A stretch of DNA of 56,628 bases, filler included, from Sphacelaria rigidula (Eukaryota): NCBI GenBank assembly GCA_964200075.2. It is 6 parts of 6 records of this genome, joined end to end, with 100 filler letters (N's around TTAATTAATTAA, not from the genome) between each part and the next. Parts side by side here need not be neighbours in the genome. Positions count along the whole stretch, not along the records: positions 37,823 to 47,175 come from CAXNAA020008691.1; 5 more parts are not named here. One strand, 5' to 3'. Both the position numbers and the translations under genes were made by a program. Positions 1 to 56,628 of the stretch are shown here, in pieces. Below the pieces are notes generated by a model. The model had not been told where the DNA came from and did no database searches. It saw nothing but the letters and a program-made list of their open reading frames with translations. How positions within the stretch are numbered: the first letter of the stretch is position 1; the number at the start of each line of letters is the position of its first letter.

Positions 1-661
1 ACGTGTACTTTTTCCAAGTGAATATTGATGCCGATTCAGCAGGTGACCTACTCTCGCGGTCTGACGGTTAAGCCCTCCTGCGGAGTTTGGGGGGGGGAGA
101 TACTTTCGCTTTGTGTAACTCTTTCGTATCTTTCCTGCAATAGAGAAATGGGACTTCAACCTCACTTTTTGTTTCAACCCCAAGAATTAGGATCGGCTGT
201 TAGTTCCACTTAAACTCCAGTTCCAGTTTCACTGCCAGTACAAACTGGTCCAGTTCACAGCCGTACGAATCACATATCCTTGTCCACGTCACTGATGGTG
301 GGGATGATATCAATTGTTGGTACATCTTGGAAACATGCACATATAGCCATGCCGTACGAGCTATGCCTGGAAAACATGCAGGTGTAACCTATGTGTGAAT
401 GACAGCTGGGAAACATGTAGGCTTGATTCATGCACATCTGCGTATGTATGGTTCATGTCCAACTACCGTGATGACAGGTGAAAAAGATGTATGTTCGATT
501 TACCACGCCATATGAATCATTGGTGAGAAGCGAGGACGGACGCCCTTTCTCAAAGGAATTGTATCCTTTGACCCGCGATTGAACAGTCACGCGAATACTC
601 CACGCACGGTTGGCCCCCTACATCTCTCGTGTCTCCACTCTCTGGCTGTAAGGGTAGGCCA

Positions 662-995
662 TGTTGGAGTGTTTGTAGCTTCGTGACCCCGTGAGAGGAT
701 GGGGTGCAGACTCGACTGCGATAGTCGATCAATGGACACGGCTGACTGCCGATCAAGATAAGGTAGAAATGTATATTAAGCTTTGTTGATGAAGAGAGAA
801 GGAAGGGGAGTGGACGCAGTTGGGGTCAAGGTCCCAACATGCGACGAGCACCACTCACGTATGTCCAGTCACTAACATCCCAATATAAAGTCATCCCGCG
901 TAGTACCCAGAACTCAAACAGGTATATCACTAGACTATTGTATCTTATCCTGACAAGGTGTATCTTACGGACCACCCCGAGCCATCCTACGAACA
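662..995 (-). repeat. 3' LTR
   Basis: TG...CA termini; matches 3970-4329; adjacent to the PPT. Confidence 0.95.
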
Positions 996-3362
996 CCCCC
1001 CCATCGACCGGGTGTCAAACAGGAAGATTCAAAGATTATACTAAGTGGACATAACTACCCACCGGAAAAAGAACTCTTCCGCTCACGGCGATTTCAACAG
1101 GTATATCCTCTCAAGAAATGAATTTCATCAGCAACCGTAAAACCACCGTAAACCCCGCAACTCATCACTGCTTTCAACGACTATGGCACCAGTCAAGAAT
1201 CAAATACGTCGGTACACTTCTTCTTCACACCAAGACAAATAAATAGGGATACATGAGCTGTGTGTTCACCACTCTGTAGCTCCTGGTGGTCAATCCACGC
1301 AAAACGCAAGTCAAATTCTGCAACTGTACTAGCCCATGCTCCTTACAAAAGCGTGGGTGATCGTACTTAGCATTCGAGAAACCTGCACTACGCACGCGAA
1401 ACCAAGCTCCTAGGTAACATATATGAACCCACACAACACAGTGCAGTTGACAACTTTCGAAACTCGGATCACATGTTGCAAAATCCACTTCACAGTCAGT
1501 CAGCTGCCTGCAGTACAAGAATCAAATTTCAAAATTCAAATTTCAGCAATCCATACTGCAATAGTGCCTACGTCATCAAACCAAACTAGACACTCACTAC
1601 ATCTACTTAACCCCTTGTTCCCCCTCGGTGACCGGCGGAGCAAAGCAGCTCAACGCCTTCAGATAAAACACACGGTCAGCATCAGCCCCCCCCCAATTCT
1701 TGCTATCAAAGTCTCCCCCCCCCCCGCTTCTAGGCCACGGGGAAGGAGTGCTGCATTCATCATCTTTCCCCCATTGCGGGGAGATGTGCAGCGAGGGGGT
1801 CCTGGTCGGTCACCGCCCTCCAAAACCATCCGCCATCTCATGCTCGTCTCAGCCTTACAGACAGCACCTGTGTTGAACAGAAATGGTTTTTGGAGGCTCA
1901 GCGTCTCACATATCGTGCAGACCCGAGGGGAATGGGCAGTGGGACAACAGAAAAGAAAAGTATCAATATCCATGTTACTCAGGCGCGTCAATCACCAACC
2001 GATGAACATACTTTCACCACGTACCGTACTGTGGTGTCGCGTTACGGCAGTCGCGAACGCACACCCACATACTATACCCGGATCCAGCACTATTATTTCA
2101 ACTCTTCACTTCTCGTTCACATACCACACATGGATCAAACGGCAGTTCGGCCGCTAGCATCCTGGCTGCATGAAACAGTACACTTAGTCTTTTACATGCC
2201 GTGCCAACATGTGTAAACCTGTATGAAATTCGCCTGGCCAGCCAACCGAGCAACGACCAGCTGCCATATGGGTGATACAATGCACTCTTCTTTCAGCATG
2301 CTGTGCACGTGCAACGCATCTTTCACATAACATCATCAGCTCTATTTATCTGCCATCAAATATGGGCCACATGCGTTTTGCTGACCTGTAGCACAGGAAT
2401 TTCACTTGTGCCCACAGTCACTCTTCCGAAATTGTCATGATCAGGCCAAGCTACCAGTATTGCACTATACTTAGTCCTTGCTCCTACCATAAACAACGAA
2501 GTCTTATCAACCGATCCAGTCAAGAAACCGATGCCTCGCGAATCCTGCACCTCTCGGAATGATGACAACTTTTTCACTTAGATGTCGAGTTTGGGAATCC
2601 ACCTCAAATTTTGTGGTCTCAACCATCATTCATCTGCATACCCCTCTGCGGAAAGGTTTACCGACATCACCCTCTAGTCTAGTCAGACCATGGTGCCCCA
2701 CGTGCCTGTACTCACCAAGGCGACGAGCAAGGTTCCACCTCAACCGATCAAGTAAGGATGTGGTGCCCCACAGTCCTGCGCTTATCGGGGTGGCAACAAT
2801 GTTACACATAAGCGTTGAGTTTCGGCATCGATGTCAAAACATGTCCTCAACACTCTTCACGCCCTTCACTCTGTACAATTTTACCGACACCGTTCCACAG
2901 TCAAGTCAAGTCGCGGTGCCCCGCTGTCCTCACACTTACAAAAACGGCAGACGATCTTCTATTCATCAATCGAGTCAAACAAGCGCGCAAAGCAAGTCTG
3001 CACTCATAGAGACAGAATATTCGTCAAACATCAACGCTGAGTTTCGGTGTCCCTATCGAAAATATGGTCTCAGCATCGTCCAGAGGTGTCAACATCTCGA
3101 TCCACCTGGGCAACAACCTGTCCTTGGGTACATGAATCGATATCTGCATGATGGCCACGAACACTCAAAATATATCAATATCAACGGGGTATTTGAGTCA
3201 TGCGTAGGTTTCATGCCAATATTTTCGCACGGCTTCTGCGTCCGCTTCTAAATATACTGTAGAATCCGTACTACTCGACAACCCTACTGCCATCGCTGTA
3301 TTCGTCCTCTCCTGTACTACAATCCTGAAACGAATATCCCTTTTTCGAATTCCCTTGCCACT

Positions 3363-3923
3363 TCACGGGGGTCCTGGCCAGTTTCCTGTGTCATACAGGA
3401 ATATTTCCCGTCTGTCACGTGAGGCGCTTATGAAAACAGCGGCACTAACTTGTGTCAGGGAATCATCATCACGGAACAACAGCCAATTTTCCTCCCTACC
3501 ATCAAACTTCTCATCGAATCTTTCAACACGAAAACAACTCTTCAAGCCTACATGAGGGTAGTAATCCGGGGACTCCTCGTTCATACTTACTTGGGCGGAT
3601 CCATCGCCCGTGGATCCTCGGAGAGGGCCTGATACAATCCCTACACCGCGTGGTGACCGGACCCTCCCTGTTCCGGCACCGGCGATGGTGTGCCTCCCGT
3701 CACCTGCCTCCCCCTCCCCGCCCACTGCCGCTCCAAGGCCAGTGGACGATGTCCCGCGCACTAATTGGGACACCATCATCCTCAGCTCCGCCAGCTGCTC
3801 GGTAATTCCCGTCACCGATCCGTGCAAGCTGGCGACATTCTCTTTCACCTCCAGCATCTCCGTTGAAGACGATGTGTCTCCTACGACAGCCGAGTATCTT
3901 TCCGCAGTGCTCCAGTCCCCCAT
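3363..3923 (-). pseudogene. Truncated gag-like ORF of the LTR element
   Basis: ATG lies 47 nt inside the 5' LTR boundary. A coiled-coil-like stretch (VASLHGSVTGITEQLAELRMMVSQL) precedes KFDGREENWLLFR, resembling the Gag N-terminal FxGxxxxW motif. Downstream are only fragmentary Copia-like pol traces (VKDALHVHSML about 2300, CVVC about 2120, TSPRNG about 1775). Confidence 0.55.
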
Positions 3924-3969
3924 CGGTCCCTTGGCCACAAAGCTCCCAAGTTGGGTAGGGACTCTAGAG

Positions 3970-4329
3970 TGTTGGAGTATTTGTAGCTTCGTGACCCCGT
4001 GAGAGGATGGGATGCAGACTCGACTCAGATAGTTGATCAATGGACACGACTGCGATAGTCGATCAATGGACACGGCTGACTGCCGATCAAGATAAGGTAG
4101 AAATGTATATTAAGCTTTGTTGATGAAGAGGGAAGGAAGAGGAGTGGACGCAGTTGGGGTCAAGGTCCCAACATGCGACGAGCACCACTCACGTATGTCC
4201 AGTCACTAACATCCCAATATAAAGTCATCCCGCGTAGTACCCGGAACTCAAACAGGTATATCACTAGACTATTGTACCTTATCCTGACAAGGTGTATCTT
4301 ACGGACCACCCCGGGCCATCCTACGAACA
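3970..4329 (-). repeat. 5' LTR
   Basis: TG...CA termini; matches 662-995; carries an extra 26-bp unit (cgactcagatagttgatcaatggaca) at about 4021-4046. Confidence 0.95.
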
Positions 4330-4809
4330 GGCCATATCCCTTGAATCAGCACTATCTCCCTGGAAAAGAGAATTCGCTCAACCCCGCACACTAGCGACGT
4401 GGTATTTTCCGTAAAATCTATCGAACACGAACAAAAACTCCGCGAAAAATCTCATGCTATTTCATATAACACACGGATAGATTTACAAAAAGCGCATTGA
4501 CCTGCACTACTCGAGATCTGCGCGAACTGGGGCGGCCCAGAGGCGGATTGACCAGCCTGGATCCGTTTTTGAGGCTCAACCATTGGGTAAGGTTCAACTC
4601 GAAAACAGTGCGTTTTTCCCGGACCTAAAGCCACGATCGGTGAATTCCATATGGACGACCTCATGCCCCCCGACCTCCTTAAGACATTTTTTTGGGGGGG
4701 TTGCCCGTCTTCCGTGCCCCCAAAGCGTATGTGCGAAAGCACCATTTTGTCTCGATATCGGGGCAAAAAAAGGGACCTTTTTAGCCCGAAATTGATAATT
4801 TCGCACATA

Positions 4810-5101
4810 ACAATGTTTTCGTGAGATTGAGAGTAGAGGATACGAGTGAAAATCGGCCAATTAGTGAATGAATCGTTTCAATTCCGAAATGCCCCTCCAC
4901 AAGACCCGATATTCCTTCTGTAGTAGCTTGCTACTGAGGCCCTTGATATCCCTGACTAGGATATCGGGGTGTAGCTGTAAGTACACTACTAGTGATGAGG
5001 GGAAAGAAAAGCACACACGGAATGAAAAATGGCCAAGTTAAAGCGAATGACCAAAGCCACTCTCAATCAGCGTTCTACTCTTAATCTCACGAAAACATTG
5101 T
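4810..5101. mobile_element. MITE family 1, copy 1 (TA-flanked, Tc1/mariner-like)
   Basis: TIRs ACAATGTTTTCGTGAGATTGAGAGTAG / CTACTCTTAATCTCACGAAAACATTGT, with TA on both sides; homologous copies at 24991 and 53964. Confidence 0.85.
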
Positions 5102-6349
5102 TATACAGATGGCGTCACTACTTACGAAACTCACAGTTGAGGCGAGGCTCAAATCTCATTCTTATCGCCGAGCCAAGCATAATTTCTTGAAGCCAATTCC
5201 TTACTATCCGCACACGCGCAATGATGAATTTCTTAAAGACCATTTTGTTTTTTCCCCGGCCGCGTACAAAATGATGGAATGCTTGAAAGGTAATATCTTT
5301 GTTTGCGAACCGATATAGTACTACAGTACAATGTAGCAAGACATTTCGGGGTTTTTTGCAGTGTTGCTTGGACAGATTATCCGCAGGGGGCCTTGCAGTA
5401 TACAACGAACAAAAGTGGTTGAGCAGTGCAGTCGCAGTGTACTGTTCTGCTGTGCAATAAATGTAAATAAGTACAATTATATCGGGGGTGAATCGCAATA
5501 CAAGTATTACACTGTACCATACATGTATGATATAGTGTCATGGTTCGATACTCACCGCCTAGCTGGGAATGGTGCCAGTTCAATGGGCACCTGGGCTAGC
5601 GGGCTCAAACACAATCGTGAATATCGAATCCATTGAGCTCGACGTTACCGAGTGCAGAGCCAGTCATGTTCGCAGCGTCGGGCTGCATACCCGATGGGCT
5701 GCTCGGACGCCAGAACACCAAATCTTGCATGAAAAACAGGCTTACATTTCGAAGAGACCAGAGATCCCTCTGACACCGCAGTCCGTGATGGCGTAGATAC
5801 TCTTGTATTTTTGGCGTACAGACTAACTTGTGCTTTGCTAGTTGAGATGCATAGTCCAAAACGCTGTAACACATGGGGGCAGCCAGCTCAATCCAACCAC
5901 ACACTGTAGTATGACCCATCAGGTACCAAGCATGACAAAGTATGAAACATGGAACCTAGTCGACTGGAAAATGACCACTAAATCTGTAACACCCCCCTAG
6001 CCATATTTATACGGCTAAACAAAAATGTATTGGAGGGCTGGAAGGGCCAGAACAAAAACAAAGCCTGTGCATCATACGCCTGAAAGTAAAACGAGAAAAA
6101 CCTGCTAAATTACAGTACAGGGGAAAACTCGTTGCAGATCTAATAAATAGGTAAACCCTGATAAGCAGGGGAAACATCCACCCGTTAGGAAAGGAAAAAA
6201 AATTATAACACCCTTTCCAACGACAGAAACAGCAGACAAGTACGGTCGCCGTCGTTTTCCCGGGATATCAGACTGGAGAAGGATCGGCTAGTCAGCTTGA
6301 TCGCGCGTCGACACCCCGGATCAGTTACACTGGATTCTGGGGTAGTGCG

Positions 6350-6773
6350 GTGTGATGAAGCTCAGAGGCGTTGCAAGGTGTACGCTGTGCGGGTCTGCTC
6401 GTAGACCCTGGATTCCGTGACGCGTTGTTATCGCGTTTGCTACTGTTACTAGTTAGGGTTGTTGAGCCGCGGCCGCAGGCCGCGTCGCCCCATCTCAAAC
6501 AGTTACTGCCCTTGCCGTGGTCGACTGAATTCCTCCGCGCAATTACATTGTGCCGAGGTGATGTAATTCAACTGCATAAGGACTCGTCTAGGATGGGCTA
6601 GTGTGATGAAGCTCAGAGGCGTTGTAAGATGTACGCTGTGCGGGTCTGCTCGTATGCCCTGGATTCCGTGACGCGTTGTTATCGCGTTTACTACTGTCAT
6701 TAGTTAGGGTTGTTGAGCCGCGGCCGCAGGCTGCTTCGCCCCATCTCAAACAGTTACTGCCCTTGCCGTGGTC
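6350..6773 (+). repeat. Direct repeat, 2 x ~173 bp, period 251 bp
   Basis: gtgtgatgaagctcagaggcg...cccttgccgtggtc at 6350-6522 and 6601-6773. Confidence 0.9.
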
Positions 6774-7639
6774 TACCCTGGGCCATCACTACACTCTGCA
6801 CCTATGGCTGCCCTGCGGCTGTACTGAGTAAGAGAGCTGCTTGTAGATAAAACGTGAGGCTATGAAACACGTGAGTTCTTCATCAACAGTCTAACATGGA
6901 TTAACCTACTTGTGATTGTTCAGGATGGATAACTAGGTCTGTGTGAAGTTGCCCACGTGGGAGCTTGGTGGGTTGGCACCATGGTATCCCCTAGCACTCA
7001 TACTGAGAAACCCCAGCCAGTGCATCAGCTACTCCCTCTATATGACAGGGGGGGTTGAACCTCGCTAAAAACAACCTTTCCATGAACTGATCAATAGTTA
7101 CAGGAGTGCAGCTTTTGAGGGGTGCTCTTCTGTAACTACTGACGCTTATTCTACTGTAACTAGAGCCCACGCGCCTTGGCTTACACATGTGTCCATATGT
7201 TACCAAATGGGGAGCAACAACAATAAAAAAGCGACAAAAAAAGAAGAAGTCAGGAACACTCGAATTCATTACTGAAACGTACGGTACCAGCGATATAGAG
7301 CTACTTATTCACTTATTTCATCACCACATTCCTCCCGCGATGATATCATATACCACATCACACAACAGCTACTCGTAAACATAGATGGCTGCAGACTATC
7401 CTTGGCTCCTCCGTTCCAGCTTGAGGCGCTAGCGTTCCCGGCGAGATAGCTCTTTCCAGTCTCCATCTTCGTATCGTACTCCCCGAAGCGATTCCCATAA
7501 TCATACATTTGGCGCTTCAGCTGGGCACTGCTCGAGCATTTTCAGGAGGTAGCATCTATGAGCAAAAGCTCCAAAGCATCACTCGTGGGGGAGCGGGGTG
7601 CTCTGAGTGCGATGGCGGGGTCGAAGAAATTGTGGGGTG

Positions 7640-8100
7640 ACACAGGTGCAAAAGGCTCATGACGCAGTATGGAGCAGTGGGTTGTGGGAAAATATATGAG
7701 GAACTGTGATCAAAGGAAGGGTGTGGACGATGACGACGACAGAAATGTGCCAAAAGTGCGATGATGCTAGACAGGGACATATCGATCTATTTTGATACTT
7801 TGCAAGGAGTCGTACCAGGATGTAGGTTATCACCCTGTCTACTCGAGGTATTCTTTGATGACCTGATACTAGCATTAGACATGGCAAAGCAAAGGGTGAA
7901 GTTGCTGAACAAATTGGAAACAGTGCAGCTGGCAGCAGCTAAAAGAATACTGTGATGCGGAAACGGTGCAAATGGCAGCAGGTAAAAGACTACTTGGATG
8001 CAATGAAATTGGTGAAGGAGTTGGGAACAGTACAGATTACAGCAGCTAAGGAAATTACTTAGATGCTCGAAACAACTGAGTACGCCCCCCCTCCCCCCCT
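7640..8100 (+). mobile_element. Internally deleted non-LTR retrotransposon (LINE) RT relic
   Basis: QKAHDAVW..GLW, then QGVVPGCRLSPCLLEVFFDDLI (LINE RT GVxQGCxLSP motif), joined directly to post-RT LETVQLAAAKRIL; has frameshifts. Confidence 0.8.
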
Positions 8101-8654
8101 TTGGAGTCTTTCCCTTTTCCCCACCCGTCAGTGCCTGAAAAACGTAGAGTTCTCGACAATCCAACACGGTGGCAGATACAGGCAATGCAATCCAACACGG
8201 CGACAAATTCAGGGGTCAGGTGGAATGTGGGTGTAGTGTTTCAGTTTGGTCCACCCCAAGGTGGGACGCAAACACTTCGGGTATAGAGTGTTTCGGATGG
8301 GGTGAACGGATATGGAAGAAACTTCTTACTCTTGAGACAGCGGTGGTACATGTGTAATGTTTACGGCCAGTCCAGAGCTCGAAGGGAAACGTGTCAGACG
8401 GTAGCATGGCGTCGGGTCGTCGGGTAGGGTGCGATTGCGCTAGAGTTTGCGTAAAACATACTCTCTTTGGGGCCAAGATTTGTACAATTCTGCAATCTCT
8501 TCGGCAGCCGTCCCCCTAGGTTCTCGAATCCTGTAAAACTGTAGAGATGATCAAAGAGAAAATAAAACAGACAAAACATGCTGAATAAAAATATAATAAT
8601 GAGATACGTTGTACTTAATGTACGGAGATAAAACACAGAATTGACAAGAAACGT

Positions 8655-9180
8655 GACCTCACACGCATAAGTTGTACATTGATAGTCGTTGGGCGAGTCT
8701 CTAGTTCGTATACCATATGCTAGCTGAGCCAGTATGAGACGACCGGATTGTGGCAGTGAAGTCTTGCTGCAGTTGTACCGCACATAAGTTTGACAGAAAA
8801 AGGAGAGCGCGCGTTTACCTACATAGTGTAGCAATACTGTTGGCTTTCCTACTTATTGAGAATATCGTTTAGCAGGGCGACTAGAATGCTACGCTCCTGG
8901 ACAAACTGTCCAAGGTACCCGGTGGGTCTAGAAACGAACGTAGTTTTTTTACTGTATGGACGTGACATCTGAGCAATTGCGTTGCGTTTGGAGGGGGCTA
9001 GTTGTATGCCGGTATCATCGATCAGCAGGCTAAGGAACTTGTGAGACCCTGCAGTAAAGATCCATTTGGCGAATTTGGCGAATTTCACCAAACATAAAAT
9101 CGTGTAGTCGACAAACTTTGCCGGGGAAAGTTGGGTAAGCAACACCTCGATCAAGAAGCTTGTGCATTTCTTCTCTGATC
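8655..9180 (-). mobile_element. Ty3/Gypsy RT-RNase H relic
   Basis: KFLSLLIDDTGIQLAPSKRNAIAQMSRP...TGYLGQFVQERSILVALLNDIL matches the Gypsy RT thumb/connection pattern (FLG..GI....K..AI....P...GY.R.FV); followed by RNase H-like ILAQLAYG. Confidence 0.7.
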
Positions 9181-9289
9181 ATGCGGCGTTCTCATGGTGG
9201 GAGGCTGCGTTGTTTTGTGGCAAAGGGTGTGCACGCGAGACAACAACCAGCAAAAATATGGAACTCGTACTTCGCCCCCCCCCCAAGGG

Positions 9290-9356
9290 GGTTGTGGCAT
9301 GAAATCGTTTGATGTACTAGACAGTAGGGAGAAAACGATGGCTATACTAGGGGATA
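9290..9356 (+). mobile_element. LINE ORF2 C-terminal fragment, cut by the contig end
   Basis: FDVLDSREKTMAILGD resembles the C-terminus of algal LINE ORF2 (recalled similarity). Confidence 0.5.
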
Positions 9357-9456
9357 NNNNNNNNNNNNNNNNNNNNNNNNNNNNNNNNNNNNNNNNNNNN
9401 TTAATTAATTAANNNNNNNNNNNNNNNNNNNNNNNNNNNNNNNNNNNNNNNNNNNN
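9357..9456. other. Artificial contig linker
   Basis: 44 N + TTAATTAATTAA (stops in all six frames) + 44 N. Confidence 0.99.
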
Positions 9457-9873
9457 CGGCTTGTTCGCTGCCTCATGGGTGTCTCACCATGCAAGGGGAG
9501 GGGAGGGGGGGGGGGTCATCTGGGAATTGGACGGGGGGCGTCATTGGGAAGACGTCACTTTAAGGGGAAGACATACAGTATGAAGTAAACGTGTGCACCG
9601 TGAAGCGTGAGAGGGGAAGTATAGGTGGTACTTCTTTTGCCCAAGGCAATTCAGTTGACTTTCCGGTGCTTGGCACTCCTCAGATCTTCAAACATGGAGA
9701 ACACGAAAAAGAAATACTAGATGAACGAAGACAATCACAGTTGCGTGCCTCGCCGTTGTAGCTCTCACGTAGCATAATTTCGTGTCGCTCCTCGTTGCAC
9801 GAGGCGCGGACAACCATAGGGCCCATCTTTCTAGACTCCTACAACGCTCCTGGTACGCCTCTACGGCACGCAC

Positions 9874-10004
9874 CGTGGGGGATCAGTGGAGTCCAACCCC
9901 AGGATCCCGCGTATCCACTTGGACCACTGTGACGCAAAAAAATCAGCGTCGGAGATTGTGTAGCCGTGGTCCAACTGGCTCGCGCAAGCGTTCAGATCGC
10001 CAAC
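9874..10004 (-). CDS. APEX2: AP endonuclease (APE2/Apn2-like, ExoIII family), last visible exon
   Basis: acag|GTT...CG|gtgcgt; encodes VGDLNACASQLDHGYTISDADFFASQWSKWIRGILGLDSTDPP with the catalytic GDxN motif; phase-0 join to the preceding exon. Confidence 0.88.
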
Positions 10005-10567
10005 CTGTTGTCACGAGCGTCGCGTGATCACAATCACAAGCATGAGGGGTGCGGAAAAGCAGAAAAGGTTTGCATCTCGCGTTTGTGAAAGCCGTTTTGG
10101 TGATGGCCGTGACACAAATAGCCGCAGCCACAGCAGCAAACAGCGACATCACAACCACCATCACGGCGAACATCACGGCGACGTAGACATCGTACTATTA
10201 CAGTGGAACATTTTTGTTGAAAGTAGGGGTATTACAAAAGTAGTATACAGGATTGGAGGGACGGCAACAGGAAAAATTAATGAAATGGGCCTTGATTTCT
10301 AGGGTGCATATGTTTTCTTATCTCTTGTCGCTGGCCACTGACCGCGGGGACCTTGCGGTCCATCCGAGCTATCGTTTGTTGAAATGGACTCATGGACGCT
10401 CGAGTTACGTCCGTTCATGTATCCACTCGTACTAACAATGTTCCCCCGTATTAGGTACCGCAGTTGAGCGGACTTACTACTGTACGACGTCCATAGATAC
10501 CTATATATAATATCTGTATCTATTATCTCTGTCCAACAAGGGGGGAATACAAATAGCTCGCACTCAC

Positions 10568-10682
10568 AAGGATCACCGCGCGTCCGCGCCCACGTGCTTC
10601 AAAGATGCGTGATTCCAACAGCGCGAGGAAATCTCGCTTAAAACTCCTACGCTCGTCGGTTTTCTCATCCTCATCGCCGGAG
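10568..10682 (-). CDS. APEX2: AP endonuclease exon
   Basis: gcag|C...CTT|gtgagt; SSGDEDEKTDERRSFKRDFLALLESRIFEARGRGRAVIL fits the APE2 ER..FK..F...L..R......GR.VI pattern; phase matches both neighbours. Confidence 0.9.
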
Positions 10683-10769
10683 CTGCATCGGGCCAAAGTA
10701 CAACGCAAGAAGGGTGGTAAAACCAACGTCAACCTGTTGATACATGCAAAAAAGCTCGAACATATGTGC

Positions 10770-11530
10770 TTCGGGTACGGTAAAGTCCGAGTACGAGTAT
10801 CTTGGGGAAAGGGTACTTCAGGTACTCTGCCATACTTCGTAACCTTGCGGTCGATAATTCAGGTACTCTGACGTACTCAGAACTTCGGAGTACAAACACC
10901 TGCTTCAGACACTCAGGGATACTGAGTTATGATACTGGATACTCAGAGACCGAGTATTTTGGGGAGATGGGTACCCGAGGTTTCCGGAAGTACCCAGTAC
11001 TTCTCATAAGTCCTTTCTTCAGGTACTCGGGGAGCACTCAGTACTATACTGTGAGCGCCGAGTACCAGACTGAATACTCTGGTAGGTATTTTCCAGAGCA
11101 TCGAGCACGATACCAAATATTCCCGAGTGCCAGACTGGATATTTTTTCGGGGCGGCTAATCGATGTACTCGGGGGTATTCAGTACTACACTACATAAACT
11201 GAATGCTAGACCGAGTATATCAGAGGGTGAGAACTGTGGTATGCACTCTACTGTACCGGGGTTCCCCTATTGAAGTAGAAATATAGGGGTGTGTATATAT
11301 GAAGCACGCTAATGAGGTATCACGGTACGGCTTATACCGAACATGGATCACCGCGTGGACGTCAACCACCTTGGTACGTGCGTAGGGTACGTGTACCGTG
11401 TACTATGCTCCAGCACAGGTTTCCGACCATTGTTGAGAGGTTGGTACCGGTCCTGTACTCGAGGGTACGCAGTAATTTGGTGGTCTACTCCAGCTACACT
11501 GAAATACTCAGTATTGGGGGGGTGTACTCA
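10770..11530. repeat. Intronic GTAC/ACTC-rich low-complexity repeat element
   Basis: Dense recurrence of gtact/agtac/gagtac motifs; no credible ORF. Confidence 0.55.
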
Positions 11531-12098
11531 TGATCATGCATGCCATAGTCATCAGACCATTGACCTCGCATCCCTACAAAGCCGGGACGGAGCACGCCGG
11601 GTTTTCGCCGGACCAGGCTTGCACTCCAGAAGATCGAATATGCTCAGTGCCTTGAAATATCACGCCTTCTCCGTAGCGCTTTTGACCAGTTTTCAAGTAG
11701 ACACCTGTGCGCTGTGGATATACGCAAGTGTGAAACCTCCAAGAGCCACACAGTAACGCTCACTGTTTTGCGAAGATCAGAGACACCGGTCACACACCGT
11801 ACTTCGCACCGCATTCGCACCTTACCCCCCTCCCCCCCCGCCCACCCCCCGCTCCACGTGCCCACTAGCACCTCAACGGATCACGCTTTCAGCATGTCCC
11901 TTGCCCCTCCCCACCTCCACTCCGCCCCATCTTAAACTCCCGCCTCCCCTCACCCGCACCGTGCTCCGTCTCGAAAGGGATGCGTGGTCAATGGTCAAAC
12001 GACTAAGGCAAGCAACAAATGAGGACGCCCCCTCACCCGCACCCGCTCCACAACTGCACCGTATCCCATTCCGTCTTCAGTTTCTCGCGAGAGCGCAC

Positions 12099-12387
12099 CT
12101 GATGCACGGCCCGTACACATTGAAGAGCACAAAGTGCCCATGATCCGTCACTAGCACTCGCCCCTCCGCGTCCATCTCAACCAGCCTTTGCGCGCTAAGT
12201 TCACCGGCGACGCTCCCGGGAGAGCCAAAGAACTGCGCGTCCCGCAGTGATGCTGTACAAGCTAGCGTTCGGAGTCCGGACGCGGACCTGACAAAGGTGG
12301 CCACGCCCGAGTAGCTGGGCTTCCGACGTACCTTACAGTGTGTGAAAAAGCAGTGGTACCCTGGCGCGCGTGCGAGGTCATGCTCCA
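12099..12387 (-). CDS. APEX2: AP endonuclease exon
   Basis: tacag|TG...AG|gtgcgc; EHDLARAPGYHCFF...SYSGVATF...MDAEGRVLVTDHGHFVLFNVYGPCI contains the ExoIII motifs YSGVA, DxEGR and NVYxP. Confidence 0.93.
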
Positions 12388-12750
12388 CTGTAATTTAGGG
12401 AATTTCGACGGGGGAGAGAGAGCGAATCACCGGGCGTGGAGACGGGGTCAAACACAGGATCGGGCAAAACAAGGCTGGGCGAAATGACGTGTTTTGTTTC
12501 TGCGCTGCACCGTCCACGCATCTGACGTGGGGTGCCGCCGTTTTGTGATTCTTGCCATGTTCGACAAGTGCTGCGATGCATCGATATCTTATCTTGGTCG
12601 TGTGCGGTCGAACCATAACGGCGAGCCTCGCCACATCGTACCGGCATCGCCCGGGTATCGCACTGAGTTAGGTTTGTGCATTACTACACTACACAATAGA
12701 CCGTGCTAGATTAAAAAAAAATCGTTCACATTACGACGCCCAAACCTCAC

Positions 12751-12941
12751 CTAGACCTGCACGTGTGATCTTGATCTCTTGAAAGCACACTGCCTCGGGG
12801 GAACAGAACAACAAACCGATCGGAGCACGCAGAGAGAATGCGCTGGCAACGGTGAAAACAGGCACGGGATACCGGGCGGTGCACATCCGGAGAAACGAAC
12901 CAAAATTACGTGTGGCCAAAGGAGGGTACTGCACTATTGCA
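12751..12941 (-). CDS. APEX2: AP endonuclease exon (5' boundary uncertain)
   Basis: AVCFQEIKITRAGL|gtgagg contains the metal-binding QE motif; the phase-1 donor matches the next exon. Upstream in-frame AIVQYPPLATRNFGSFLRM resembles the Apn2 N-terminus. The first exon (WNxNG) was not located. Confidence 0.7.
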
Positions 12942-12979
12942 CTGCCATGTAGGGCTGCCTGCGGTGAACGCTGATGTTA

Positions 12980-13080
12980 CTCAGGATTCGATGGCGAAAT
13001 GGCGGAGAAATTTCTGCCTCCACAAGAAGAAGTTTTCATAGGAGCGGAATTCCTTCGCAATTTCGCCATCGAATCCCGAG
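12980..13080. repeat. ~100-nt hairpin
   Basis: ctcaggattcgatggcgaaatggcggagaaatttc pairs with gaattccttcgcaatttcgccatcgaatcccgag. Confidence 0.85.
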
Positions 13081-16000
13081 TGTTCAACTGTCAGGGAGGT
13101 CGATCGTGGTGCCATCGTTCCTCCGGAGAAGGTGGGCTGCTGACGTCCCCGCGCGCCGAAGGCATCCGCTGCCCCGGCATACGGGTGCAATCGTTGCGGC
13201 CTCTCCGCTGGCGGCAAAGAGAAACGTGCAGCAAAAGGGCTGGGTTTGTTGCCAGGCAGCCGCTTGCAGATTGTATCGGCGTAGCTGTATGCCGTTTCGA
13301 TCTGTCGTTCTTCAACTCCGCTAGTTGTTTCAGAATCTTGGCAAATACGTTTCCCGTTTTTTCCCCGCATTTTGCTCATGGCGCGGCGTAGTTCCCCTGT
13401 GTGACGGCGGGCGATCACGCCCACAGGCAAATTCGTGCTCGTACTCTTCTTGACCCGCTGTGTCGTCGAGGGCACTGCCGCCGGTGCTCGAGGCAGCACC
13501 AGGGTCGTTCGCCACCGTGATCAACTAGTACGCATAAACGCGGTGCGAATCCTCGCAGAATCCTCGCCGTCTTACGGTACATTTTTTTGCTGCTTCTGAC
13601 CACGGGCTTGATTGTTGCAATCAGCTAATGTGAGATAATCAATTAATTAATCCATGAATCAGTACGATGTTCCGGTTGTACAACCTTCAACAAATCGTGC
13701 TATTATACCTGCACCCAAACAGTAAACTGGCTGGCTGTTTCAGGCCGTCGCCCTGCACGCCTGCTACTGCGTCTGCCTACCACTCACTCTCTCTCAGCGT
13801 GTTCATTGACAACCGCCTTTATGTTCGGTATCGCCGCCAAAGAGTGTTATCCCTTTTCGAAAAAATGGAGGCATGGTTGCCGCAGAATATGTACCTTCTA
13901 GTAGATACTGTCATATTCCGAGGTTTCAAATGTCTGAGCCCAAGCATGGACATCATCACAGAAAGAGGGGTGGGCACTTGCAGCATCAAGAGCTCGCCTC
14001 ACGGGCGGGTTGCGGATGCGGAGGAAGCTGCATCACTTACGAGTTATGTAACAGCATAGATTGCAAGCGATTTCCACTGAAAAACCGTGCCGCTATGATA
14101 GTGCACGACGAAGTTCGTGGAGGGTTGTACATGCGGGCCCCACCCCTTGCGCACTGGTCTGAACACACATGAAGCAGTACAGTACAGCACATCATATGCT
14201 GCTTACTGCCTGTGTTTTACTGCGCACCACCCGCAGCAGTGAGGCCCGTAGCAGTACTACGTGCTCGATGCTGTGAGTGAAATCCGCCTCCGCTGCTATT
14301 CGTTCCTATAATCAATGTCCGTATGTTGGGCGAAGGTCGCTGTGGACACAGGCGCCATGGCGCGAAAGCTTCCTGTTACCTTTTGCGGCGTGGGGATTTC
14401 TGGACCCTGTCTCACAGTATACTGCGCGCATTCGACGTCGTGCTGCCTTCGGCAGTCGACAACAGATTTCAGTACTGTGCGCAGTACACTTTTTTCAAAT
14501 CTGAACAGAAATATCTCGTCCATCGTTGTACATTTTCACATATAAAGTTGGGCAGTGAGACCGTGCTTGTCGCCGAAATATGACCGAAGTGGAAGTGAGG
14601 TAATCACCGAAATATTCACGTGCAAAGCCAATGCGGAGATAATCTAAGTTGATAAGGCTAGAAGAATACCAGTGCAACGCCCACTCCGACTGCCAGCCTG
14701 TTTGCACGGCCGTGCCGGTAGTGGCGGGACTGTTTGTACCGGGATGTCGCCTCCAGTACCAGGTACGCCGGCAAGGGCCCGTCGCGCTACCCACTGGTCG
14801 CGCGAAAGGAGCTTAACCTTCGACTGTCGACCGTTTTGGAGCGGAAGCGTTCGCCTCCCAACCCTCATATATATAGCGGATCATAAACGATGCTTGTTTG
14901 CTGGGCTTCTTCGAGCGTTACTCCATAACTGGGCGAAGATTGATTATGAGGCCGGCAGGATCCATGCACAGTCAGCGTGCTCAACTGACACTGTACCCAC
15001 TATAATCGTCATCAGACAGCAGGGTGTTCAAAAAACAAAAATCGGCGAACGGTGATTATCCATCGTATCGATGCAGACCGGGCCATGAGCGACTTCCCCT
15101 GCCGCAGCTGTGACTGTGACACCTTCCTCTAATACCAATCTACACACTGTGCGAGTTTCAGCGTCATCTGACACGAGGTGCGGATTCTCTTCACGCCCAA
15201 GTTGCCAACACATCGCCTCCATATTATCGAAAAGGAATAACACTGTAAAGACGTTCCAATCCCTGAGCCTTTCCGATTCTATTCGGCGTTCGTCACCTCA
15301 AATACATCACGATTCAGACGCGAATTCAATTAAATTCGTTTGGGTCATCGAGAATTATTTCGCTCCCACAAAGCACATGTACCCTCGATTGAGAATATCC
15401 CACATTCCATCGAACCTCCGGGGAACGTTACCCCCTCTCTTCCGCCAGTTCTAAAAAATGCAACCCCTTTACCGCCAGGGTGGGTCACCTGGGTCTTGTA
15501 TTCATTTTTCAAGTGAAATCTGTGCCGAAGCAACAGAGCACCTACTCTGGGGTTGACTCATGCTCTACACTCATTCAAACGGCGGACGGACGGGGTGGTC
15601 ATGCGGTACTGACGAGCCGCACGTGTTCTGTCGTTATCCCAGGGTGCGCATGAATTTCGATGGTGCACCGGGGTGCACTTGTAATTTTTCCGGACCAATG
15701 TTAGCCGGTTGTTCCATAAATCTGAATCTGCATGAATCTGCCCTCCATGCAGATTCAGATTCGTCAGATTAGGATTATCATCGAGATTCCGTAGGGTACA
15801 ACTCATGTGTTTCACGGATTCAGTAGTATTTTGCCACGATCTTCATGCCCACCAAGTGGTGAACTACGAGTAGCCTCCACGGATTTGAGAATTTTACTGT
15901 ACGGGACTGTTTTCTCAAGGGGGCGGTGTTGCCCAGTACACGCTATATGCATACATACAGGACAACCTAACAGAAGGCAGTGGATCATCCTCCACGTAGC

Positions 16001-16299
16001 CCAATGTACCGTACCGTAGTGACGTACAGTGGCACAACGCAGTGAGCCACAGCACAGAACATCGGAGTACGGTGCGCTAGTACAGCACACGGTACATTGC
16101 TAATAAAAATACCAAACGCCTCCTGTATACAACTCGGGGCGAGCGGAATTCGCCACACATCCAACGATACTTCAGTAATGACTCTCGCCTCCCACGACGA
16201 ACTCCGGAGAACACGGGGCATCTGGGACTTGTTTTTCAGTCAAAATCTCCGATTTTTTCAGGGAAAAAACTATCTCTGCGAAAATCATGAGAGAAGATT

Positions 16300-18720
16300 T
16301 CTAAACCAGGTCAGGAAATAAATGAAATCAAAACAGGGACTGCAGATTACTGTACTCTGAACAGTAGAGTTCACCGCTTGGTAGAGCATGGAACTTTCGA
16401 CCAGAAAATGAATGAAATCGAAACAGTGACTGCAGATTACTCTACTCCGAACAGTGGAGTTCACCACTTGATAGAGTATGGAACTTTCCGACGTGGCTCT
16501 AGCGCGGCCACCGCAATCCGGATCTTGAATGGGGTCTGTGCTCCTAGCGTGCGAAAACGCGTTTTCGTCGAAATCGCTACTGACTGAGGCCTCGCAACGT
16601 ACACTTTGCCTAGGGAACACTTTGCACCCCCCTCGCCCGAGGGTTCTCGGTGTGCCTTCGTTGGGGTGAGGGTTAGCGTTAGACTTATTCGAAATGATGA
16701 ATTTCCGATAAATTTCCGATAAATTTCCATACCTACGAAGTGGTAAACTAACCTTTATACTCTCCGAAAATCTAGCCTAGATATTTTTGTTTTCCACCAA
16801 TCTCCCCGAAAACGTCGAACAGTCCAAAAAAGAAGTCCCGTTAACCCTTGGACCACGATGCGGGTAGTCCGTCTGGATTACACACATTTATGTCAAGTAA
16901 AAATGATACCGATTCAGCAGGTAACCTACCATCGCGGTCGAAGGGTTAACCCTTAGACCGCGAGGGTCGTCTATCTCGATCATGTATACCTTTCTTCAAG
17001 CGAGATTGATGCCGATTCAACAGATGATCTACCCCTCGCTGCCGAAGGGGTAACCCTTTTTGAGAGGGGAGGGGATTAACAAAAGTAGGCCCATCGTGAA
17101 TCGGCATCATTTTTGGTTGAAAGCGGCTAAAAATGATGCCCACCATCGCGGTCGAAGGGTTAACCCTTAGACCGCGAGGGTAGTCTATCTCGATCATGTA
17201 TACCTTTTTTTCAAGCGAGATTGATGCCGATTCAACAGATGATTTACCCCTCGCTGCCGACGGGGTAACCCTTTTTGAGAGGGGAGGGGATTAACAAAAG
17301 TAGGCCCATCGTGAATCGGCATCGTTTTTGGTTGAAAGCGGCTAAAAATGATGCCGATTTGCAAATGGACCCTGCGTGCAAGCCAGCTCGTCACCTCCGG
17401 TGAGTGGGAGTGCGGCAGTATAATTCACCACTTAGAACGGTTGAGCAGCTCCGAGTTAGTCCGACTTGATTTTAGTCTGGACACCGAAATCCGGATCTTT
17501 AATGGGGGCTGTGCTTCAAGCGTGCTCCTAGCGTGCGCAGAACGCGTTTTTGTCTAAATCGGCGCCTAGAGCGCCGATTTGAGGTCTGGCAACGCACACT
17601 GTGCCTAGAGAACTCTTGGAATCACCCTTGCCCGAGGGTTCTCGGTATGCTTTGAGTGCAGTCCCTCTTAGGGCCGGACCCCCACTAACTAGGGTAGGGG
17701 TGTAACCGTTCAGATAGACTACTTACTACCCTCGCGGTCTCAGGGTTAATCCTTTCGGGACCGGAGTGGACTAACGCGGGGTGAGGATCCTTTGTAAATC
17801 GGCATCATTTTCACTTGAAAGCGACAGAAAACGATGACGATTCACAAGTGGGCCCTGCGCGTAGACCAGCTCCCCACCTCTGGTTGGTGGGAGTGCGGTC
17901 CCTTATAGGGCCGGACCCCCACCGACAAGGCGTGTAACCGTTCAGATGCACTACCCTCATGGTCTCAGGGTGATCGTTTTGGGACGAGAGTGGACTAACC
18001 AGGGGTGAGGGCCCTTCGTGAATCAGGTTAACCCTTTGACCGCGAGGGTGTAGTTCACCTGCTGAATCCGCATCAATTTCACGTGAAAAAAGTATTTGTG
18101 ATCCAGATGGACGCATCGCGGTCAAAGGGCTAACTTTCTTTGAGAAGGGAGCGGACTAATAAAAGTGGGCTTATTGTGAATCGGCATCATTTTCACTCGA
18201 AAACGACTGAAAATGGTGACGATTCACAAATGGGCCCTACTTGTAGACCAGCTCCTCACCTCTAGTTAGTGGGAGTGCGGTCTCTTTTAGGGCCGGGACC
18301 CCCACCGACTAGGAGTGTAACCGTTCAGATGGGCTACCCTAACGGTCTCAGGGTAAATCGTTTTGGGACCAGAGTGGACTAACCAGGGGTCAGGGCCCTT
18401 CGTGAATCGGGTTAACCCTTTTCGAGACGGGAAGGGACCAACAAAAGTGGGCTCATTGTGAATCGGCATCATTTTCACTTGAAAACGAATGAAGATGATG
18501 CCGATTCACGAATGGACCCTGCGTGCACACCAGCTCCTCCCCCCTGGTCAGCGGGGGTCCGGTTCCAAAAGGGTCAATGAGTTATGGCAACGCATACTTT
18601 GCCCCGGGAATACGTTGCACCACCCTTGCCCAAGGGTTCTCGGTATGCCTTCGTTGGGGTGAGGGTTAGGGCCTGTCTTAACGAAGGGGATAATCCCCTT
18701 TGTCACAATTCCCTTTTGAC
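16300..18720. repeat. Complex satellite-like repeat cluster
   Basis: 2 x ~214-bp tandem at 16928-17355; many GAATCGGCATCATTTT...AAAATGATGCCGATTC palindromic modules; three copies of a unit ending ...CCCGAGGGTTCTCGGT..., two of which end in GGGTGAGGGTTAG. Related pieces at 1-100, 23305-23380, 49865-49995 and 50590-50845. Confidence 0.85.
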
Positions 18721-18812
18721 AGGGGATTGGCCCCGTCACGACCAGCCCCGAGTCCTATCGACAAGCAGTTTTGTACAGGTTGGAACCCAGATCTGCATGC
18801 ATATTCCGAAAC

Positions 18813-18912
18813 NNNNNNNNNNNNNNNNNNNNNNNNNNNNNNNNNNNNNNNNNNNNTTAATTAATTAANNNNNNNNNNNNNNNNNNNNNNNNNNNNNNNN
18901 NNNNNNNNNNNN
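18813..18912. other. Artificial contig linker
   Basis: 44 N + TTAATTAATTAA + 44 N. Confidence 0.99.
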
Positions 18913-19814
18913 AGCCACAGCTTATACACTGCCTCAAGGGTGTCTCACCATTTAAACACTACGTGGAACGATCATCCCGTTTCCACTGGGGGGGGTGGGA
19001 ATTCACGCACACACACACACACATTCAAAAAGGAGGAGGGTACCAAAAAAGTCGATGGACGTACTACGGTGGATCCTGCGCTGGCACTATCCTTTTCTAT
19101 TCTCCAACGCTAGTTGCCGTGAGGAGAGGGAGAATACCACCTTTTATCCTCGGATCGTGACATGAAGCAAAACGATGAGCTTGCTTCAGTAAATTTACGT
19201 CAATTACACAAGTGATGTTTTCGGTGAAATGTCTTCCCTGCAGACAGGTGTCAGTTTGCTCTAAGCGTCTGAGAAGCCACCATTTCGTCTTTATACTTGA
19301 TGTTTGAGTACTAGCAACCGTAATTTTGGTCGAATGAATCTCCTGCACAGGTGTCATTTCGTTGGCGACGCCTGAGGAACCAGCATTTCGCCTTCACTAC
19401 TTGGTGTTAAGAGTACGTGTGTGTTGGTGTCATTTTGTTCTCTGAAGCTCACTGGAGCCGGCATTTCGTCTTTACTCGATTTTGGAGTTCGGCACCAGGG
19501 TGCGTGGGTTTGGATTACTCTATGCTTTTCGCACTGTGTTCATCATGAGCGGTTTGGCGTTGCGATGTCTTTTCCCTGGCCGCGTTTCGCCGGAACCTTC
19601 GAACGCATGCCGCGTCGAATGAGTACAGTTGGAACCAGCATAATTCTTACTTGATCGTTTTCACATGGTGATACGAAACAGTCATGTTCGCCCTATTATA
19701 TATGATTATAACGATAATATGAAACGAGGTGAAATTTGGAAGAAACGCGACAATAATGGTGTTTGTCGATCACCGCGTGCCATTTCGACTGAGCAGAGTA
19801 ATCTGCTCTCGGAA

Positions 19815-22800
19815 CAGGGCTTGAACAACTGAGTACTGCTACGGTAGGGGTACAGAAATAATTTCTGAGCTTAGAATTGTTAGGAGCTCCTTATCTCATC
19901 CAAAACACGACATATGAAAATATGCGAGAGTAAGCCAGGATTACTATTTCAATGTACTGGGGATATCCCGAATGAATCTGCAAACGGGGGGATACCCTGA
20001 CCCTTATTCTTGTGCAGCTAGAATTGTTAGGAGCCCCTGAACCAGACAAAATTTTGCGAAAAAAGTCCACCCTTACCGTAGCATTGCTCACCATCAACGC
20101 AAATATTATGGCAAAAGGAAATGCAGTAGGTACCAGCAAATCCTCGCCCAATTTACCATATTTCGTTGTTCCAACTGCGGCATTCTGATATCGGGAAGAC
20201 GTTTAGCTTACGGTATTGTTAATACACAATACTGTGCGACGTGTACGTGATGAAAATGTATAACCATTTGTTACGTTGCTACAATCACGACTAAATCAGA
20301 GTTTTCAGGTGATCTGTAAACATCGATAAGCATCTAAATGAAGTTTCATCTTGCAGGCATCTCATAGCTGCTCGGTGAGGTCGAGAAGAACAATAGCCAG
20401 TCTTCTTGCAGAGTTCAGCATATGTCCTGGTCAGAGGAAGGTGCTGCAGCGAGCTGGAGGTCTTCTCCTCCTGCTGCAATTTCAAAGTTGAGCCATGGAA
20501 ACTATAACTTAGGTACTACTGTAGTACTTCAACCTCCTTGCCGAACGTGTACTTGATATATCTGCTGTTGCTCTACCTAGGATTGCGATGGAGACAGTGT
20601 CCAGGAAGCAAATAGCTTACCCATTGACCCAGAGAGCATTGGCTGGTTCAATGATTAAACTGTATTCCCTGAACAAGGGATATATTATATGGTCCATCCC
20701 AGTATGACACTTCCGTGATCTCTGGAGGCACCTGCCGATCGCAAGCCTTGAGGTTTTGGAGTGCCTTCTGCAGACCGTGTATATATGGTTGGGCAACACC
20801 TGAACTACAATGATTCCCAGTGAAACCGTGATCAAGATAGCTACAAAACACATGGGGAAAAGTCGAGTCCTGATACGGTAGGGGTGCACAAATTACTTCT
20901 CATGTTTGAACTTCAATTGCCCCTTATCTCATCCAAGAAACGATTTGTGGAATATTTAAGGACCCGCCACGATCAGCATTCCAATGAGCTGGGGATACTG
21001 TACTTCGTATGGATATCGAAACGGGAATGTCCTGGTCCATATTCTTCTGTAGCTCGTAACTTTAGGAGCCCCTCAATAAAAACAATCATCTGGGCTCAAT
21101 GTGCAATCTCTACCTATCATGGCGTGACTCAGTACGTTCTAGCATAGTTGATCCCGCGCACATGTAAACATGATGAATGATTTCAACAGTTGGTTGTTCA
21201 ACGTGCATAGGGAGGGTAAAACCCGTTTGTTCTTCACAGGTTTCAGACGCTTTTCCGATGCACCACACCGGTTTTCGGGGCCCGAGCACGACCCAAGGGG
21301 GTTGCCAGATTCGGTATAGTTGTGACGTTCCGATTAACTGTGGCTATAGCAGGTGCGTATTAGTGATGAGTACTATATCCCAAAATTAGACATGTCTACC
21401 CCGATATGTGCTGAATATGTTGTATTGGTATCATCTAAACTTGGGGAATATGCCGATACCGTACTGTATCCCGTATCCCGCGATATATCTCATCCCGAGA
21501 TATATCGCAGGACATATCGCAGGATGCGATGTAGTACGTGCCGTTCCTGGGCAACTAGTAGTGTGTACGGAGTGCATAAGATTGGTGACACATTCCTCGC
21601 GAACAGTCATTTACCTGCCTATGCATCGTAGTCGTAGCCATATCATGTGCTACGGTGAATCTCCAGGTGAGCGCACTTATCGGGATCATAGCACAGGGGT
21701 GCATCAACAAAGTAAGTACCAAATTATTCGATTCGATTTTTCTACGGGTTTCGCGATCATCGCACAGAGATATTCCAATCCCGGGAAACCCCAACTGTCG
21801 GGCGTGAGGTTGACTTGTACCGTGAGTAGTTTGGTCGAAGTGATGGTATCTCGTCTTCTGATGTGTTCAGGTGCAGTAACCCCTGAGAAAGGAAGCCGCA
21901 CTGAACCCTTTGTCCTGGTGTCCTTACGGACAGGGGCTCAAGCTATACTGATCCGCAGCAAGGCAGAGCCGTGTAACAAACAGCCTACCCCAAATCAGAT
22001 CCTTGTCAGCACGAGGATGAAACGAATCAATTCAAGGCGTTCACAAGAATGGATATCCACTTCCTCGTATAATACAATTACTAAGCAGGAACCAGCAGTC
22101 CCTCAACCACGGCTCACCATTAGGACTCACTTGGTACTCAGAACAAGGGTAGGCCAATGTTGATTTTGTCCGGTAACCAAGACGAGTGACCGCAGAGGGG
22201 GGGGGAGGTGTACTCAGGGGTGGGGAGAGGGGTGCTTCCGATGCAACACCACCCCAAGAGTTATAACTCGCACAGAGTAATGATACAAGAACCAAACAGT
22301 CAGCTGCGGTACAAGAAAATACTGGGACATTTCTGGCCCATGAACACAGCCAACCGGTCGGTCCGTCCAGCTAATACCCCACCCATCGTACCGTCAATCC
22401 CAGTCCGAGGAACATTCCGGGATTACTGTCCGCAGCGCACATGAACATGCAATATGCAAACAGGACCATTCAACCATGCAACATGAATCCTTTGATCAAG
22501 GGTTGTGCACAACTCTGAACGCCAAATCTAAATCTTTCCATATATAACTTGCTCAATCATCAAAGATTCACATCCAATCGTCGCTTTTAATCCGTGTCAT
22601 GTACCCCCAAAGAATTACTGTACCTCGTCGAGATCAGTCCCTCCGAATACCACAACAGTGTTTTGCTGTCGGGGGCTTCACTGCTGTGCTAATGCCACCA
22701 CGGCGACCCACATGTTTAGATGACTGAGACATTTTCGTTGAATCAGTGTGGGTTGAAAACACCCAGGATCGTCGTTGTGCTTTTATTCTGTGTCACACAT

Positions 22801-23521
22801 GTCGGATTCATCGCACATGTAGGGGTCATCGCACATGTCGGATTCATCGCACATATCGGAGCCGTCGCACAGGGGTACGGGAAAAAGTTAAGAAATATAA
22901 CAATCACAAATCGATTGCACAGGATGCGATAATCTGCAGTTCAACGGAAGGTCATACACACGAATCACTTTTCCTCGGTATTTTTTTGCTGTATCTTGTT
23001 GTACTCGGTGCGCGTTGTGGCATGTACTACTGGTGCGTGCTCAACCAGCCACACGAGACCAACGAAAAATAGCACAACACTACTAAGCAACAGATGAGTA
23101 CAGCACAAACCGCCAGCCAACACAAACGGATCCTGGTTACGAAAGTCTCAACGTTCTACGATGGCAATACAAAAGCGAAAACCGCATCCACGGCGTGCCT
23201 TGAGGCCCACACGGAAGAATCGAGAACAAGAGTGCTCTCGCGGCACCACACGCGGTGTGCTGCCGAACGGAGGGCTTTTGATGCTGACCGTGTTCTTGTG
23301 TGGTGTGTTGTGAATCGGCATCATTTTTACTTGAAAAGTACTGAAAATGATGCCGATTCACGAAAAGGCCCCTGCGGGCAAACACAATGTTTCTGGGAGT
23401 CCGATCCACAAAGGGTCAGGGTTGTACAATGAGCCCCATATATTTGTGCTCCTACAAGAAGGAGAGCCCCAGAACCAAAAAGTGCAACCCCTACCGTAGC
23501 ATTGATCAGTTCTGAAACCTA
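19815..23521 (-). mobile_element. Putative decayed hAT-like DNA transposon
   Basis: Imperfect inverted ends CAGGGCTTGAACAACTGAGTACTGCTACGGTAGGGGT / ACCCCTACCGTAGCATTGATCAGTTCTGAAACCTA; the end motif recurs internally at about 20070 and 20875; no matching TSD. Confidence 0.45.
20290..21113 (-). pseudogene. Spliced pseudogene, possibly a hAT transposase C-terminal region
   Basis: GT-AG introns at 20841-20896 (56 nt) and 20577-20620 (44 nt) join protein-like frames (NRFLDEIRGN.., YLDHGFTGN.., LQEDWLLFF..) interrupted by TGA/TAG stops. Confidence 0.4.
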
Positions 23522-23739
23522 GATACGGCGGGAAAATTGGAGGCGAATTTTCCGTTATGGCATTGAGTATCGTGCGATCATACGATTACCGTATATGACA
23601 TCGTGCGGTATTAAGGAATACAATTTATCGATATATCGTATCCATGTTGCGAATTTTTCCCCCAGTTATATCGGACACCGTATTCCGCTCATTATTTACT
23701 CGATAACCGTCACTGGTATGCGTATTGCTCCTGAACCTT

Positions 23740-23987
23740 GACACTTTCTACGATAGCCCCCTCCCAAAAGGTGCATGGTTTCAGGAGGCAAAATCTTCAC
23801 GTAAATCGAAGTGGGAAAAGCCGAGTGCAACGAGCAGCTGGGAATTCCCACGCTTGGGTTCGTTCTAGCCAATGTCGCCAATATGTAGGCGCTTCATGCA
23901 GCCTGAACCCAAACACCAGGCGCTGTATGGCCATTTTTTTCGTGACACTTTCGGCTGGTTTTGGAGGGGGCTATCGTAGAAAGTGTC
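23740..23987. mobile_element. MITE family 2, copy 1
   Basis: Perfect 22-bp TIR GACACTTTCTACGATAGCCCCC; inverted homolog at 28905-29153. Confidence 0.85.
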
Positions 23988-24471
23988 CCCTCCTGAAACC
24001 ACTTGCTTCGCCTAAATACAGCGCAAACCTCCGGAAGATGTCATGAAAAAAGTCTTCGGATTCTGAAGGAAGACCGCGAAAAGCTACACACCTGGAACAT
24101 GCCGGAATTTTCAGTAGAAGAAGGCCATTTGTCGCAAAAAGTTGAACACAACATCGTTGGTCTGATTATACATAACAGCAATATCACCGAAAGTATATGT
24201 AACACGAAACTTTCCAAATTGAGGATAGATTTTTTCGTGAGGACGAGCGAGGCCGAACATGACAGCCGAAGGGTGCATCGTCATTTCAAAATTTCTATTT
24301 TCATGCTTCCGGAGGTTCCCGCCGTGGTTTCGAAGCGATATCGACCAAGCTGCTTGTGGACGGTGGGGGACCAGCAACGGCTTGTCATGATGCTGTAATA
24401 TCAATACCGTGCTTCTTGTGCCCGTAGATGTCGACCAAGTATTCCGACCACGAGCACGGGATCCTGACAAA

Positions 24472-24845
24472 TAACAGACAACTCTATAAAATGAGGTTCA
24501 TCAATTAAATGGGGTTCGAGCCAAAAGCAGTACTTTCTCCACACTTTCAGCGATGGTGCCCAATGACTTTCTTGCCGGCCTGATGCCCCTCGATCGCCTA
24601 GATACTTCTTCAGCGCATTTTATCGACGCTATGAGCTTACAGCTCTGTCCGAAACCGCCATTTCTACTTATTTTTTAGGGGGGGTGATATCAGGGAAAAC
24701 AGCGGTTTCGGTCAGCGCTGTAAGCTCACAGAGTCGGTAAAATGCGCTGAAAACGTATCTACGCGATCGAAAGTGTGGAGAAAGTACTGTTTTGGGCTCG
24801 AACCTCATTTAATTGACGTACCTCATTTTATAGAACTGTCTGTTA
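24472..24845. mobile_element. Foldback (fully palindromic) MITE-like element
   Basis: Arms of ~150 bp pair throughout (taacagaca..ctataaaatgagg / cctcattttatag..tgtctgtta), with a ~40-bp insertion in the left arm. Confidence 0.85.
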
Positions 24846-24990
24846 AATGGGATCGATATTTATATGGGAACGGACTGAGGTCGAAACTGCGTGAAAAGTT
24901 GTATTGCTGCAACTGATACCCCTTCAAACGTGCCTTTGGGCGTTTAAAGGCACTTTTGATGGGGTATCAGTTGTAACATAATGTACAGTA

Positions 24991-25280
24991 ACAATATTTT
25001 GTGACATTGTGGGTCTAGGATACGATTGAGAGTGAAAAGCGGTCGACTAATGAAGTAGTTTCAGTTCCCAAATTCCCCTATACGAGGTCCGATGCGCTTT
25101 CTGTAGTAGCTTGCCACTGAAGCCTTTGATATCCCTGCCTAGGATATCGACGTGTGGCTGTAAGCACACGACAGTGTTAGAGACACGGAAAAGGACATAT
25201 AAAACAAAATGGTCAAGTCAATCGAATAGTAAAACTCATTCTCAATCAACGCTAGATTTTCAGTCTCACGAAAACATTGT
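24991..25280. mobile_element. MITE family 1, copy 2
   Basis: Homologous to 4810-5101; TA-flanked; ends CTCACGAAAACATTGT. Confidence 0.8.
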
Positions 25281-25807
25281 TACATACCATTTCAATCTCA
25301 GTTTGTTCCCCCAGAAAAATCTCGATCCCATTTTAGGGATCTCGTGCTCATGATAAGATGGACGGTCGCTTCGGGGTCATGTCGGGATCCCCTCCCTTAC
25401 TCCGTGTGTACACCGCCGCTATATGGCACACGGACCAACAATAACAGGGAGAGCAGAAAGGATATTTTTTACTCCTCTCCCTGATGATTGACACGGTGGA
25501 GGCGGACCTGATGGGAATGTACCGCACCGACTGCGCTCTCTCCGCACTCTGCATTCTGGTACTTGAGAATATGATGAATGAAGGGTTGCTTCGCCGAAGT
25601 GTACTGAGACAGAAATACACTACATTATCCTGGCGGCTGGCGACTGCACTGGAGCAATGCCACGGTAAAGGTGCATCTTTTCGTTTTAAAGGCTCTTATG
25701 TTCTAGGAACCTTTCGATTACATTTATCTGGGTCTTAGTGTGCAGCTTCAGAAAACGTTCGGGCCGAAAAGTGCACCCCTAAACAGCTGATCATCAAGAT
25801 TGAGGAT

Positions 25808-26170
25808 GGAGTTTTCATTGAGGATGAGAACCGATAGGATTAAAATCTTCGTGTCCACACCAAATATTCGAATATGGTTCCACTCCTTCACTTACTGGTA
25901 CCTATCGACAACTGCTACACGCCCTATAAATTTGGTTTTCGACAGCCGGAATGTTGAGGTCCTGAATGAAGAAACAATTTTGGGGAACTTAGGTGATCCC
26001 ATCGGATCGCCGAAAATCCCCGAAATCGATTTTGTACCTGAGACCCCCAACATTTCAGTTATCGAAATCACATTTTGTATGACGTGTAGTAGTTGTCAAT
26101 GGCTACAACTAGGTGACGACATGAAACCATATTTCGAAGATTTGGTGTGAATGGGAAGATTTTAATCCTC
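25808..26170. mobile_element. Foldback family 3, copy 1 (truncated)
   Basis: Self-complementary around about 26000; homologous to 26663-27112. Confidence 0.75.
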
Positions 26171-26662
26171 CGCATATGTGTCCCAGGCGATCTGTGCAGT
26201 CCACTCAAAGACGGCTGCTTCAAAATTTGCTGCCCCGTGATCATATACTGCACTATGTGCGTGTACGAACCAGCACGCCCAGTACACTTGGGTTTCTATA
26301 CCCGATCCCTCGAAACGAGACCCTACCCGACACGTCGTTAGTGCCTTTCTATTTCTTGGGTGTTAGGTACACACCCAAGAACATGAACTTTGGTAAAAAG
26401 CATAGCTGGAAATGCTTTAACTTCAAACGTTGGAAAAAACAAGTCTGGATCAAATATTCATGTGCGGCTGTATAGACTGCAACGTTCAATTTAAGCCAAT
26501 ACAGAACACAATAACGCTGTTAAGGACGCATTTTGATGCGAAATCAAAAACCTTTTTTGATAATCTTCGACGTGAATTAGGGACAATCCTTGTGTCGGTT
26601 CCTGCCAACATCTATATTATTTGGTGTCTAGTGCTATATTCTTGTATTTCTAGCCAACACCC

Positions 26663-27112
26663 AAGAACACGGGATTTTACACATTGGGGATGGATTTTTC
26701 ATTGAGGATGAGAACTTGAAGAATTAAAGTCTTCGTATCCGCATCAAATCTTCGAAATGTAGTTCCACTCCTTCATCTACTAGTAGCTATTGACGACTAC
26801 TACACGCCATACGAATTTGGATCCTGATAATCGACATGTTGGGGTCCTAGGTGAAGAAACAATTTTGGGGAATGTAGATGACCAGATCAGATCACCGAAG
26901 TTCCCCAAAATTGGTGTTTCATCTAGGACCCCAACATTTCGGTTATCAAAACCTAAACTTGTATGGCGTGCAGTAGTTGTCAATAGCTACCAGCAAGTGA
27001 AGAAATGGAACCATACTTTGAGGATTTGTTGTGGATACGAAGATTTTAATTCTCCGGGTCTCTCACTCTCAATAAAAAATCCACCGCCAGTTTGTAAGAT
27101 CCCGTGTTCAAG
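26663..27112. mobile_element. Foldback family 3, copy 2
   Basis: gaacacgggattttaca... / ...tgtaagatcccgtgttc ends; arms pair in to a centre near 26885. Confidence 0.8.
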
Positions 27113-27895
27113 AAAGGAATAGAAAAAGCACTAACGGCAGGTCGGGCAGGGTATGCAGGTCTGAGGGCTCGGGTATAACACATTAGAGTAAAGTGCCCTA
27201 TAAGGCACGCCTTAAGCCACCCCTGGCGCCAACGGCTGGTCTGATGCCAACAAATCGATTTACAACCATTAACAGGTGTCAGATGATAGCTAACATCACT
27301 CACGACCTTCCTGGAGCAAGAGAAATAAATAAATAAATGGAGGTGATAGAGGCTGAGCGGTATATCATTCGTTCGCTCAAAAAAATCGCGAAAAAATATG
27401 GGTGCTGGCCATATAGGCACACTTTTGCTCAACTAGTGATTGCGCACGTTCCGGAGTGTTTCAGAAGCCCATATTTGGTATGCATATTTGCGTGGTCACT
27501 GGCAGCGATGCGATAAACAAAAACACGCAGGGTCAAAACCAGGGACGTAAATGACATATCCCCGGTTTCTCGGTCTTACAACGATGGGGCAAATTTACCC
27601 GTGTTTTACCCCTTCGCGTGCCCCATGCACATAAAGCAATGCCGGACCAAAAAGTTGATGTTGAAATGACATTTTCGTATCATGTGAAAGCTTTGGGAAA
27701 AAAAACGTGCATTTTGGAGCAAATTTGACGGTTTTATGCTCATTCAAACATGGGCCCTTTTCGCCTGATTTCGCCTTTCGCTACGGTAAGAATGAACACC
27801 GAAATGCGCCAAGCTTTACCTCACGAAAAACACGCTAATTTCAATGCCAAAGTATGCCGCTGAGTACACGCACCCCATCCGTAGTCACAGAAAAG

Positions 27896-27898
<3 letters not shown>

Positions 27899-27923
<25 letters not shown>
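27899..27923. repeat. (TA)n microsatellite
   Basis: About 12 TA units. Confidence 0.9.
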
Positions 27924-27926
<3 letters not shown>

Positions 27927-28267
27927 TCACGCCCAGGGGACAAAAACACCGTGTCCCCGGGTTTTTCGCCAAAGTCTGCCGTACCCCGCCCCCATTCCAA
28001 TGGAGGTGGTAGGATTCCCCCACTTCACCACAAGGTTATCCCCCTCAAGCCGAAAAAATCGCTGGCTGTGCTCTACACCGAGTTCTCGCAAAGTATTAAG
28101 TAGTTTGCAGCTGTTTTGACTCTATTATAGGACCCTCAAAGTGAGGAAATTTCCACTAGTTTTGCATACCGCTACGGCTAGGGTCCACTCCCGAAAACGC
28201 CGAGCTGAGACTGCCATCACAAACACGGCTTTCAATCCCAATGCGTGCCCATTGGCACGCATATCCA

Positions 28268-28367
28268 NNNNNNNNNNNNNNNNNNNNNNNNNNNNNNNNN
28301 NNNNNNNNNNNTTAATTAATTAANNNNNNNNNNNNNNNNNNNNNNNNNNNNNNNNNNNNNNNNNNNN
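28268..28367. other. Artificial contig linker
   Basis: 44 N + TTAATTAATTAA + 44 N. Confidence 0.99.
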
Positions 28368-28649
28368 GGTCAAGGGTCAAACGACTAAGGCAAGCAACAA
28401 ATGAGTACGCCCCCCCTCCCTCCCTTCAGCCGTTAAGTACTGTAGTAGTAATGAACCTGTATCGTACCCCCTTGCTTTTTCTACTGTTGAAACCGATCTT
28501 GCAATTACTATCTGGGCCGCAATACTCGTGGACCTATGCATGCCAAGCGATGTCAAGCGGCTTGTCATTTCGCACGTCCAACATTCATGAATACGAACAC
28601 GATTGGGGTGGCTTCACACGTTCACTCCCTTCCTGGCGTGTAGAAGACC

Positions 28650-28745
28650 GTGTGTGTATGTATGTATGTACGCATGCATGCATTTATTCATTTATGTATT
28701 TATAGATGTATGCTTGCATTTATGTATGTATGTACGTATGTATTG
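28650..28745. repeat. Degenerate (TATG)n microsatellite
   Basis: tatgtatgtatg / catgcatg / tatt units. Confidence 0.8.
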
Positions 28746-28904
28746 ATGGATTATCGCACATCAATTGATCCCCGACGGACCCAGCCGTGGTCAAATGATT
28801 GAGGTACACTAGGTAACAAAAGCGAAAACACTCGGTCGAGAAAAGTGAACAAAACAGAAAGTAAAGCAGATAGAGTAGACTGAGAAACAAAGACAAAAGT
28901 AAGA

Positions 28905-29153
28905 GACCTTTCTACGATACTGCCCCCCCAGAACCAGCCCAAAATTGTCTCGAAGAAAATGGTCATACAGCCCCTGATGTTTGGGCCCATGCTGTATGAG
29001 GCGCCCCATATGGGCGACATCAGCGAAAACGAACCGAAGCGTGGGAATTCCCAGCTGCTCGTTGTGCTCGATTTTTTCTATTTCGATTTGCGTGAAGATT
29101 TTGCCTTCCCATTCCACCCACTTTTGGGGGGAGGGGCTATCGTAGAAAGTGTC
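28905..29153. mobile_element. MITE family 2, copy 2 (opposite orientation)
   Basis: Ends GGGGCTATCGTAGAAAGTGTC; the interior is the reverse complement of 23740-23987. Confidence 0.85.
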
Positions 29154-29469
29154 AAAGGTCCGGCCTCTCCAAGAAGGCTTCAGGTGGAAAAGGTCTTGTG
29201 CTCGTTGCCAGGTTCACGACCACCTCGAGCAAGACTGCGCTGTTGTCATCTGAATGACATGGAATCTTCAAATGTGCCGAGGCTTCAAACTGTAGATGCT
29301 ATTGGCGCTGATGTAACTGTCACGTCGTAGGTGAATTTTGTGCCATGTGTGCCCATGAATCCACGCTGAGCTTACATCCCCTCGTCACGCATATGCCGAC
29401 CATTGTTGTTGAATAAGTAAGAGCTGCCTTGGGTTACATCGCATGGTCGTCAACACAGTAGTCCTGTCA

Positions 29470-32400
29470 GGTTATCGTCTCGTTGGTACGATGAGGTCTT
29501 CCTCGAAAAAAGGGAGGCGCAACATTCGGCGGCAAACCTGGTGACTACCGTGATTGGTACACTCTACAATTGTCATTGATGTCCGACGGTCTCCGCACGA
29601 TAATGACCGGGCAGTGATCGCACCAGCAGCACCAGAAGCTGATGCTTCTCTGATGCGCGGATCCGTGCGCACACCCAAATACTCAGTGAATTCAATGACA
29701 AAAACGGCACGATGTTTGTAAGATTTCTTCTCGCGACAGGTAACAATGCTGAACGCCACGCGAGCGTGCCTGCATAGATAGTTCTTGCACATGCACCCGT
29801 CGGGCCGCTACGCCCTACGGAGATAGCCGGGCAGCCATTATAGCCCTAGATGAATTCCATATCCGGGGTGGTGAGCCTCAGGTGCAAACACTACACGACG
29901 AAATCTCGAAGGCAATGATAGCAGTCAAGGATGGATATGATCCCTCTCCGAACATTCACAAACACCGTCGATCCATTGCAAACACTTGCAGATGAAGTAA
30001 TCTTCGCCAGAGGCAAGCATGCTGTGATCAAGGCATTGCCTGATCCATAGTACGCCCCGTTAAAAGCTGCCCTCGTTTGTGATTAAGGAGCATACGGGTA
30101 CGATTGTGGTAGTGGTCTCAGCTGTAACTGAGTACTACACTCTCCAACTCCGTGACAAGTGCCTCGGGAAATCACGGGCCGAATTGCGCAGAGTAGGATG
30201 GTAACTGCTGTGAGTACACCATACTCAGGCGCGAGGGGATTTCGTCGCCAAACGTCGTGGCCGCGGAGACGTGCGTAACAACTCATCTCGCACTACAAGC
30301 TCCTCCCTCCAGCTGTCTAACAGCACAGGCGGGAGAGCCCCCGGCGAAACCGGACTGGTCGAGAAGAACAAGGAAGAGGACGTGATATCAGGAGAATATA
30401 CAGGCAAGACCGTTGTAACAGTTGTCGACACTCTTTTTCGAGCATGAACGGGATGAGTGCCCCCTTTGCCTCGAGTACGAACGCGGTGACGCTCAGACGG
30501 AGCAAGCTGCAGCGCTACCACCATGCAATACTCCAATACTTCGACGTCGAAGGCTGCAGATGACGTCACCACAGCAGAAACGATTGTTGCAGCGTGATGC
30601 ATGCCTCTGCTTCACGATAATGCGGTCAACAAACTTTCGTGAAGAGCTGTACGTCGATTGTGTAGGAACGCGGCTCACATGGACACCGGACCATCTAGAT
30701 TTGTCGGCTTGATTATTAACTCCACGGTGTGCCATGTGGCAGTCAAAGGGCCATACGGAACAACGATTTCTACCAAACGAGGAACCTAATTGTTCGTATC
30801 AACGAACTACACGAACAGCTTGTTCGGATCTCTCTTGAGGTCCTGATTGTATCCAATCTTGGGCCGATCCTTTCTCGGTTGGTGCCTTAAAAGACAAGGG
30901 CGTGAAAGTTAACCTGGTTTCGTCTCCACTGGACTTCAATCTGGGTCTCACATGCTTACTCCGTCGATCGAAGTGCCACGCCTCTTTATCCTGTCGTTGG
31001 GGCTGGAGACGTGGAAAGGACAAGCGTATGATGGTTTTATTGTAGACCTTGATTTGAGGTATCGGTGATTGGGTCACTGTACCTCCCGTGCACTTATGTC
31101 ACTCGCGAAGAACGAATCAACACTTGTGCAATTTATCGAGAATATCCAGCACGGTGACTGCTACATCTACTTTGTGGGCAAGATGAAGGAACGGAACTGA
31201 CCCCTCTCCCCGTCAGATCGCCCCCAGGGCGCAGACTCGCTCAGCGGTTGTTCACGCAGATTAATGGGGAAAGCACTCTTTGTCATCATATGGTGGTTGT
31301 CAGTATAGTACTATGGTCGCGGACGATATGTTACGAATACGCTAGATCATTCGAATGGAGACGAAGGATGAGTCAGCCGACGACTCCAACTTCAAGTCCG
31401 CGAAGTGGCCGTCCCGAAAGGAGTCTACATTGGCATCATCAAGCGCGACGGTGGTGGCAAATTTTGACTACGTATAACGTTCTAAGGAGACGCACTCGCC
31501 GAGCGCCGTCTTGGGGCTGTAATCGGAGCAGCTCGTTGCTCGATTTTGGGCGCTCCACACATTTCACCGCAACTCTGGTCTGAAGCGATCAAGACCACGG
31601 TTTACATCCGAAATAGGGCTATCACTCAGGTACTTGAAGACGAGGCCCCTCTTGAATTGTGGATGAATAATCCTCTCGGAGAGGGACTCCAGCACATGCG
31701 CAAGTTTGGATCAACCGCTTCTAAAAATATTAAAGAACAAAGCAGAAACGAAAAAATATAACCCCGTGCTCAGAAAATGATCATGGTAGGGTAGAGTACG
31801 AAGGGTAAGATCTACCGACTCCGGACGTCCGAACGACCGCACAAAATTTCGCAGAAGTATCATTTCGGGAAAAGTATACATGTGAGGTAGTCAGCCCCGA
31901 CCTTGAGCACGAACTATTTCCTTATGCTGATTCCGGTTCAAACTGGGATCATCGATCATCTATAGAAAGAGATGAAGATTCTCAGGGCGCAAAATTCAGG
32001 AACCGTCCGCTCCGGCGTCTGATGACCCTCAACGGATTCGGACGAGTGATCGACAGCGTGACCTTCTACCTGATTCGAGACAGTGGTCGCTCCGCACAGG
32101 TGCTGATGTTTACACAGAAGAAGAAATTTTGAGCGCATTGAAAATGCCATGGCTACGGGGAGCTTTGACACCGATGGATCGAAGACTCGAGCTGAGGCAG
32201 AATACATGCCGGGTGATCCTAGCATGTTTGATGAAGCCATGAAAGATTATGCTTTCGAGTGGAGTGCCAGCATTATGGAAGAGTTGCAGTGTTTGGAGAA
32301 ACATAAGGTTTTCGCAAGGGTGGACGTGCTAGCTAATGTCGACACCCAACTCCGCCCATACAGATTCCTGTACCGCAGATGGCACGAGAAGGATAGCAAG

Positions 32401-33300
32401 GTTGGTCGACTCAAGTCGAGAGTCGTGGTGTAAGGATTCTACGAGAAGGAAACTGGAACGGAGAAGGCTGCACCTGTAGCCGCGCAAGAATCTATCCGAC
32501 TGGTGATTGCGAACGCAGCGAAGAACAGGCTACATTTACGCATGGTGATCGTCAACACCGCGTATCCCAGGCAAGAATGAACGATGACGAGCCTCCTGTA
32601 CTTGCCATACCACCGGTGAGATTCAGGCGCATCGGCGAACGGTCGAAGCAGGTGTGGGAGCCGAAGCATGACTGTATGGTCCTCACATCACCCCTCGAGT
32701 TTAGTATCAAAGAATCTATCCATCCCAGATCGGCAAAGCATTTGTGGCAAGACCGGCTGGCTCGTGTTCATGCAACAAAAACGGTGGGGAAGTCTACGAC
32801 TGCAAAACATGGATGATGCCCCCGTATCTCGCAAGAACAGACATGATGTTGAAGGGGTGACGCCAAGTTTTCAACACTGGGAATGGGAATTGGGAGAGAC
32901 TTGAACGCGGGTATCGTCAAGCTGTCACAAGAAGCTCACAAGTTAGGCCGTTTCTGAGGAAACAGATCTTCGCCGAGGAAACAAAAAATGCTTGCCATGG
33001 CTATTGCCACCGGATCCTCAACCAAAACGAGATAGCTATTTTTCGTGGGGAATTGCGGTTGTTGTCGAGGGTCTAATAGTAATAGCCACCGCAGCGTCTC
33101 TCTTTCAGCAACGGCCTCGCTCGTGCTGCGGTTTGCATGTACTTCTCACGCCGCTGCTCGTGTGCAATACCGGTCTATGTGGCGTACATCCTAGCCGTTC
33201 CGCGTTTCTTTCGGATAACGGATTTTCCCCACGAAGCTCACGTTTGGATTGCAAGTCAAGGGTCTTACCGTTTGAGACGCCCAGGGTATCCTTCGGTTGA
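29470..33300 (+). mobile_element. Heavily decayed Ty1/Copia retrotransposon
   Basis: ..CA|GGTTAT PBS-like junction at 29469/29470; gag TFGGKPGDYRDW; protease-like LYVDCVGT; integrase LWSEAIKTTVYIRNRA...APLELW; RT EWSASIMEELQCLEKHKVF, RLKSRVV, APVAAQESIRLVIA. The INT-before-RT order is diagnostic of Copia. Confidence 0.8.
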
Positions 33301-33339
33301 ATCAGCATCATGGAAACTTGATGAATGAATGCAATGCAT

Positions 33340-34485
33340 GAATGATTACCATGCACACAGCTGAGTTCGCATACCTTGGCGTTGCTTCCAGACCAAACTC
33401 GTACATTTCAACGGGAATCAAGTGCCGCATCCGCGCTGCGTGGATACGTCCCCAAAGATCTAATTCCCAACTCTACGTTAGACCCAAAGCCCGGCTCTGT
33501 CTCAAAATCCTACTGATTGCAGAATTGGTGGAAGCTATGCTATACGGATGGGCTACACGGGTATTGCGCCCCGAGCGTTTCGGAGGCCTACGCAATACCC
33601 ACCACAAGCTTACAGGGCCAGCGGTTGGCTTCCGCAAGAAGGATCGCAGTGGACACCAGACTCTTTCGTACAGAGCTGCGCTCGAAATGGCCTGATGGGA
33701 GCGTATCGAGACAACCGTCCGCAAGCGTCAACTTTGGTTCGTGGCCGCGTTTGTCCGACAGGATGGAACACGTCTTCCGAGGCGTATCATGCTCAAGCGA
33801 ATGATTGCACAACCAAAGAAGCTCGCCAACCTCCCATACACGCGGGGGCTGCCTCCAGGAAACCCTGCATGCGCTGGGCGCTGCACCATCCATGGGGAAA
33901 ATAGGGAAGTGGCTGGTGTACAGAAAGGAGGGGGTATAGTCACGAGATTAGGTTACTGCCACCAAGAAAGTGGGCAAATGGCATCAGGGAGTCGAGAGAG
34001 GAGCGGACACGTTCGGTAAGGCGTGGCGATGCAAAGACCTGCACCAATACAACCCACGTCACGAGAGGTTGCTGCGTTGGGAGCCGCCACCAGGAGGTCA
34101 CTACCGCTGACATTCCAACACGAGCAACAACAACCCAAGGGGAATCCGAGGTGGAAATGGTCGACAGAGTGGCCCGCTTTGCCCTTGACCGGCGGTGGAC
34201 AGGAGCGGCGGGAGTAACCTGGAAAGAGGCTTTGTTTTATCGGGTACTCACTGCTTTCCTTGGCATGCGTTTCTGCATATGTACGTTCTGCTTTTTCTGT
34301 GGTCTTGAGTCCCTTCTCTCGCTCCCTTCACTATATTCCTATTTCCTTTATCTCTCTCCATCTGCCTCTTTCCGTTTCCTCTCCTCTTTTTTTCCTTTCT
34401 TCCTCACGCTATGGCCCTCACTTACGCTATAATAGTGTTGAACCTTGCTCCCGCAGAGCTCCTGCCCAGATAGCGTGGCCCCGAC
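33340..34485 (+). mobile_element. 5'-truncated RTE-like LINE (ORF2 C-terminus plus pyrimidine-rich 3' UTR)
   Basis: FAYLG...IKCRIRAAW...LKILLIAELVEAMLYGWAT...ERIETTVRKRQLWFVAAFVRQDGTRLPRRIM is the typical RTE post-RT region. Confidence 0.85.
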
Positions 34486-37400
34486 AAGCAACCAAATTCA
34501 TCACTCAAACAAAGAAAAAAAAATGATTGCACTTCTGCAGACGCTCAAATGCTCAAGTCTCACCGAGAAAAACTGGGCTGCTCTCCAAAAACGGCTCTCG
34601 TACAGAAACACTACTCACGCACGTCCGCCCACCACTTGAAAACTCCAACATCCCACTTTAAATTCTCCTCACTATCCTCAACTGCGCTGAACTTTGATAG
34701 TCGAGTTTTCTCATCATACCCCTATTCATATTATTTCGAAACGAGGCGGTCTCTTTTTTTATCATTTCAGCCCTGAACTTTTATCGTTCGAACGATCTAC
34801 GAGTCAGCGTCCCGGGCTGTATCGTTTCGAAGCAAGGCATACATGGCGGAAAGCTTCGCGCTGAAAGGGTATGCAGGATGCTCGGGGGCAAAGTGTGCGC
34901 GTTGAAGCGGAAACACATGCGATACACGCCAGCAAACACCTACGATTGTGGGTCCCCGAAATATCCGGATGTGATGATCCACACGAAAACCACGCATCGT
35001 CAACCGTGGAACTTGGTGACAAGTTGGGGTGAGTTCTACCGATAACCACGCACGCACTCTGTCGGAGCCAGTCTTATCGAGACAATCGAAGGTCTGTTTG
35101 CTCAGTATCAGCTTGCTATTCACGCCCGGTTATGGTCGCTGCGATACTTCACCCCAAGAAGATCGCCGGGACTCTGTTTACGCAAACTGATCTGAAGCAG
35201 TCTCTTTGAGCCTACTTTTCAAGACTTGCAATAAGAGACAGGAGGCATGGTCGAAGGGGAACATGAACATATCAACGACAGGGTGACATACAAAGACGTA
35301 TCACGAAACTCATCGCGACCACGCTGAGACCTGTAAGTCCCACCGGTCCCGGCTAAACATACCCATGTAGCAAATTACGCTTTACTTTCTATTTTTGTCG
35401 AATGTGATTAATATTTAATTTATCAATTGATCGATTAATTGATTATCCGTACAATAATTGGATGAAGAACGATAAACGTAAACATACACAAAACAGCGGA
35501 TGAGCGACGATACTCAGTCACACTCAAAACTCCACCCATAAGTAAAACTCCGAGAGAGCGACACTATCTACATTGTTCGAACTACCGTCCTGACCTTTGG
35601 CCCTCAAGCTCTCAAACCATCGTTTCTGGCCGTATCCTTTCGAGACAGGTTTGCTTTTCTCTTTTCGACACCAAACCGATTCCCGTAGGAAGGATTTTCG
35701 GTTTAGGTTCGGGGTATAGTCATTTCGAAACGGATTGTTTTTCGGCGCCGATGCCCACCTAAAACGATTTCCGAGGTTCAACGGAACCTCGCGCAAGATG
35801 GTCCCATTCCGTATGTGGGTATTGGCCTCTATTCCCCGATCACTGACCCACCTTCATCCTCTGCCTTGCACATTTTTGCTGCCTCGTTCAGGAGTCTTCA
35901 TATCTACCTTCTGTTGATGCAGCTGACTGCGTCTCTGAGCTCAAGCGCCGTCGTAGCTCGCTTTGTCATGCCAATTTCGGAGTCTGCTTGCATCAAAACG
36001 AAGAGACTGGCTATTGGGACCAATATCCTCTTTGATGTGAGAAAGCAACTATGCTGTACTGTTGTGTCGATCGATTACCCTATTTGTATTGATGCGCGCT
36101 TGTGATGGGATCCAGTTGCGTGTGTATAACGTATGTAGAGAGACGCACTACTTCCAGTGAGTACAGATGGGCATAAAGAGATATACCTTCACACATGGGA
36201 GGTGACGTACGAGGCCTGTAACGACCGACTCAGCCTTCTCTCAGGCACCATCTTGGGTACCTTCTTCGGCCAAAGTATTTTGTTTTGGGGGGGGGGGGGG
36301 GGATTCCTCATCGCAGCAAGATAATTAACACCCGAACGAGAACAGCAACGATCGATGTCCAGACAACCGGGGGTGTATGCTTACGCACCTGCTCAATCAC
36401 TTTACATGGAAACGATCCGCGTGTTAATGTACACTGGAATCATGTCACAACGTCTGGGTTCCTTCTTCTCAAATATACTCCGAGAATCGTCGTTGGGCTC
36501 TTCTGGAGTTAGCCAGGGAGGATTCTCTTATCTTAACAACACGTTGGTTACATGAATAGAGGTCATCCGTGCGCACATCTTTCTACTTATGTCTGCCTAG
36601 CCCTCGTGGACAGTACTGATCCTCATATCCGACCGGTATCTTCGGGATTCTTGCTACACTCGTCCTCATTTTTCGAGCTGACTGGTGGGACTCGCATCGT
36701 CCTCGCTCTCATTTTCCTATAGGACTCATGAGAATCGAGGTCATACTTGTTCGATCTTTCTGCGAATCGACTTGTAGGGTTCGAGTCACACGTGACCCCT
36801 TCTACGAATTGACCTTCAGGATGCGAGTCAGAGTTGTCCTCTTTTTGCGACTAGACCCGTGCAATTCGGGTCGTCCTCGCTCCCATTATCCGAAACGTCT
36901 CGGGCCAAACTCGTCACCATTCCCCTCTAGTAACTACCCGAGTCATACGTCAATCCTCGGGATTCGGGGAAATGCGTTTGACGTCAACTCGAGCCTCACT
37001 TTGTGTCCATTTTTTTTGCTTTTCCAAATACAAACAACAGCTGTCAGCCCATTGGGAATTTAAACTCATATCGGAACTTATATCGGAAAAAAGGTCTCCG
37101 GTTGGCATCTAACACCGGAAACCCCGACGCCGTAGCCGAGTAGCTCCTCTTCGCTTGCGAACACGGCTCTCAATTATAACGTACCAAGTTTTTCGTTTCT
37201 CGTGGTTCCCAACCTTTGATGTATGTATTTTATTCCACCACATTAATTATCTTTCATGTATTTCAATGGTCCGTCTAGCTTCCATCTGCAAGAGTCTGGC
37301 ACCCAAGGGGTCAGGTATCCGAGTGTACACGGTAGCAGGCGGGAAACAGCCGCATGCACACGTGTGCCGCCGGGCTTGGTAGTCTAATTATACACCTTAA

Positions 37401-37722
37401 GCCAATAGGTCGGACAACTGCGGATTTGATTCCTGGGGGTATGCACTCGAGGATTTTGCTGAGAAACATGTGGCTTCCATCGATGAAAAGGTGAGGGAGT
37501 GAGCAGGAAAGACGGTTCATTGGACGAAAGTGCTGATGGTCATGATCCATTACGCGATTCGAATATGCAAGGGGAAGAGATAGTTTGATCCTTTCAGACG
37601 ACGGACTCGCCCCGAGGACTGGGGGTGTACTCACGATCTCGCATGAAGTAGTCATACTCCCTCTGTCCCATAAGTAAAGTCCGCTATGGGCTTTTAATCG
37701 TTTGTGCATTCAAACTCTTCCG

Positions 37723-37822
37723 NNNNNNNNNNNNNNNNNNNNNNNNNNNNNNNNNNNNNNNNNNNNTTAATTAATTAANNNNNNNNNNNNNNNNNNNNNN
37801 NNNNNNNNNNNNNNNNNNNNNN
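37723..37822. other. Artificial contig linker
   Basis: 44 N + TTAATTAATTAA + 44 N. Confidence 0.99.
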
Positions 37823-38199
37823 AAGCACTGTTTTGGGCTTGAGCCTCATCTCGAAGTTAAACCTCAATTCTCACAATTTGTTGTTAGCAGGTGTCGTAGA
37901 GCCACGCAAAATAACCGAAGGAAACATTCGATCACTCGATGTACCCCAAGCGTTCACGCGCATCATGGTTGCAAGGACAGGGTGCACGGGGTCGGCAACA
38001 AAACGGCAATGGTACAAATTGCCAACCCGTCGACTTGACATGTAAAGCTAAAACGCAACACGGTTTTTGAGCTATATCACCTCAACACAAGAGACGAAAA
38101 AGCGGAAAAACTTCATGATATAGTAGTCAGCATCAGAAGTTTTCAGAATTCGCAGTTGTTCTATTTTTTGAGGTTTTCTGGAGTACTGTTCTTCACTAC

Positions 38200-38760
38200 T
38201 ACTTGAAAGTGCTAGCGCCGGCAGATTTAGGGAGAAAGTGTAGGCTGCGCTCAAACTGCAGTGCTCAAGTTGGTGTTTTTGGGGCGATACGGACTTGACA
38301 CCCCGTTTATCAGGAGGGTGTTATTGACCGTTTTTGCTTCAATGTAAGCAGTTTGCCCGCTCTTCAGCGACGAAACGGTAAATATTCAGATAAATTTATA
38401 CGTATTAAATTCTTCACAATAACGATCGAGATCGTGTTTCCCTCCTATGCTGCACAGACCTCTGTCTAGCATTTTATGCGGATGGCTTATTTTCGGGGGG
38501 GTTCACATTAAATTTTCCATGAGCACTCGAAAGTGCTAGCGTCGAACGTTTTTGCAAATAAGTAAACCGTGCTCAAATCACAATCGCCCAAGTTGGTGTC
38601 GTGGGGGCGATACCGGGTAAAGACCTCGTTTATCAGGAGGGTGTTACTGACCGTAATTGGTTCAACAAACATAGTTTTCCTGCTTTAGCGCAGTGGCTAG
38701 GTCGAATTTAAAAAAAAAAACTCTTTGAGTCTTCATTTATATGATCCGGATCGAGTCGGT
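38200..38760 (+). repeat. Diverged direct repeat, 2 copies, period ~325 bp
   Basis: gaaagtgctagcg...caagttggtgt...ggggcgatac...gtttatcaggagggtgtta occurs twice. Confidence 0.75.
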
Positions 38761-38949
38761 CTACCGAAAATACCGAAAAACTAGAGCCTGGGGTCGTATT
38801 TTCGCAGGGCCTCCGAAGATCGGTCAAGCCCGTAAGTCATTCATTATTAATCGCAAATAATTTTCCTTTCAATATTTTTCAAGAGATATAAAATATCTCC
38901 GGATGCCCATTTGTTGGCATCCAACAGTCACTGTGATGAGTGGTGGCAA

Positions 38950-40045
38950 GCAAAACAAACTTTGGACAATCTTTGAGAAACTAAGAAATTACGGGTTCTG
39001 CATACTTCTGACATTGACCGCTGTAATGATAAGGGACAAGAACAGAGAAACTTCATGTTATTCCGGACACGCGCACGCTATGTCAGGGCTGTCAACGCCA
39101 AACAAAATGGTCCGCAACCGGCCAAAATTTGCCGATGGGATACGTTCCGGTGGGACGGTCATACGAGGAAGTGCCGGCAAACCCAGTCAAATGAAGAACA
39201 ACTTCGATGTCAGAAGCTGGAGTACAAAATATGTCTTGTCCGTATTGGACCACCTCACAAGGTATGCTTTGCTCATTCCGGTGCCGAAAAAACAGACCAC
39301 ATCAATATAGCCAAAACTATAATTGACAGAGTCTTTACCGCATTCGGCATCCCGGGAAAGCTACGTTCGAATGAAAGCGCGGAATTTGAGAACAAACTAG
39401 CACACGCACTGCAACAGGAGTTAGGTTTAATTGAAACTCGCACGACACCGCTACGCCCGCAAGGTAGTTCACTGTCGGAACGAGTCCACTCCACCATGCA
39501 TGTGATGTTAGCTATGCATACGTCAGTCGGGAACAAAAACTGGGTACCCATGCTTCCATTCGTCCAATGGCGTACAACACTTCTTATCACAATGCAGTAC
39601 AAGAGACCGTATTTTTCGTTGTTCGGAACACAGCCCAGATTACCAAGTGACATCACGCTCGGCAGACCTGAAGAGAGCCAAGCAGCAACACTCGAAGAAC
39701 TTTCCGAAGAAACACAGGAAACCTATAGTTTGGATCTGAAATTGCGAGACAAGCCCCACGAGAAAGAGCGAACGAGCAGAAAACAAGGACAAATTCAAAT
39801 CTTTCCCAGTGTTCAAACCCGGTCAAGAAATACTCCTGTACCCACCATACCAGCAGGATTCAGAAAGGCTAAACCCCAAACTCCAATTACCATGGAGAGA
39901 ACCTTTCATGATACCCGAGAGGCGATCGCCGGTTGGGTACATAATCAAAATAAGCGACGACTCTAGAGAAACGTCAGTACATCTCGCTAATTTGAAGAAA
40001 TATCAACCGCAAGAAACAGCGCCAACTCCGGACTTTGACAATAGG
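38950..40045 (+). mobile_element. Ty3/Gypsy integrase pseudogene
   Basis: KYVLSVLDHLTRYALLIPVP; FGIPGKLRSNESAEFEN; RTTPLRPQGSSLSERVHSTM; NPKLQLPWREPF (GPY/F-like); frameshifted. Confidence 0.9.
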
Positions 40046-40430
40046 GTAGCTGAATGCTCGCATCCGGACTCGGAATCTAAAACTACAGGGAAGCGGAAAC
40101 GGATGTGACTGTTCAACAGACTGGTCGAGCGTCCTCGCACAACGCTCAAGCGTTGAGCAGTAATCTGGGGTCAAATTTCGGAGATCAATGAGACTGAAAA
40201 GCGACAGCCCAGCAGCTGACCTAACCTATCGAGCTGAAGAAACATCACAAGATAGACACCTCCTCGAAATATACCGTCATGACATCGGGTTAGCAGAGCG
40301 CTCACATCCGGAGTCGAAATCCGAAAATACTGGGTAACGGAAACGGATGTGACTGTTCAACAGACTGTTCGAGTACCCTAGCAAAACGCTCAAGGGTTGA
40401 GCAGTAGCCCGGGGTCACCGTTCGGGGGTC
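39990..40430 (+). repeat. Tandem duplication, period ~245 bp
   Basis: cggaaacggatgtgactgttcaacagactg...aacgctcaag..ttgagcagta at about 40094 and 40338. Confidence 0.8.
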
Positions 40431-40559
40431 AAGGAGAGTCACGAGAGAAGAAAACAAAAACGACGTGAGAAGAATGCAGACATGAACGGAAAAATATTCG
40501 ACATGTCAACGGCGACTGGGGTGCAACTTCCCAAGGAATATGACCTCTCAGCAATCGGG

Positions 40560-41420
40560 GTAGTGCTGACCACTTTGACGATGTTTAGACAAGAACGCAC
40601 AATGCTCACAGGCCGAAAACATCGTAGTCACAGTTTTGTTACTACCACGAAGACGTTGTACTTTTTCGGTGTCAGCGGAACCGAAGGTATCCCAGAACCC
40701 GGACATGAAAAACCCAGGCGCCCGTGGACCGACCAGTGTCCCAGTGTCCAAACATGTAGAAACAGCAGATGCATCCAGCACCAAAGTGCAACGCATCTTG
40801 TGGAAATAGATCACATTGGACACACATACATGCCACAAAATGATACGAAGCAAAGAACATGTCGATGTTTCACCATAGAGAACAATGCTCGCAAGATAAA
40901 CATCAGACCCACCGCTTTGGTACTAACGCGAGGACTGTGTCCTATACTCCGGTGTCCGCGGAACCAAAGGCATCCCAGAACCCGGGCAGGAATACCTCAA
41001 GCGCCCGTGGACCGGTCGGTGTCCCAGTGCCTAGTCAGGTATACCTAGCTGATGCGGCCTGCACCAAAGTGCAAAAGTATCCCATAAAAAACGTGTAACA
41101 CATGATGCAGTTATTTGACACAATACAAGAAGCAAGGATCATTTTGACGGTGTTCAGCCAAAGGAGCACAATGCTCCCAGGTGAAAAAACAAAATACATA
41201 TATGTATCTTCAACACCGCCTTGTTACTAACTAACCCGAGACTTAACCCTACTTAGGTGTCCGCGGAACCAAAGGCATCCCAGAACCCGGGCAGGAATAA
41301 TCTAGGCGTGGACTGATTAGTGTCCCATCGTCCAATCATGCACACCAGCAGATACAACTAGCCCCTAAGTGCAAATACATCTGATGGGATCATACCACAT
41401 ATGACAGCTATATGACAAAA
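40560..41420 (+). repeat. Three diverged tandem units of ~290 bp
   Basis: ggtgtc.gcggaacc.aagg.atcccagaacccgg at about 40668, 40951 and 41256. Confidence 0.85.
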
Positions 41421-42202
41421 AAAGCTTTCGAGGGGGTTTGGAATGATTGCATTGCTACTGACCAAGGGTAGCTAAAATTTACTGGGGATGTTTACTCAAT
41501 ACCACAGTATAGAGAAGGGCTACCTTTGCGATTAGTGGTGGCATTACTCAATCAATGATTGTCACTCAAAGAATCCTCCTTGAATATATCATCAGCTTCG
41601 CTGATGATCGTCTCGTCCCACCAGCCATAGCCTCGACGGGCTTGAGGCGCATAAAGGCGGGGGAAATGTGGAGGATACCACTTTGCAGTGATATATCAGA
41701 GACTGATGCCACACATGTATAAAGACCTGGCGCAAGCACGGACAAGATAGGAACGGTCCGGAAGGACCAGATTACCGAGGACCCTGTAGTACCGACGTAA
41801 CTAGACAACTCGAGGTGATGCCAGGAAGAGCCTAATATTAGGATGGTCCAACATCCTTCGAGGTTCTGGTCGCCTCTGGCGATCACTTCTAGTCTGACCC
41901 CCCTTCTTGCCTACATATTCAAGAGGAAATCATCGCCAGCCTCGGAGTTCCTTCAGCATCAGGACGGCAGTCTCCCCCCGTAGGTCTCTGACTACTCTAG
42001 CGGTACGCCTTCCTCAAATATGCAGGCATCTTGCATCTGTTTTATTTCTTTCAACCAATCACATTTATCCACAGAAAATAAACTCAAGCTACTCAAATTC
42101 CAGTGACCACATTGGGGTCTCTATAATAGATCGTGGGCCGATTTGGGCGAGAGATTAACCGGATGCCATAAAATCTATCGAGCAGAGCGTCGTGGATCCT
42201 CC

Positions 42203-42892
42203 TCAACAGAAAAAATCGAATCCCCAGGGGCGCTTTATGTACCAGCCTTTGGCTGGAAAATTGAATATCCTGACACCAATGAAGAAAAGCAAGTCATTCT
42301 GCAGATACAGTTGCGGTAAGCTCCTTGAAAAATCAAGAATTCTGGGGTATTCTCGAACGTCGGCGAACTCGTACATCCTCAGCATGTCCGCCATGCGCGC
42401 ACGCTCCTCGGATGATTGTCCGGGGATGATGATGTCCAGTACGATGGGAGCTCGATTTCCCCAGTCGATGTACGTAGTCGAACGTCCTTGTAGTCGAAGC
42501 GGCTGATTAGTCAGGCTTGCACGCGCATTGGCTGTTACGCCGCGCTGTGTTCTCTGGCGGTGCGAAGTGCGGTATGCACTGCCATTGGTTGTTGGGTTTC
42601 GCCCGACGTGTCCGCGCGCATTTCTGTTTCCTTGCCTCGAGTTCCCGATGTTGATGCGGTGGTTCATGATGGAGATGTTGATGTAGAAGATGTTGGAGGT
42701 AGGAGGTGTTGGAGGCATGGATTGAGAAGATGTTGGGGGTTGAAGGTGTTGGAGGTATGGGTTGAGAGTGATGCGTTGTGGCCCTTGGGATGTTTGTCGA
42801 GATGTCTCTTGGGTGATCGACACTCGAAATATTGGAAGGTCGAAGTCAAGCGTTGAAAATGCCCCTGACGATGAATATCCTGCCCGATTCAT
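42203..42892 (-). CDS. Extra ORF immediately downstream of Copia pol; unknown function, probably frameshifted with continuation to ~41560
   Basis: 229-aa ORF whose ATG lies 5 nt after the pol stop, on the same strand; low-complexity N/R/Q-rich N-half and a globular-looking C-half. Confidence 0.5.
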   Translation of the reverse strand: MNRAGYSSSGAFSTLDFDLPIFRVSITQETSRQTSQGPQRITLNPYLQHLQPPTSSQSMPPTPPTSNIFYINISIMNHRINIGNSRQGNRNARGHVGRNPTTNGSAYRTSHRQRTQRGVTANARASLTNQPLRLQGRSTTYIDWGNRAPIVLDIIIPGQSSEERARMADMLRMYEFADVREYPRILDFSRSLPQLYLQNDLLFFIGVRIFNFPAKGWYIKRPWGFDFFC

Positions 42893-42897
42893 ACCCG

Positions 42898-45800
42898 TTA
42901 CCCCCCAAATTCGGTTATAGCCTTCAGCAGTCTCTGATGTACAATTCTATCTCAACTCTTGGTGGAAGATCGGCTAACTGTTCTGAGGATCGTACATGGT
43001 TTATCCTTAGTTGTCCGGCTCGAACCATATATTTTAAGTTAATGGACTGTAGCTAGGCGTTTCGAGCTGGTGCTGAAGTTGGCGTTCGAAGACAGATGAA
43101 GTGCGCCTTGTGGATCCGAGTAAATAGTCGCGGGCTTAATAGATGACCACCCAAGCTCTCGTATAAGATCGAAGAGATACGCTCCGAATTTGCCGCATTT
43201 CGAAAGGGCAATTAACTCCGCTTCTGCCGTAAAAGAAGCTGTAATACGTTGTGGACTCGAAGTGAAATGAACTAGCCCGTTACACAGGAAAAACAACGTC
43301 CCCGTCGTGGATCGCATTTCCCCCTGAAGTCCGGCATTACCATAGCAAAAGTCATAATATTCCTTTCAATCCAGATTCTTATTGGAGGTTAGGTACGTTA
43401 GTGGAAGATTAGGCTTTCTTTTCAGGGACCGAAATATCCGTTCAACCGCTACTAAGTGCTGACTGCTCGGGCTGCTCATATGACGTGCTACCTGGGGGAC
43501 ACTAAATGCGATGTCGAATATTGTTTTATGAGCCAGGAAGATGAGGCTCCCAACCATCGCTTGATAATTAGTTTTCTCTGACGATTCCAGGAAGGTATCT
43601 TCAGACGCATCGTCGACGGGTTGATGTGGTGTTCCCGGTGTATGAACTGGATCGGATGACTCCATTCCGAATTTCTTGAGCATTGGTTTTACGCACCTAT
43701 GCTGGGACAACATGAGAGATCCTCGCGCTTCATCTCTGATGACCTCTATACCGAGAATAAGAGAAACTGGCCCTAGCTCGGAGATGAAGAATCTTGACTT
43801 CAGTGCGTCCTGAACCTGTTGCAGTATGCTGATGGACGGTCCTGTCATCAAGACATCAGCTACATACAGAGTAAGCATCACATATCCCTCATGGGATCCT
43901 TTCGTGTAGACATATGGGTCACTTGGCGTGGTTAAAAAACTCATTTTCCGTAGCTCCGTACCCATTGTAACGTTCCACACATTTGGACTCTGGCGAAGTC
44001 CGTAGAGAGCGCGCTTAAGGCGCATCACTTGTGATTCTCCTGTCGTTAGGTCGAACGTTTCGAAGCCAGGCGGTTGTCTACAGGATAATGTTTCCAGTAG
44101 CTTTCCATTTAAGAAAGCAGTTTGTACGTCGATGGCTAAGATGGGCCAATTTTTCGCAGAAGCAATTGCCAGTAATAATCTGACTTTCCAACCTGCAAAC
44201 TGGAGCGAAAGTCCCCCCGCAGTCGCGTCCATGCCTCTGAGACCAGCCCTGAACCACCAACCGGGCTTTAAAACGCCCATTGGCCTTGACCTTCGAGACC
44301 CACCTTGTACCGATGATGTTGTCGTTGCTGGGAACAGAGCTGGCTAAGATGATGTCGGCTACTTCATGATTTTTAGTGCTTCGAAGTTCGTCCAGCATGG
44401 CTGCTTTCCATTTCTTCGCGTATGGTGAGCTCAACGCCTGTTGATCATTGGTAGGGATTGAAATTGCTGCGGGTGGTGCAACCTGTTCAACTCCGACTGT
44501 GCCTATGTACTGACATACCGTTTCCAGTGTTGCCGCAGCATGTTGATCTCCAGAAGACATGAAGGCTAGTCGCTGCAGCTCACTGGTTTGTCGTTTGTTA
44601 ACGGGTTCAGAAGGATGATGATTGGGACCGCCGGCTGAACGCAATCTCCTTTGGGCGATTGGCGGCCTTGTAGTCGGTGAATTGTCCTCCGTTGTGCTGT
44701 CCTCTAGCTGAGCTATACCATCGTAGATATTTATGTTAAAGTTGTTTGTGTCGTCATACTGTTCCTGATCAACTACAGATTCGTTGGGTTCCTGGATGTC
44801 CAATGTCGAAAAATCTTCATCACCGTAAGGAGCTCCTTTTACTTGTTCGATGGAAGTAACGTTTCTGGAGCTGGATACTTTTCCCGAGTAGCGGTTGTAA
44901 ATACGGTATGACGAGCTACCGGAATCATACCCTACTAGCACTCCTTCCCAAGCCTTTTCTTCAAACTTACTGTGATGACGCTCCCTGTGCGTAAACGCCC
45001 TCGAGCCACTTGTCCCTTAGAATGATGCCTTCGGTTGCTTGAGAAACATCCGAAAATATGGAGCATCACAGTCGATGCTCTTGATTAAAAAGACCGCAGT
45101 TGCAGCAATTTCTCCCCAAAAAACTTTCAGCAAATTCGATTCGTTCAGAAAGCAACGTGTGACGTTCAAGATGCTCCGCCCATCTCTTTCACTGATGCCA
45201 TTCTGCTGGAGATTGTATGGGTTGATAAATTCTTGACGAATACCCGTAGTTTTGCAGTACCTCTTAAAATAGTCCGCGATATATTCACCCCCACGGTCTG
45301 ACCGCAGGCGGTGTACACGGAGTCCTAAAGGAATGGCCAAATCTTGGATGAACCTGCAGAGCGTAGTTAGGGTGTCATCCTTCGTTTTGATGAAGTAGAC
45401 TACCTTGAAACGCGTGAAGTGATCCGTGAATTTTGTCATGTAACGATAGCCTCCCCGTGCCATGGGCGTGATCGGTCCTGTTAGCCCAGTGTTGACCAGT
45501 TGTAGTCGTTCCGAAATATTCGTAGAGTCAAGAGTCTTGGGGTGGTCCTGCTGTACACTCTCATTAATTTTGCACGTTACTCAAGGTGACAATAACCCCC
45601 CAAAGTTCACACCTGATTCAGGGTTATTTAGTAGACGGCGCATGACCTGCTCCGTGGGGCGTCCAAGTCGCCTACGCCAAATGTCTGCTCCTGTCGTAGT
45701 AGACAAAGCTGTCGTGTCTGCTCCCGCCGTGGCAGACATGGCTGCTGGAGCTCCCGGTATGTCGTGGTGAATGGCTTCTGCAACAACGGCTGTCCTGATG

Positions 45801-47097
45801 CCCATAGATTCTCCTGACATAATTATGGCTGTAAATGCTGAGCTGTTATTGATACTACCCGGTTTCCGAGAAACCTTCACGCTGATGTACTGTAAGGCTC
45901 CGTTGCTGTCACTATTGATAGGCACTTGAAACTTTTCAAGGACGATATGGGATTTGTGAGGAAATATAGTCGAAGCTCCCTTCGCAAGAGCTTGCACAGG
46001 GGAGAACAGATGTTTCCCCAAACCTGGGACAATCACGACTGGGAGCTGAACAGAACGTTGGTACGCCTCAGAGTCAATGGCGACGGTGTTGAGAACTCCT
46101 TTTGCTGTACCATGCAGTAGATGGCGTCCCGCTGTTACAACAGTCATCGGGGAATGAAGTTTGACACACTCGTTCATTTCACGTTCGATATTGACAACAA
46201 CTGATCATCCAGAAAGTGTCCAGTGCTGCCGCTGTCCACTGTTAACTGAATAAAAATTTGATCAGATGTATCAGTGACATGTAAACCAGAAAGAATAGAA
46301 AATCCCATACCGTTTGGTGCTGAAGATGAATCGATCACTGTCGAAGCTATTGATGAAGAGGTTCGTAGGCCATTGTTATTCGATGGTGCGGTTGTAGAAG
46401 CTGAATCGGCGACGGCTGTATTGGCTTGGCGTCGATGTCCGTCGAAGTTGTTGCTGCCGACGTTGCTGTTGTGGTTGCGCCTACTGTTGTTGTTGCTGCT
46501 GTTGTCGCGGTTGTTGTTTCGATGGCGGCGATTTCTACGACAATGATGGCCATTGTTGTTTCCAGCGTTGTTGATCGCATTCCCGCTGTTCTGATGAGCT
46601 CTACACTCAGAATCGTCATGCTTGTCAGTATGATGGAAACTGCACCATTTTACAAGCCTGTTTCCATGGTTTGACTGCATTTTAGAACGAGTCCCTCATA
46701 TGATATCCTGGCCTCCCGCAGATGTAGCAATTTCCACGGAATTTCTGGGGTTGATTCAAAGGTTTCGGTAGTGATGCCACCAGCAGTGATGGGTCGCGGC
46801 CATGCGATTTGCCGGAGGTAATTCTCCGCGCCATGCGATTAGCATACATATTTCGCATTGTTGTTTCGATGCTCTCAATGCTGATATCTAGGTCACGCTC
46901 CGTATTGTACTTGATGAGATCATACTCGCTTTGTTGAACCTTCGATCACTACGTCAGTCAGCCTTTTTTCGGAAATGACCTCGCCAACGTTTTCCAGTTC
47001 GTCCCGAAGCTAATGCACTTTGCTAAAAAATACATCAGGATCTTGCCCTGGTGACATAGTGACGTTGATGAGTTTTCTCATCAAGATCCTGACTCTC
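42898..47097 (-). mobile_element. Ty1/Copia gag-pol (pseudogenised, 5' end missing)
   Basis: Gag MSPGQDPDVFF..EYDLIKYN; knuckle CYICGRPG; protease LTVDSGSTGHF; IWRRRLGRP; integrase KFTDHFTRF, LRSDRGGEY, QQNGISER; RT IDVQTAFLNG, LKRALYGLRQSP, LYVAD; RNase H ASFTAEAELIAL, IYSD; ends KAITEFGG*. Confidence 0.97.
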
Positions 47098-47175
47098 TCT
47101 CTTTTTCTTCTTTTTTTTCCCTCACACTTTGAACCCCTCCCCTTCCTCGGGATGAGTCCGTGGTCTCAAGGAATC

Positions 47176-47275
47176 NNNNNNNNNNNNNNNNNNNNNNNNN
47201 NNNNNNNNNNNNNNNNNNNTTAATTAATTAANNNNNNNNNNNNNNNNNNNNNNNNNNNNNNNNNNNNNNNNNNNN
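47176..47275. other. Artificial contig linker
   Basis: 44 N + TTAATTAATTAA + 44 N. Confidence 0.99.
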
Positions 47276-47399
47276 CCGCCCAATTCGTTTCCGGTGATGA
47301 GATATTGCTCTGCCAGGTTAAATCCGTTTCTGGGCTAGCCCAGCTCGTAGTTGGGACGTGAGATCAAATGTCGGTGAAGTCGCCCGATCTTGGATTTTT

Positions 47400-47685
47400 T
47401 CCCCCCCTCACCATGCCCAACTGTGGAGAACGACTCATGTCGTAGGTACACAAAGTTCAATTGTACGGTCGACGAGGGAAAGGGACCGCTGAGAGCTTTT
47501 CGCGAAAAAAAAGGAAAAAATTGAGGCACCGCAGAAGGCAGGTGGAATGCTAAAACAAATACAAAAAAAAAAACTTCGATGTTGACCTTCCTCCTGTATG
47601 GCCCCGGCTAATGCGCCTACATATACTGAAAGGTGTAGACTGGCGTCCAGAATAGATGGGATGACAGCACAGACACAACACACTC
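47400..47685 (+). repeat. SINE-like or LINE-3'-end repeat with (CA)n-like tail, copy 1
   Basis: Reverse complement of 52236-52525 (ccatgcccaa...ggtcgacgagggaaagggacc...cgtccagaataga..acacaacacac). Confidence 0.75.
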
Positions 47686-48419
47686 CCTAGTAATCCCATA
47701 TCCCACTGTACCTACCTACATTTGTTTGCCTCGCATGCCATTTGTCATGCTAATGTAGGACGTGGCCCAATACGATTGGATGCGATTAGTAAGTCCTGCG
47801 GGGTGGGTGGGGCCGAGTTGCCCAGCCTGCAGCTGTCCGTTCTGTCCGGAACCCACGTAATACAACGGGGTGAAGCTCGGCGACTTGCCTTTCATGTACA
47901 GCAAAAAATACTCGACCTCTGGTTCGTTCACTACGGCTTTGTGACACCACCACTCGCTGCAGCGTAAAACGGCGATCATATTTACTTGATACCTGTAGAA
48001 TAATCCATCTGTCGCCGTCACCCCAAAAAGTACCTTTCTCAGGAAATATAAGTTCAAGCAACGAGCAGAGTCCTGATTGGGGGAGGGGGAGAGGGGGGGT
48101 TCTCAATTGTCGCTCGCCTCAGTTATATGACCTTAGACCACGCATGCCTTTCGAGACGGAAAATCGTTTCTGCTCCTAATAGACACACCTCGAACATTTG
48201 AGCGCTCATGACGTTTTTTCCATACGTTACATCGCAGCCTCTTACTCATCTTATCCGCTTCCTCTTTCACCGTCTGTGGTCACCCACCATCGATCTCCTA
48301 GTATAGCGATCGCTGTTTTCCTCACCATCGTATGTACCAACACCTACCTCTCCATGTCACACTCGCTTAGTTCCCTCATATCCTCCTCCAACACTTCGGG
48401 TTCCTCTTGGAGGGGGGAA

Positions 48420-48790
48420 GGGGTACTAATGGTCTTGCATGCCGTAGTCATCTGACCACGGCCGCGCATCCCTACGAAGCCGGGACGGAGCACGCTGGGT
48501 CCTAGCCGGACCAGACTTGCAACCACCAAGCGCTAAGCGCCGTCATGTGTTCGGCGGGTTGCATGAAGGGTGAGCTGCATCCCACCAAGATTGTTCCGCC
48601 CGACGCGCACTAACTATTTCCCAGGTGGATAACAGCCGCGCATGAGAAGCTTCATTCTCTGATATCGTCACCTCCAGACACACAGGTTACACACTGCCTC
48701 ACGGGTGTTTCATTATTCAAAATACTGCGTAGCACGATCATCCCCCTCGCGCGGAGTTGAGGTTCTCCACCCCGCACAATAGGGCCATGA
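48420..48790. repeat. High-copy SINE-like dispersed repeat
   Basis: Shares segments with 11535-11650, 9457-9495, 18913-19000 and, inverted, 56555-56628 (cactgcctca.gggtgt; cgcatccctac.aagccgggacggagcacgc). Confidence 0.7.
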
Positions 48791-49290
48791 GGTTAAATGA
48801 CTACAAACACCGCCGCCACGCCCGGGGCGTTTGACGAGCCAGTTAAAGTACGAGTACTGCAGGTCCATCTGTTGTACAACTTGCGAGCGGGAAAAGAAAA
48901 AGACTGTTGCTCGGGCTGTCATTTACGATGGTGGAATTCTAATCGTAGTGCGGTCGTCCGAAGTGTGTGGTCCCGATATAGTGCGGCCCTATAAACTTCA
49001 TGGTGCCATTACAGTGCGGTCCTCCGAAGTTTGGGGTCCCACTACAGTGCGGTCACGTTCACCACCTGTCACGAATACGACCCGCTGTACCACAATCAAG
49101 TAATTGCACGAATGGTTCTACGGTAGGGGTGGAAATTCTCTTTCTGAGGCTCTGCACTGTCGGAGTGCGGTCATACCGGGCTGGAGCCCCGCTGTACTAC
49201 GCTCCCTTTGTGCTACTACAGTACGCGCAGATACATGGAAGAGAAAAAGAACCGCACATTCTAAAATTTTCGTTTCATCCATCAAAACAC

Positions 49291-49380
49291 CTGGGAAACT
49301 TCTGGTGCGGAATCATGAGCGAACCGTTCCAGGGCAGGGACCGAGCTCTCCGCACCAATAGCTCCCAGCGCCTCCGCAGC
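49291..49380 (-). CDS. DOHH: Single exon of a HEAT-repeat protein, most likely deoxyhypusine hydroxylase
   Basis: tttttcag|GCT...CAG|gtgttt; 90 nt, phase 0/0. AAEALGAIGAESSVPALERFAHDSAPEVSQ matches DOHH (HE)AxEALGAIG...D...EV.(TC). Flanking exons were not found in this contig. Confidence 0.75.
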
Positions 49381-52235
49381 CTGAAAAAATGAATGAGAAG
49401 AAATAAAATCACTCGAAATAAAAATGGAACGATAACAGCAAAAAATGGCACATTGTACATGCATGAAGTATACAAGGATCGGACGGGGCGTCCTCCACGA
49501 AAGGCGTGGAAAGGAATGAATTTAAATTGGGAGAGGGTAAAGGTAATGACTCCTACCAAGAGGTTGAGCCAGAGATTTGACGTGTGTATCGGTTATGGAA
49601 CTGTTATGGGCGCGCCTGACCCCCTAAAATGGGCAAAAAAAGTGTCACCGACCAAAACCACGAAAAGACACGAACAGATCGACTTCTGGGGCTCATCTAG
49701 GCCCGTCGGGTAAAATACGCTCCACGTCATTGGAAGAGAAAGACATGGATCATAAATTCATTGGAGGACCCTACCGTTACTTCCGTTGATGTTCCTCATA
49801 TATTGCATGCGACTGCGTCGCTTTTCGTCCGTTCTTGCGATACGCTGGAATGCCAGGAGGCTAGTTGGGTTGACCCAACCCAACGCACACCGAGAACCCT
49901 CGGGCAAGGGCGGTACGTACATTCTTTAAACAAAGGGAGGCCTTGGTAGACCCAAATCTGCGCCTGTGGCGCCGATTTCAACGAAAACACGTTCTGCTTA
50001 CACGAGGAGCCCACGGGACTGTCAGTCCTACTTCAATTCCGATTCTCGTTGCACACTCAAACCAAGTAATATCAACCATGAATATTTGTAGCCCAACGCC
50101 GGTACAGTAACTGAAACCGGAACGTTGGGCAATCTTTTTATGCAACGCGGATTGAAAATTGGGGCAAACTCATATGCTCAATACGCGACAGAACCATATG
50201 TACTGATTAACTTCAATGAGAATGGCCCTTACACCGGGTGTGTCATGTAGGCTGGGCGGATGTTGGTCGACTTCCTCGTTATGTTTTGAGGAGTTTGATT
50301 TATCTGATCCCATCGTTCTCCAACTTTAGCAGATGAATGACTCGCCCTGTGCGAGTGTATTTGTTGTTCCGTGGGTATGCCTTTTCATTTTATGAATATG
50401 CATGATTTTCTTCGGACTCGATATCGTGTTCCAAGAGGGAATGAAAACCAACCGTCGGCCGTCACCCACCACTGCCGATACAACGGACGCGTGTCCTAGG
50501 ACGGGTTGGTGCACTTCAAGACATGAATGAGGCTTCGGTGCCATGTGACTTCAGCAAAAGTGGGCCGACGACTTCATGCTGTCTTTTGTGTCGTCTTGAC
50601 GCAGTATAGTTCCACCATTCGGGAGGGTAAGTTGGTCCATCTTGATTTGAGTGTCAACACGGGAATCCGGATCTTTTCATGGGAGCTGTGCTCATAGCAT
50701 GCCCACAACGCGTTTTTGTCTGAATCGGGGCCTGGGGCACCGATTCGAGGTCTGGCAACGCATACTTCGCTTAGGGAACACATCGCACCCGCCTTGCCCG
50801 AGGATTCTCTGTATGCCCTCGTCGTGGTTAGAGTTAGGTTTGGTGTTATCATTTGTTCGCTTCGCTGCTGGAATGTCGCAAAAGTGATTCTTGCTTTCGT
50901 TCATGCGACTCATGATCATGTCCATAACGGCTGTTGGAGTGTGTTGCCATTGCGGATACTGCTCTCTCTTCTTGACGCCAGCTTGCTCTGTGACTTTCTT
51001 TTCTTCAGTTCAGGGTTTGTCCCTACTTGCTGGCAGCTAATCTACGCTATCGATGGTGGCGTGGTGATGGCACTGGGTGCAGGAGAACGAGCGCGACCCT
51101 TGGCACTATCACAAGCGATGCACAAATGGGGGTAAATATCCGCAGAGACGGAAGCCTCTCGGGTTTGGGTCGAACGTTCAAATTTTAAACCAGTCGAACA
51201 TTCCACACATCAATGTATCAACCATCTGCGCTATCATGAGTCATTCATGGGTGTAATCTATTCTGAGGTCCTTGGACAGGGGTGAGGTTTCCGCATGTCG
51301 TGGAAACTGGCAAGTGTTGGAGGCGCTTGTTTGGGCTGATAGCCCAATCTGCTTCAGAAAATACTCCTGACCAAGGTTATCGATTGGCAAACGAGTTTTT
51401 GCATCACCTGCGCCAAAACCACGGCTACAACTTTGGTGCTTGGAATTTTTTTATTCACCATCATCCGAGTTTTATACCGAATTAAGTGGAAAAAATATAG
51501 TTTTTTTGCGATTTTCTCGATCACCATAACTTATTTCGCTAAACTGAGCACCAACATTGTAGCTTACACAAATACACGCCGATGAGTAGCCGTGCTACGC
51601 CGTGGTTCGTAGTCCGGGACGAGAAAACTTCGAAACCGTGAAATGGAAACCTCACTCAAATCGGAAGTGCTTTGGGTGATTTTACGGCGTGCATATTCAG
51701 GGGATGAACAAGATCTGCGGTCTGTTCGTGCTATTGGTCGGTGACACGTTTTGGCTCATTTTGGGGGGGTCAGGCGCGCTCACAACTGTGCTATGTGTGA
51801 TGAGTAGAAGAGGGAAGATCTGGCGTGGGTATGGCATGATAGGTATCAAGGAACGCGCGAACGTTGAGAGCGCGGAATGGTGGATGAAACACACTTAATT
51901 TTGTTCCACGCATTAAAAGCGTGAAGAACGCGGAAGACCCGAATGTATCATAGACAAGGCATTCTGATTTTTTTAAAAGCTGAAACATGGAGGGAAAAGT
52001 GGACTCGTGTTCCAAAAGTAGGAGTTTGCTCAGGAACTGGTATTTTGCTTATGAAAGAGCAACATCTCCATGTAAAACTGTGGTTGAAATTCGCTCCAAC
52101 ACATACCTATACTGTACAACATTCGACATTTCACCAAGAAGCTGTAGTACAGGGGTAAGCGAAAAGGACGCGACTTCATATACTGTGGTAATGACAGACC
52201 ACATGGACGAATACCCCCCGCGAGAAAAACGTCTG

Positions 52236-52525
52236 ATGTGTGTGTGTGTGTGTGTGTTGTCGTCCCTTCTATTCTGGACGCTGGTCTACACCTTTCGGTA
52301 TATATACATATGTGGGCGCACCAGCTGGGGTCACACGGGAGGAAGGTCGACACAGGAGCTTCTTTAAAAAAAATTGTTTCTAGTACCCCACATTCCTTCT
52401 GCGGTGCTTACCTTCATTTGTTATCGCGAGAGGGATTCAGTGGTCCCTTTCCCTCGTCGACCGTTAAGTCGAACTTTCTGTACCCACGACATAGTCGCCC
52501 TCCACTATTGGGCATGGTGTGAGGG
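52236..52525 (-). repeat. SINE-like repeat with (CA)n tail, copy 2
   Basis: (TG)n at 52237-52257, followed by the homolog of 47400-47685. Confidence 0.75.
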
Positions 52526-53324
52526 GAACACGTTTATCGTGAAAAAAAGTGCTTGCCAACAAATGCACAAAGTAAAGACGGAAAAGTAACACACGTGGGC
52601 AAAGGTTTCCTCTGTGGGTGAACTGCGTAGGCCGAGTGCAGGGTACACGGATGACCCAGTTCACCGGACTGTGCGCAAAGTCACAATCCATACAATGTGA
52701 AGAACCTGAGGAGGGTTATCCCCGTCTCAACGATGAAAGTCCTGTTTCAAACACACCCCTCTGCGTAGGCCCTGCGCAGGGGGCTCATGATGCCCTTGTA
52801 ACAGGACTTCCACCCTTGAGACAGGGAAACCCTGTGAATAACCTGCGCCCTAATGTTGGGGTATGTTACAGGATCCCAGGCATGCAGCCGGATGATTTGG
52901 GGGTTCACTGGAACGCAAGTGAGCCCAGTGTATATAGCAGCGGTGAGCACCTGCACAAAAATTGGTGCGTATACGTGCATAGGTCATCAGCTCGCCAAGT
53001 CGCGCGGAAACCCCCCCGTGCAGGCATACGCCTAGGGGGTACTCAAGTTCTCTCATCTATTGAAACAAAAAAGTGAATCTGGGGTGCAAATACATGTGCG
53101 ATGATTAATTTTCAATAACACGCCTTACTTCAAATTGTCGGCGGAAGGTAGTATTCGAATGAGTCAGACGCGTATGTTGTCAGGAAATAATATCGCGTCA
53201 CCTTTTGAACGTCATGTGTTTAGTCATAAACAATGACGATTGTGATACACAACCCAGAAAGAGACATGGAAACAACAGAACTGCGAGTCAAAGATTCACC
53301 GAACTCCGAGAAATCGAAGCATTT

Positions 53325-53914
53325 GCTTCGTTGTTGTTGCTCACGCTCTCGCTGATTGGACGCCTACGCTGTAAGGAAAACTAATCGCGTCACCGCTTCA
53401 ACTTGAGTGTGTTGCACATGAACAGCCATATATGGTCCAACGCCAACTCCAGCCTGAAGGAAACATCGACGCTTTTTTTGCGTGTTGGTCGTGTATGCCT
53501 GTAACATTGAAGTTTCCGTTTTTCAGAATCAAAACGTCAGGACCACCAGCCCAATTTACCGAAAAGTAGACGGCCGCGACAGAGGCGATAAAATTCGGCT
53601 CCAAAATTCACCGAACCGCGGGAAGTCGGCTGTTAAAATTTACCGAACCCCGAACCCCGGGAAATCGAATCCAAGAAACACGGGAAGGCCGACGAAAGAA
53701 GCGCGGGACGGATGACTGCAAAGAGGTAACAACAAACACAGCGTCTATGATTGTTGTTGATTGAAATAGAAGCAAAGAAAGGCCTGCGAAAAAAGCGCCG
53801 GGCGGTAAGCTGAAACTTTTTGTTGTTCTTGTTGCTTACGCTCTTACTGATTGGACGCCTACGCTGAAAGGAAAACTAATCGCGTTACCGCTCCGACGTG
53901 AGTGTGTTGCACAT
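53325..53914 (+). repeat. Direct repeat, 2 x ~95 bp
   Basis: ctgattggacgcctacgctg.aaggaaaactaatcgcgt.accgct...gagtgtgttgcacat at about 53325-53419 and 53820-53914. Confidence 0.85.
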
Positions 53915-53963
53915 AAACTTGAGTCAACGTAGAAATCTTGCCCTCGTCAAAGATGAACGGTGA

Positions 53964-54520
53964 ATAATGTCTTCGTGAGATTGAGAGTAGAGGATACGAT
54001 TGAGAGTGGAAAGCGGTTAATTAGTGAATGGGTCGTTTCAGTTCCGAAATGCCCCTTCATGAGGCCCGATATAACTTCGGTAGTAGCTTGCCATTGAGGT
54101 CCGTGATATCCCTGAGTGGGATATCGACGTGTAGCTGTGAGCACACGCTAGTGATGGAGGTAGAGAAAAGCACGCACGGAATGAAAACTTGGCCAAGTTA
54201 AGGCAAATGATCCAAGGGTCGGACAAATAATGATTCGTCTGAAAATTACTTGATTTTAGTATGATGAGTCGACTCGTAACGAATCNNNNNNNNNCTTTCA
54301 GCGTTGCAACCCAGGTACACGCAACCCAGACACGTGGAATGGCGCAAAAGTTTCGTGGATATCTCTTGGGCCAGCGATCAACTTTTTCCCCCAGTTTAGG
54401 AAATCAGGCCGAAGAAATCGTGAATCTGGTGATTTTGAGTCGTGATGATTTATCCTAACCGTGAAATGATCAAAGCCACTCTCAATCAGCGCTCTACTCT
54501 CAATCTGACGAAAACGTTTT
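53964..54520. mobile_element. MITE family 1, copy 3, interrupted by a nested insertion
   Basis: Left part 53964-54212 and right part 54464-54520 are collinear with 4810-5101. Confidence 0.8.
54213..54463. mobile_element. Nested hAT-like MITE
   Basis: 8-bp TSD AAATGATC at 54205-54212 and 54464-54471; imperfect 16-bp TIR (CAAGGGTCGGACAAAT vs CACGGTTAGGATAAAT, 12/16); contains a small N gap. Confidence 0.75.
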
Positions 54521-56628
54521 TGGTGATGGAAAATCATTGCACAACCTGATCAACCTTACGTTATCATGTGTTTTGCGCAACATACACACATTTACAGCAA
54601 CATGGTTCCAAGAAAACTCTAGCCCGAAGGGAACAGATACGCTCTTCTTGCGTTCTGCAGTCTGGTGTCACCTGTGTTCATCGTGTGTATGCATGTATAG
54701 TTGAAATTTCCGTTCTTCAGAATCAAACTTCCGTTTTTTAGAATCGAAGTGTCAGATCCACCATGAAGGCACCCCGTATTGCCCATCACCCGCACACTTT
54801 CAGGCACTCACTGCTTGGGTCGAAGGTCAAATCTCGCCCTCGTCGAACGTGAACGGTGATGGAAAAACATTGCACTATCTCATCAAGCTTTCGAAAACGA
54901 AAAATGTCGCAGGGTGACGTGAAGCGGAAGGGGTTTGTTAAGTGTACTGTTTTAAGAGTAGGTCTAGTTGTCCCGCTTGCACGGGAGCGTTCACACGTCA
55001 TCTTAGTTAGACATATATATATATATGTATATAGTTGAGAAAAAACATACACAAACGTGAAATATCGACACCGGTGAGTTGACCCGTTTATCTTCTTTAA
55101 GAATTGATTGATTTAACTGGTTGATTGGCCAAGTATGATGATGGGACATCACAAGCCAAGGGGGTGTCATAGTTTCAGGGATGGAAAACTCCATCATCCG
55201 GGGGCGTTATTTTCGGAGGGGGTGGTATACAACATAACACACTTCGTGACGAATCCGTTGTCTGAATAGATCAACTCATCCCTCCCCGGCAGAGCAGAAT
55301 ACACGCCTTACCTTCATTTTGGTATCGCTGACTGGACAAGCACTCCCGAACCCGCGGCCTCGACTCTCGCCAAATAAAAAATAAAATAAAATGGCTGATT
55401 ACTCACGTCTACTCTTCAACAACCGAAGAATTAGATATTTTAACCCTTTTGGGACCGGGCCTCCAGAACGACCAAGTAGGCTGGTCAGGGATGACGTGTC
55501 TGGTGTCTGCACAAAACAGTGGCGTGTTGCTGAAAATCCGCGTATGTAACCGCAGGGTTATGACGAAGACCGAAAGTTTCACCCGAGCTATTTTCATGTG
55601 CACGGTGCGCATTAGGTGGTGTACATCTGATGTAGCAAGCAGTATGAGTCGTGGTAAAGAGCTAGCTTTCAACAGAATGCGGCGACCGGCAGGCCGCCCG
55701 CCACTTGTGGCTTTGGATGATACTATTGTCCCCATCACCTTGCCACACAGCCCTTTGTTGTCGGAGTGGACCGCCATTTCCCCTCTTGTTGCATGGGGAA
55801 AATTCTCTTCGAAGGGAATCAACGGCATGCATACAACAGTATAGTATACAGTACGGTGTAGTACCCCTCTCCGACTGAAGCAGCAGCTGCCGCTGCATAC
55901 ACCCTTGTACGTTCTGGGCAGTTTTCGGCTACCGTGATCAACTGCCTATATACAGCTTCTTGATCCCTATCCACTACGTAGTTGTTCACTGCACCCTGCA
56001 AGTCATCGCCAGGAGATAAGCAGAACTCATTACAGTAGATCCATTTGTCTTTCCACAGCCCACCTGATGTTAGGGCGTGGTGAAAATGACCACATGGTAG
56101 CATGTACACTCCTTCCCGGGTTTTTCCAGCCCACCCTGTGTTGGTGTTATCACTACGTTTTAGTATAGATCTGGGACCCAAAAAACGCTCCGGAAAAACT
56201 CGGAAACGGTATACTGAGTGCAAGTAATACCGTAAAACCAAGCTGCGACCGCCCTACACTTGGAAACCTGGCAAGGCTTATCTGGGCCAGGGATAGGGCC
56301 CCACACGATCTTCGCAGTGGCATCATATCCGACAAGAGTCCCCGCGCTGGTCGTTCGGGTCTGGTCGATAAATTTTGCCTCGCTGTGATTGAGTAGTTCG
56401 CTCGAAGACTTTTTTTTAATTATTCCACTAACACAGGGTTGACCCTGTGTTAGTGGGGTTCCGGTCCCAAAAGGGTTAAAGGGAAAACATGTACATACAC
56501 ACATGAACGAAGGTCCCGCCATGACACGAACCATCACTCGCCCCTCCTGACATATTTGGTTAGACACCCATGAGGCAGTGTTAAAGCCGTGACTGTCTCT
56601 GGAAGTGGCGATACCAGAAAGTAAAGCA

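Follow-up and report, generated by a model that had tools for sequence, protein, structure and literature searches.

The third ORFs that some LTR retrotransposons carry are still poorly understood, and the known Copia cases are mainly the env-like genes of plant Sireviruses; the locus described here asks what an extra open reading frame (ORF), lying between pol and the 3′ LTR of a Ty1/Copia element in an alga, is and does. It occupies contig C8691 (positions 37823–47175) of the window, the whole 56,628-nucleotide stretch analysed from the 244-Mb assembly of Sphacelaria rigidula. A prior sequence-only reading had proposed that this interval holds the accessory gene of an algal Copia lineage, and that central proposal holds: with a high degree of confidence, the extra ORF is a real accessory gene in the env slot of one Ty1/Copia lineage. 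Directly shown are its position, its own conserved ATG, purifying selection, divergence in step with RNase H, restriction to a single lineage and loss from a deletion subfamily.

The Copia element and its nested Gypsy insertion

The minus strand of the contig holds a decayed Ty1/Copia element with rve, SH3 and RVT_2 domains in Copia order (Pfam). A broken gag remnant (46174–46945), recognised from its ORFs and from the position of gag in full-length relatives, is followed by the protease, integrase core and SH3 region (44344–46204), interrupted by stops and frameshifts (rve, E = 1.6e-11; SH3_retrovirus, E = 2e-14; gag_pre-integrase weak), and then by reverse transcriptase (RT) and RNase H (42898–44343; RVT_2, E = 9e-41; INT-RT-RH order). 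This gag-PR-INT-RT-RH order with an RVT_2-type RT identifies the element as a Ty1/Copia LTR retrotransposon. Its pol ends with a TAA stop at 42900–42898 after KAITEFGG, and the G-run at 42901–42906, earlier suggested as a polypurine tract, is actually the final two glycine codons of pol. The window copy has neither LTR, the 5′ one lying beyond the contig end at 47175 and the other having been lost to a Gypsy insertion; paired LTRs surround the coding region in relatives L067, L068, L077 and L079 and are partial in L065 and L078, target-site duplications being unconfirmed. A separate head-to-tail Copia pair was recorded in L063 (C3371, 696–3336 and 7359–10000), 99.6% identical across 2642 nt and without the RT core in both copies, which reflects either tandem duplication in the very recent past or an effect of the assembly.

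A DNA search with 41500–42900 broke sharply near 42020, the upper part yielding two close relatives and the lower part 585 candidates, 40 of which were scored. The sharp common ends of the fetched copies define the 352-bp, TG-starting 3′ LTR of a Ty3/Gypsy element at 41667–42018 on the plus strand, which is no part of the Copia gene; loose contig ends accumulate at 41667 and 42016, at its edges. A polypurine tract (41651–41666, plus strand) precedes it, the purine run standing ahead of 3′ LTR copies and not of 5′ copies, which are followed by a TGGCG-type primer site. In relative L091 the LTR pair is identical at 338/350 positions (96.6%) with GAAG on either flank. Upstream (38861–41650, plus strand), ORFs and relatives disclose integrase remnants (38861–40108) and a repeat-rich 3′ internal region; relative L087 carries Integrase_H2C2 and rve domains, while the SH3_Tf2-1 match in the window is weak (E = 0.065). 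Two sets of diverged tandem units (~244 and ~283 nt) were seen at 40036–41380 on the plus strand, together with a 215-codon frame (40401–41048) that none of the 17 copies compared keeps intact.

This insertion accounts for much of an ancestral ORF of some 400 amino acids that had been envisaged, and which does not exist: the Copia gene had been fused with the nested Gypsy LTR. The text 'TIISEADDI' arises from a perfect 9-bp inverted repeat (41590–41612) just before the purine tract, present also in L094; 'FEEG' comes from the end of the Gypsy LTR read in reverse; and GYGWWDETIISEADD, the GYGWW frame, is the 3′ internal region of the Gypsy element read in antisense. That antisense frame is free of stops in 23/27 Gypsy copies, and its variability by codon position (0.157/0.162/0.086) is lowest at the third, the opposite of a coding pattern; since, in addition, the longer antisense frame across the LTR contains stops in 26/27 copies, there is no 400-residue ORF. 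Similarly, DWLKEIKQMQDACI is Copia 3′ non-coding sequence common to relatives after their stop, the window remnant of which (42019–42092, minus strand), aligned by eye with the post-stop sequence of L033, L036 and L042, is truncated by the Gypsy element.

Position and start of the extra ORF

The extra ORF itself, of ~190 codons, lies at 42093–42667 on the minus strand, as established by protein search, relatives, and codon-level and model evidence. It comprises an Asn/Arg-rich arm (~55 residues) followed by a predicted helical domain, and in the window copy carries a frameshift near 42210 and ends at a TGA stop (42095–42093). The previously noted ATG just after KAITEFGG does open 229 codons (42892 to 42206), of which the 3′ two thirds belong to a conserved coding family and the first 75 codons are spacer; in the first peptide then read from this segment, the coding frame runs from FFLLRRIH onward, the stretch before it coming from this gene too, but read out of frame. 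The spacer (42668–42897, minus strand) is C/A-rich and G-poor, and includes the non-conserved ATG at 42892.

Start and spacer were compared in 19 distinct copies out of 73 loci, those in which the pol tail and ORF motif were both found. The ATG at 42892 (+5), earlier taken as the start, occurs in the window copy only (1/19); the common start is at 42667, where, as read by eye, an ATG stands in 15/19 copies and the remaining four have one-base variants. Among copies keeping this ATG, the spacer measures 169–426 nt, and the ORF occupies frame 0, 1 or 2 relative to pol in seven, eight and four copies respectively, a spread widened by indels in decayed copies. With a varying frame and its own ATG 169–426 nt downstream, in-frame read-through of the pol stop is not supported; because read-through does not fit this spacer, translation would probably proceed from a subgenomic RNA, generated by an internal promoter or by splicing. 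In the post-pol spacer of L052, L055, L057, L074, L076, L080 and L114, which represent the more distant subfamilies, inspection by eye showed a conserved short inverted repeat that has ACGT cores and might form an RNA hairpin or contribute to an internal promoter.

Searched at the protein level with the extra ORF, the genome yielded 91 matches, spread over 74 contigs (all 99 candidates were scored). Same-strand RNase H lies within 1.6 kb upstream on 53 of these contigs; on 17 of the remaining 21 gag-pol lies beside the ORF, sometimes deleted or inverted, and on four of the 74 no gag-pol was present in the stretch fetched. Relative L067 combines an open 1597-codon gag-pol with a subsequent frameshifted extra ORF. 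LTR-like direct repeats (89–100% identical) flank the ORF in six of 20 longer stretches, two of them end-cut by the contig, and the ORF never falls within these repeats, which disposes of the concern that the segment might be the 3′ LTR itself. In position, sense orientation and conservation it agrees with the class of additional ORFs termed aORF-3S.

Selection, co-inheritance and distribution

Substitution rates were estimated for the 91 pairs formed by 14 copies without stops. Of these pairs, 68 were saturated at synonymous sites, with pN of 0.27–0.47, and the ten pairs with dS of 0.38–3.0, drawn between subfamilies, gave dN/dS values of 0.08–0.29, far below the value near 1 that had been named as fatal to a coding interpretation. 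The 13 closest pairs gave 0.38–1.48, approaching 1 in the youngest copies, as would be expected of decay following insertion. Shifted-frame controls had medians of 1.0–1.4; the antisense mirror frame gave 0.37 because third positions are common to both frames, and all three antisense frames contain stops in 15/15 copies. Choosing stop-free copies biases towards low dN/dS; the window/L002 pair, which came from the DNA search, nonetheless gave 0.29.

Extra-ORF and RNase H distances were correlated (Spearman 0.73, p = 0.0005; 15 of 24 candidate loci, both regions intact), and the two trees have their main groups in common, L100 excepted, with the extra ORF diverging ~2.2 times faster. As judged by comparison of the two regions, this correlation shows co-inheritance, not co-adaptation.

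Downstream of RNase H, none of 20 distant Copia loci (35–42% RNase H identity) carries the extra ORF. Among the 30 closest RNase H loci it is present in 12, the window included, partial in two and removed by internal deletion in 11, the other five being short or diverging earlier. Eight of the 11 deletions are one common event of ~690 nt that takes away the whole ORF (L124, L127, L131, L134, L136, L137, L142 and L149), and the other three are similar; ten of the 11 loci also have RT deletions and are non-autonomous, L131 being the exception. From its absence in distant Copia and these internal deletions in close loci, the ORF is lineage-specific and dispensable in cis. The earlier proviso that other copies might lack it was thus partly borne out, in that an ORF-less deletion subfamily exists and many copies carry the ORF. 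RT deletions found in most of the eight copies with the ~690-nt deletion occur in ORF-bearing copies too. Three further LTR-bounded copies, L077 (C3482), L078 (C20789) and L079 (C4975), have in common a deletion that takes out RNase H completely and RT for the most part; their residual pol is fused in frame to the core of the extra ORF (open frames of 335–450 codons), and they form a non-autonomous subfamily that has amplified and carries this Pol-ORF fusion.

Outside this genome, 22 matches were obtained among 1.84 billion protein representatives, one of them a repeat artefact; of the other 21, none of the 13 examined by cluster (nine plus four) bears a name. Of 20 compared, two match local copies at 92% and 81% identity and so are not independent, and the other 18 are 29–62% identical, from which it follows that the family reaches other genomes. 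P0020, P0029, P0031 and P0032, with their cluster members, are 130–197-residue homologs without the long basic arm, encoded on several contigs of 350–780 kb, two on contigs of 497,649 bases each, which suggests a repeated element in another genome.

No published description of the extra ORF was found among titles and abstract openings outside subscription journals and Repbase notes, and it had no Pfam match to any of Grande gene23, RIRE2, Retand, PvRetro13, Athila or Bagy2. It resembles the additional ORFs of those six elements in being lineage-wide, conserved, without a host homolog and placed between pol and the 3′ LTR, but the non-env cases among those plant ORFs run antisense and belong mostly to Gypsy elements (PMC7264820), whereas this one is sense and in Copia. 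Sireviruses of the SIRE1 type are closer in being Copia elements with a sense third ORF in the same interval, kept in some members and lost in others; their env-like genes have transmembrane and coiled-coil domains and possible expression by stop-codon suppression, and the genus is described from plants only (PMC3414828). The algal ORF differs in having no clear transmembrane helix, its own ATG and varying frames. Among the rows covered of the curated Ectocarpus family notes, Copia families are recorded with gag/pol or with gag alone, and none with a third ORF (PMC12477816), so algal repeat libraries may miss a gene; the available passages of bioRxiv 10.64898/2025.12.07.692804 contain neither 'ORF' nor 'accessory'. 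The slot is thus of a known kind, and the protein family that fills it is new: its members are short, well modelled and predicted to be soluble, and they occupy the env position of an algal element. The coexistence of copies with and without it in one genome makes its role directly testable.

Predicted product and candidate roles

The product has no Pfam match. Predictions make it soluble, helical and strongly basic (~190 residues, pI 9–11, 0–3 Cys), consisting of a disordered Arg/Asn-rich arm, acid-free as well as rich in arginine, and a compact helical domain, for which the structure model is globular. Hydropathy analysis of ten proteins revealed no clear transmembrane helix and no signal-like hydrophobic N-terminus, the Kyte-Doolittle 19-residue maximum being 0.55–1.35 in nine (below the usual membrane level) and 1.64 in one. 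In fold searches, DNA-binding domains were the sole recurring theme, weakly so, and no capsid or Rev-like match appeared among PDB or viral folds.

On balance, the evidence lends about even weight to a soluble basic nuclear factor that would bind the DNA of the element and aid expression or integration of the family in trans. Binding to the element's own nucleic acid, more probably DNA in the nucleus, is suggested because of the charge and the weak fold lead, and action in trans because ORF-less copies have spread. Comparable cases are the nuclear product of Grande gene23, which has its own promoter, within a survey in which sense additional ORFs are env-like with membrane domains and antisense ones sometimes nuclear (PMC7264820), and the anti-silencing VANC and other accessory proteins of Arabidopsis transposons (PMC13547354). 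VANC, encoded by MuDR/VANDAL elements and acting in trans, is a functional analogy only, for it belongs to eudicot DNA transposons and has a MAIN-related fold, whereas the extra ORF has no sequence or fold match to it. The ORF may also show how a retroelement copes with silencing in algae with chromatin marks unlike those of plants.

The alternative that fares best, and is still rather unlikely, is an RNA-handling factor whose Arg-rich arm might bind the genomic RNA and so serve its export, its packaging or the assembly of particles, by analogy with retroviral Rev or a basic capsid arm. The acid-free disordered arm and a pI of about 10–11 would suit it, as would the fusion to truncated pol in L077–L079, which could carry the product into particles if translated; against it stand the DNA-binding theme of the fold searches, however weak, and the want of a capsid or Rev-like match.

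A narrower proposal, which must be considered improbable, is that the product is a stand-alone DNA-binding module derived, as in Ndc10, from a tyrosine-recombinase core-binding domain and kept over long divergence as a trans-acting, sequence-specific anti-silencing or integration-targeting factor; if true, the env slot would house a novel class of accessory protein for retrotransposons. The core-binding domain, Ndc10 domain 1 and SroF are presumably one grouping of entries, and hhalign against one local recombinase family (24 sequences, which may not represent the fold) scored at shuffle level.

There is a slender chance that the ORF encodes a self-limiting factor damping its own family, such that ORF-deleted copies spread more easily, as one deletion in 8/30 closest loci and similar ones in three more might imply; yet ten of these 11 copies are also RT-deleted and non-autonomous, so that shortening alone accounts for their spread, and the ORF has long been kept in subfamilies between which dS is saturated, in keeping with an advantage for the element. 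It is very improbable that the product is Env-like or serves movement between cells, roles suggested for the third ORFs of Sirevirus and Athila: position and orientation agree with those of env-like ORFs (PMC7264820), but the lack of a signal-like N-terminus, low hydropathy in 9/10 proteins, few cysteines, basic pI, compact globular model and 190-residue length do not, and the former label of 'env-like' is not supported, nor is that of 'captured', no copy resembling a host gene having been seen. Least probable of all is that the segment has no protein role, being a piece of a host gene carried along passively or a conserved stretch of non-coding DNA, a reading to which the four contigs without gag-pol and the near-neutral decay of young copies might be ascribed, but which codon-level data appear to have largely refuted already, given third-position-biased divergence, a frame kept open at 30–40% identity, closed antisense frames, a conserved ATG and a foldable model.

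Some minor features were also recorded. N spacers with a TTAA-repeat core occur in the window at 9357–9456, 18813–18912, 28268–28367, 37723–37822 and 47176–47275; the contigs on either side are unrelated, and adjacency in the window is not genomic adjacency. Loci L172–L197 (e.g., C21072:1542–2804) represent a tyrosine-recombinase family with 101 matches within this genome, probably Ngaro/DIRS retroelements. A 287-nt direct repeat, 98% identical, at 709–995 and 4043–4329 with 3.3 kb between, encloses a gag-like frame (3363–4109, minus strand), possibly marking a small non-autonomous LTR element.
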